A program made the position numbers and the translations under genes. Of a stretch of 64,000 nt of DNA, positions 1-64,000 are shown piece by piece; position 1 is the first letter of the stretch, and every line of letters begins with the position of its first letter. Source of the stretch: Octopus vulgaris (Eukaryota); NCBI GenBank assembly GCA_951406725.2, contig OX597820.1, forward strand, positions 55,676,001-55,740,000, read 5' to 3'. The notes beneath the pieces were generated by a model that worked only from the letters and a program-made list of their open reading frames with translations, was not told where the DNA came from and did no database searches.

Positions 1-689
1 AATGTGTTTCGCTACATTCAGATTTTGTAAATGTTAGTTTAGGCGAAATGTGAAAAAAAGTGTGTGTGTGTGTGGAGACATCGTAATCGTAAGAAAACAG
101 AGTCTGTATGAACGAACATAGTTACGTCATGCATTATTGTTTCATGCTAGCAACGAAGGTATTTATACACTGCGCTTATTTTATTATTTATTTTACTTAC
201 TATAAAGGTAACAAAGCAAAATGTAGTCATAAGGTCACACCTATTTTGACATACATTTGTACTTCTGAATGTGCATGGAGTCTTTTTCCCATGACTTGAT
301 TCGTCGTCATTTTCAATAAAAACATGCCCTTTCATTTACTTTCTTTGTTATAATACCATAAATTCATCCCTGTCGCCGTATAAAGTATCAAAACCATGAC
401 AAGGCCAAATTTATTTATTTCAACTCTTTTATCGCTTGTATCTCAATTCAAATTGTACCGCACGCGCGCGCGTGTAACACGGATTTTCAAGCGAACAACT
501 GCAAAAAGCTGTGTTGTATTCTTATGATTAAGTAATACTGTGGTCGGCTGACACACACAACTAGCTGTTGTTGTTATATATATAACATGTATTGAGTATT
601 AAAGGAAGTAGTGAGTACTTAGTATGAAAGATTAAGAAAATGAGAGAGACTGAAAAAACGTGTTAACGATACGAGATACTTTATTAGAC

Positions 690-1010
690 TGCCGTTGTTG
701 TACAAGGTATTTGTTGTGGCGGGAAACTTACTGAATGTCCTTGTATCAAGGGAGACAATGGGCAACGTTGATTGTTCATGTTTGTTGTGATGATTACATA
801 ACACTAGCAACCTATAATTCCAGTTAGGAGCTGGCTGGAGCAGTACACCTGCCTTAATGAAAGAGGGTTGCACTCTATAACTGGAATAATGGAACGTGAA
901 TTCCACCATATCATAGTCAGCACACATAAGTCACATAATACATGCATGGAGTGGGTGCGTGCAAAGCTACTTTTCATATGTTGGACCAGGAAGAAAAACT
1001 TTAAAAGATT
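690..1010 (+). pseudogene. Highly decayed Merlin/ISXO2-like DDE transposase fragment
   Basis: Frameshifted manual translation gives GICCG..TEC / ATLI / W..QYTCLNERGLHSIT / NVNSTIS*SAHISHIIHAW / VRAKL..TRKKNF. These fall in the order of the Merlin motifs GGIER..CF / TLLPII / WKAYNCL..EGY.HLTVNH / NFVDP.TGAHTQ.IE..W. Similarity is low and judged by eye. Confidence 0.4.
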
Positions 1011-1088
1011 TAAAAAAAACTTTTCGGTACTACTTTAGCGTGCATTCTACCGCAGTCTCCATAGTTTTCGCTGTGAAATGACCTGATC

Positions 1089-1280
1089 GGGTTTAGGGTT
1101 ACAGTTAGGGTTAAGGGCCAGGGTTAGGATTAGGGTTTAGGGTTAGGGTTTGGAGTTACGATTAGGATTTCGGGTTAGTGTTAGACTGTATACTAGGGTG
1201 TAAATTAGGGTTTAGGGTTAGGGTTTGGAGTTACGATTAGGGTTTCGGGTTAGTGTTAGACTGTATACTAGGGTGTAAAT
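1089..1280 (+). repeat. Degenerate telomere-like (TTAGGG) tract with a 75-bp tandem duplication
   Basis: Many TTAGGG/TTTAGGG variants; 1130-1204 is repeated almost exactly at 1205-1279. Confidence 0.9.
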
Positions 1281-1423
1281 GGCCAGGTAGACCGTACACT
1301 GAACTGGCATCTCGTTTTCTATCTCAGATTTTTTTTTTCTTTTTGCTCCCTATAATCAAGACATGTGTTTGGTAGGAGCAAAACGACCTATCAGGGTGTA
1401 TATAACATATTGTACATAATATT

Positions 1424-2007
1424 TATTTCTTTATTGACCACAGGGGGCTAAACATAGAGTGGACAGACAAAGGGATTACATCGATCCCAATGTGTAACTG
1501 GTACTTATTTAATCAACCACGAAAGGATGAAAGGCAAAGTCGACCTCGGCGGAATTTGAACTCAGAACGAAATACTGGCACACGAAATACCTATTTCTTT
1601 ACTGCCCACAAGGGACTACACACAAAGGGGACAAACAAGGGCAGACAAACGGATTAAGTCGATTATATTGACCCCAGTGCGTAACTGGTACTTATTTAAT
1701 CGACCCTGAAAGGATGAAAGGCAAAGTCGACCTCAGTGGAATTTTAACTCAGGACGTAGCGGTAGACGAAATACCTATTTCTTTACTACCTACAAGGGGA
1801 TAAACACAGAGGGGACGAACAAGGACAGATAAACGGATTAAGTCGATTACATCGACTCCAGTGCGTAACTGGTACTTAATTTATCGACCCCGAAAGGATG
1901 AAAGGCCAAGTCGACCTTGGCAGAATTTGAACTTAGAACGTAACGACAGACGAAACACGGCTACGCATTTCGCCCGGCGTGCTAACGATTCTGTCAGCTC
2001 TCCGCCC
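1424..2007 (-). mobile_element. SINE family B, trimeric copy (one head plus three body units)
   Basis: Three tandem ~170-185 bp units containing cgaaaggatgaaaggcaaagtcgacctcggcggaatttgaactcagaacg; 16-bp TSD tattgtacataatatt at 1408-1423 and 2008-2023. Confidence 0.9.
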
Positions 2008-2030
2008 TATTGTACATAATATTGAACACA

Positions 2031-2505
2031 GGCGCAGGCGTGGCTGTGAGGCGAGAAGCTTGCTTCTCAACTACGTGGTTTCGGATTCAGTCCCGCTGTG
2101 TGGAACATTGGGCAAGTGTCTTTAACTATAACCTCGGGCTGACCAGAGTCTTGTGAGTGGAGTTAATGGATTTGGTAGATGAAAACTGAAAGCCGTCCTA
2201 TATATAATAAACATAGACACAGTCAAACACAGAAACATAGATACACATCATACATACATATACACATACATACATGTGTGTGTGTGTGGGGGGGTTGTTT
2301 GTGTCTGTGTTTGTCCTACACCACCGCTTAACAGCGGGTGTTGGTGTGTTTGCGCCTCCGTAACTTAGCGGTTCGGCAACAGACCGATAGAATAAGTACC
2401 AGGCTTAAAAAAGTAAGTCATGTGGTCGATATATTCAACTAAAACTCTACAAGGCGGTGCCCAGCATGGCCGCAGTCAAATGACTGAAAGAAGTAAAAGA
2501 TAAAA
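2031..2505 (+). mobile_element. tRNA-derived SINE family A (internal microsatellite)
   Basis: ggcgcagg.gtggctgtg head, ttgggcaagtgtc core, central TA/TG microsatellite and ..atgactgaaa.aagtaaaaga tail; more than 10 copies in the window. Confidence 0.85.
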
Positions 2506-2561
2506 AAATGAATATACATTATTACAGCAATTGTCAAACTTTCATGATTGCTTTCCTAACT

Positions 2562-3109
2562 GCGAATTTTTTTCCCACGCGAGTTCCGGACCCCAGCAAC
2601 GAACTCATTTGCATACAGCCAATCAGAGCTCACCTTGACCTTGTTATCAAGTTGAAAACACACTCTACCAAGTAAACCCAAGACGAAGAACGTTGTTGTA
2701 AGTCTACCGACTGCCATGTTATGTCTGATTTTAGAAGGAGACAAGAATTTGTGTTGCATCTATACCTATTATCGGATTTTGTTAGGGCCCCATATGGTAC
2801 GTAAAGATGTGAATGGGAAAAATGTGTGTAGAAGGTGACGCGCTAGCAACCTTCTCCCCTTACTGTTTTACAAAGTAAATAACAACGCAAATATCGACGC
2901 AGAGGTAGCCATAGTTGAAACAAGAACAAGAACAACAAGCATTATTAAAGGAGAAAAGAAGCATGGCTCATTCCTTACCCAAGTAACCTTACCTTATCAC
3001 CCATCACTTGTTATGCGCTCATAAATTGGTTTGAAAGTTGAGCTCTGATTAGCCGTATGCAAATGAGTTCATAACTGGGGTCCACAACTCTCGTGGGAGA
3101 AAATTTCGC
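2562..3109. mobile_element. MITE with ~80-bp TIRs and 9-bp TSD (Mutator/MULE-like)
   Basis: 2562-2640 is the reverse complement of ~3028-3109; perfect TSD ttcctaact at 2553-2561 and 3110-3118. Confidence 0.85.
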
Positions 3110-3214
3110 TTCCTAACTCACAGCAAATCAATTACCGGCACACTTTTGAATCAAAAGTAAAGAAATGCTTGTGTACTTTACATTGAAAGCTTAAATTTAA
3201 AAAGGTACTTACTC

Positions 3215-3325
3215 ATACGCATACATACATACATACATACATGCATACATACATACATACATACATACATACATACATACATACATACATACATGCATGC
3301 ATACATACATACATACATACATACA

Positions 3326-3359
<34 letters not shown>

Positions 3360-3376
3360 CATACATACATACACAC
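3215..3376. repeat. (TACA)n microsatellite
   Basis: Direct reading; source of the MYVC/HTYI ORF artefacts. Confidence 0.95.
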
Positions 3377-3810
3377 AATGTGGTGCATAGTGTATGTAAG
3401 AGATGAGATGGTCACGGTTAGAATGCATTTGATTATAAGTCTTCTCAATAATTGCTGGCTAAGAGCTTTAAAAAATAGCAAATTTCACTCGACACTATCA
3501 TTGGAGACATTTGAAAAATTTGCTTTAGTGTACCGAGCAGTGAGATCTTATACGGGACCTCTTGATCTTGAAACGAACATCTTAACCATTTGGTCACAAA
3601 GAAAACACACACACACACACATCAACAGAATGCGGTTTCTGACGTTTATAATTAGCAAAGCAAACAGAAAAACTGAAGATATGGTAATATAAATTAATAT
3701 AAATGTAGCGGAGCAAAATGCTTAACCGTATTTCGTCCGTCTTTTTTTTTTCTCTATCATCTTTTCGATGTCAATAAAATAAGTACCAGTTATATTTGAA
3801 ACCAATATAA

Positions 3811-4215
3811 GGCGGCGAACTAGCTAAATCATTAGCAAGCCGAGTGAAATGCTTAGCGGCATTTCGTCCGTCAGTACGTTTTGAGTTCAAATATTGTCGA
3901 GGTCAACTTTGACTTTCATCCTTTCGGGGGTCAATAAAATAAGTACCAGTTGAACACTGGGGTCGATGTAATTGACTTAGCTCCTCCTCGAAAATGTTGG
4001 TCTTGAACCAAAATTCGGAACCAATATCATATACGAATATAAAGTAGGCGTTTCGTCCGTCAGTACGTTTTGAGTTCAAATATTGTCGAGGTCAACTTTG
4101 ACTTTCATCCTTTCGGGGGTCGATAAAATAAGTACCAGTTGAACACTGGGGTCGATGTAATAGACTTAGCTCCTCCTCGAAAATGTTGGTCTTGAACCAA
4201 AATTCGGAACCAATA
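3811..4215 (+). mobile_element. SINE family B copy with local ~189-bp tandem duplication
   Basis: Head ggcggcgaactagc at 3811; 3862-4050 is nearly identical to 4051-4239. Confidence 0.8.
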
Positions 4216-4235
4216 TTATATACAAATATAAAGTA

Positions 4236-4666
4236 GGCGTAGGAGTGGCTGTGTGGTAAGTAGCTTGCTTACGGACCACGTGGTTCCGGGTTCAGTCCCA
4301 TTGCGTGGCACCTTGGGCAAGTGTCTTCTACTATAGGCTCGGGCCGACCAAAGCCTTGTGAGTGGATCTGGTAGACGGAAACTGAAAGAAGCCCGTCGTA
4401 TATATGTATATATGTATATGTATGTGTGTGTATATATGTTTGTGTGTCTATGTTTCTGTATTTGCCCCCCCCCGCCCCCAACATCGCTTGACAACCGATG
4501 CTGGTGTGTTTACGTCCCCGTAACTTAGCGGTTCTGCAAAAGAGATTGATAGAATAAGTACTAGGCTTACAAAGAATAAGTCCTGGGGTCGATTTGCTCG
4601 ACTAAAGGCGGTGCTCCAGCATGGCCACAGTCAAATGACTGAAAGAAGTAAAAGAGTAAAGAGTAA
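4236..4666 (+). mobile_element. SINE family A
   Basis: Full-length match to the other copies (38329, 49384). Confidence 0.9.
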
Positions 4667-4667
4667 A

Positions 4668-5100
4668 CTAGCTGGCAGAATCGTTAACATGCTGGGTAAA
4701 ATGCTTAGCGGCATTTCATCTGTCTTTACATTCTGAGATCAATTCCACCGAGGTCGACTTTACTTTTCATTCTTTTGGGTTCTATAAAATAAGTACTTGT
4801 TGGTCACCGGTGTCCATGTAATCGATTATCTCCATTCTCCCAAAATTTCAGTCCTCGACTTATTCAATTTCAGTCATAATCGACTTAACCCCGCCCCCCG
4901 AAATTGCTGGCCTTGTGCCAAAACCAATATTGATTTTTCAGAGGAGGGAATAAGTGCTCGAATGGTACTTATTTTATCGACCTCTAAATGATAAAAAGAG
5001 ATAAATTGGGCCTTCGGCGAATCTTGAACTCGGAACGTAAAGACGGACGAAATATTGCTAAGCATTTTGTCTGGCGTGCTAACGATTCTGCCAGCTCACT
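4668..5100. mobile_element. Two SINE family B copies, tail-to-tail (4668-4925 +, 4945-5100 -)
   Basis: gctggcagaatcgttaac head on + and its reverse complement gctaacgattctgccagctc at ~5078-5098. Confidence 0.7.
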
Positions 5101-5521
5101 ATCTTAAATTTAAAAAAAACACCATTTTATACTAATATATAAGTGAACTTAGAACACACCTTGTTCATAAATAAGCATGTTGCTAGATTACATATTTCCG
5201 CAATGCTTATCGGTAGTTGACTCATGATGATTTGTCATTGAAACGAAATCATTATGTAAACCAATAAAACCATCAGGCTATAACGGCAGTAAAAAACGAT
5301 ATGAATTGTGTTCAGTTGACTGTGTGGTAGTTTATTTCTTACCTCTCAACACTAGTTACCATCATTACAACCCCTCATACACACCAACATACATATATTT
5401 ACACAACTGTTTTTCCTGCACATATCCTGGATTCAAGTGGCAAGATATTCAATTGGGAAGAATTTTAAAAATTCACCGTCAGTCAGGAATTTCAGCATTT
5501 ATATATATAATATATATATTA

Positions 5522-5584
<63 letters not shown>

Positions 5585-5749
5585 AGACATATATGTATAT
5601 ACATACATGTGTGTGTGCGTGCGCTTTAATAGTATATGTACATATTATGTGCGTACGTGCGTGCGTGTGCGTGTGTGTGTGTTGGGGGGGGGTCTGTGTA
5701 GCACTAAAACAAAAACCACCCGGGAGAGTTCAGAGCATTCGAATGACAT

Positions 5750-6745
5750 AAAATTTCCGCCCGATGCTTCTGCTCTGGGATTGTCTAATCAAAATGTTGG
5801 GAGAATTTTACATTCCGATCTCAAGTTCAATTCATACAAAACGATGATTGTTCATGTGGTTGAGAAAAATTGCTGTGTTTATATCCTTCACAATGATATT
5901 GTTCTCACAAGCGACGAATCCCACTTTCATTTGTCTGACATCATCAATAAGCAGAATATTCGTTACTGGGTGGAAAACAATCCTGAAATTTCATGAAAGA
6001 CCTCTGCAAATTTTGGTGTTTTGAGTCTTTACTTTTTTCTTTTTCCTTTTTTGTTTTTTTTTTAGACGGGAGATCAAGCGATTACAGTATCATCCGATCG
6101 ATATATAGATACGCTATAGAACTTTCTGGAGTTCAAATTCACAGATTTTGGAAATTCGGATGTATAGTTTCAACAGAATGAGGCCATTGCTTACATTGCA
6201 AGAACTGTTAAGTTTTGAAAGAATTATTTCCAAGGCATTTGATCTCCTTACGTGGTGACACTATATGGCCTATAAGCTCGTCTGATCTCGTGTCTATGTG
6301 ACTATTTTCTTTGGGTTACCTGAAAGCTGAAGCCAACAAACATCAACCAACAGCAATTGACGAATTGAAGTCTGCTCTACGCCAAACAACTGCAGATATA
6401 CCATCACAAATGACTCGGATCTTTTCACTTTCAATTGTATTCACCTTAATAGACGTCACTGATTGGTTGAAATTGCCGAAATGCAAGAAATTAGACAACA
6501 AATAGCTTACAAATTACAGAATTTTCTCAAGAAAGCCAAGAGAAAAAGATATTTTATGTAGCACATTCTACCAGTATACGAAGTTTAAAAGTGCTTAGCT
6601 ACAAAGAAATTATTTTAAGAATCTGCCGGTCAAAGTAAAAAGATCCAATGACTCACCAAATAATGGTAAACTTCATAAATTAACTACCAAGCTGCGTCGC
6701 GATTAGAGAACACCTTTTAGAGGATGTCATATCCAAAACCAAATG
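5750..6745 (+). pseudogene. Decayed Tc1/mariner-superfamily transposase (rosa/DD41D-like)
   Basis: ORF pieces ASALGLS..VGRILHSDLKF, TSDESHFHL..INKQNIRYW, FQQNEA, ISLRGDTIWP..SDL, GYLKAEANKHQPTAIDELK; continues after a MITE insertion as IMVNFIN*LPSCVAIREHLLEDVISKT. Confidence 0.85.
6417..6646. mobile_element. Short GG-terminated MITE (Merlin-like) inserted in the transposase
   Basis: Ends ggatctttt / aaaagatcc; perfect 8-bp TSD aatgactc at 6409-6416 and 6647-6654; body homologous to 46300-46507. Confidence 0.85.
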
Positions 6746-6880
6746 ACAAAAGCTGTATCCATTCACGTTACGGTTATTAAAAAATATTTTTAATAACTTT
6801 TACTTTGGCCCTTTTTTTTTTGTCAACCAGTAAACTTTGCGTGGTTTTGTTTTTGTCGCACCTTTTACAAACATACATAA

Positions 6881-6882
<2 letters not shown>

Positions 6883-6970
<88 letters not shown>

Positions 6971-7212
6971 AAACACACGCACACATGCAAAAAGTATGCA
7001 AATCTAAATTCCATTGAATGTGTGCTGTTTCTTCATTAAAGATCCAGTTCTTTCACAGTTAATGAGAAATACGAAAAATAAAACCAAGAACACATACGCA
7101 TGCACACACACACACACACACACACACACGTATGTATGTATGTATGTATGTATGTATGTATGTATGTATGTATGTATGTATGTATGTATGTATGTATGTA
7201 TGTATGTATGTA
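6883..7212. repeat. (CA)n and (TATG)n microsatellites
   Basis: (CA)n 6883-6970; (CA)n/(TATG)n 7103-7212. Confidence 0.95.
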
Positions 7213-7724
7213 TCTGCGTTCATAAAAGCGAAATGCTACTTCGCCGATTTTGACAATGAGTTGTTCAGCTAATTGAATCTCGTTGGATTAACGCGCTCTC
7301 GTCATGTGAGATGGAAAGCATGGAAAACGTTTATTCTCTGATTGGTGACAAAGAATACACATCCAGAAAAAAACCTATAAGATCATGTTGACAGCAACAG
7401 AGATAATCAAAGTAGGTTGTTTCAGAGCAACAGCTGTTACATTACTTCTGATTTTGAGGTGCATGTTCTTACAATAGAGAAACAGGAACCCCCCCACCCC
7501 AAAACAACTAAATGGAAAACACCTGAATGAGGCAATTAATGAAGATTCTGTAAAGTTATTGCTGAAGATATGATCCACATAGTGTATGGTAAAAAATGCC
7601 ATCACGATATGAGACGTAATGTTGTGACCTAAACACTATACAGTGCAATTCGTAGAAAAGACTGTATTAAAAATCAAACTATAAACTGTAACAGATGTGT
7701 TGAGTGCATACTTGTGCATAGAAT

Positions 7725-8460
7725 ATTTGTACAGTGCTACTATATATAAATATAAGCATTTCTGAATTGTAAATACGGACATTTGTGAGCTGGAAGCTGT
7801 AATTGCGTTACGGTATTTTTTCCGTGATATTCACTATTTGTAAGAATATAGCTTTCAGTCACGTATTCATGACAATAAGTTATTCGGAGCTTTGTCTCAC
7901 TGCAAAGCCCAACAACATTATTTAAATTTTGCCTTAGCTTTATAAGATGAACGTGTGTAAAGATACTCTACAAAAGTTACAGCTGTTTGTGAACTCCATT
8001 GGATAATATATAGTTTATTTTAATCGTTGTCCGAATTAATGCTTTTGTAATAAGTAACTGTTTCTCCATGTATTATGTTGATGACGTCGTTATTTATACA
8101 ATCAAGAACACCATTAATAGAGGATTCTACTGCTCTACTTGTGAAGTTTACAGTGTTCAATATGCTGTCAAAGACTTTATTTATAACTCCATTTTCAACA
8201 CCATTCAGAAACTCAACCATTCTAGCACGAAGTAGAAAACTGATACAGTTATAGGACCCCGGTCAGTAAATGGAAACTGAAATTTAGAAAGCTGAATGTA
8301 TTACTACAGAAGCACTTTTTAAAAAGCAATGCCACCAATCCAGTAGATACAGCAATGAGAAAAGATTGATCTAAAATGCTTCCTCATACTCAATATGTAT
8401 TCGATTGAAATACATGTCTTTCCGCGGCAACGAAAATACTTGAGCTTCGGTTGTTGCTCT
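7725..8460 (-). pseudogene. Decayed Helitron Pif1-like helicase fragment
   Basis: Minus-strand frameshifted pieces IAVSTGLVALL..HSAF, INNDVINIIHGETVTYYKSINSD..YPMEFTNS, NLNNVVGLCSETKLRITYCHEYVTESYILT and LYIVAL. These match, in order, the Helitron motifs AVASSGIAATLL..TAHSRF, GE..TYLS.D..YP.EFLNS, LRNLN...GLCNGTRL and LYVALSR. Confidence 0.7.
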
Positions 8461-8871
8461 ATATGACATCATTTACAGAGTCAGAGTCGTATCGTTGCTC
8501 TTAGTCCAATGTTACCCTTTCACTGTTTACTTCAGTTCTTTATAGGCAATGTCTGAAAGTAATTCACAAAATCATGATGCATCTGGTACAGATAACCCAG
8601 AGATGTAATGACAAGATGGAAATTCCATTTTGGTGGTAGAAAGTGAGCAAAATCACTGGTAACTGTCCACTCTAACAGGTCACCATTATCCCTAGGATAC
8701 TATATATGATGATTTTCTGCTATATACAACTCGTGATTCTGAAAGTATATTATTTGATCATGTATTTTACAGAACCGTAATGCTGAAATAAGCTTATCTC
8801 GAATTTGAGAAGCAGAACATTACAAATCCACGCGCATTATCTCTATCTCCTATCGAATCCTGCATCTTTAA

Positions 8872-9093
8872 TCCTTTAGCATTTAAATTGGCCTTATCTG
8901 GTCAAAAGTTTCTACTTACTTATGTTCAAACTGGCCAGATCTGGCATCTCATACCTACCCTACAATGTCATTCTAAAAATCAACAATCATATCATTGAAA
9001 TTTTAAGACTACAAGTTAATGCAAATTAAATTCAAAACAATATGAAAAAAAAGAAAGTTTTACATTTGACAAAGTAAACTGAATGTTAAAGAG
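8872..9093. mobile_element. piggyBac-like MITE
   Basis: TTAA flanks (8868-8871, 9094-9097); ends (t/c)cctttagcatt / aatgttaaagag; homologous to 52557 and 63561 copies. Confidence 0.7.
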
Positions 9094-9394
9094 TTAAAGA
9101 TATTGACTTTTAGACTTATTATTACTATCCCTCAACAATCTTCGACTTCTGCAATGGGTATACACAAGATTTATGTAGTAAAATTATACATATAATGACG
9201 TCTTTCCAAATTTCGAAGTTTGACAAAGTAGATTCTCCAGATGACAATCCAAGTTTTCTTTTTATCACTTTTTTTTTTCTTTGACAATTTATTCCAAACA
9301 TAGGGACTTAAGAAATTGGAGTATTAGAGTACAATACGTCTCTCGCAGACTTGTGAAATTTGTAGTACACTCTTGAGAGAGAGATGGGAGGGAG

Positions 9395-9534
<140 letters not shown>

Positions 9535-9693
9535 TTCTTCTGATGTCTATCAAGCGTACGCCGTTCCTCGTTTTCATAAAAGTCAAATACTACTTGCTGT
9601 GCATTTTTCTAATAAATCGCTTATTGCTTAACGAAAGGGCATTCGAAATGAATGTCGAAACTAAAAACGACGCCAAATTGTTTTTTTATGCGG

Positions 9694-9734
<41 letters not shown>

Positions 9735-10399
9735 CGCGCGTGCGTGCGGACGTGTCTTTGTGCAAGTTTTTGTCACCACTTATCGCTTGACAACGGTGGA
9801 TATTGATAAACTCGGACACATACACTAAGAAGTTTGCTTCATAGCGACAAATGTTACTTTCTATATCCTGAAGTTGCCCCATACCTTGTGAGTGAAATTG
9901 TACCTACAATTCAAAAGAAACAGCCTTGTCACATACTAAGAATTCCATAAATTCTCCGTCACTTAAACGTTAATTTAGGAGCAAGTTATTTACTTGACTG
10001 AACAATTGAATCTTTTTCATAGAGCGATTAGGATCCACCACACCACTCATAATATAACCCGTCATAGTGTGATGAACAGAGTCAATCAATGTTAACACCT
10101 TCCCTGACCAAAACTGCGTACATATATCTGTGTGTTCTCAACTGTACTGATCTTTCTGCTTCATACGAATAATGCTTTTTTTTCCCGGACACAAATGTAT
10201 TTCTTTAATATGATTAGCATAATTAATTCGTTCCGATACAATCAGTATAACTAATTTGATTTTGATACAATCAGCATAATTTAATTAGTATGATAAATTT
10301 GCTTGTTATGCACACATTCCGTAAATCCTCGTGTATAATCCGCATTTTTCCCCCAAAATTGAAAGGTCAAAATTCCTAGTGCGTACTATATACGAGGTT

Positions 10400-10784
10400 G
10401 GCGGAATGCTTAACGGTATTTCGTCTGTCGTTACGTTCTGAGTTCAAATTCCGCCGAGATCGACTTCGCCTTTCATCCTTTCGGGGTCGATAAATTAAGT
10501 ACCAGTTACGCACTGGGGTCGATGTAATCGACTTAATACCTATGTCTGTCCTTGTTTGTCCTCTCTGTGTTTAGCCCCTTGTGGGTAATAAAGAAATAGG
10601 TATTTCGTCTGTCGTTACGTTCTGAGTTCAAATTCCGCCGAGGTCGACTTTGCCTTTCATCCTTTCGGGGTCGATAAATAAAAGTACCAGTTTCGCACTG
10701 GGGATCGATGTAATCGACTTAATCCCTTTGTCTGCCCTTGTTCGTCCTCTCTATATTTAGCCCCTTGTGGGCAATAAAGAAATA
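10400..10784 (+). mobile_element. SINE family B dimer inserted in a pogo/Tigger-like MITE end
   Basis: Two tandem body units; TSD tatatacgaggtt at 10387-10399 and 10785-10797; host begins ccgtaaatcctcgtgtataatccgca at 10319. Confidence 0.85.
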
Positions 10785-11009
10785 TATATACGAGGTTAAA
10801 AATGAAAATTATTTTCTAAGCAATGTCCGAGTCTCTATTTACTGTCCGACAATGTTTAGTCAGACGCATTTTGTGATGTCGGGCGCGAAAATACCTTAAA
10901 TCTTCCATAATTTGCAGTTAGCAACATTTATTAAACGTTATTACTGTTATTTCTTTATTTTCTGCAAACAAAATGCACAGAAAAGCTACACGTTTGCATT
11001 ATGTTTAAG

Positions 11010-11183
11010 AAACAGATTGGGTTTATTTACATTTGTGAAGAAAAAAAAGATACCCTTCCCCCACCCCTAACCCTAACCCTAAAACAGATTGAAATGCAAT
11101 AGATCGATACTAAGGTCATAATTATGGGTGACAATTTCATATGACACCGCTAGAAAAAACTGCCGTTCAAACCGAAAAGATCC
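11010..11183 (-). mobile_element. Partial GG-terminated MITE with CCCTAA repeats
   Basis: Reverse complement of 46100-46270, including TIR aaaactgccgttcaaaccgaaaagatcc. Confidence 0.8.
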
Positions 11184-11600
11184 TATCCCTCTTTTTCTCT
11201 TTTAAATTAACATAAACATTTATTTACACGAAAGAAAATTACCAGAGAACTTTCACCCAATTCTTCTAAATCTTTCTGTTAAAAATAGTAATGTGTTTAT
11301 CGCATTTGCATTAAACACTGGTGGTTGTGAGGTGTGCTAAAAATAACAGCTAAGATTTTAAATCCTAGTTTCACGGACTCCTTCCTAGAAGGAACCTAAC
11401 TCGTCAGACCTGACCCTACGAAACGTTCAGGTGCACGGAGCTAACATATACATCAAACCATCCATCCATCCATCCATACATCCATCCATCCATCCATCCA
11501 TCCATCCATCCACATACATACATACATACATACATGCATTCTTTTCTACTCTAGGCACAAGGCCAGAAATTTCGGGTGAGGGGGGGTCAGTCGATTAGAT

Positions 11601-12853
11601 TGTAGTGATCCTATACAACAGCGCGCGCGCGCAACGCCCTCTCGCGAATACACGAAGTCCGGAGGAGGGAATTTTGCTGACGTGGCCTTAGCTTATTTAG
11701 GCGAAGGGAGCGCGAGCCTTAACAAAGAGGCAAGGGAGCGTAAAGCGTTGACCATTAGCGTCCGGCAGACAGCGGCAGACAGCGGCAGACAGCGGCAGGC
11801 TTTTCATAGAAGCAGACGTTTAATTCGCTCTCTCTCCGGTTTTGATAGCAGCAGTCTTTTGGCCGAAGACTTTTAACCTGAATTGTTGCAGACATCATCT
11901 TCTTCCTCCGGACGCCATTTTTTGACCCGTTCTGTTTTTAGCGGCTGAACATTGTAAATATTACAATCGATTAACTTTCAGCCTTGCGCGCCCAGAACCA
12001 AGGACATCAGATATACCACTGATTTCTCACCGGTATAAAACAATAAAGTATATCTATTTTTTACGTCTGCGTTTTGTGTTTCTTTGACTGGTAGAGTCTG
12101 GATATAAAAGCAACGGAAAGTGATTGCACCAACTTGCACCCCAAAAGTGCAAGAGGAGATATTCACATATTCCTTACAGTGGTGTCCACCTTGAGTTTTA
12201 TAGTCACTACAGGGAATTTTGTGTCGTGCTTACGCACTGGGGTGGAGCTCTGTACTGATCCTATACAACGGCGCGCGCTCGCGCACCGTCCATTTGTATT
12301 TCGCGCGTGTTGGTGCCTTTACCAAGGCAGAGAGAGGAAGGGCCCTCTCGCGCATGCGCGAAGCACCGGAAGAAGAACCCTTTTGCCTACGTAGCAGTTA
12401 GCCGAGGCAAGGGGATCGTAAGACGTTGACCACCAGCGTCCAGCAAGCAGCGACTTGAGACAGCAGCGACTGAAGGCGACGGTCACGTATATTTTCTCTC
12501 CGTCCGAACTTGATTCTAGCAGCACCTTACCAAAAGGCCTTTAACCAAATTGTTGCAGACCAACATCGTCTCCATTGTTCGCCGCCATCTTTGACCAGTG
12601 TCGTTTTGCATTTGAACACTTTCTTATTTTACAGAGATAAGGTTCAGCACGACACATTTATACCAAAGGGATACCAGATAACCACTTATTGTTACTGTTA
12701 CCACATTAGAGAATAAAGTAGTATATATATTTTTTACGTCTGCGTCTTGTTGTTTCTGACTGGTAGAATTCTGGATTATTAAAGCAACGGCTAGTGATTG
12801 CTTTCTTGTACCCCGAAAGTACAAAAGAAGATATATTCACTAGGTTCGTTACA
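11601..12853 (+). mobile_element. TRIM-like non-autonomous LTR retrotransposon
   Basis: LTR1 11601-12178 and LTR2 12251-12853, both TGTA...TACA; 72-bp internal region with a PBS-like gTGGtgtcc and a purine-rich ggggtggag before LTR2; 4-bp TSD agat (11597-11600, 12854-12857); splits a family B SINE at gtcgattagat|cgaccccagt. Confidence 0.85.
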
Positions 12854-13450
12854 AGATCGACCCCAGTACCCAAGTGGTACTTAATTTATCGACCCCGAAA
12901 CGATGAGAGGCAAAGTCGACTTCGGCGGAATTTGAACTCAGAACATAAAGACAGACGAAATACCGCTAAGAACCCTCTATTTCCACTCGATATTATCGAT
13001 AACATTCAATATAATAAGTCCTTTTTTCTTTAATTCTGTCTTTATATTTGTACATTATATAATCCATAAGCTTAATGTCAGTAGCCATCCCTTAGTTTAT
13101 GAAAAAAAAAAAAAATACTTGTATAGAACTGTACGCTTCACAGTTCTAGCGTCGTGGTGTTTGGCTGTTGTGTGCCTACTTACATGTACAATATACGAAG
13201 CTACATGCTAGGGAGAGAGAGCACTATGGTTCACGCAGTGCCGACCTTGGTGTGCTGGTGAAAGGCAGTGTTTCTTTTTGACTCCGGTGTGTTGTGCTTA
13301 AAAACGTGTTTATATTCTTGAATGTGATAAAGTGTAGAATTAAATTATTATCCTGCTTCCAGCTACAGTTTTGCTAAAAATTTTCTGAAGCAGCACCCCC
13401 ACTAATTTTATCTACGAGCCGCCACTGCTCGATTGGTTGAAAGTTCTTCA

Positions 13451-13452
<2 letters not shown>

Positions 13453-13481
<29 letters not shown>

Positions 13482-13590
13482 CTTCTTCTTCTTCTTCTTC
13501 TCCTCCTTCTCCTCCTCCTCCTCCTCCTTCTTCTTCTTCTTCTTCTTCTTCTTCTTCTTCTTCTTCTTCTTCTTCTTCTTCTTCTTCTTC
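13453..13590. repeat. (TTC)n/(TCC)n microsatellite
   Basis: Direct reading. Confidence 0.95.
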
Positions 13591-13968
13591 TTTGTCTTCT
13601 TTATAATGCAGTGGATAAGCAGAATCGGTAGAGCATTGGTCAAAATGCTTTGTCTTATAAAGTTACCCTCTTTTCCATTTAAACCTCTCTTAGGTTAACA
13701 TTTTTTTTTGTCATTATTCTGGGGTCGCTAAAAACAAAACAAAACAAAAACAGCGAAGAAATAGGATCGACCTCAACCAACCACCACCACCACCACCACT
13801 GATAAGTTACAAAAGGAAAAGCTTTCTTGGCCTGTGCCAATGTAAGAAATCATAAGTTCTAAGAGCTATGGCCTTAGTAGAACCGGTAGAGCGACTTGTA
13901 TTCACTTACATATCTTTATGTCTGAAGTCAAATCCTGATGATGTCTTTGTGTTTCGTTTAAGCATATA

Positions 13969-14129
13969 GGCGCAGGTGTGTCTGCGTGGTAAGAAGCTTG
14001 CATCCCAGCCACATGATTCCGGGGTCAGTCCACTACGTGGCCCCTTGGGCAGGTGTCTTTTACTATAGCCGCGGGCTGACCAAAGCCTTGTGAGTGGATT
14101 TAGCAGACGGAAACTGAAAGAAGCTCACC

Positions 14130-14225
<96 letters not shown>

Positions 14226-14467
14226 ATGTAAGTGTGTCTTTGTGTCTGTGTTTGTCGACTACCATCGCTTGACAACCGGTGTTGGTGTGTTTACATCCTT
14301 TTAACTTACCGGGTCGGTAAAAGTGATCTATATAATAAGTACCAGACCTAAAAAGACAAAAAAAAAAAGAGGACTGAGTCGATTCATTGGACTAAAAATT
14401 CTTGAAAGCCATGCCTCAGTATAGTCGTAGCCTATTGACTGGAACTAGTAAAAGATCAAAGATAAAA
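13969..14467 (+). mobile_element. SINE family A (diverged)
   Basis: Head, core, TA/TG microsatellite and tail recognisable. Confidence 0.8.
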
Positions 14468-17247
14468 TCGATTACACTCGTTCGCCATTATTTATGAACA
14501 TCCTCCCTTCAAAACTGCTGGCTTTGTACTTAAACTAGCAATAATTATTATAAAGGTAGTAAGGTGGCGGAATCGTGAGAGCGTTGGACAAAAATGCTTC
14601 TTCGCAGTATGTCTTCTAGCTCTTTACGTTCTGAGTCCATATCCTGCCTAAGTCGACTTTACCCTTCATCCTTTCGGGGATACCAGTCGAAAACGGAAGT
14701 CGATGGTGTCGGATAAACCTCTCACATCATAATTGGGATGGTTGGATTTCTATATTTATATGTAAAATATTCATTATGCTGTAAATAAATTAAGCACAAA
14801 AGAATGTGGTGGCTGGTAACACTGAAACATAAAAGCCACAACTGGGGTGGGTATAATCGACGACACCTCTCCCATTGGAAAATGCGTAGCTTTTGGTGGA
14901 AATATATTACATGTTATTTAGATCTTTAGTTAAGCCGCTTTACGGTCTGTGTTCAAATCCAACGAGGTCGATAAAATGAAGTAGTGGTCAAGTACGGGAG
15001 CTGATTTCATAGGCTATATCCTTCCCTCGACCCTAAAAGGGAATTGGTTATGGTTAATACAACAACCCATAGGACTACATCTGACAGGGCTTAGACACCT
15101 CCCACCCATCCTCCTTGAATTTTGTGGGTGAGAGTTAAATGGAAATCCCCTCACAAAATTTCTCTCAAGTCTTCAGTCAGTCCTTTTCCAAAATATACTT
15201 GCATTAAAAATCATCAGCATATATATATATTATCAAAGCGGGTAGGCCTATTATTAATAACATAAATGAAAAAAATGTTTTTTGCATTCACAAACTACCG
15301 TACACTTTTTCTAGATTTAAATAGAACTTAGCATTTCTACTAGTAATATTTTAACTCCCTTCTGTATCTTATTATACTAGTGGTCTTCTACAATTTTAAA
15401 ACATGCAACTTATAAATTTATAATTTTATATAATTTTGTAGCTACACATGTATATAAATATATATGTCCAGTATTAATTGTTTTTTGTATGTGGGTTTTT
15501 TTGTCTTGTTTTATAGGGGAAATACACTACGGCGAGAAATAATATATTCATTTTGGTATTTGCCTTGTAATATGTGATTCTTGAAGTTTTCTAAAATTAC
15601 AGAGTGTGTATGAATATCATAGTTAGATACCTGGTTTTAGATACTGTAATACTATTATGTAATATATGAGAGTCTATTTGGGATTTTGTTTGTTTTTGGT
15701 TGAGAATATGGGTTTTTGTAGGTTTTTATTTGGCAGGCTTATATATTGTATATTTAGTGTATCTTTGTACTCACCTAAATTTGTATCTTATGCTATTTAT
15801 TAATAAACCTATTCATTTACTCACATTTGGCTTTATAAATATTAGCAGTCTTATATATTTAGTCTATATTTGTAGTCTTCTGGATTTGTACATTATGTTA
15901 TTCATCTATTCATTTTGTTTACTCATTATCTACAGGTATAAATTTACATAATACTAGCCTGTATACTAAGTTTATATAAGTACTTTCTTCAATATATATC
16001 TTCACTTTATTTTATGTTATTTATTTACATATATACTCTTTTATGCATATGTGGATATATGCATATTAGCATTACTATATATTAGGTGTACCTATGTATT
16101 TATCTGAATTTGTTTTCTATGGTATCTATCTATTTATTTAGTCATGTACTTATTTATTTATTTATTTATTTATCTATTTACTTATTTAAGTGTAGATATA
16201 TACATACATATCAATTATTTATTTTAATAATATATGGATACATGTATACTAGTTTGTGCTTATACTATGTATGTAATTTTAATTATTTCTTCTTATTTAT
16301 TTTATCACATTTTAAACTTAAGTAATTACAATTTATTAACTTATAATTAATTTAATTTCTGTTATTTACTTATATACAATTGTATGGGTAAGTCTCCCAC
16401 TGATATTATTTAATGCCAAATCTTGTTAATTATTACATTTGTTATCTATGTGTCCACGGATGCTTAAAAGTATATTTATATATAAGTACTATGAATGTTT
16501 TCTCGCGAGTCACATATGAAAATAGACGGTGCGTTTGTGTATATCTGCTGCTATACATGAGTATTTTTATGGGCATGTATATTTGAGTGTAATTCTATTA
16601 GTTCGTAGGTTAGGTTCTTTGATGGATAAATATTAATATTATAATGGCATTGGATTTATTACGTAGAAAAGATATATATTTATACTATAAAAAATTAATC
16701 TATACTTTATAACTTAGCGTACATGTGATTATAGCAAATTACGGTGAAATCAGTAAACGTTATGTTGACTACAGAAAAAACGGTGTCACATGCTGTGTGT
16801 ACCCTGCGAAAATTACATTCGATGTCTTGATATATAAATATATGTATCTTTATAACAAATATTTTATGGAAATATGTGAGTGGATCTCCATAGTTAATTT
16901 AGTGGCATTGTTGTCGTTTTGAGAGGCTGGATGGCTGCAGAGCTAGGATTATACCTCTTTTATTATTTATTTATTTATGTGTTTGACAGTGTTTGTGGAT
17001 ATGTATGTGTATGAGTGTATGTGTGTGTGTATACATATAATTATGTATGTATGTGCGATTGATCTGTGGATGTGCGTGTGCGTATGTGCGTTTCTTGACT
17101 AACTAACCGTAAAATTTCTTTTGTGGTTCAAATTTTAAACTATAAGCCAATCGAATTAATCTAGAATAATCAATATCAAGCGGACAGAATAATCAGACTC
17201 ATAGATATGTAGATGTCCGATTGATGTACTTGGTACAGACATAATTG

Positions 17248-17306
<59 letters not shown>

Positions 17307-17645
17307 AGTAATTTTTATTGACTTTTACAGGTTTATAATTTTATGAACTGAACTGTGTGTTTTTTTATTATTTTTCATGTATAGGTCTGATTTAAATTTA
17401 AATGTGAGTGTGCATATATTTTCCTGTGTGTTAGTTTTTGGAACTAGTAGCCCAATATGTAGAATAACTGTGTTTGTTAATATATATTGATATATTTTGT
17501 TTTGTTTATTTTGTATTATTGTATTAATGAGTATATATATATATATATGTGTAGTATTATGGGTGTCTATGCACACGTTTTTATATTTTATATTTTTATA
17601 TTTATATGTATAAAAAAAATTTTTTTCACACTTATAACAAATTAA

Positions 17646-17760
17646 ATTCTCTGAAGAGGCCGTGGGGCATCCTTGTTAATGTCTCATTTATACCTGCCTT
17701 ATATGGCTTATAGGTTAAATGAGGCATGCTTGCCCTTACGGCCGAAACAGCTGTCAGATA
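17646..17760 (+). ncRNA. Type I hammerhead ribozyme with extended stem II
   Basis: Core CTGAAGA 17651-17657; stem II ggccgt...acggcc enclosing a long hairpin; GAAA 17744-17747; palindromic stem III ACAGCTGT; cleavage triplet GTC ending 17755; short stem I tct/aga. Confidence 0.8.
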
Positions 17761-17943
17761 TGATATAATTATATATTATATTTTATATTTTATATGTCTA
17801 TTTCCTTGTCTAATTATATTTACTATATATTTTGTATAATGCCTTTACTGTTATGTAATGGTGTAATAAAGTATTGATTGGGTATCATCTGTTGGTTGAT
17901 ATTTGATTGATTTAAGTATGTTTCTCCATTTTTTAATTTTGTA

Positions 17944-18003
<60 letters not shown>

Positions 18004-18007
<4 letters not shown>

Positions 18008-18810
18008 CTTTTTGTTTAGCTAGAAGGATTTGCACCATAATATCAGACACAAACACCCGACACACACACGTCTCCAGGAACTTAGAACCACACTCACAAA
18101 TAGAAACTATCCACAGCCCCTAATAGACAGTGCAATCCAACGGGCACTTAAATTAAGTATAGAAGACCTGAGACAAACAAAACCAAAAAAGAAAGAACAA
18201 TTAAAAACCCTTCCCTACATCTCTACACACAACCCACTCAACAATGAGGCCTTCAGCACCATACTACAAAGCACAACCCTGCTAAAGGGAGACCCAAAGA
18301 TGAACCGGATCCTCGAAACACACACCATCATTAAAAGTAAACGGCAACCAAAATCCTTGAAAAGGATTTTAACCCAAAGCTAAACTGCACTCAACATCAA
18401 CCACAAAACCAGCAGTTAGAAAATGTGGAGGGCCCAACTGCGGAATCTGTGTCATCTTGGTAGAAGGTTCAGAATTTATACTAGATCAAGGTCATCAGTT
18501 CACCATCAGAGCAAACTTCACCTGTGCATCAGAAAACTTAATTTACGTCTTAACATGCGCAGGCTGCAATAGGCAGTATATAGGCCATACAAAAAATAGC
18601 TTACGTAACAGGATGGCGGTGCATAAATCACAAATTAGAAACCCTGAATACCGGAAAATACCGGTCAGCGGACACATAGATAGATGTGCTGCAAATGTAA
18701 ATCCGAAATTTACAACTTACCCACTTTACAAATTCAGTGACAGCATAACCTTCACGCAACGCCAAAATAAGAACTTTATTTCATCAAAAAATTTAGACCA
18801 AGTTTGAACA
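18004..18810 (+). mobile_element. Penelope-like element relic: RT thumb, Cys linker and GIY-YIG endonuclease
   Basis: VPFCLARRICTII..RLQELRTTLTNRNYP, KRQPKSLKRIL, KCGGPNCGIC, FTCASENLIYVLTCAGCNRQYIGHTKNSLRNRMAVH; frameshifts and stops; starts right after (TA)n. Confidence 0.92.
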
Positions 18811-19070
18811 CCCTGGGCCAGGAATATTAAAACAAAACATTGGTCTTCCGAAAAAGAAAAACGAAATTCTACCACAACCACTACGACTGCCCCTACTCGC
18901 ACTACTACTACAACCACCGTGGTCACTGTTGCTACGGCCACAGTGAGAGAATTATAATAATGGAGGTGGGGCGAATTACAATTTCTCAGATCCTTAAACA
19001 GTCACTCACGCTGGCAGTGATATGTCTTAGGGAAGGAAAAATTTATAAAAAGATTTCTTTCTCTGCGAGC

Positions 19071-19370
19071 AGATCTAATTCTGATTCGTCAAAAAATTGA
19101 TGACGTTTTACCTCAGTGGTCAAGCTATTGTCACCCTGCTTGGTCGGTTTCCTCACAAGATACAGCTATGGGTCAGACCCGATTCTGATTCGTCAAAACA
19201 TTGATGACGTTTTTCTTCCGTAGTCAAACTACTCGTTCTGCTGGGCTAGCCACCTAACAGGATACAGTCATGGGTCATATCTAATTTCGATTCGTCAAAA
19301 CATTGATGACGTTTTTCTTCCGTGGTCAAACTTGTCGTTCCGCTTGGTTGGTTTCCTAACAGGATACAGT
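19071..19370. repeat. Minisatellite, ~104-bp unit x3
   Basis: gattcgtcaaaa(a/c)attgatgacgtttt recurs at ~19083, 19187 and 19289. Confidence 0.9.
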
Positions 19371-19787
19371 TAGGAGTCTTTTCACTATATTCGTTGAGGC
19401 TGGGTTTTGATTGGTTTGGAACTATATGACGTCAGTGAACAGTGCCAGAGACCACAGTTTAGCTGATATAAATCCAACAATCACAAAATTTACCGAAATT
19501 ATGCCAGCAGACGCCGACCAAAAATCATTACTGTTGCTCCCATTGGAACACAAGGTAAAATCTATAATGAACTCATCGCCTTTTCAAGAACATGAATTTT
19601 TTTATATTTGACTCTATTGAATGTATGTCACAATTATGAACTGTTACATCATACTCTTTAAACATATAGCATTGACTCTCTTTATTATATAAAAAAAATT
19701 TTTTTGATAAGGTTCGTTATTTCAAGAACCGAAACATGTTAAATTAAAATTTATCTAATATAGCGGCATTTTCAAACTTCATTTTTT

Positions 19788-19822
<35 letters not shown>

Positions 19823-19823
<1 letters not shown>

Positions 19824-20968
19824 TAGCTGGTGTACCCTGTAATTCCCGGGAGTAAAGATTTCTAATGAAACGCTTTATTACTCTGATGTAAGAAAGTAAT
19901 TTCGTTATAACAGCCACAAAAGGTGTATTTTCCATCACGAAAAAGTACAAAAAACTGTCACCTGGAGGAGGGAGAGATTGTTGGACGTTGGCGAGAGAGG
20001 TTTTCGGAGGTTGACGAGAAAGATTGTCGGAGGTTAATGAAAGAGGTTGTCGGAGTTTGGCGAGAGGCAAAGACATTATTCTGCTTAGCGAAGGCATCTG
20101 GGAAATGTATAGCTGCTGTCATTCACAGAAAAACTATTGTTTTACCATGAGAAAAACGCTGTTGGAGTGTTAAGTGTAATTTGGCAGTCGAGGATCGAAT
20201 CCACGCTATGCCTGCAAGAAGCCACTACAAATACTTTGTGGAATAAAAAAATTATCTACTGTCATCGAAAAAGTGTAAATGCAGAATTATCGGAGTAATG
20301 GGCATTCAAAAAAGTATGTATTTATAGAAATGTATGAATGATGTCTTTAACGTTTAAGATTCAAATTAAGGAAGTGCAGTGATAATGTTTAGCAGTTCAA
20401 AACTGTGAGTAGTGAAATGCAGAGTTAGATCGGCTGATCGAGAGAATCAAATATTGGTCGCTTCGCTAAAATCTGCAGGTGGTATGGATTATTTTCCTCG
20501 GGTAGTTTAAATAAAATATTAGTAATATGTAGTAGATAGACGGATCCATCGGAAGGCCCCTATTATCGATTTTTTCAACAATCTAAGTATGTCACGAGGT
20601 TTCCAGACACGAATTCTACTCACGTGTTAAATAAAATATAAAAGTGATATTGTCTGCAAAAATTAGAAATAGGACACATAAAAAATCAATATTCAAAGTA
20701 ATCGAACATAAACAATGAAATGGGTATTTCCCTTGAGTGTTAAAAAATATCTTACAGGTGCTATGGCTTATTTCCCTTGGGTGTTTAAAAATAGTTATAT
20801 GAGGTAGATATAAAGGTCCCTTCCAGGTGCCGTATTATCGATTTTTTCAACAATCTAAGTATGTCACGAGGTTTCCAGACATGAGTTCTACTCACGTTTC
20901 AAGTTTCATCAAAATCAATAAAACAATGTAACAAACAAACACACACCGATTTTGAGCTAATGTATAGT
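19823..20968 (-). mobile_element. Non-autonomous Helitron-like element
   Basis: Minus-strand 3' end ...cccgggaattacagggtacaccagCTAG|t (subterminal hairpin plus CTAG); 5' region with tgtttgtttg repeat; internal ~275-bp duplication (20561-20625 vs 20833-20897); partial copy at 22360-22530. Confidence 0.65.
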
Positions 20969-21469
20969 ACATATATCTGATCACTAAAAACAAATCATTT
21001 GTTCTGGTCGTTCAACAAAAACAGAGCACTTATATGGCCTCTTCCACGGGAGACTCCATTCTTTGACCACAATGCACATTTGCATTCTTTTTTAGCCTTC
21101 AAATGACGCCACCCCGATGGCTAAAGCGAGCAGGCCAACTTTTCCCCCTGATCGAAAGTGGGGACTGGAGCAACCTGAAATGAAGTGGTTTGCTCAACAC
21201 AACGTGCCTCTCTCTCAGGGAATCTAACCCACTAGGCCACGTACCTTCACACACACACACGCGCGATGGGCTTTCACACAGTTTCCGTCTACCAAATTCA
21301 CTTACAAGGATTATAAGTCGGCAACTATAGTAAAAGATATTTGTCCAATGTGCCACGCAGTGGTATTGAACCTGAAGCTGGTTGCTAAGTGATATTCTTT
21401 ACCACATAGCCATGCCTGCGCCTATTTCATGCTCTCTGATCCCGGATGTACTGAAATAGATAGAAAAGA

Positions 21470-22334
21470 GAGTGCAGTGTAGATACAATGTCATTCATAT
21501 CTTATCACTTTACTCTTTGTTTTCTAAGCTCTACTGTTTTATCGTGTTTTGAACTTCTCGAACGAAATTTAACCTGTACCCAGCAGTCTTTCCGAAGTAT
21601 CTCAAGGTTCTGGGTTTGTCATAAGTTAATCCCTAACTTGTCCGTTATTTTAGGTATGTAAGCGATGAAGTTTTATTTTTGTAGCGATGCCTGTTATGGT
21701 GCAACGTTAGTGTCGCTAGTTTGTAACGATTGATTCTTGGGAAGGCTGCAATTCTCTTGTTCCGGGGTCACCAGTTATAACGGTAGAAATTGATTAGTAA
21801 ACATTAAGATGTGTCGAAGTCAGCAGATACAACGATAACAATTTGTTGTTATAATCGCATACTGTAGGATGCGAAAGATGAACAATGCATGAAGTTTTAA
21901 GAAAGTTTTATTTACCGTTACGTTACAAATACCTTGCCTCGACGAGCAGGTTATGATAAATCCAAAAGCATGCGCAGTAAAGTTTGATGTGGTAGAATAT
22001 TTCTTTACCTAGTTTGGCGTATACGAATAGTTTGTAGTAATCCACAGATAGCGATAGAATGATGTTGTAAGAGAACGGAATTAGAGCTAGAGAGAATTGT
22101 AGGGTGTTGTCTCACAGTTGCTAACAGTAAACTTCATTTCTCCCTCTGACTAAGGTTCTAGCTGGTCAGCAAGACCTCGTCGTCACCGAGTGTGGCTACT
22201 TTGTTGAATCGTCACCGACTATGACAAACTGATTTTATATAAGCAAGGGTATGCTTGCTTATATAACTATCCAGAAGGATAGATATATCATTGAGAACAA
22301 TAGATTTAGTTGGTGATCTTGTTATCTCTATTCA
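21470..22334 (-). mobile_element. LTR retrotransposon relic (LTR plus PBS)
   Basis: Minus strand reads ..ccgttataac|TGGTGACCCCgga at ~21761-21783, a typical gypsy-type PBS; TATA-like and AATAAA motifs lie upstream on the same strand; outer ends uncertain. Confidence 0.45.
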
Positions 22335-22829
22335 AGCTTTTGGTGAAGTAGCAGAGGTTAGAAAGTGTCAAGTGGGGAAGACATTATTTCGGCCTAGCTA
22401 AAGGCATCTGGTAAATGTAAAACTGCTGTCAGAGAAAAACTATTGTTCCACCGTGGGAACAGTTCTGTTGCAGTGTAAATTTAAATTTGGCTATGGTGGA
22501 TCGAATCCACTTCATGCTTGCAAAATCCACAACAGGTATTTTAGATATTTTCTTTTGTCGCGATGTATGTATGTATGTATGTATGTATGTATGTATGTAT
22601 GTATGTATGTATGTATGTATGGATGGATGGATGGATGTACTTAAGTAAGTTGGTAGGTAGGCTGGTATATTTGTATGTATGCTTGTGTATTTATATGTAT
22701 GTGTGTATGTATGTATGTATATGTATGTATGTATGTATGTGTGTGTATGTATGTATGTATGTATGTATGTATGTATGTGTGTATGACATTGTTCGTTTTT
22801 TTTTTTTCAAGAGTTCTTACCAAGAGAGA

Positions 22830-23160
22830 AAATGCCGGTTTCTAACTTAGACCCAAGGCTCCTTCATTGGAATTTAAACAATATCAACAGGGTATTCTTG
22901 CAGGTATGTGTAAATGTGTGTAGTATTTGGAGTCAGTACATTTGCAGATTTGTATGTTTTGTTTTATGTATAAATTCTCATGCATATTGTTGCATATCTA
23001 GACATGAACATATATTCCAAATTGGTAAACTTCTGGAAAGTTTTACTGATTCTTATAGTTGTAGTGGTGGCTTGAATCTGTAGTCTTTGAAACGGCTTTC
23101 TCCTTTCTGGTTTTGAGAAGCCTAATTTCTCAAGATTGATACTTAGACAGTATGTTACAT
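22830..23160 (-). mobile_element. 3' end relic of a non-LTR retroelement
   Basis: VTYCLSINLEKLGFSKPERRKPFQRLQIQATTTTIRISKTFQKF resembles the C-terminus of restriction-like-endonuclease LINE ORFs; the 3' motif is shared with 27304-27360. Confidence 0.4.
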
Positions 23161-23170
23161 ATCTCGTGTG

Positions 23171-23259
<89 letters not shown>

Positions 23260-23862
23260 ATATATGTGTATGTATGTATGTAATGGACAAGTATGTTTCT
23301 CACGTCGGAGTTACCAATTGTAGCGTACAGATGTGAAGTTACTTGACGTAGAAATAGCGATTCTTGTTCTGCGTCGGGGTCGCTATATGTAAATAGTCGA
23401 AAGTAGGATGAGAGCGTAACAACATCGAAAACAAACAACAGTAATATTTACAGACTTTATTTGCCAACTATGGTCAGTAACGCAAATTTAGTGGTTATTG
23501 CAGTGACAATCACAATGTTGTTTCTCGCGCGCTTAGCATTTTCCCAGCGTGTTAAGAATTCTGTCAGCTCGTGACCTTAAAATACATTTATGTATATTAA
23601 AAATTACTTAGTATTAAATAAAATAATAATGAAATTATTGTATACAGTGCTCAGGTGCACCACAACAGATATATATAAGTAGGTGAATGTATTATCCTAT
23701 GTTTATCGTTCGACTCCATTCTTTCATTTATTCATATATATATATATACAGGTAGAGGAAGATAGAATAATAGACAGGGGACTGTTATGTGGATGGATGT
23801 ATATAAATATATATATGTATGTATTTAGATGTATATATGTGTGGGGTTGGGGTATATATAAA

Positions 23863-24910
23863 GGCGTTCCTTCGTTTAAACTCGACAAAACTATAACAAG
23901 ACCTCGGTTGTTTCCGTGTCAACTCGACAATTCACTTCGGATATCTTCGTGACCTCCGTGACAGTGTGCGTGTTCTGTTTTTATATACTTATGTGTTGTG
24001 GAATATCATCATGGCTCGGCTTCGTGAACGGAGATCAGGAAGGCTGTCCACGTCGTATGCATGCATGCTCATGACTGATAAGTCCGATATGGGAAAGGCA
24101 GGTCCGTGAGCAGTGTCCACAGACGAAGGTAACATCCGGTGTAGTGTCAGAGGCGGCTCGCGCCTTCCTCCTGCGTCTCTTGTCTTTAAGTGCGTCTCTT
24201 ATTTGTTCCTCAAACTTGCTGACTGCGTTGAAGATCGTGTGGCGCCAGACATCACGGTCCGCAGCCAGGTCTGACCAGCATTGGTGGTTAATTTGACATG
24301 CTGTTAGAGACTTCTTGAGGCAGTCTTTGTAGCGCTTCCTCGAAGCTCCTCTCACTCGGTGGACGGTGGAGAGTTCGCCAAACAGGGCAATCTTTGAAAG
24401 ATTGTACAAACGTGTTTGGCACAACAGTGGCCTGAAGAACAAAACAAGGATCAGTGTCTACAGGGCCGTGGTTCTCACCATTCTTCTCTACGGCTCAGAG
24501 ACCTGGATCACTTACCGCAGTCACATCCGTTTCCTCGAGTGCTTCCACCAGCGATGTCTCCACACCATCCTCAACATTCACAGGAGTGACTTCGTCACAA
24601 ACATTGAAGTCTTGGAGCGGGCCGAGATCCCCAGCATTGAAGCCACGCTACTGAAGTACTACCTCCGATGGGCAGGGCATGTCTCCAGAATGGAGAACCA
24701 TCGCCTTTCAAAGATTGCCCTGTAGAATATAGATATAACGAAATTATGCCAGCAAAAAGCCTTGCATATTTGTTCTTACCTGCTTCATGTGTGTATGTAA
24801 AATCCGCAAATTTTCGGAGGTCACGAAGATATCCGAAGTGAATTGTCGAGTTGTCACGGAAACAACCGCGGTTTTGTTATAGTTTTGTCGAGTTAAAACG
24901 AAGGAACGTC
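23863..24910. mobile_element. MITE with ~96-bp TIRs and 8-bp TSD, carrying an RTE insertion
   Basis: 23863-23959 is the reverse complement of 24815-24910; TSD tatataaa at 23855-23862 and 24911-24918. Confidence 0.85.
24007..24722 (-). mobile_element. 5'-truncated, internally inverted RTE-clade LINE
   Basis: Minus strand: KIALFGELS..RKRYKDCLK..DRDVWR..CGHCSRTCLSHIGLISH (C-terminal zinc finger). Plus strand 24390-24722: VYRAVVLTILLYGSETW..FHQRCL..LRWAGHVSRMENHRLSKIAL. Probable TSD tgt(g/a)gaatat. Confidence 0.92.
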
Positions 24911-25500
24911 TATATAAAAATATTTATAAATGATTATAGTGTTTAGACAGGTTTATAATCTAAGTTGTGTCCTCTCGAAGCACATCTACATTTTCACAGA
25001 GATCGAATGTATGCATATGGATATTTTATTTGGAATGAGAGATACGTAGCATTTGAAATTTCTGGCGAATTCTATTTGCGGAGTAATTACATATCAAAAC
25101 AAAAGAAACATTTGGTATATTTTTAATTTCCTGTTACGGTGTTTCAGAATATTTGTCTGATTAATTACTGATAGGAATTTCTATAGATGTTTTTTCTACA
25201 TGTATACGTCTGTAAGTCATATCCTGTAATTAAACGAATAAAAATATACTAAATCTTTCCAGTCTTTGCTTAAATAATACATAAATAATTATAGATAAAT
25301 ACTGATAGATAACTGAACAAGTTTAATCTTTTATCGGATACTTTTTCTATTAAGTCTTTTTGTCAATATGCTGCCCACTGGATGCGTTCGCTATTTTTCA
25401 GTTGCTACAACAGAAATGATAACGAATACTACTGAAAATATTAATAAGACATCCACAAGAGCCTTCAGATGGTGGATCCGAGATCAAGATGTATCTAAAT

Positions 25501-25840
25501 AGTGGTTCTCGACTACTTTTTATCTATGAACCCTTTGATTCCTATTATTTTCTAGTGGACCCCTATAGCCATTCTATGTTTAAAATCTAGTTTTATGGAT
25601 ATTGCTTTCAAAATTCCTATTTTGTTTTTCACACTTTAACTTGTGCAGGTTGAACTATGTAATTCGTTAGAGGAAGAAACCTAGCTGTTTCTTGCAATAA
25701 ATACATCCAAATCAAATTTTTTCATGGACCTTTAAAATACTACATGTGGATCTTCAATTTACTACTATACTTGCGTGGACCACCAAAATCTTACACAGAC
25801 CGCCCCCAGGGCCCATAGGGACCCCAGTTGAAGACCACCG
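25501..25840. mobile_element. hAT (Charlie-like) MITE
   Basis: agtggttctc...gaagaccaccg ends; TSD atctaaa(t/g); inverted homologue at 44716-44993. Confidence 0.7.
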
Positions 25841-25851
25841 ATCTAAAGTAA

Positions 25852-26001
25852 TACCTATTTCTTTATTACCCACAAGGGGCTAAACATAGAGGGGACAAAC
25901 AAGGACAGACATAGGTATTAAGTCGATTACATCGACCCCAGTGCGTAACTGCTACTTAATTTATCGACCCCGAAAGGATGAAAGGCAAAGTCGACCTCGG
26001 C
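25852..26001 (-). mobile_element. Truncated SINE family B
   Basis: Near-identical to the units at 10400-10784. Confidence 0.8.
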
Positions 26002-26409
26002 ACCAATGTCTTGAATTTATTAAATATATAAATGACATAAAAAAATGGCCAGCAATGGTTTTTCAAACGCTTCATGATGCTAGGAAAACAATTTATCCAA
26101 TGAATGGAAAGAAGGAGAGAGAGAGGAAGAATTTGAAGAATTTAAAATGTCTGAATTTATATCAGAATGTTTGTAAAAATGCAACGAATTGCACGTAATT
26201 TCTATCTTAAATGTGAATTTCTGTATGTATATCTGCATGGCTTCCTGCCTTAAAGACTCACACAAAGAAACAATAAGTTCTGCTAAGCAAAGTGGCCCAC
26301 GTGACATTGTACAGTCATCGCGTGCGTGGGATGGCCACTCCGGTCGGAAGAGAAGCGATCCTTTTTGCTTGTTCCATGATGGAGAGATCGTTTTGTCTTT
26401 CTAAACTAT

Positions 26410-27060
26410 CGTTGAAGGAAGCTTATTTCATTAACGTAACCCAGAACATCTTGACTCTCAGAATCTTTTAAAAAAAGATAAAATAATCCCAACTTTCACA
26501 ATCCTAAAACTAAGAATAGACAACGAAAAACATCACATGATACAATCACCAGTTCAATCTTCAAGTAACCACACTCGTTATTAAATGCTTCCTTAAATTA
26601 ATCAAAAGATACTCTTCCATTCTCACGAGAACCATTCTATATTCAAAACAAACTCACAAAAATTCTTTTACTCAGCAACCTGAAATGTCACGCAAAAACT
26701 TGAAAACATTAACTCAAAGGAACAGACACACAACATACAAAACCTAGCACAAGATTTTGCATATACCGAATTCCCTGCCTTCCAATTCATCCACCCTCCT
26801 TAACAATAAATGTTCCCACAAGAACATAGTCTACTCAGCAAAAATAATCAAATTGCCTCACTTAAAATGAGTTGAAACAAACTCAGCTAACATCGGTGAT
26901 CATTTAGCAAAATAAACACAAGATCAAAAACAACACTATCCAACTATATGTGAAATTGCAAAGACTCCAAGAAATCCCATTCCATTAACTAGCACCCACA
27001 GCAATGACAATCTCAAGACTAAACTAATATAAATTTTCGGGAATAGTAACTTTTCTCTTG
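26410..27060 (+). mobile_element. Old Penelope-like element relic
   Basis: Frameshifted pieces KCFLKLIKRY, FYSAT, PLNNKCSHKNIVYSAKII and TLSNYM match the WFNPP..FLKLIDKHF..SYSC..CPL.GKC...NIVYQA type of PLE ORF. Confidence 0.55.
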
Positions 27061-27214
27061 TCAGAAACTTCAAGCCTCCTCAGTATTAATATGTGCATGC
27101 ATACATACATACATACATACATACATACATACATACATACATACATACATACATACATACATGCATACGTACGTACATACATAAATGCATACGTACGTAC
27201 ATACATACATACAT

Positions 27215-27245
<31 letters not shown>

Positions 27246-27504
27246 TACATACATACATACATACATACATACATACATACATACATACATACATACATAC
27301 ATTGTTGATGTTGTTGAAATTTCAACGAAGGAGCTTTGGATCTAAGTTAGAAACCGGATCTTTCTTTATTGGCATGATATAAAACTAAATCACGACATAC
27401 ATAAATACATACATATATGGGTGTGTATGACTATACATGTATGCATGTATGTGTGTATGTATATAGGCATGCATATGTATGTTTCTTACTCATCTTACTC
27501 ATCA

Positions 27505-28786
27505 GGCGCAGGAGTGGCTGTATGGTAAGTAACTTACTTACCAACCACATGTTTCCGGGTTCATTCCCATGGAGAAGTGTCTTCTACTATAGCTTCAGGC
27601 CAATCAAAGCCTTGTGAGTGGATTTGGTAGACGGAAACTGAAAGAAGCCCGTCGTATATATGTGTAAGGATAACGACCGTGCGTAAGGAGTTGGTGACAG
27701 AAATGTCTCCTTTTAACGCCGCACGATCGCCCTAACAAAAGAAGAAGCCAAACACATGATATAAATGAATAAGTGCCAAAAGGAATAATGAGGACGACAA
27801 CCGTTCTACTGTTTGAGAGAGGAAGGCATTATTTACAGAAGTGTACAATAAGATAAAGTATGGGTGCTAGCAGAGTGTAGTGTCTGGGTGCGTGCACATG
27901 TGTGTCTGTGTGTCTGTTGTAAGAGTGAACATAAGTGCATGCAACAAGTGTTTGTGTCTGTGTGTTCATGTATGCGACAGAAGTACAAACAAGGTGTATG
28001 CGTATGTGAGACAGAATACAATACAGAGCATGGAATGAGCCTCTCAGGATATCTTAGACAAGATGGACTTAATTTACCAGTTCGTAATAAGGTTACACAA
28101 TAGTAATAGTTCTGTAACAGGATGTTGGGGTCACAAGGCAGAATGTCGATTGAACACATATCGTGCAGCGGTTGTGGCTTCAATGCTGTGCCAGGTCTTT
28201 TGATACAGGAATTCTCGCAGGTAGTGCTGTGCTGTTAAGCTTGGTAAAAATCACAACAGCGTGGTGTTTAAACCTGAGCGAGTGCTGTGTACGTATTGGT
28301 GTTGCTGGAGATGAAGGCGACGGAGATGGAGAGCGTCATGCGTTGCTGGTGTATGTTAGCGTCGTCGCAGGAACTGGCTGTCTGGTTGTGGTGTGGTCAA
28401 TGGTTGAGTCGCTCTGTAGTCAGAGGTTAGTCCTGAGAAGGACTGGAACCTACGACAGTGTTTCTGGAACATGGTTGAGTTGCTCTGTGGTCAGAAGTTA
28501 GTCCTGAGAAGGACTGGAACCTAAGACGAGAAATAGGGGCCTTTATAACCTGCTAAAGGCTCCAGTGAGAACCCAAAAAGACAGTGTCATGGGACCTTAT
28601 CCGAAGGCCGTGATTGGTTGGCTTACACACTGGCGCGAAATAAGTCAAGTTACAAACTGCGCCAATGTCAACCAATCAGAGCAGTGGACACAACAGGGTC
28701 AAAATAGCCAAAGATGGTTGCTATCTAACATGAGATCATTTCTGATGTATCTCTCAAACAGTGAGGATATCACCTAGCTACGCTAC

Positions 28787-28834
<48 letters not shown>

Positions 28835-29103
28835 ATGTATGTATGTATGTATGTATGTATGTATGTATGTATGTGTGTATGTATGTGTGTGTATATGTTT
28901 GTGTGTCTGTGTCCCCCCAGCATCGCTTGACAACCGATGTTGGTGTGTTTATGTTCCCTGTAACTTAACGGTTCGGCAAAAACGATCGATAGAATTAGTA
29001 CTAGGCTTACAAAGAATAAGTCCTGGGGTCGATTTGCTCGACTAAAGGCGGTACTCCAGCATGGCCGCAGTCAAATGACTGAAACAAGTAAAAGAGTAAG
29101 AGT
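27505..29103 (+). mobile_element. SINE family A split by a solo LTR
   Basis: 5' half 27505-27662; 3' half 28788-29103. Confidence 0.85.
27663..28787. mobile_element. Solo LTR (~1.1 kb)
   Basis: TGTA...TACA ends; 4-bp TSD tatg at 27659-27662 and 28788-28791; internal ~45-bp direct repeat at 28412 and 28483. Confidence 0.8.
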
Positions 29104-29957
29104 ATCTTTATTCATATATATATATATATTTTTTTTTATATGTATACTTATACCAGTAAGTATGTGTAATTATGTCTTGTCGCACGTACGTCTCCACACG
29201 TTTTCTGTATGTGCATCTATACCTAGGTACACATTTGTGTGTGTGTGTGTATGTGTGTGTGCGTGTGAATATTATTCTCCGTGTGCAAATGTACATGCAA
29301 ATTTGTGTATCTGTGCATTTGTATATATGCATCGATATAAATCTATGTGCGTCTATCTGTACAATGTATGTATATACATATGCATCTGTATCTAGAATAG
29401 GCATCCGTCGGTCTCGAGAGGCCATGGAACTGCACCTGGAGAATTTGTCAGCTGCTGATGGTGACCCAGCGTCTGCTGTGACTTCTTCTTCTTCTTCTTC
29501 TCCTTCTCCTCCTCCTCCTCCTTCTTCTTCTTCTTCTTCTTCTTCTTCTTCTTCTTCTTCTTCTTCTTCTTCTTCTTCGGTAGTCTTATTTTTATCACCA
29601 TACTTCTGTGCGTAAATAAGTCTATCTGAGTATTTGTGCATTTATCAAATTGTTTCCATGCACGTACACACACACTTACATCTGTCATAAATTACATCTG
29701 TCACAAATATATGTGCATGAAATCGATCGTACGCACATGCACAAGCTTGTTCTCATCCGTGTCGATGTTTGCATATATAACTATATGTTATCGCGTATGT
29801 ATATCTTATACCTGTGTAAGTATCGTGTAAGCATCGAAGTGTACATCTCTGCGCGTATGCATATGTTTGCATATACATATATGTCAATTTACATTTATAT
29901 ATGTGTCAGTTTACATCTATTTGCATCTACTTGTACATGTATGGGCACCGTACATCT

Positions 29958-30159
29958 AGCGTGGCCGTGTGGTAGGTAGTTTGCTTCCCGACCTCGTGGT
30001 TCTGGGTTCGGTCCCACAGAGTGACACTTCGGGCAGCAGTCTTCTACTATAGCCCCGGGTCAACCAAAGCCTTGTCAATAGTTAGGCGACAAGCACAAAA
30101 ACCACATACACACACTCGCGCGGAAAATGAAAGAAGGCCGTCCTATATATGTGTGTGTG

Positions 30160-30208
<49 letters not shown>

Positions 30209-30424
30209 GTGTGTGTGTTTGTGTTTGTCCCCTCCACCATTGCTTGACAACCGATGCTGGTGTGTTTATGTCCTCGTAAGCTAGCGGTTCGGCAAACGAG
30301 ACATATATAGAATAAGTACTAGGCTTACAAAGAATAAATCCTGGAGTCGCTTTGTTCGACTGAAGGAAGTGCTCCAGCATGGCCGCAATCAAATGACTGA
30401 AATAAATAAAAGAGTAAAAGAGAT
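29958..30424 (+). mobile_element. SINE family A (diverged head)
   Basis: Head, microsatellite and tail recognisable. Confidence 0.8.
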
Positions 30425-30502
30425 ATTCATATAAATAGGTCCAGCTTACAAAGGGTACAACGGCAGAGAAAATTAAAGGGGTGGAAGAAAGGTGTTATAA
30501 GT

Positions 30503-30610
30503 CCCAACAGCTGTTTCTGGGGGCTCGGCGATCCATAACTATGTTGGTTGATTTATGCGACTATATAGATGCAATTAACATTGAATAAGACGAACCTCCA
30601 CCATCGGGGT
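30503..30610 (-). ncRNA. Degenerate long-stem-II hammerhead-like motif
   Basis: Minus strand: cc-CCGATGG-tggaggttcg...cgagccccca-GAAACAGCTGTT-ggg; two core mismatches, probably inactive. Confidence 0.45.
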
Positions 30611-30986
30611 AGAAAAAATTGTTATATTTCAGATTTTAAGGCAGAAAAGTTCAAAGATGGAACTGTGGATTAAAAATAATCCAGTCTGAACATTCCTGCC
30701 TATCAAGAATGAAACTATCAGTGACATTGTGTGAATTGAACTTTCCAATACCCACAATAAATCGCTACTCTACAAATGCATTGAGTTCTGGCATTGGATT
30801 CTCTCTCTTAGAGATAGTCATTCTCTAATACACGAGACACTAAGATTGTGCGGTAAGGATTTTGCTTCCTAACCACATGATTCCACCCCACTGTGGGGCC
30901 CTTTGGTAAGTGTGTTCTACTATGGTCCCAGGCCGACCAAAGCCTTCTGAGCGGATTTGGCAGATGAAAACTGAAAAAAACCCGCC

Positions 30987-31046
<60 letters not shown>

Positions 31047-31143
31047 CGGGAAGCTTTATGAAAATAAACAAAAGACGAAGGCAGGTGGAAAACAAACGAA
31101 CAATTGTATTAGTATGGCGCTCAGGAAATATAAATAAAACAAG

Positions 31144-31181
31144 TCTTTAACGTTTCGAGCCTACGCTCTTCAACAGAAAGA
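31144..31181 (-). ncRNA. Minimal type I hammerhead motif with variant core CUGUUGA
   Basis: Minus strand: tcttt-CTGTTGA-a-gagc-gtag-gctc-GAAAC-GTT-aaaga; stems I and II pair perfectly. Confidence 0.65.
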
Positions 31182-31413
31182 TACACAGAGAGAGAAAAAC
31201 ACAGAAAGAAGGAGAGAAAAAAATGCGTGCAGTAGCTAACGAATCAACATGGCGATCTGATTTCGGCCAGAGGTCAAAGATCAAACATGAGACGCGAGAG
31301 CAAAATAAGGGGAGATAATAGGGTTGATAAAAGGGTTGAGGGACCAGCTAAATGTGCGTGGGAGGGGTCTGGATGTGTGTATGTATAGGGTTGGTGTATG
31401 TATTAGTATGTAT

Positions 31414-31450
<37 letters not shown>

Positions 31451-31861
31451 TATTAGTGCGTAAGATTGGTCTGGACGTGCGTATGTATGGGGTTGGTGTA
31501 TGTATTAGTATGCATTAGTATGTATTAGTACGTATTGGTATGTATAGGTGTGTGTGTGTGTGTGAGAGAGAGTATAAGTGCGTATGCGGGGTCTGGACGT
31601 GTGTATGTATAGGGTTGGTGTAAGTATTAGTATGTACTAGTATGTATTAGTACGTATTAGTATGTATTAGTTGGTGTGTGTATTAGTATGGCACATCATA
31701 TGTGATGTGATGTGTAAAGTCATGTGGTGTAGTGAGGAGAAGAGGGGGAGGGGGAGAAGAGGGGGAGGGGAGAAGAGGGGGGAAGGGGAGGGGAAGAAGG
31801 GGGAAGAGGAGACGATGGGGAGAAGGAAGGTGAGGAGGGGGATGAAGGAGGAAAGAGGGAT

Positions 31862-32835
31862 ACGTCGTAAATCACTGCAAAGTGAAAATATTTGCTGATG
31901 ACACTAAGCTCTAGCAAATCATCAATAAAGAAGAAGACGGGACTCAAATCCAGTCTGATCTACATGCTGTGAGTCAATGGGCAGACAAAAACAAAATGCA
32001 ACTGAACGAGGGAAAATTTGAGTTGATGCATTTTGGAAGACAATCTATACTAAGACAGCCATACTCTCTTCCTTCAGGGAACCGCTCATAGCATCTAATA
32101 ATATCAGAGACCTGGGTGTAATTGTTGATAACAATCTCAGTTGGAGTGCCACATCAACAATGAGGTCGATATAGCTCGTAGGATGCGCTCCAGGATCTTA
32201 AGAACCTTCCGGTCCAGAGAACAAAGTGTCATCATTCCACTTTTCTCCTCCTTTGTACGGCAACACCTCGAATACTGCTGCCCCTTGTGGTCTCCCCGTA
32301 CAAAACAAAACATCTTGAGGATTGAATCACCCCAGAGGGCATTCACTAAACGAATTGAACGCATGACTGATCTCGATTACTGGGACCGCCTTTAAAGTCT
32401 TGAAACTCTACTCTCTCCAGCGCAGCCGCGAGCGGTACATCATACAGCATTGCCCAAACGACCTGAACATTAGTTTCAAGGTTCATCCAAGGCTGGGACA
32501 ACGGGCCATATGTCCCCTGTCCAATTTAGGATTACAACATATAGGTACACTGCGACATAATTTCTTTTCCTCAACGGGCCCTACCCTGTTTAACATTGTC
32601 CCAAAACTGATCAAAGAGGAAAAGGATCCCGTCACCTTTAAACGTAGTCTGGACAGATTTCTTCAAGGAATACCAGGTAAGCCACCCATATCTGGATACA
32701 ACTCACTCATCAAGAACTCACTGCTTGAATGACCCATAAGCAAAACTTGACTTTAAAAGGATTTAGATAATCCTACCAGGTGGTGCTATTAAGTTAGACA
32801 TGGCCTGGACCAATCTTTGGTCGAAATATTATCTA
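31862..32835 (+). mobile_element. 5'-truncated CR1/L2-group LINE (RT C-terminus and 3' UTR)
   Basis: KIFADDTKL, QSDL..W...N.MQLN.GKF, RDLGVIVD, VRQHLEYCCPLWSP, QRAFTKRI..LDYWDRL..LKLYSLQR.RER, FKRSLDRFL; stops and frameshifts. Confidence 0.92.
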
Positions 32836-32851
32836 AGTTTATATATATATA

Positions 32852-32978
32852 CAGGGTGTCCCAAAAAATGTATACACATAGTGGTTCGGCAAAAGAGAAC
32901 GATAGAATAAGTACTAGGCTTACAAAGAATAACAAATTTACAATTATTTAAGGTGTGTATACATTTTTTTGGGACATC

Positions 32979-32981
<3 letters not shown>
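32852..32981. mobile_element. 130-bp Tc1/mariner-type MITE
   Basis: TA|cagggtgtcccaaaaaatgtatacac...gtgtatacatttttttgggacatcctg|TA. Confidence 0.85.
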
Positions 32982-33016
<35 letters not shown>

Positions 33017-33080
33017 TCGCGTGTGTACCGTTGGCGATTTTTCCCCTCCGTCTTCCCTTCTCTGGATCTTTCCTTTTCCT

Positions 33081-33119
33081 GTGTTTCTGACGAAGAGCTC
33101 CGCTCGAAACGTTAAACGC
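33081..33119 (+). ncRNA. Minimal type I hammerhead ribozyme (Penelope/retrozyme type)
   Basis: gtgttt-CTGACGA-a-gagc-tcc-gctc-GAAAC-GTT-aaacgc: intact core, 6-bp stem I, 4-bp stem II, palindromic AACGTT stem III. Confidence 0.85.
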
Positions 33120-33690
33120 TCCTTCTTCCTTCCCTTCTTGAGCGTCCAATAATACTATATTTGCTCCACATCCTCGCGTTGTTGTGTTTTCTCTTTGTGT
33201 TTTCATATTTGGATTAATTATATATTTATATATATATATATATATATATATGCGCTGGTGTTGGACCTATATGTGTGGTGTATGAGTGTGCGCACGTCCC
33301 ACACCACTTGAGAAGCGGTGTTGGGATTTTTACATCCACGTAAGCAGCGGTTCGGCGAAATTAACCAATAGAATAAGTATCAGCTTAAAAAAAAAATAAA
33401 TAAAGTACTGGGTTGATTTGTTCATTCTGAAAAAAATTTCAAGGTGGTGCTCCAGTATGACCGTAATCTAATGACTGAGACATGTAAATGGTAACTGGTA
33501 AATGATCCATGCACGCACACACACACACACAAATATGTGTGTTCGTGCATACAGACAGAAGGGATGCTATGCATGGTTGAGCACACTACTATCAACACCA
33601 ACACCTACCACTAACCAGCGCCATCTGTTGCAAAGCCCGCAAGTTACACACATAGATACTGCTACTATCACTACCACCACCACCACCACA

Positions 33691-33731
<41 letters not shown>

Positions 33732-36344
33732 CACCATCCCCACCACCACCACCACCAAGTTCAGCAACATGAGAACCTTATCTCCATTACCATTTCCTCT
33801 TCTGCTCTACAAACGCAACCTTCTCTTCTATCATAGCACCACCCTTCCCCTAGTACGCTTCCGTCACCACCATCACTACTGGCGCCTTCACCACTTTCCT
33901 TCTATTACCACCACCACCACCACCGTCACTGTTTCTTATTTGCGCCATCGCCGCCACCTTCTTTCTTTTCTATACGACTATTACCCCTCCCTCCCCCCTT
34001 TCAGTTTTCCTTACTGCATTATCACCTCCGCCACAGCCACTGTACTTGTAAGTATAATGTTATTGCCATGAGAAATGGCAGGCAAAGAGCATGTGTAGCG
34101 AACCTGAAATATGTTCGTTGCAGTAGTAATTACCAATTAATTAAGAGTAACCAATAAAGCAAAAAAAACAACAAAAAACTACGCACCCTATCCTGCTGAC
34201 ACATTTTTTACACATGCGTATACATAATATAAAACATAAATATTTACTTGATCCTTGACTTCGGTGTGGATAGAAACACAGCAGATCTTGATGTTCACAG
34301 AAAAATTATATAATTAATTGAGAACATATTCATAGTTGCATATAAAGAAAGAAGTACTCCAGTATTTAGAGAAACAGTATATAATTTTACACCTCCGTCT
34401 CCGCTTACACACACTTGTCGCTGTATATTTGGTTGTTTTTGAGTAGGCGCTCACATTTCACACACACACACATACGCACATATGTATATCCGTACTAGTA
34501 ATTCCTTTTGTTGTGCTTGAGTGTCCGTAAAACTTAAAACATATACATTTCTATCAAGGAACCGACAAGGAATTGTGGAAGAATGTTTATCTGCGACAAG
34601 GATAGTACCACGATTTAAACTGCTGGGGATTCTTACTGTGTCCATAATATTTTTTTAGTAAGTTAACTATTCTTTGTCTTTTGCTTACTGTTTACATATT
34701 ATTACACTGTTACCGCGTGTTGATACTTTCTCAGATGTATTAATCGAAAGATTATTAATCTGTAGCTGTGTGTGTGTGTGTGTATAGGCGCTTTTAGTTG
34801 TTACACTGAACATCGTATTATAAGGATTTTGCTTGTTGACACATTCAGCAAAGCTTCGCCAACACAACTTTCTTATTTACCTTAACTTGTAAATCTGAGG
34901 TCCTTTGCTATGTCAAAAGCTGATGGTGATGTTTAGCCCCAGGTTAACCCAGATCGAGCTGATTTATGATCAGAGGTATTCCAGCTGTGATCACCCGTCA
35001 TTTTAAGGGTATTTAGACCTACAATTCGTTAACTCTTCCTTCCTAATTTAAGACTAGAGGGTGTAATACGAGACTGATTTCGTTTGATATTTCAAGCAGG
35101 TCGAGCGACCACGTTTAATTGTGGTTCCCTCTCTAGGTGAAAACGTCGTAGACCCAAGGTAAATATATGGTGAACCAATTCTGCAGTCCAGTTTCGATTC
35201 CTGTTTGTAGAACAATTTTCATATCATCACTGATACTTAGTTGAAAAATGTGGAATTCACGCATTCTCGTGTTTATAAATGAGGTCGTGTGAATATGTAA
35301 GAATTTGTTGTTATTGATGAAATAGCAATAGTAGTAGTAATATTAGAAATCGCCAACATTGTTATTACTACTATTGCTATTAGACGTCTGTACCGAAAGT
35401 AGTGAGTTCGTGTCTGAGAAAGGATGTTTAATGTCCTTCGCTGCATATGTAATTAATTCTTGGTTGTCTAAGAACCCGTCTTTTTTTTTTTTTCTTTTTC
35501 AAAATACACATTCACAAAAGAAAAAAGATAACTACCATTGTTATTTTTTGTTAATTCTCCGAGGCCATACTAAGCCAAGATGTTGACTCGGTTTCATTTC
35601 CTAGTTGTTTAATTGTAGACCAGCCCTGGTTTAGCAGATATACAATTAAAACGTTCCAGCCGTGGCTATCCCAGTTTTTTTTTTCAGGCAGTGTGTACTA
35701 AATATTATATTATTTAATGAGTCCTTTGAAGAGGGCAGTATATGATCTGAAAGAGATTTGGCTGGTTGTTTATTGTTTAACCGGCGGTAAACTTTGATCG
35801 AGCAAACCTATGATCAAAGACGTTCCTATCATGACCATGCCGTCTTTTTTTTATATTAAGGACTACGGAAGGACTACATTGTCCAGTGTATCATTCATTT
35901 AAGACGACATGATGGAATTAGAGGAAGACTTAGCTGGTGTTTTTAGCAGGTCGAGCAATCACGTAGAGCATAAGTGGGGGGAAAAACCTTATCCCGCCGT
36001 AAAATGTAGTCCATACTGAAATTTGAACCGGTCCACTAACAAAGTCTTTCGAAACACTTATGGAAAATACTCACAAAAACTAAAAAACAAAAAACAACAA
36101 ACGGTTTAAACACTAAAAACCAAAACTATAAATTGAATGAGTTGCATAGTTATAAATTTGAAGATTACAGATTCCTCAGTTCCTCTCTAGAAATGTATTC
36201 CCAACAGGTTCTTGTTATTCACTTGGAATTTAACAACCGAGCTTATTTTGTAGTTGTGTGTGTTGGTAGTAGTGGTGGGGATAAATGTCTACCTTCCATC
36301 CTACAAAAGATATGAATAATGTTATAAGCAGCGGTTTTTATATT

Positions 36345-36729
36345 TTGCTTGTTTCTGTCATAAGATTCCGGTCATGCTAAAGCACTGCCTTGAAGGGGTT
36401 TTTTTGTCGAACAACCTGACCCCAGGACGTTTTTTTAAAGCCCAGTATTTACTCTATCGGTCAATTTTGCCGAACCGTTAAATTAGGGGGACGCAAACAC
36501 AGCAACACCGATTAAACGCGGACGGGGGACATTCAGAAAGACAAACGCACGTAGATATAAACAAATATATACGACAGGCTCCTTTCAGTTTTCTTCTACC
36601 AAATACACTCTCAAGGCTTTGGTCGGCCCGAGGCTAGGGTAGAAGACACCTGCCCAAAGGGCCACGCAATGGAACTGAACACGGAACCACATAATTCGGA
36701 AGCAAACTTCTTATCACACAGCCACGCCT
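36345..36729 (-). mobile_element. SINE family A (diverged)
   Basis: Reverse complement of the family consensus. Confidence 0.75.
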
Positions 36730-37616
36730 TTATATGTACTTTTTGTACACTGATTTTTGGGTGCTGTTTTAGTCTGAATTGTATTTTTATAATTTCTTTG
36801 AAAATTTAAAATATATATTACAATTATTAAACTATTGGTTACCAAGGATTTAATAGATAAATCATTGGTTTACTGCATTTCTAATATGATAAGGGAGTGC
36901 CTGTAACTTAGTGCAGAACAAGTATGGCAAAGGACTTCGTTCGAAAGCAGCCCTCCCCCCAACATTTTTCTCGCTTTTGTTTACATCTTTGATTAATGTA
37001 CGCGCGCACACACAACAAGCTTCAAACACCATTCAACTAGTAATTGGTCACGCTTAAGCAATCGTAGTTGACAGATTTTAAGCATTGCTGTTATGAAACA
37101 AACTTTATAACCACATAATTGGTGTCAACATTTTCTTTTCCTTTCTTCCTTGAGAAACAAACATCACCCCAGGGGGAAAGAAAAGGTACCGAAATTGGGG
37201 GGTAAATATATAAAACATTTAAATGTTTAGAAGAAAAACAACAACAAAAACAATTCTTTCAGAATCCTAACTCTGTATGAAAAAAAGGAATACTAAAAAA
37301 AAAATGTTACAAATACCACCTAGTTCCTTGCCTTGTGATAGCTTTATTTTCAGAGATTTAATGTTTTATAGATTCAAAATTTGCAAGTTATGTGTGACAC
37401 ATTGGGCAAGTGTCTTCTACTAAAGCCACAGGCTGACCAAAGCTTTGTGAGTGGATTTGGTAGATGGAAACTGAAAGAAGCCCGGGTTATATATATATAT
37501 AAATTTGATTAGAGGATATGCTAACCTCATAAAGGTATGGTTGCATCCAAGGAAATACTGGTTCAATACCTAATATTTTGGGGGAATGAAATTCCCTTCA
37601 AACAATAGGTATATAT

Positions 37617-37910
37617 GTGGAGGCACATGGCCTAGTGGTTAGAGCAGCGGACTTGCGGTCGAGGGATCGCGGGTTTGAATCGCAGACCGGGTGATGTGTG
37701 TGTTTATGAGCGAAAACACCTAAGCTCCACGCAGCTCCGGCAGAAGGTAATGGCGAACTTCTGCTGACTCTTTCGCCACAAGTTTCTCTCACTCTTTCCT
37801 CCTGCATCTTGCAGCTCACCTGCGACGGACCAGCATCCCGTCCAGGTGGGGAACCTATACGCCAAGAAACCGGCCCTTATGAGCCAGGCATGGCTTGAGA
37901 AGGAACAAAC
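37617..37910 (+). mobile_element. tRNA-derived SINE family C
   Basis: A box tggcctagtggttag and B box ggtttgaatc; TSD aacaataggtatatat at 37601-37616 and 37911-37926; related copies at 52826, 57830-58075 (-) and 63907. Confidence 0.85.
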
Positions 37911-38076
37911 AACAATAGGTATATATAAAGCGTATAGCTTATATCCATTCAAAAGAAAAATTAAAGATCAGAAATTGGAGATAAAGAAGTTAATAATTGT
38001 TTATCAAAAAAATCGGTCATCTTCGCTTCTTACAGCCGTTTCAATTAATACTCAATAATCTAATAACAAATTTGTA

Positions 38077-38257
38077 CATTAAATTTACATCTATGTGACA
38101 TGAGTATAATTTGGATGTTATATGAGGGCTTATCAATTCATTTCAGCAGATGAAATGTTACGATTTATGATTTGTAATATTATATGCTCGGGTGAGGGTT
38201 CTACAGGTGGAGTGCGTAGGCATATATGTGTGTGTATGTGTATCTATGTATATGTTT

Positions 38258-38309
<52 letters not shown>

Positions 38310-40199
38310 ATGTGCATATATATATATAGGCGCAGGAGTGGCTGTGTGGTAAGTAGCTTGCTATCCAACCACATGTTTCCGGGTTCAGTCCCACTGTGCG
38401 GCATCTTGGGCAAGTGTCTTCTGCTATAGCCCCAGGCCGACCAATGCCTTGTGAGTGGATTTGGTAGACGGAAACTGAAAGAAGCCCGTTGTATATATGT
38501 ATATATATATATATATGTGTGTATGTTTGTGTGTCTGTGTTTGTCCCCCTAGCATTGCTTGACAACCAATGCTGGTGTGTTTACGTCCCCGTCACTTAGC
38601 GGTTCGGCAAAAGAGACCGATAGAATAAGTACTGGGCTTACAAAGAATAAGTCCCGGGGTCGATTTGCTCGACTAAAGGCGGTGCTCCAGCATGGCCACA
38701 GTCAAATGACTGAAACAAGGAAAAGAGTAAAGAGAATATGTATATATGTATGTGTGCATATATATATATCATCATCGTTTAATGTCCACTTTCCATGCTA
38801 GCATGGGTTGGTTGATTTGACTGAGGACTGGCGAACCAGATGGCTGCACCAGGCTCCAATCTTGATCTGGCAGAGTTTCTACAGCTGGATGCCCTTCCTA
38901 ATGCCAACCACTCTGAGAGTGTAGTGGGTGCATTTACATGCCAATGGCACGAGGGCCATTCAGGCGGTACTGATATATATATATAGCAATAATAAATCTC
39001 TGAACAAGATGTAAACAGCAGCAGCATGACATCTAAATGTGGCTGTCCCATATGGGACGATGCTATTGTAGTTTATAGTGCCAGGAAGACATCTCCTCCA
39101 GCTGGCTAGCGACACACTGTCTGTGCCCGATCAGTATTTGCAAACGGAAATCATTGTTCCCATCTCTAGCCTTCTAGAAAAAGCATTTTGTATTTATGTA
39201 GGCGCATATATAAATATATGAGCAGATGCACATAGATATGAATACACAGGAGTGTATGTATGCACATCTGTGTGTATATATATGTGTATGCATGCATGTA
39301 CCTGTGCGTATGTATGAACATCTGCTGATATATATGTATATGTATGTATATACGGACATATATGTAGACACATGCATATATTTTTTTATATACGTGTGCA
39401 TGTCTATATGCATATATATGTGTATGTGCATGTGTATGCTTGTACTTGTGTATGTGTGGGTGAGTATGCATATATAGGTGTATGTGTGTGTGTGAGTGTG
39501 TGTATGTATATGTATGATTAACTATACGTACATATACAGGCATCTTTATCTGTGTCTGAAGTTATATTCCTTTGTACAATTAGACATCAATAGTTTACAA
39601 AACCGTTAAGAATAAATGTACTTTCTTTTGAATTAGTATACACACAAATTCAAAATTTCAATAATAGATGGGCATTGATTGACTGATATGGATCTGTATT
39701 ACTTTCTTTTTAGGGATGATAGGTAGGAAAAGTGCATATGTGTGTGTGTGAGTGCATACATATTTATGCATGTACGTGTATATGCGTGTATACATATGTG
39801 TATACATGTGGGTGCATGTAGATATACAGGTACATGTGCTTATCTCTGTCTGTATATATGAATGTATGTACATATATTTATATGTGTACATACAAATATA
39901 TAAATTTTTATAGTCCTATTTATACCTTATAATTGAATATTTTATTCTTTTATTAATGATAAATTTTTCTTATTTATATTTAACTTTCCTCAATCATGCC
40001 TACCTACTTTGCTTAGTGATATAATTTTATTTACTCTATTTTATCTCTAATCTCTCACCCAAGCATATAATATTACAAATGATAAACCATAACATTTCGT
40101 CTGCTGAAATGAATTGATAAGCCCACATATAACATCCAAAAGTACATCTTTTTCCCTCTGATGAATTTATACTCATGTCACGTAAATGTAAATTTAATG
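38077..40199. mobile_element. Putative DNA transposon with ~120-150-bp TIRs and TA flanks
   Basis: 38077-38196 is the reverse complement of 40053-40199 (one ~27-bp indel); interior holds SINE A, an RTE tail and microsatellites. Confidence 0.6.
38329..38735 (+). mobile_element. SINE family A
   Basis: Full-length, near consensus. Confidence 0.9.
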
Positions 40200-40249
40200 T
40201 ACATATAATATAAATTATATGCATATATATATATATATATATATATACA

Positions 40250-41077
40250 TCTCTCTATATATAAAAGGCACTTTGTCTGTCTGTGTGTCTGTCAGGTTGT
40301 ACCCTCACCCTGATCACGGCTTTCAACTGATTCTGATGAAACTTGACACACACATAGCCCAATGTCATAATTCAAAACTAACGCCGCGAAAATTTTGAAA
40401 AGTTCCCCCAGTTCTGAAAAAAATCAATAAATTCGACATGGGGTTGAGAATCTAAGCTCATCATATGCAACACATTTTCCATTGTAGTTTTAGAAACTTG
40501 CAATCGATATTCACCAAACTCGTGGTGAAGCTTAATGTTACCCTAAGAAACTTAATTCTGACGTTAGTTTTCCATGCAATACCTTACCATCAGAAAAAAT
40601 CGATAAAATCATGCCATTTTGGGAAATCGGGTTCAAATTCAAGATGATATATTTTCGACAATATCTTTAACATATTGGCAGGAATTTTTTTTGAAATTCA
40701 CAGTGAGAATCATGTCTGCTCCAAGGAGCTATATGGCCCTTTTGATTCCAATAGGATACGTTATTACTGGAAAAAATCGGTTAATTACATCATATGTGGC
40801 ACACATAGCAAACCGATTTTTCTGCGATATTTTTTGAAAGTTCACATAGATTTTCCCTACACCGATGTTAAGTTTGCATTAAATGTCAAACTAACGACCT
40901 TTTGTCAATGCAGTTAACAAGTATTGGGAGAAATCGACAAAACCATATCACTTTGAGACTGACCATGATTTTACAAAATAACAGTTCAATGAGTACAAAA
41001 AAGGGTAAAAAGGTAAAGGGCATTGCTTATTGACAAAGTTTCTTAAATACCCGGACAACGCCGGGCTATGCTGCTAG
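40250..41077 (+). mobile_element. Non-autonomous Helitron
   Basis: A|TCtctctatatataaaagg 5' end with tgtc repeats; 3' hairpin cccgg-acaacg-ccggg (41050-41065) then CTAG|T; no TSD. Confidence 0.85.
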
Positions 41078-41098
41078 TACATATATATATAATATAAA

Positions 41099-41150
<52 letters not shown>

Positions 41151-41151
41151 T

Positions 41152-41718
41152 CATCATCATTGTTTAACGGCCGCTTTCTATGCTAGCATGGGTTGGACGA
41201 TTTGACTGAGGGCTGGCGAACCAGAAAGGCTGCACCAGGCTCCAATCTGATGTGGGAGAGTTTCTACAGCTGTATGCCTTTCCTAACACCAACCACTCCA
41301 AGAGCGTAGTGGGTGCTTTTACGTGCAACCTGCACAGGAGCCAGTCCAGCAGCACTGGCATTGACCTCACTTGAATGTTTTTTCACGTGCCACTGGCACA
41401 AGTGCCAGTAGGGTGATGCTAGTAACGATCATGCTCGAATGGTGCTTTTTATGTGCCACCAGCACAGAAGCCAGTCAGCTGCTCTGGCAACGATCAGGCT
41501 CAGATGGTGCTCTTAGCGCTCCACTAGCATGGATGCCAGTCATTGAATTTGATTTCGGTTCTGATTTCACTTGTCTTAACAGGTCTTCGCAAGCAGAGTT
41601 TAGTGTCCAATGAAGGAAAGGTATGCATAAGTGGGCTGGTTACACCCCTGGCATAGGCCATGAGGTTTTGGTCTCACTTGGCTTGCCAGTTCTTCTCAAG
41701 TACAACATATGTCCAAAG
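41152..41718 (-). mobile_element. RTE LINE 3' end with (GAT)n tail and internal ~55-bp repeats
   Basis: Homologous to 42865-43533, 51520-52180, 54535-54910, 57428-57675, 60925-61180 and 38770-38970. Confidence 0.8.
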
Positions 41719-41719
41719 G

Positions 41720-41758
41720 TACATATAATATAAATAGTATAAATATAGATATAATATA

Positions 41759-41837
<79 letters not shown>

Positions 41838-41984
41838 GATAGATAGATATAATATAAATAATATAGATATAGTATAAATTATATACATATATATAATATA
41901 AATTATATATAATATAAATAATATATATATAATATAGATAAAATATATATATATAATATAGATAAAATATATATATATAATATG

Positions 41985-42021
<37 letters not shown>

Positions 42022-42405
42022 TAATATATATATAATATAGATAATATAGATAATATATATATAATATAGATAATATATATATAATATAGATAATATAGAT
42101 AATATATATATAATATAAATAATATATATATAATATAAATAATATATATATATATAATATAAATAATATATATATATAATATAAATAATATATATATATA
42201 TAATATAAATAATATATATATATAATATAAATAATATATATATATATAATATAAATAATATATATAATATAAATGATATATATATATGTAATATAAATGA
42301 TATATATATATAATATAAATGATATATATATAATATAAATGATATATATATAATATAAATAATATATATATATATATATTATATATTTATATATATATAT
42401 ATATC

Positions 42406-42444
<39 letters not shown>

Positions 42445-42525
42445 ATATATATGTATATAATATATATGTATATATATTATATATATGATATAGATATTAT
42501 CTGTATATATAATATAAATAATATA
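41720..42525. repeat. AT-only mini/microsatellite array (taatata[a/g]ataa(ta)n)
   Basis: Direct reading. Confidence 0.95.
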
Positions 42526-42864
42526 TTCTGTTGTATCTGGGGAGAGTCATTTTCTTTTTGTGCATATATATATATATATATATAATATAAATTATAGAAG
42601 TTATGAGAGGTAATGGTGTCAATAAGACCCAAAGGTGTCAGGTAATGCTGAGTAAGTGCTATGGACAGACCATAATTAAGCTCCAGGTTCAGTGATTATG
42701 CGAATAAGGAATCCAACATTGGTCATATATCAGCATATGTATATATAAAAAGTTTTTTTTCAGAATGAGATAAAAACCAAAGCTGTGAAGATTTTAGAAC
42801 ATTTGTAAATAGAAAACAAAATAAATTATATATATATGATATAAATATATATATAATATAGATA

Positions 42865-43533
42865 TCATCATCATCATTGTTTAATGTCCGCTTTCCACGC
42901 TGGCATGGGTTGGATGGTTTGACTGAGGACTGGCAAGCTAGATGGCTGCACCATGCTCCAATCTGATCAGGCAGAGTTTCTACAGCTTGATGCCCTTCCT
43001 AACACCAACCACTCCGAGAGTGTAATGGGTGCTTTTACATGCCACTGGTACAAGGGCCAGTCAGGCAGTACTGGCGACAGTCACGCTCAAATGGTGTTTT
43101 TATGTGCCACCTACACCGATGCCAGCCCAGTGGCACTGGCAACGACCTCGCTTGGATGTTGTTTTTCATGTGCTACTGGCACAAGTGCCAGTAAGGCAAT
43201 GCTGGTAATAATCATGCTCGAATGGTGCTTTTTATGTACCTCTGGCATAGGAGCCAGTCAGCAGACCTAGCAACAATCACGTTCGGATGGTGCTTTTAAC
43301 GTTCCACTGGCATGGGTGCCAGTCGGGTGGTGCTGTCATTGACCACATCAGCAAATTTGATTTTCATTGTGATTTCACTTGTCTCAACAGGTCTTCGCAA
43401 GCAACACATAAGTAGGCTGATTACACTGCTGGCATAGACCACAGGTTATGGTCTCACTTGGCTTGCCGAGTCTTCTCAAGCACAGCATATTTCCAAAGGT
43501 CTCAGTCACTAGTCATTACCTCGGTGAGACCCA
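42865..43533 (-). mobile_element. RTE LINE 3' end
   Basis: Minus strand encodes LGLTEVMTSD*DLWKYAVLEKTRQAK* (RTE C-terminal DR..W motif) followed by the shared 3' UTR. Confidence 0.8.
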
Positions 43534-43605
<72 letters not shown>

Positions 43606-44084
43606 AAAAAAAAAAACAGCATAAATATGTATATATAATATAAATAATATATATATAATATAATATATATATATAATATAAATTATATATATAATATAAA
43701 TAATATATATATGCATACATACATACACCCACACAAACACACATGCATACTCACATATATATACACATGCATATATGGGTACAGGATGTCACCAACAGTA
43801 AACAACATGAAATACAAAATCAAATGAGTTCAATATGCAAACAATGAGGGAAACAAATGGAAAACAGGACAAGTAACAGAAAGAACGACCCTTCATCAGT
43901 TGTCGGCTATCTATATATATATATGTATATATATAAAGTTTGAAAATGGAGAGATTCAATGAGTATAAATTAATTTATTAATCATTTGATATTGTGTACA
44001 ATTTTTAAAATATGAAGACTAATTAAAGGATTGTAAAAATAAATACTAAAGCTGATTGTAGCCTTATGAAACCTGGTAGTAAAT

Positions 44085-44345
44085 ATGGTAATAATAAATA
44101 TGAAAATAAAAGAAAATCTAGCAAAACCAAAATTAATAACATATGATAATACTTATAATTGTAAATATAATATTAATAAAAAAATGATATACTCTGATAA
44201 ATCTAATGTAGATTATAGTTCTCAAAATAAAACTAATAATTTGTGGTTTATTATCCCCTTTACAAGTCAAATCAAAAGCAACATAATTAAATCCATTTAT
44301 CGATTAGTTCATAAAAATTTAAACATGGGTAATAGGTATAGCGAA
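44085..44345 (+). mobile_element. Penelope-like element relic
   Basis: NNLWFIIPFTSQIKSNIIKSIYRLVHKNL resembles PLE IIWFNPPFS..VKTNIG..FLKLIDKHF. Confidence 0.5.
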
Positions 44346-44715
44346 ATTATTAATTCTTCAAGGTGGTGCTGCAGCATGACCATAGTCTAATAACTGAAAC
44401 AAGTAAGCAAATAAAGTAATAATCTTTTTTATTCTAGGCACAAGGCCCGAAATTTTTTGGGGTGGGGAAGGGGCAAGTGGATTAGATCAACTCCAATATG
44501 CAACTGGTACTTAATTTATTGCCCCTGAAAGGATGAAAGGTAAAATCGACCACGGTGGAATTTGAATTCAGAATGTAAAGACAGACGAAATACTGCTAAG
44601 CATTTCGTTTCTGCCAGCTCGCCTCCTTAGAATAAAGTGATAATAAAAGAACAATAGGGTGTGGTTCGAAAGAAAGATCTTGTTTCATTTAAGCAGGTCG
44701 GGCAGCCACCTAGAG

Positions 44716-44993
44716 CAGTGGTTCTCAACCAGGGTCCATGTGACCCCATGGGATCCACATAACAAAATAGTAAATTGGGGGTTCACAATAGTATTTTAAG
44801 GGCCCCTGGAAAAGTTTTGCTTTAGATGTATGTATTGCGAGAAACAGCTAGGTTTCTTTCTCTGTTTTACATAGTTCAACCGACACAAGTTAATGTGTGA
44901 AAAACAGAATCAGAATAAACATTGAATGGCTATGGGGATCCACCAGAATAAAATCAAAGGGGTCCATAGATAAAAAATAGTTGATAACCCTTG
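44716..44993. mobile_element. hAT (Charlie-like) MITE
   Basis: cagtggttctcaacc...gttgataacccttg; imperfect 8-bp TSD acctagag/actttgag. Confidence 0.7.
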
Positions 44994-46099
44994 ACTTTGA
45001 GGTTCTTGTGGGAATGGAGATTAATAACTAATGCAGTTTATTTGATTTTTTTTTTTTGAGGGGTCACATATTTATTTATTGAATGTCCTGGAAAAAAAGT
45101 AGAAAAATCTCTTCAGGCAATATTTAATTTCATTATCTCAATCGAGCTGTGTTCTTTATCCTCTCCATACTATAGTGATATACAATTAAGGCATGAGGCC
45201 GGGAATTTCGACAGCAGACGTTTAGTTAATACCATTGCCCTATCTCTAGTACTTGGCAGGTACTTTATTTTATCAATCCTGAAAGGATGATAGGCTGGGT
45301 TGTTCGGTGGGATTTAAACTCAGATTGTGAACAGCCGGAATATATACCACAAAGCATTTTGTTTGTCGCTGTACAGATTCTTCGACTCTTCCAATCTTTC
45401 TCCATTCACTATATAAGTGGTCTTTTTTTCCTATTTTGGTTTTTTAGAAAATTAGTTGAGATTGAGAAATTTGATTTTGTACACTAAGTATAAAATGCCA
45501 TATTGGCTTTGTAAGTTCCTGCCATTAAAGTAAGAATTGTAGCACAGAATATTTTAATAATTACTTTTTCTTTCCCTGGTTAATTAATTAATTGCTGTAA
45601 GTCGTCTGTGTCATTGTTGTTATTGTCCAAGCCATGAGCTATTATCAAAATCGTTTAACTGTAACTGACATATTTTTAAGTGCAGTGTATCCAAAACGAC
45701 ATTAAATGATATCTTTTTTTAGGCTGTAATTTGAATGAAAATTGACTGTAATTTCTCGCTGGTTGATTCACTTCGTAAGGGTGTAGTGAAAGAAGACTTA
45801 TAGATTACGCAACAAATGTGTCAAGAAATGACAGACGTGTGTCGTGAAATTAATTGTTCGAGACTAAAATATTTTTCTCTCGGATTTTAAACGTTAAGTA
45901 TTCTGACTATGTAATTTGCTGTGTTTAATACGCTATACATACAAGTGTGTCGCCAACGATAAAAGATTATATCAGAAGAAACCACTTTGTCTGCGTGAAA
46001 ACATTAAATAAATAGATAAATGTTAAATTAAGTTCGTCTGTCATTTGGTGAGGTAGAGCTACTGTCATTTCAGATAAAGCTCTCTTATATTTTATCATT

Positions 46100-46507
46100 G
46101 GATCTTTTCGGTTTGAACGGCAGTTTTTTCTAGCAGTGTCATATGAAATTGTCACCCATAATTATGACCCTAGTATCGATCTATTGCATTTCAATCTGTT
46201 TTAGGGTTAGGGGTGGGGAAAAGGGTATCTTTTTTTCTTCACAAATGTAAGTAAACCCAATCTGTTTCGTAAACGAGGGACATATTCATACGGCACAGAA
46301 TGTTTTCACCTCAATCGACGTCACTGATTGGTTGAAATTGCAGAAATTGAAGAAAAAAACAACAAATATCTTACACTATAGAATTTTCTCAAGAAAACCA
46401 AGAGAAAAAGATGTTTTATAAACACATTCTACCAGTATACGAAGTTTAAAAGTGTTTAGTTTCTTGGAAATTATTTTTAAAAACTGCTGTTCAAACCGAA
46501 TAGATCC
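46100..46507 (+). mobile_element. GG-terminated MITE (Merlin-like) with internal TTAGGG repeats
   Basis: TIRs ggatcttttcggtttgaacggcagtttt / aaaactgctgttcaaaccgaatagatcc; TSD ttatcat(t/c). Confidence 0.85.
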
Positions 46508-47022
46508 TTATCATCTAGTATTTACGAATGTTATAATTTCTTTTTCTTCTTTGTTTTTGCATTCGTTCTCTTCGAATTTACTTTTCTTTTCCATTTCTTT
46601 CTTTTTTGTGTGTATGTGCGTATAAGAAGTAATATACATTCAGCACTGCTCTGTTTTAAGCAAGGTCAGTGTTCTGCCAAGAATGAAATTCATTTTCTTC
46701 TTGTTTCTTTGCATTGTTGTAGTCCTAGCTTCAATGGTTCTTAACTGTTTTTGTAGAACCTACCACCTTTAAGCAGTTATATCTAGTGCCCATCTAAGTG
46801 ACAGTGAGATTTCACGACTAAACTAACTTAACATGAATAATTTGTAAATTTTAGTTTAACGATGGCCCCTTGTAAAAGTTTTTAACAATGAAATGATAAA
46901 AAGTTAATGAAGACCAAAGTTGTGAATTTACTTTATACATTACAAGTTAATGACTTCCCTGTGCCTGATGAATTCTCATTTTATTTTAATAACCATTACT
47001 AGTTTTATTATCATCTTATATA

Positions 47023-47252
47023 TATTTCTTTACTGCCCACAAGGGGCTAAACATAAAGGGGACATACAAGGACAGACAAAGGGATTAAGTTGATTACATT
47101 GACTCCAATGCGTAACTGGTACTTAATTTTCGACCAATGAAAGGATGAAAGGCAGTCGACCTCGGCGGAATTTGAACTCAGAACGTAACGGCAGACAAAA
47201 TACGGCAACTCATTTCGCCCGGCATGCTAACATTTCTGCCAGCTCGCCGCCT
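47023..47252 (-). mobile_element. SINE family B monomer
   Basis: Full head and body; flanking repeat tattatcatc..ttatata. Confidence 0.85.
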
Positions 47253-47636
47253 ATTATCATCATCTTATATAGTAAAATGCAATGTGTAGTGCTGTAAGTC
47301 ATGCTAGGGAGAAAGAAGAGTAAGACAATCGGAGTGGGAATGGGTGTAAGTGACATGCTCAAGCAGGGGACAGCATTTAAAGGCTTTGCTCCGAAGACAC
47401 TGATATTTTAATCAAAATTACAAGAGCACTCAGAGAGCGCAAACCTCCACCAAGGTAACACAAACGTCCTTAATTTTTTATTACCCACAAGGGGCAAAAA
47501 ATAGAAGTTATCCATTACAAGAACAATACAAAACTCATAATCGGGGAAATAAAAATACAGAAAGAAATCGAGTAAAGAAGAAAAAATAAAAAGAACGAAT
47601 GAAAATATGAAAATGATAAAATGGGCGCAATGCCCA

Positions 47637-48150
47637 CTCGAGAACATACACAACTCTCTCATGGGATATGCTAATAACATAGACTATTTAGTTTAAAGTC
47701 AATTGCTTGTCATCCAACAGACTGTGGTGAACATGATCGATGTTTTCCTTGGTGGTGGCAGTTGTAGGATATTATCTTACAACTCTCAATCACCCTCCTA
47801 AATTCAGCTGCTCACTTTTGCACCATTGATAAAACTGAAGCATTATCCCCTAATGTAGCAACCATTTCAGTATGAATGTCCTTGGGGACTAAACCCATTT
47901 TCTATTGGTACTTGGTAACACAACGATGCCACATTTTGTCCATTTTCAAGAGAAATTATTACTAGTTACTTCTGAAGTCTTCTTTGAGCAGTCAGATAGT
48001 GGTTTACCCAGAAAGAAACAATGCACCTATTAATAAGAAGAGTTGAAAGTAATGCATGCAAGATTTCACAACTCTAGCCTCACTTCTTCATAGTCAATCT
48101 ATGAACCTTTCAGGCAACCTTTGTATGTATGTACGAATGAATTCAGCCAA
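47637..48150 (-). pseudogene. Mariner transposase 5' relic (HTH region)
   Basis: MDKMWHRCVTKYQ*KMGLVPKDIHTEMVATLGDNASVLSMVQK*AAEFRR..PTTATTKENIDHVHH.LLDDKQLT..ISISHERV. Confidence 0.8.
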
Positions 48151-48151
48151 C

Positions 48152-48365
48152 TCTCTTTTACTCTTTTACTTGTTTCAGTCATTTGACTGCGGCCATGCTG
48201 GAGCACTGCCTTTTAGTTGAGGAAATCAGCCCCAGGACTTATTCTTTGGAAGCCTAGTACTTATTCTATTAGTCTCTTTTGCCAAACCGCTAAGTTACAG
48301 GGTCGTAAACACACCACCATCAGTTGTCAAGCGATGCTGGGGGGGGACAAACACAGACACACACA

Positions 48366-48431
<66 letters not shown>

Positions 48432-48578
48432 TATATACAACAGGCTTCTTTCAGTTTCCGTCTACCAAATCCACTCACAAGGCTTTGGTCAGCCCGAGGC
48501 TATAGTAGAAGACATTTGTGCCCAAGGTGCCATGTGGTTGGTAAGCAAGCTACTTACCACACAACCACTCCTGCACCT
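48152..48578 (-). mobile_element. SINE family A
   Basis: Reverse complement of the consensus. Confidence 0.85.
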
Positions 48579-49383
48579 ATCTGTAGAAGAAACTTTCATG
48601 GTTTAGTGGAGGGGAAGGCAACTGTAGCAATGCATTGTGAAGTGCAGAGAGCAAGATGAGGCAAGTAAGACATCTTGGTCATTCACTGCATCTGTCTCCA
48701 TTCCCAGTTATCTTGACCTGACCTTGCCACAAGAGTGAAGACAGTGATGGTCAGAAGAATGAGGTCGATGGTGAGCAACTCTTTTTTTCACTTTAAATGA
48801 AGTCACCACTCAAGTCATCAGTCTTCCTTCAGGATGACTAGACTGACCTTGTTGCTTTAACAGACAAACATTCATGTATGTGTGTGCATTTGTATTTGTG
48901 TGTGTATGTATTCATATGTGCATGATTGTTGACATTCCACGGTTTTGTGTTTCATTGTCAGAGAGCAATAGTGAAATGATGTTTACATTCCTTCTTTGAC
49001 ATTACAACTGATCACTCTGCTTTTGAATGTCCTTTTAAATGAAAAATCCTTTACATGGAAAACAAGGGTTGGTGACAGGAAAAGCATCTGACTGTAAAAT
49101 CCTGCTTCAGATAAGTCCTCCTCTCCAACCCATACTGGTATCAAAAAGTGTATGTTAAAGGAATGCACAGTGTGTGTGTGTTGGTTGAGCTGTACTTATT
49201 TGCATGTGATTTGATCTTAAAGCAAGTGTTGAAATTAAAACAGTTTCATCATGGCCTGAGTTCTTGAATACATTGATAAAGTTGGTTACATTTAAGTTAG
49301 TCAAGGTTATGACAAACGTCTCTATGAATGAAGTAAGTAGAAAGAGTGAATTTCAAATATATCATGTAAAGAAAATATGGATA

Positions 49384-49800
49384 GGCGCAGGAGTGGCTGT
49401 GTGGTAAGTAGCTTGCTAATCAACCACATGGTTCCGGGTTCAGTCCCACTGCATGGCATCTTGGGCAAGTGTCTCCTGCTATAGCCCCGGGCCGACCAAT
49501 GCCTTGTGAGTGGATTTGGTAGACGGAAACTGAAAGAAGCCTGTCGTATATATGTATATATATATATAAGTGTGTGTATATGTTTGTGTGTCTGTGTTTG
49601 TCCCCCCAGCATTGCTTGACAACCGATGCTGGTGTGTTTACGTCCCCGTCACTTAGCGGTTCGGCAAAAGAGACCGATAGAATAAGTACTGGGCTTACAA
49701 AGAGTAAGTCCCGGGGTCGATTTGCTCGACTAAAGGCGGTGCTCCAGCATGGCCGCAGTCAAATGACTGAAACAAGTAAAAGAGAAAAAAGAGTAAAATA
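49384..49800 (+). mobile_element. SINE family A
   Basis: Near-consensus copy. Confidence 0.9.
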
Positions 49801-51480
49801 TATTTACTGAAGAGTATTCTTTTGAGACATTGTAACGTTTGGTTGTTTATCCTAGCCAGCTGATGTTGATAAAGGCAGATTCACTTTACTTTATTTTCTA
49901 GTTTGTACTAGCAATGAAAAAAATCCATTGATCAAGTTTATTAGAATCATTAGAGCCTCAGACAGTATGTATTTGAACGCTTAACTTTTTGAGTTCAAAT
50001 CCTGCCAGGGTCAACTTTACCCTTCATTCCCCTAGAGCCAATAAAATAAACAGTCACTTAAGTACTGGGTCAATTTAAATTGACTAATCATCTTCCCTAA
50101 ATTTCAGGCCTTCTGCTTATTTTAGAAACAATTATTTAGGGCAGTGAATTGGCAGAATCATTAATATTGGATAAAATGCCACGTGGTATGTCTTTCAATT
50201 TTTTACTTTCTGTGTTCAAATCCCTCCAAGATCAATGTTGCTGTTCATTCTTTCAGGATCAACAAAATAAAGTACATTTCATGTACCCTCTCATCAAATT
50301 GCTGGCTTTGTACTGAGATCAGAAACCATTGTTATTATTATTAAGACCCAAATCTGAGTTCAACTGAGATCAACCCTCTCAGGGTTGATAAAATATGTCA
50401 AAGTTAAGCGCTGGAGTTGATGCAATTGACAAAGACCCCTCACCACAAATTTCAGATCTCATGCCTATAGTATATAGGATTATTATTGATTGGCTGGCAG
50501 AATCGTTAGTGTGCCAGGCAAAATGCTTAGTGGCATTCTGTCCGCCTTTACATTCTGAGTTCAAATTCCACTGAGATTGACTTTGCCTTTCATCCTTTCG
50601 GGGTCGATAAAATAAGTACCAGTCAAGCAGTGGGGTCAATGTTATTGACTGCCCACCTCCACTCCCAGATTTCAGGCCTTGTGCCTCTCGTAGAAAGGAC
50701 TATTATAATTATTCTTATTTTCACAAAATAAGAATAAAGTAAGAGTGAATATTGTAGTGTATGTCTCGTTTTTTTTCCAGTGATTACAATGATGCTATTG
50801 TTACATGTATGTTTACATACACATCTGGATGCACAAACATGGGAAAAAGGACTCAATACCTGAGTAGAGTTTATTTATTTGAAGCTGTTGGTTTGCCCAT
50901 CATCACTCAGTTTATTGCTATATACAATCTTTTAGGCAACAACAACCAATCATCAGAAAGATTAATTTTTCTGTTGCTACTCAGAGGAAAACCCTTGGTA
51001 GCAATGGAGTGAATCATCAGCTCTGGAAGAATAAATAGTACTCAGACCCATCTTGGATAATAACTATATGAACTAGTGTTGACTGTAATTATAAAAATAT
51101 TATATAGAATTTTTTTTTTGTTATATATGAAAGCATTTGCTTAGTTCCCTTTGTTTGGCCCAATGTTACTTTATATATTTACTCCCTCATGGCTGACTAC
51201 TATTTATAGTGCAACAGAACAAGTATCTGTCTTTATCAACACTGGCTGAGGAGACAAACAGCTGTCAAAACATTATGATGTCCCCACAGAATATTCTTAG
51301 ATAAACATATCCCTATATTCTTTATAGTATAATCAAGATTTACTCATTCTGTATATTTCAAACACAATGGAAGAAAAAAGAAAAAAACTAAAATAGCTGT
51401 AGAGCACTCTCTGTAGATAAATGCCATATTTAGACTAATTAAGATATACTGTGTATAGCACATGTCTATCTAGTTCACAT

Positions 51481-51519
<39 letters not shown>

Positions 51520-51523
<4 letters not shown>

Positions 51524-52180
51524 CGAGGCAATGACTAGTGACCAAGACCTTTGGAAATATGCTGTGCGTGAGAAGATCTGGCAAGCCAAGTGAGAGTATA
51601 ACCCGTGGCTTATGCCAGGTGTGTAACCAGCCCACTTATGCGTACCTTTCCTTCATTGGACACTAAACTCTGCTTGCAAAGACCTGTTGAGGCAAGTGAA
51701 ATCAAAATCAAATTCAATGACTGGCATCCATGCTAGTGGAGCGCTAAGAGCACCATCTGAACGTGATTGTTGCCAGAGCAGCTGACTGGCTTCCGTGCCG
51801 GTGGCACGTAAAAAGCATGATTTGAGCGTGATGGTTACCAGAGTCGCCACCTGTGCCGGTGGCATGTGAAAAAATATTCAAGTGAGGTTGTTGCCAGTGC
51901 CGCTGGACTGGCTCCTGTGCAGGTGGCACATAAAAAACACCATTTGAGTGTGGCTGTTGCCAGTTCTGCCTAACTGGCCCTTCTGCCGGTGGCACATAAA
52001 AGCACCCACTACACTCTCAGAGTGGTTGACGTTAGGAAGAACATCAAGCTGTAGAAACTCTGCCAGATCAGATTGGAGCCTGGTGCAGCCATCTGGTTCG
52101 CCAGTCCTCAGTCAAATCATCCGACCCATGCCAGCATGGAAAGCAGACGTTAAACGATGATGATAATGATGATTATGATG
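51520..52180 (+). mobile_element. RTE LINE 3' end
   Basis: TEAMTSDQDLWKYAVREKIWQAK* then 3' UTR repeats and (GAT)n tail. Confidence 0.8.
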
Positions 52181-52556
52181 ATATATATATAAACTATAAA
52201 CACACCACTTCTGTTATATTGGGTCATAACTGTTTACATTCGCCCACTGTTTATATGTTTCTGGTGCTCAGCTTTAATGAACTCCATTCATTAAAACCAC
52301 ATTCAGCATCTTCCTCTCCTTGAAAACCACTTGAATGTGGATAGTACTACTTATGCTGTATTGACATAACCAGTTGATGAGTTGTGTTTTCACCTTCCCA
52401 CACTGACACCACCACCACCACCACTGACTCCCACTCTGTTGCAGCAAATACTAATGTACAATTATTTATAGTTACTTCAAAGGAAGGTTTTACTCTCACA
52501 GAAATGACTGAATGACAGTCGTTGTTCTTGTTGTTATTATTATTGTTGATAATTAA

Positions 52557-52761
52557 CCCTTTAAAATTCAGATTAAATAATGTTTATTTATTCACATTGT
52601 TTTGAATTAATTATGCATTATATTGTAGCTTTGTAATTCTTTTGATGTGATTGTTTAATTTTATGACATGGTAGGCTAAGTGTGAGGAGCCACATCTGAC
52701 CAGTTCAAACATAAAACACAAAAATTTTGAGCCAGATATGACCAGATTAATTGCTAAAGGG
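52557..52761. mobile_element. piggyBac-like MITE
   Basis: TTAA|cccttt...taaaggg|TTAG. Confidence 0.7.
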
Positions 52762-53853
52762 TTAGCCTTATGTCGACCTTGAATAATCAAACATTTTATC
52801 TAAGGCATTTCAGCCATCACCATAATGGAGGCACATGGCTTAGTAGTTAGGGTGTTGGACTCATGATTGTAAGATTGTGGTTTCAATTCCTGGACTGGGC
52901 GATGCATTGTGTTCTTGAGTAAAAAAACTTCATTTCATGTTGCTCCAGTTCACTCAACTGTAGAAATGAGTTTAACCTGGAGAGGGATTGGCTCCACCAG
53001 GCTTTTTTGCCCTAGATATGTTGCATGGCTGCAGTGTCCAAACGACCCTCAGGGGGTTAAGGGACTTGTCAAATTGTCATCCTAACTGCTTTTGTTATAT
53101 AATGTACCTTGAATAACACTACCCAATGTGGCTTTTCTGTTTTTTTTAAAATTTTACTTGAAGGATATTTTGCTGGCATTTCTTGCAGATTGAGCAGCCA
53201 CATAGAGGCTCTCTTGTTGGTTCAAATGGTTGAATGCGTATGCATAGTTAAGGCGTTTACATTTTAAAATAAATTGATGTGTAAAGAAAATAATTAATGA
53301 AAAAAATAAATAAAACACAGCAATGTGTTTCTAATAATTCAGTTCTGTACAATGAATGATGGAGATTGGGGACTAAAGAAATTTCCCAGATGATCATAAA
53401 TGACTATAATACAATAGACATACTGCATTATTTGTTTCAACTTCAGAATTTTTCAGTTCAACATATACTAAAAGAAAAGTGCATAGAGGATTGTGTTTCA
53501 GTTAGTAAATATAAAACTAACCTGTCATTTAAATGTGTCATTGAAATTTTTTCTATATATAAATGCTCGACACACACCCTGTTTTATTATTCATGGGAAG
53601 CAATGAAAAATGTAGAGACTCAATATGATGATGTGATTGCTAAAAATAATATCCAAATCTCCCAGTGTGTGTGTGTGTGTGTGTGTATATGCCAATAAAC
53701 ACATTTGTTAGGATGAATATTACCAACTAATTTGCTACATTCTTATGTTCACTGCCCATACAGGTGTAGGGAAGGTTTAGACAATAGAATCCATCCCAGT
53801 AAAATGCAATGGCTGTGTATAGAATATATCACCTCTGACAAAATATACCTATA

Positions 53854-54288
53854 CTAGCACTATGACCCAATCAAAATGCCCGAAACTTGATACGCCAATT
53901 GAATGCCTGCTAGCTGTATGTGATTGTATGCTGTATGTGTTGCCGGGTCATAGTGCTAGTGCATGCATATACAGCTGCGTGTGTGCGCACATACACACGA
54001 GTACTGTCCAAATCTCTGACCAATCACATACAGATAGCTGGCATTCAATTGGCGTATCAAGTTTCAGGCATTTTGATTGGGTTTTGGATAGAAAATTCAC
54101 AAAAAAGTAACTTCTATTAATTTTTTAATGGCTTTGCGTGGTGACTGGGGAAATGTAAAGATGTGCACAACAACCTTTGGACGGTTTTGAATGACCATAG
54201 AAAGTGCAAGCCCTCTAACTGAAAAATTGTGGATTTGTATAAAGGACACGTGCACACACACACATTTTGCCATTTATATATATAGAGA
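53854..54288 (-). mobile_element. Non-autonomous Helitron with rearranged 3' end
   Basis: Minus-strand 5' a|TCtctatatatataaatggc; 3' gggtcatagtgCTAG|t; internal inverted copy of the 3' end. Confidence 0.7.
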
Positions 54289-54303
54289 TTATATAAAACT
54301 ACC

Positions 54304-54351
<48 letters not shown>

Positions 54352-55010
54352 CAAAAAGAACAGAACAAGAACATAATGGATGACAATGAAAACATATGGA
54401 CAGATGGACGATACAAAGTTGGACAGGAAAATCAGGACGGAACATTCATGGCTTTCTATTCATCAATAAATATATATAATCAGATATCAGAAAGCAGAAC
54501 CAAAATTGAGGTCGATCAACATCAGTGGAAATTGCAACTCTGGTTAAGCGAACCATCCGAGCGTGACCGTTGCTGGTGCTGCCCCGTCTGGCCTCTGTGC
54601 CGGTGGCACGTAAAAGCACCATCCATTCGTGTCCGTTGCCAGCCTCGCCTGGCCCCCGTGCCGGTGGCACGTAAAAGCACCATCCGTTCATGGCCGTTTG
54701 CCAGCTCTGTCTGGCACCTGTGCGGGTGGCATGTAAAAAGCACCCACTACACTCACGGAGTGGTTGGCGTTAGGAAGGGCATCCAGCCGTAGAAACACTG
54801 CCAGATCAGACTGGGCCTGATGCGGCCTTCCGGCTTCACAGACCCCAGTTGAACTGTCCAACCCATGCTAGCATGGAAAGCGGACGCTAAATGATGATGA
54901 TGATGATGATATATATATATACAGCTGAAATTTATAGAAAAGTAAAAGATGAAGACAGGTGTATGAACAACAAGCAGGTGTATTAATTTAACGCTCAGGA
55001 AAATGAAAAA

Positions 55011-55050
55011 GTCTTTTATGTTTTGAGCTTACGCTCTTCAACAGAAAGGA
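55011..55050 (-). ncRNA. Decayed CUGUUGA hammerhead motif
   Basis: Minus strand: cttt-CTGTTGA-a-gagc-gtaa-gctc-AAAAC-ATA-aaag; GAAAC and GT lost by CpG-type G>A changes; flanks 54920-55010 are homologous to 31046-31143. Confidence 0.5.
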
Positions 55051-56014
55051 ATAAGAGAAAATAAACAGAGAGAGAATGAAAAAAAACTTGAAGATTTAGC
55101 GGTCAGGCATGGTGAATGATTAGAAAAAAAGCTTGAAAGAAAGAGAGATAATAAAGTGCTGGTGATCCTAAATGAAGATGCGTGTGCATGTGTGTGTATC
55201 TGAGAATGGTGTGGGTAAGATGAGACAAGTGACTCTATTGTGTATGAGTGTGCATGTCTGTAATGTGTATGTGTTGTGTGTAGCAGTTCAGGTGTATGTT
55301 TTCACATGGTGTATTTACATATGTGTGTGTTTATGTGACCAAACAGTGTGCATGTGTATGGTGTATATATGTGTATATATGAGAGAAAATCAGGGAAGAA
55401 ATGAAGGAGGTAAGGCTACAAATACAAGTGAGAGGGCGAGAGAGAAAAAAGGGGGAAATTGTCATGCTAGAAATAGAAGTAAGAGGGCGAGAGACAAAAG
55501 GGGAAAGAGTGTATATTCTGTGTGACTCTACTCTTGCTTTCACTCTTTCTCCTTTTTTCGCTTGCCCTCTTACTTCTATTTCTAGCCTGTTCACTTCCCC
55601 CTTTTTTTCCCTCTCTCTTGCAGATTCTAGATGTGTTGCTTTTACATACTAAATGTGCTTGGTAGTATATAAGGTGGGGGTTAATGGGCAATGTAATCTG
55701 AAAGCTTTGTTGATGTAATTGAGTGTTAGAACGGTGCAGGTGGGGTGTTTTTTTGTTGTGGAAACCATTATGTATTTTTGTGCAATGATCAGAACTGAAT
55801 GTAGCCCTCTCTCTCTCCTTTGTTGTCACTTTGATTTACTGCTGGGTAGAAATCTCTCTTCATTTCATGTTGCTCCAGTCCACTCAGCTGTAGAAATGAA
55901 TTTAGCCTGGTGAGTGATGGGTTCTACCAGGCTTTCTGTCCTTGATATGCTGCATGGCTGCAGTGCCCCAACGACCCCCAAGGGATTAAGAGACTTGTCA
56001 AATTATCAATGGGT

Positions 56015-56060
<46 letters not shown>

Positions 56061-56099
56061 TCTGTGTCTGTTCACAACTATATAGGTACCTAAAACAGG

Positions 56100-56760
56100 A
56101 ACAAAAACATGGTGTATAAGAAGGAAATTTTTTTTCTGCTGCTAACTCACAACAGCTGAGAGATATTGGTGAGTGCAGTGATTTCTTCAGGTTTTATGTG
56201 TTTTTGGTATGGTTGTGCTTTTGTCAAGCCCTTAACCTTCTGCATTTTCAGATTTCTCAATTACTTTTTGAAATGAGAACTTGAAGATATTGATGAATTC
56301 ACTAATTTCTTCTGGCCCTTGGTATTGTTGATGTGCATTTGTAATATTGCCAGACCATGAGATTTTAGGGCTTTACAATGTCTTTATACAGATTTTCTGG
56401 TGTCTAATAGAAGGATGGGGTTAAAGTCATGATCTAGGTGAAAGATGTGTTGTTTAACTTTTGTGTTTGTGTAGTTTTTGATAGATGGTTTTAAAAATTG
56501 TTTGACAAGGGAGTTTGATTGCTATTGCATGTGAATATGCTACTTGCAGTCATTACTACAATGTATGAATTAGTATGACCATTGTATGACCATTGTAAGA
56601 TTTATTGATACTGTTAATTTGTATACAATTTTGCTACTTGTTCTATGGTTTCTATTGGATACCAATGTTTGCTAGTGTTTTTTTCTTTCATCTTTTTGTT
56701 TATTTTCTTTATTTCTTTTAGTTACTTCATGCTGTGTTGCTATGATTTCAGTTGTGTTGT
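56100..56760 (-). mobile_element. Very old Penelope-like relic
   Basis: Minus-strand remnants such as YSHAIAIKLP and *L(F)NPIL resemble YIH..SNHP and WFNPP; weak. Confidence 0.3.
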
Positions 56761-58767
56761 GATTAACTCTCTCCTTGCCAATTTCGTGTGTGTTGCATAG
56801 CTACACTGGGTTTCTGGACCAAATCTCACTAATTTTTTTAAAAAGGAATGTTTTGTGTCAGAAAATGTGTTTTTTTTTCCATGAAAACACATATTTGTGG
56901 CCCTAATCCATCTGGTTGATTGGGAGAGGTCTGTCTATATTCCGTTGGGTAGCACCATCACCAAAATGGTGGGTTCATTTCATTTATTGAAGCTCCTCAT
57001 TCATCATTATCTAACTTAATAGTATGAACTGCACTGCTCTACACACTCATGTCATCCTGTTCAAGTCCATTTTTGCTTTCAAAATCACTATCATTACCAT
57101 AATTATCCCCCTGTTCACTTACCAGAATCTAAAATTTGGGCTACAACTCAATAAGTGGACCATTTTTGGTGATTTGGATCTACAAAAATCAAAACAGTTC
57201 ATACAGACATACTGGTGTATCAACCATAGGCTCTGAATGGTCTGGTAGTTAGGTGACTTGTTTATACACAAGGACATTTGGCAGCTGAGAGATCAGCCAC
57301 TTGCATTGTGGGTTCTCAACAATTTGACTACTCTTATCAGAGGGTTAATGTTGTCTCTAGTTGATGTCAGATTGGCTGTTAAGAGCAGTGTGAGGATGGA
57401 ACATGCTTCCATTTCTGTATTTGTTTTGGCACGTAAAAAGCACCATTCGAGTGTGGTCAGTGCCTGTGCTGCCTGACTGGCCTCCATGCTGGTGGCACAT
57501 AAAAAGCACGCACTACACTTGGAGTGGTTGGTTGGTGTTAGGAAGGGCATCCAGCTGTAGAAACCCTGCCAGATCAGATTGGAGCCTGGTTCAGCCTCCT
57601 GGCTTGTCAGTCCTCAGTCAAACCATCTAACCCATTCCAGCAAGGAAAGTGGACATTAAACAATGATGATGATGATAAGATAGTTCCTACAGGGAAGTGC
57701 AAAAGCTACTTTCCATTTCAAAACTAAATTTTCTAATTATAAAGTAAAGACATTTTCCAGTTAGATATATTTATTTTAGAATTGAAATTAGTTTGAATTT
57801 ATTGTGAAATGTAAAAAATAATAAATGCGCCCTTTTAAAGCCTAGCCAGGCTCTTGGACCCGTTTTCCCAGTTTCTATAGTGTATGTATTCCCCAGCTGG
57901 ATGGGACGCCAGTCCATCACAGCATTACTCATTTTTGCCAGCTGAGTGGACTGGAGCAACATGAAATGATGTGTTTTACTCAAGAACACAACGCATCGCC
58001 CAGTCCAGGAATCGAAACCACAATCTTACAATCTTGATGCCGACACCCTAACCACTAAGCCATGCACCACCTCCACATTATGAAATGTAACATTACTCAA
58101 ATGCCTTCCATTTTCAGTTTTATATAGTTGAATCCTTTTTAGGCAGTGTTCCAACACAACTCAAACTGTATCTGGTTCCAATACTCTAATTGCTTTTAGA
58201 ATGTTATTCTTCAGTTTCTGGCATATTTGCAGCTTGTTTACATAGGCTATTTCTTTAAGATAATTCCAGTAGTGTTGGATGGGGTATGGGAAGAAATTAG
58301 GTGCAGACAAATCTAGAATGGAAAATGAATTTTGAATCATACTGTACATCAGTTTTGTTTGTTGTTGTGTGCATATTGTAATGATGATGATGATAGTGAT
58401 AGTTAGTTAAACATAAAACTGATTTGCATATTAATTCAGATATGCAAACAAAAACAGCTTTCAGTTTAGTAAAGGACCAAGTAAAACTCAATTAACAAAC
58501 AATTATGTTTAATTGACCCTGTATGTAACTCTGCACACTTTTAACTTTGGGACAATTCCAGTCCACGCAGTTTTGATGTGTACTTTCCATTAGTGATCAC
58601 CATTTTGTCCCATTTTCGCAGTCAGTAAATTTGAGAACTGAATGAACATAACGTAATCTCATTCCCCACTTTCTTGAATAAGTTTTTGTTTTTTAATTCT
58701 AAACTGGTAATTTCCATAGTTGGTAGATGGGTGAGTTGGTGGGGGTGAGATGTTTGCTTACTCTCTT

Positions 58768-59155
58768 TTCTCTCTCTTTTACTTGTTTCAGTCATTTGAC
58801 TGTGGCCATGCTGGAGCAAATCGACCCCAGGACTTATTCTTAGTAAGCCTAGTACTTATTCTGTCAGTCTCTTTTTGCCGAACTGCTCAGTTACGGGGAT
58901 GTAAACAAAGCAGCATCAGTTGTCAAGTGATGTTGGGTGGGGGGCAAACATAGACACACAAACATATACACACACATATATATATACAACGGGCTTCTTT
59001 CAGTTTCTGTCTACTAAGTCCACTCACAAGGCTTTGGTCAGCTCAAGGTTATATATAGTGGAAGACACTTGCCCAAGGTGCCACGCAGTGGGACTGAACC
59101 CAGAACCATGTGGTTGGTAAGCAAGCTACTTACCACACAACCACTCCTATGCCTA
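58768..59155 (-). mobile_element. SINE family A
   Basis: Reverse complement of the consensus. Confidence 0.85.
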
Positions 59156-60079
59156 TGCTTGTGTAGAATAGAAAATGATGTATCTTTAATTAGCAAGGTG
59201 ATGTATGTGGTTTTGGTAGTGAGGTTGTAAGGCTGATGAGGTTTGTAAAGTTGCAATGCTGCTGTATTTTCTCTAATCTTATCTGTATTGTTTTTATATC
59301 TAGCTTTGTTGCTATTGTTTAGAAGACCTTGATGAAAAGCACTGTAACTGGAGCCACCATGTTTTATCTGTACAACTAAATAATCCTATGTGCCCTTCTT
59401 TTTAGGACTACATTTATTCAGTGTGTCCTTTTTCCTTTTAAGCCAGCAGAGGCTTCTTTGTTGGCTGACAGGTGGAAAGTGTTTGGGAGCGGGGTAGCAA
59501 AAATAGTACTGGGAGGTGATAAAAGCTTCACACATTTTTATTCTCACATACATGCATACTCGTATGTACACACACACACAGACACACATACACTACTGAA
59601 AAATGTGTAACTAAGCATCAGATTTGTTATTTCAAATGTTACCTTTTGTGGGTCATCTCCCTCACTCTCCCCATACCCCTAAACTAGTCAAATACACTCT
59701 AGTTGCATTGTTCCTATATCTAGAAAACTAGGTCAGAATAATTTTGAAATTTAGAGTAGAATGATTTTGGAGGATGAAGAATTAGGAGTTGTAGCAGCAG
59801 CAGTAGTTGCAACAGTTTATTGTTTACCCCCAGGTCAACCTATAATCAGAAGTAATTCCAATCATGACCTATCATTTTATGCAATGTAATATGTCCTTAT
59901 TAAAGACAGTAGCATGTGATTTAAGGGAAATGGGCTACTGCTTCTAGCAGGTTGAATGGCCAGTCCGGAAGGACATTGTAGAATTGGTTGGTTCCCTCCA
60001 ATTGTCATTACAGCTAAGATGTTACTTGCTTACTTAAGCCCTTTGCCTTCCAATGGAGCATTCAACATTTATTCGTTTA

Positions 60080-60290
60080 TTCTTTTACTTGTTTCACTCA
60101 TTTGACTGCGGCCACACTGGAGCACTGCCTTGAAGGGCTTTACTCGAACAAATCAACCCCACAACTTATTTCTTAAACTTAGTACTTATTCTATCGGGGT
60201 CTTTTGCTGAACTGCTAAGTTATGGGGATCTAAACACACCAACACTGGTTATCAAGTGGAGATGAGGGAACAAACACAGGCACAAAGACA

Positions 60291-60328
<38 letters not shown>

Positions 60329-60483
60329 ATGGGCTTCCTTCAGTTTCTGTCTAGCAAATCCACTCATAAGGCTTTGATCAGCCTGAGGCTATAGAAAAAG
60401 ACACTTGCCCCAGATGTTGTGGGACTGAACATGGAACCATGTTGTTGGGAAGCAAGCTTCTTATCACAGAGCCATGCCTGCAC
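60080..60483 (-). mobile_element. SINE family A (diverged)
   Basis: Reverse complement of the consensus with many CpG>TpG changes. Confidence 0.8.
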
Positions 60484-60519
60484 CATTGGCAACTTTTCTC
60501 CATCTTTTTGACTATGGAC

Positions 60520-60803
60520 TGTTTTCCTGGTGGTCAGATGGAGAGTCAGCTTCACAATTTCCTTTCAGATTGTGCAGCACCAAATGCGATCCTCTCTCTG
60601 GTCTTGTTGGTTTTGGACCATAACCAATGCTTCAGTAACCTTGCTTTCTTCTAGGTAGGGATGTTGGCCCATTTTTACATATGGAGGAAATGTGGTCCAT
60701 ATTAGTCTGGCCTCTGACCTTTGACCCATCCAGCATGAGGGGTCCTACCAGGAGCTTGCTTCTGGGTCATTAAGAGACATAAGGCACCACATCACAACAA
60801 GGA
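60520..60803 (-). mobile_element. RTE LINE 5' UTR relic
   Basis: Minus strand ccttgttgtg..aatgacccaga..aagctcctggtagg..catgctggatgggtcaaagg..gaggccagactaa matches the typical RTE 5' end. Confidence 0.55.
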
Positions 60804-62438
60804 CTGTGCAAATTACAGGAACACACACACATATATATGTAGAAGGTTGAAGAGTAACATATGAGTTAATATGTTCAAGGAAAATAGGACAAAGTAGAAA
60901 TTGCTATATTGCCCCCTGACTGATCCTGTGCTGGTGGCACATAAAAAGCTCCATTCAAGTGTAGTCGTTGCCAATGCCACCTGACTGGCCCCCGTGTTGG
61001 TGGCACGTAAAAAGCATGCACTACACTCTTGGAGTGGTTGGCATTAAGAAGGGCATCCAGCTGTAGAAACCATGCCAGATCAGATTGGAGCCTGGTGCAG
61101 CCTCCTGGCTTGCCAGTCGTCAGTCAAACCATCCAACCCATGCCAGCATGGAAAGCGGACGTTAAAAGATGATGATGATTTATATATGTATCATTTTGCT
61201 GCTTTCAAACATTGATTTCTGGACAAGCTAGTCCTCCTTTCTAGAGCATCAACTTCAGGATTAGACTACAACTTGTATCAACTTCCAGATATCTCTGTAT
61301 GTGTGGGAGGGGAATGTGTGTGTGTGAGAGAGAGAGACATACAGAGAGATATACTTGTAGACATAGACAGAGAGAGAGAGAGAGACACACATGCACACAT
61401 ACACAGACTTTGTTGAAAGAGGTCCTGTTTACATGTATCTCTGTAGAAAAAAAAAAACTTTGGAATTATTGCCACTGTCTCCAATAGATGCCATAGCCAC
61501 TAGTGTCCACTTAAACTTGACCAACCACAGATGTCTAGGTGACAGATACCTAGGTAGCCTTGCTTCTGAAAAGTGCCCAATGTCATAGGTTACAATGACA
61601 TTAAAAGTGCCCCTTACCTTCCCACCAGGTTATCTGTCTGACATAATCCTGACCCCTCTCAACTATCATAGATACTTAGCGTTGAAAACTCAGAAGCTTT
61701 TGACAAACCAATTCTGTAAACTCTTTCTCTCACTTTGTTTCTGTTTCTTTCTTCTTTTTTTTCTCTCTCTCTCTCTTTCTCTGTCCTTGTATTTTTCTTT
61801 TTCTATCCTTGTTTGTCTATCTCACTTATTCTCTGCTTGTCTCTTTCTCTCTCTTCTTCTCTATGCATCATTGTCTGCCTGTCTCTCCCTCTTATTGTCT
61901 GTTTATCTACTCTTTCTCTCCTTACATGTCAACCTTTCTTATCTTTGTCTGTCTCTCTTGCTCTTTCTTTTTCTTTCTCATTATTTGCCTGTCTATCCCC
62001 CTCCCTCCCCCCTCTCTCTAGCTTAACTGTCTCTAACCCCTTGCAACTATTCACACTGACCAGCTGTGTATCTATATATCCTATACATATATATACAAAT
62101 GAAATAAGTAACCAGTTGCTTGAAATCTTCACCAAATGAGTAATTAACTCTTATTGATTTAAAGAAAAGTCAGAGGAAATGGCATATGATGTTGTGACAG
62201 TCATGCTGCCTTCACCCATTAGTGGAATCTAACTGGAGCAGAGGAAATGAGGGAGAGAGGAGGGGGCAGATCAAAACCTGATTGTTGAGTTGTCTTGCAG
62301 AGGAGTTAGTGGGTGTGTGATATCTTAACTTGTACCCGGGTCTACAGTTTCTAGGTACAGTTTATAAATAAAATCTGCACAGTACTTTTCAGCCCATTCA
62401 GCCCATATGTCATATACACCTTTGACACATATACACAT

Positions 62439-62475
<37 letters not shown>

Positions 62476-62817
62476 CTATTCCTAAATATCTCCCCTCTTA
62501 CACTCCAGGTGGGTTGGTATATTACATATGCAGTGGGGTGGGGGACGACTTTTCAGTTATTTTAGAAATGAGTAATGCTGTTTCTTTTAATGTTGTCTTT
62601 GCGGATGTCATTGCTTTTGTTACTATTAGTGATGATGTTGTTGTTTGGTTTGTGAGGTGTGGGGATGGAGTCAGCCTTGATCCCCCTTGTAGATTATATG
62701 ATCAAAAAAAATATAAAGAAAGGATTTATTTTATCTTATGCTCTACTGGTTCTGCCTATCCCAAGTCTGAGTTAGCTCACTGGCCCATACAGAGTTAGCA
62801 TTGTGACACATAGAGAA

Positions 62818-62866
<49 letters not shown>

Positions 62867-62923
62867 GCACGCATATACACAATCCCCAATAACCTAAACT
62901 GGTTACTTATTGAGCCATGAAAA

Positions 62924-62983
<60 letters not shown>

Positions 62984-63560
62984 AGAAACTTTGCCAGATC
63001 AGATTGAGCTTGGTGCAGCCTGCAGCTCACCACTCCTCAGTCATACTGTCCACCCAAAGCAGATGTTAAACGTTGATGGTGATTGTAATAATATATATAT
63101 ATATATACATACATACATGTAATGTCAACAAGAAACTATGACATTACAACCAGCCAGAAACAGTCTTTGCTACATTTGCGGTACCAGGATAGGACTACAC
63201 AGCCACAGCAGGAAATGTATCAGGACATGAAATGTAAAAGCTGGACTAGACTATTTTATGCGCAACTCCATTGTCTCCCGAGACAAAAAGGATGCCAACA
63301 ACATAAACATAAAAACATAAATACATATTTATAACATATGAATTGCCAATAATATTTTTGCAAATAGACATGAAGCCTTAAGAAAATAGTTATGTAAGAT
63401 ATTCAAAAATAACATTTTCATAAATAAATATTATGACATTTAATTTATTATGCTAAAATATTTGTAAAGCAACCCCAACAGCAACGACAACATCTCTACC
63501 ATCAGTCAAGGAAGTCTCAATGTGAAACGTTCAGGTTGCTGAAAATAGCTGCTGTTTCAA

Positions 63561-63781
63561 CCCATTTAGCAATCACATTAATCTGTCAAATGTGATGCTT
63601 ATTTATTCCCATTGTTTTAAATTAATCATGCATTATCTTGTAGCTTCAAGATTTTGATGATGTAATTGTTTATTTTTAGAATGACATTGTAGGTTAGGTG
63701 TGAGAGGCTAGATCTGGCCAGTTTGAACATAAAACATGTAAAATATTTGGGCTTGAAGTGGTTGGTTTAAATGCTAAAGGG
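63561..63781. mobile_element. piggyBac-like MITE
   Basis: ccc.tttagca...tgctaaaggg|TTAA; homologous to 8872 and 52557. Confidence 0.7.
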
Positions 63782-64000
63782 TTAACTAAGGGAAGGTCAC
63801 ATGAGGTAATGTAGTCCTATATACATTCTGAGTTCGAGTTCTGCTGAGGTTGACTTTGTCTTTTAACCTTATGGAGTTGATGGAATAAGTACTAATCAAG
63901 TTTTGAAGGCATGTGGCTTAATGATTAAGCTGTTAGACTCATGATTGTAAGGTCTGGGGTTGATCCTTGGTCTTGGTGGTGCATTGTCTCCTTGGGCAAG

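What the first reader, a model, noticed from the sequence alone, without database searches (positions are those of the whole stretch)
33015..33220. ~205-bp hammerhead-bearing mini-element bounded by (TA)n on both sides: candidate retrozyme or solo pseudo-LTR family
Seen: an intact minimal type I hammerhead (33081-33119; predicted GUU cleavage after 33113) followed by tgagcg.cca..taatac, ccac.t.cct.cg and a T-rich tail into (TA)n. The same module order occurs at 31046-31185 and 54920-55050 on the minus strand. No ORF. Known: Penelope-like elements and retrozymes carry such minimal hammerheads, which cleave as dimers and can yield circular RNAs. Inference: a non-autonomous, TA-microsatellite-targeting ribozyme element family mobilised by the GIY-YIG Penelope machinery seen at 18 kb. 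With about five hammerhead-like motifs in 64 kb, self-cleaving RNA motifs may be very abundant in this genome and could affect host pre-mRNAs.
Basis: partly seen in the sequence, partly recalled or inferred. Interest (0 to 1): 0.8.

Follow-up and report, generated by a model that had tools for sequence, protein, structure and literature searches.

The report
Hammerhead-bearing tip of a Penelope retrotransposon
This 205-base piece is the hammerhead-motif-bearing end repeat of a protein-coding Penelope-type jumping gene, found in over ten thousand mostly short copies that stop at one shared spot, likely because reverse transcription runs off the start of the element's own RNA, and it is not a separate retrozyme family.

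Summary
The minimal type I hammerhead at 33081-33119 is real. The piece is the terminal pseudo-LTR (pLTR) unit of a coding Penelope-like element (PLE) of Neptune/Nematis type. It lies downstream of RT and GIY-YIG in 17 of 20 endonuclease-bearing copies and at both ends of full-length elements. It is not a retrozyme: 1 of 120 loci has an adjacent head-to-tail copy, and short and long copies intermix on a tree. It is not random truncation either: 69 of 86 sampled 5' ends fall 65-87 nt upstream of the core, none at 99-198. Other subfamilies end at the homologous TCA..ATG motif. The likely cause is run-off at a transcription start inside the upstream pLTR (inferred, untested). Most copies carry core changes: U4C 7,954 versus canonical 3,033; a sister family has A6U in 6,181. 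No 5' end sits at the cut site (0 of 30), so cleavage looks dispensable for spread. The 18-kb GIY-YIG is another family. Known kind, with a modestly new mechanistic clue.

The parts
33018..33219 (+). Solo terminal pLTR unit of a Neptune/Nematis-type Penelope-like element; its 5' end is about 70 nt upstream of core C3 and about 15 nt short of the family's main upper boundary
   Evidence: 90% identical over 208 nt to the upstream pLTR of the full-length copy L235; top 40 genome hits 93-100% identical
33081..33119 (+). Minimal type I hammerhead motif with an extra A between positions 9 and 10.1 and a palindromic ACGT helix III; predicted cut after 33113
   Evidence: one compensatory G-C/C-G change in stem I between families
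33035..33080 (+). Polypyrimidine tract upstream of the hammerhead
   Evidence: sequence
33211..33225 (+). Fixed 3' end, GGATTAA followed by a TA run; inferred site where reverse transcription is primed by pairing with the (TA)n target. In full-length copies the same short TATA stretch is followed by the 5' UTR and the ORF
32982..33014 (.). (TA)n target, left side
33219..33251 (.). (TA)n target, right side
31046..31300 (-). 3' end of a longer copy of a sister PLE family; hammerhead-like core at 31176 with A6U
54920..55120 (-). Copy of a third related family with a degenerate hammerhead (core at 55044)

Best explanation
The piece is the terminal pseudo-LTR unit of a coding Penelope-like retrotransposon, inserted alone into a (TA)n repeat, and it was likely made when the element's reverse transcriptase, primed near the front of its own RNA, ran off the RNA's 5' end after about 215 bases. 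Shown: the anatomy of the parent (pLTR, about 270 nt of 5' UTR, an RT plus GIY-YIG ORF of about 950 aa, a CA-rich 3' UTR of 1.5-3 kb, pLTR); the fixed 3' end; the TA target; and the pile-up of 5' ends at a conserved TCA..ATG motif. Inferred: (1) transcription starts at the initiator-like TCA about 85 nt upstream of the hammerhead core, in the upstream pLTR; (2) GIY-YIG nicks (TA)n and the nick primes on the short TATA stretch about 130 nt downstream of the core start; (3) priming at the upstream pLTR copies only to the start site and gives the solo unit, while priming at the downstream pLTR, or an in-register template jump, gives long copies; (4) the hammerhead is a passenger that need not cut for insertion. 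Confidence that it is a PLE terminus is about 0.93; the figure given is for the run-off mechanism as a whole.
For: Parent: 17 of 20 GIY-YIG-bearing copies have the unit downstream on the same strand, 14 near full length and 3 partial. L235 has pLTR, 5' UTR, a broken ORF, 3' UTR and a partial pLTR. The sister-subfamily copy L202 has an uninterrupted 949-residue ORF with RYIDD, a CX4CX2C linker and CxxC inside GIY-YIG; it is 81% identical over 206 aa to this family's fragment, and has 1,130 homologues. Wall: among 86 family copies from 90 consecutive exact-core matches on contig C1, 69 end at -65..-87, 4 at -94..-98, 0 at -99..-198 and 4 are longer; a constant-hazard model gives p about 1e-88. 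Genome-wide, an 18-mer at -70 occurs 4,336 times and an 18-mer at about -130 only 306 times. A sample not conditioned on the core gives 18 of 30 ends at -61..-85. The wall holds where the flank is not a dinucleotide repeat (19 of 24). It follows the homologous motif rather than a distance: 3 copies of the hairpin-free L202 subfamily end at TCACCATG at -95..-102, and 10 of 22 copies of the 31-kb family end at -58..-87. Literature: the D. virilis Penelope transcript starts inside the upstream pLTR (PMC2377424 passages). A purified anole PLE primes internally at the pLTR-ORF junction, cuts AT-rich DNA and inserts equally well with dead hammerheads (PMC11167929).
Against: No RNA 5' end was measured. 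TCA is only three letters and the initiator consensus is recalled. In the L202-type subfamilies most copies are long. Of their 8 full-length copies, 7 have upstream pLTRs reaching past the motif (-135, -640, -828 and four beyond -870) and one is shorter; these need template jumps or upstream starts. L235's upstream pLTR reaches about -380. Two of 11 copies joined to 5' UTR sequence start beyond the wall, at -98 and -123. A 7-bp hairpin at about -91..-70 coincides with the wall in this family. Ends are spread over 20 nt with sub-peaks at AT/GT microhomologies. The samples come from the first part of one contig and from exact-match patterns.
Confidence: 0.58

Rival explanations
1. Same parent element, but the short copies come from cDNAs primed at the downstream pLTR that stall at a hairpin, or are joined to the target at the first AT/GT microhomology island upstream of the pyrimidine tract.
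For: A 7-bp hairpin at about -91..-70 is the most stable 40-nt window upstream of the hammerhead (about -9 to -10 kcal/mol in L093 and L102), and a weaker one exists in the 31-kb family. The wall is strongest in the family with the strongest hairpin and weakest in the hairpin-free L202 subfamily. Sub-peaks lie at ATGTG and ATT; 54 of 82 5' flanks are microsatellite.
Against: Most ends lie past the 3' arm, in the loop (42 of 82 at -76..-86). Three ends sit at the homologous TCA where no hairpin is predicted. The wall persists in 19 of 24 non-repeat flanks.
Confidence: 0.2
2. The solo units are transcribed from their own internal promoter and are re-mobilised in trans as a SINE-like non-autonomous family.
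For: About 95% of copies are short (82 of 86). The unit holds the inferred start and the priming site. PLE pLTRs can mobilise flanked DNA in trans (PMC3846280 passages).
Against: Short and long or ORF-linked copies intermix on a tree of 155 units: 45 label changes versus a shuffled mean of 50.2, with 38 of 500 shuffles as low; support is weak, only 10 of 151 branches starred. Both diagnostic subfamilies occur among ORF-linked and short copies. All 11 short permuted tandems have different junctions, so none has amplified.
Confidence: 0.13
3. Solo pLTRs left by recombination between the two pLTRs of full-length elements, as for solo LTRs.
For: Proposed for a few solo pLTRs in a rotifer (PMC3846280 passages).
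Against: It would keep the long, variable upstream pLTR ends seen in full-length copies rather than a sharp wall. It needs thousands of full-length precursors, but the 5' UTR 18-mer occurs 16 times against 13,666 for the 3' 18-mer.
Confidence: 0.04
4. A non-LTR retrozyme: tandem units that self-cleave as dimers, circularise and are re-inserted.
For: A type I hammerhead in a short non-coding unit. Two loci (L268, L276) carry two hammerhead-like motifs 350-460 nt apart on one strand.
Against: Of 120 loci, 3 have a same-strand neighbour within 400 bp and only one is adjacent. No 5' end (0 of 30) and no junction (0 of 11) is at the cut site. Most exact-match cores are U4C or A6U. The motifs in L268 and L276 carry core or stem changes.
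Confidence: 0.02
5. Ordinary random-length 5' truncations with no special boundary.
For: A nested series of longer copies exists; 5' truncation is typical of PLEs (PMC8557442 passages).
Against: 69 of 86 ends lie in 23 nt and none in the next 100 nt beyond -98; there is a 14-fold drop in exact 18-mer counts over 60 nt.
Confidence: 0.02

Closest known systems
Minimal type I hammerheads in pLTRs of metazoan Penelope-like elements (Cervera and de la Pena 2014, PMC4209133; parts 1-2 of 4 read)
   Same: No true helix III, palindromic 15.2-16.2, extra base between 9 and 10.1, G10.1-C11.1, 4-5 bp stem I; thousands of dispersed single motifs ascribed to truncated PLEs, few in full elements.
   Different: Stem II is only 4 bp. 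Counts are higher (13,666 for one 3' 18-mer). Dominant lineages carry U4C or A6U. The sharp 5' boundary was not described in the parts read.
Neptune/Nematis clade EN+ PLEs (Craig et al. 2021, PMC8557442; Introduction and passages read)
   Same: Single RT plus C-terminal GIY-YIG ORF, CX2-5CxxC linker, CxxC within GIY-YIG, partial tandems, inverted copies, microsatellite targets.
   Different: Clade not placed on a tree with named references; long CA-rich 3' UTR; strong excess of solo units in this subfamily.
Penelope of Drosophila virilis (PMC2377424, passages) and PAc of Anolis (PMC11167929, parts 1-2 of 4)
   Same: Internal promoter and start site in the upstream pLTR; internal priming at the pLTR-ORF junction; AT-rich targets; hammerhead not needed for insertion in vitro.
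   Different: Both are Penelope/Poseidon clade. In PAc the ATG overlaps the hammerhead and priming is inside the ORF; here the ATG is about 390 nt downstream of the core and the 3' end lies before the 5' UTR.
Non-LTR retrozymes (PMC7229834, passages; bioRxiv 10.64898/2026.07.22.740005, parts 1-3 of 5)
   Same: Short non-coding unit with a type I hammerhead; related to PLE pLTRs.
   Different: Retrozymes are tandem repeats, mostly with canonical hammerheads in the 2020 paper, and give circular RNA. These are dispersed monomers whose ends are not at the cut site.

Membership tests
Minimal type I hammerhead (PLE type) | CUGANGA, GAAA and NUH core with stems I and II | tested here: met
   for the window copy
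Minimal type I hammerhead (PLE type) | Extra base between 9 and 10.1, G10.1-C11.1, palindromic helix III | tested here: met
   features from PMC4209133
Minimal type I hammerhead (PLE type) | Covariation in stems | tested here: inconclusive
   one compensatory pair in stem I among 9 hand-picked sequences; stem II nearly invariant
Minimal type I hammerhead (PLE type) | Self-cleavage as a dimer or with protein help | not testable with these tools
   folding puts only 0.5% of the monomer in the target fold and favours an off-pathway extended stem
EN+ Penelope-like element | Unit is part of an element with one RT plus GIY-YIG ORF | tested here: met
   Pfam RVT_1 E=0.0018 and GIY-YIG E=0.013, both under the curated cut-offs
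EN+ Penelope-like element | pLTRs from partial tandems, hammerhead in the pLTR, inverted copies | tested here: met
   L202, L206, L235; 8 full-length copies; 6 distinct inverted pairs among 120 loci
Neptune/Nematis clades | CX2-5CxxC linker between RT and EN | tested here: met
   CSRSRCNTC in P0001; feature from PMC8557442
Neptune versus Nematis | Placement in the RT phylogeny | not tested
   no clade-labelled references came from the tools
Non-LTR retrozyme | Tandem units, at least two with complete hammerheads | tested here: not met
   1 adjacent head-to-tail pair in 120 loci
Non-LTR retrozyme | Unit boundaries set by the cleavage site | tested here: not met
   0 of 30 5' ends and 0 of 11 junctions at the cut
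Non-LTR retrozyme | Expressed as unit-length circular RNA | not testable with these tools
   only contigs of runs guessed to be RNA were available
Independent non-autonomous (SINE-like) family | Own lineage apart from coding copies | tested here: inconclusive
   no clustering of short copies (38 of 500 shuffles as low), but the tree is weakly resolved

The most novel reading that the evidence does not exclude
Penelope-like elements use a retrovirus-like strong-stop step. Reverse transcription is primed in the upstream pLTR near the front of the RNA and runs about 215 nt to the capped 5' end, then must jump in register to the downstream pLTR to copy the ORF. Failed jumps are inserted as the solo units, and mis-jumps land near the ATG (11 of 16 loci with the 5' UTR marker). 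This would explain how pLTRs and partial tandems are regenerated without ribozyme-made circles, and why lineages with altered hammerhead cores spread freely.
Probability: 0.25. Interest if true: 0.7.

Novelty: new member of a known kind. Interest (0 to 1): 0.36.

Why it matters
As an object it is ordinary: one of thousands of PLE ends with a minimal hammerhead, a described class. Two family-level facts are of use. First, thousands of insertions stop at one conserved motif, which likely marks the transcription start. [quoted passage not shown] Second, the most numerous lineages, including one with an intact ORF, carry changed hammerhead cores, which is genomic support for the in vitro result that cleavage is not needed for PLE insertion. 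An intact 949-residue ORF (L202) makes both testable.

Tried and rejected
Rfam scan: no hammerhead family hit at E<=5, only microsatellite-driven and other sub-threshold matches. The window's 18-kb GIY-YIG fragment as partner: rejected (31% over 48 aa; 29% over 105 aa and no DNA match). Pfam on the 99-aa endonuclease fragment of L061: no family. Sequencing runs: no RNA holder listed. Four runs guessed to be RNA, all contigs, were laid on L235:5900-6700; they cover the unit but cannot show starts, ends or strand, so they are not used as evidence. Cleavage-site-defined insertions: 0 of 30. Splicing as the source of the permuted tandems: the 11 junctions differ from one another and I saw no shared splice boundary. 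Earlier scan notes: three look-ups returned nothing. Rows set aside: 4 of the 90 core-sample loci (L160, L171, L184, L185) belong to other subfamilies and were dropped before the 86-copy counts; L196 was fetched without its 3' side; 8 of 30 loci look like a third family and were left out of the 22; 41 of 196 units were left out of the tree; one or both long calls may be simple-repeat matches. Ten of the 100 places listed were not fetched. No activity data for U4C were found in one search and the passages of one paper. Supplements were not read, and Repbase and Dfam could not be searched, so the family may already have a name there.

Full report
Observation. The window holds a minimal type I hammerhead at 33081-33119 with the stated GUU site, between two (TA)n runs. 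A strict descriptor finds only this one in 64 kb, and no minimal match in 200 shuffles. The modules at 31 kb and 55 kb are related but belong to sister families with altered cores. A looser descriptor adds only the 31-kb copy and one unrelated match at 59233 that may be chance, so five hammerheads is an over-count. The host looks like an octopus from recalled repeat types; this is unverified.

Family size. The genome (2.8 Gb) gives 2,234 candidates for the unit, the 40 scored being 93-100% identical. Exact counts, all lower bounds: canonical 26-mer core 3,033; the same with U4C 7,954; the sister-family core with A6U 6,181; any canonical core with this stem II 4,868; an 18-mer 3' of the cut site 13,666. 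The two 26-mers are shared with neighbouring subfamilies. CCGA to CTGA is a CpG-type change, but the two cores travel with different diagnostic bases, so both are real subfamilies.

It is the end of a coding element. Walking upstream gave a nested series of longer copies through a CA-rich spacer to a GIY-YIG C-terminus. Of 20 copies picked by that endonuclease, 17 have the unit downstream in the same order, 14 near full length. L235 is a pLTR-5' UTR-ORF-3' UTR-pLTR copy whose upstream pLTR is 90% identical to the window unit. L202, of a sister subfamily with the same core, has an uninterrupted 949-residue ORF with RT, a CX4CX2C linker and GIY-YIG with internal CxxC; it has 1,130 homologues, the best 53-58% identical and mostly unnamed. 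The linker marks the Neptune and Nematis clades (PMC8557442). The window's own GIY-YIG fragment at 18 kb (Pfam hit) is only 29% identical and is another family.

3' end and target. The 3' end is fixed about 105 nt after the core 26-mer. It was found in 79 of 90 loci and is followed by TA within 14 nt in 69 of those (background 7%). In full-length copies the same position reads TTATATA and continues into the 5' UTR, which suggests priming by pairing with the target (inferred).

5' ends are not random. Ninety consecutive exact-core matches on contig C1 were aligned to long copies. Four belong to other subfamilies. Of the other 86, 9 end before -65, 69 at -65..-87, 4 at -94..-98, none at -99..-198, and 4 are longer. 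Positions are uncertain by a few bases because of microhomology. A constant-hazard model is rejected. Genome-wide 18-mer counts fall from 4,336 at -70 to 306 at about -130; the first pattern has one degenerate base. A sample chosen on the 3' side gives 18 of 30 ends at -61..-85 and none at the cut site. The wall holds in 19 of 24 copies without a dinucleotide-repeat flank. An alignment of seven copies from several subfamilies shows invariant TC and ATG here. Short copies end at this motif in the 31-kb family (10 of 22), in an intermediate subfamily (4 copies), and in the L202 subfamily (3 copies, at -95..-102, where no hairpin is predicted).

Mechanism. D. virilis Penelope starts transcription inside the upstream pLTR from an internal promoter (PMC2377424 passages). 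Purified PAc primes internally at the pLTR-ORF junction, cuts AT-rich DNA and does not need an active hammerhead (PMC11167929). Taken together, priming at the upstream site should copy only to the start site, which matches the 200-215 bp unit. This step is inferred. Against it: a 7-bp hairpin overlaps the wall in this family; the L202-type subfamilies are mostly long, and 7 of their 8 full-length copies have upstream pLTRs passing the motif; L235 does too. These need template jumps or upstream starts.

Permuted tandems. A 5' UTR 18-mer occurs only 16 times. One runs into the ORF. In 11, the 5' UTR stops within -67..+10 of the ATG and is joined to a pLTR unit starting at -20 to -123. All 11 junctions differ and none is at the cut site. 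They look like template jumps; why they land near the ATG is unexplained. Two of them hold two hammerhead-like motifs in direct orientation, the closest thing here to a retrozyme, but neither has amplified and both carry changes.

Not a separate family. Of 120 loci, 3 have a same-strand neighbour within 400 bp, one of them adjacent, and there are 6 distinct inverted pairs. On a tree of 155 units, short and long copies intermix (45 changes, shuffled mean 50.2, 38 of 500 as low), though resolution is weak. Retrozymes are defined as tandem units (PMC7229834 passages; bioRxiv 10.64898/2026.07.22.740005).

The ribozyme. The architecture matches the PLE minimal hammerhead; a schistosome example was inactive as a monomer and weak as a dimer (PMC4209133). 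Stem I shows one compensatory change between families. Folding favours an off-pathway monomer. In the sample that includes the intact-ORF subfamily, 49 of 52 loci have the U4C core. Core mutations usually cut activity sharply (PMC3088659 passages), but U4C itself was not covered in what I read. An effect on host RNAs is therefore doubtful and untested.

Novelty. Dispersed minimal hammerheads from truncated PLEs are known. An octopus repeat paper lists Penelope-like families and has no occurrence of 'hammerhead' or 'ribozyme' in its main text (PMC13282606 passages). Searches showed no paper describing a start-site wall or a strong-stop model for PLEs; I read only some of the listed papers, no supplements, and could not search Repbase or Dfam. 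Verdict: new member of a known kind, interest 0.36; the strong-stop reading has probability about 0.25 and interest 0.7 if true.

Noticed in passing
window 32850-32982: MITE-like element with terminal inverted repeats (CAGGGTGTCCCAAAAA...) directly left of the target repeat, holding a fragment of another common repeat.
   Followed up: no
window 18004-18810 +: 5'-truncated, frameshifted PLE fragment (GIY-YIG, Pfam E=1.3e-5) of a different family, starting after a (TA)n run; only a degenerate hammerhead-like stretch follows near 18840.
   Followed up: partly
L202 (G000:C1:93328500-93338000, -): Full-length PLE with an uninterrupted 949-residue ORF and two near-identical pLTRs; 8 such pairs 5.6-6.2 kb apart occur among the first 100 places listed, suggesting a young lineage.
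   Followed up: partly
L267-L282: Eleven short permuted tandems in which the 5' UTR ends near the ATG and joins a pLTR unit; the clustering near the ATG is unexplained (RNA 3' ends or a protein-bound site).
   Followed up: partly
L025/L136 (G000:C1:29335615-29338815): Head-to-head pair of units separated by a TA run, both starting at about -85, as expected from priming on both target strands.
   Followed up: partly
alignment A3, just 3' of the TCA motif: A conserved ATG opening a start-stop or very short upstream ORF in several subfamilies; its GT could instead be a splice donor ahead of the pyrimidine tract, as for the Penelope 5' intron.
   Followed up: no
L003, L026, L010, L096, L206: Sister families often insert into each other's TA flanks, producing mixed clusters.
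   Followed up: no
window 1089-1280: Degenerate interstitial TTAGGG repeats.
   Followed up: no
window 24035-24725 -: ORF fragments that resemble the C-terminus of an RTE-type LINE (recalled resemblance; not scanned).
   Followed up: no
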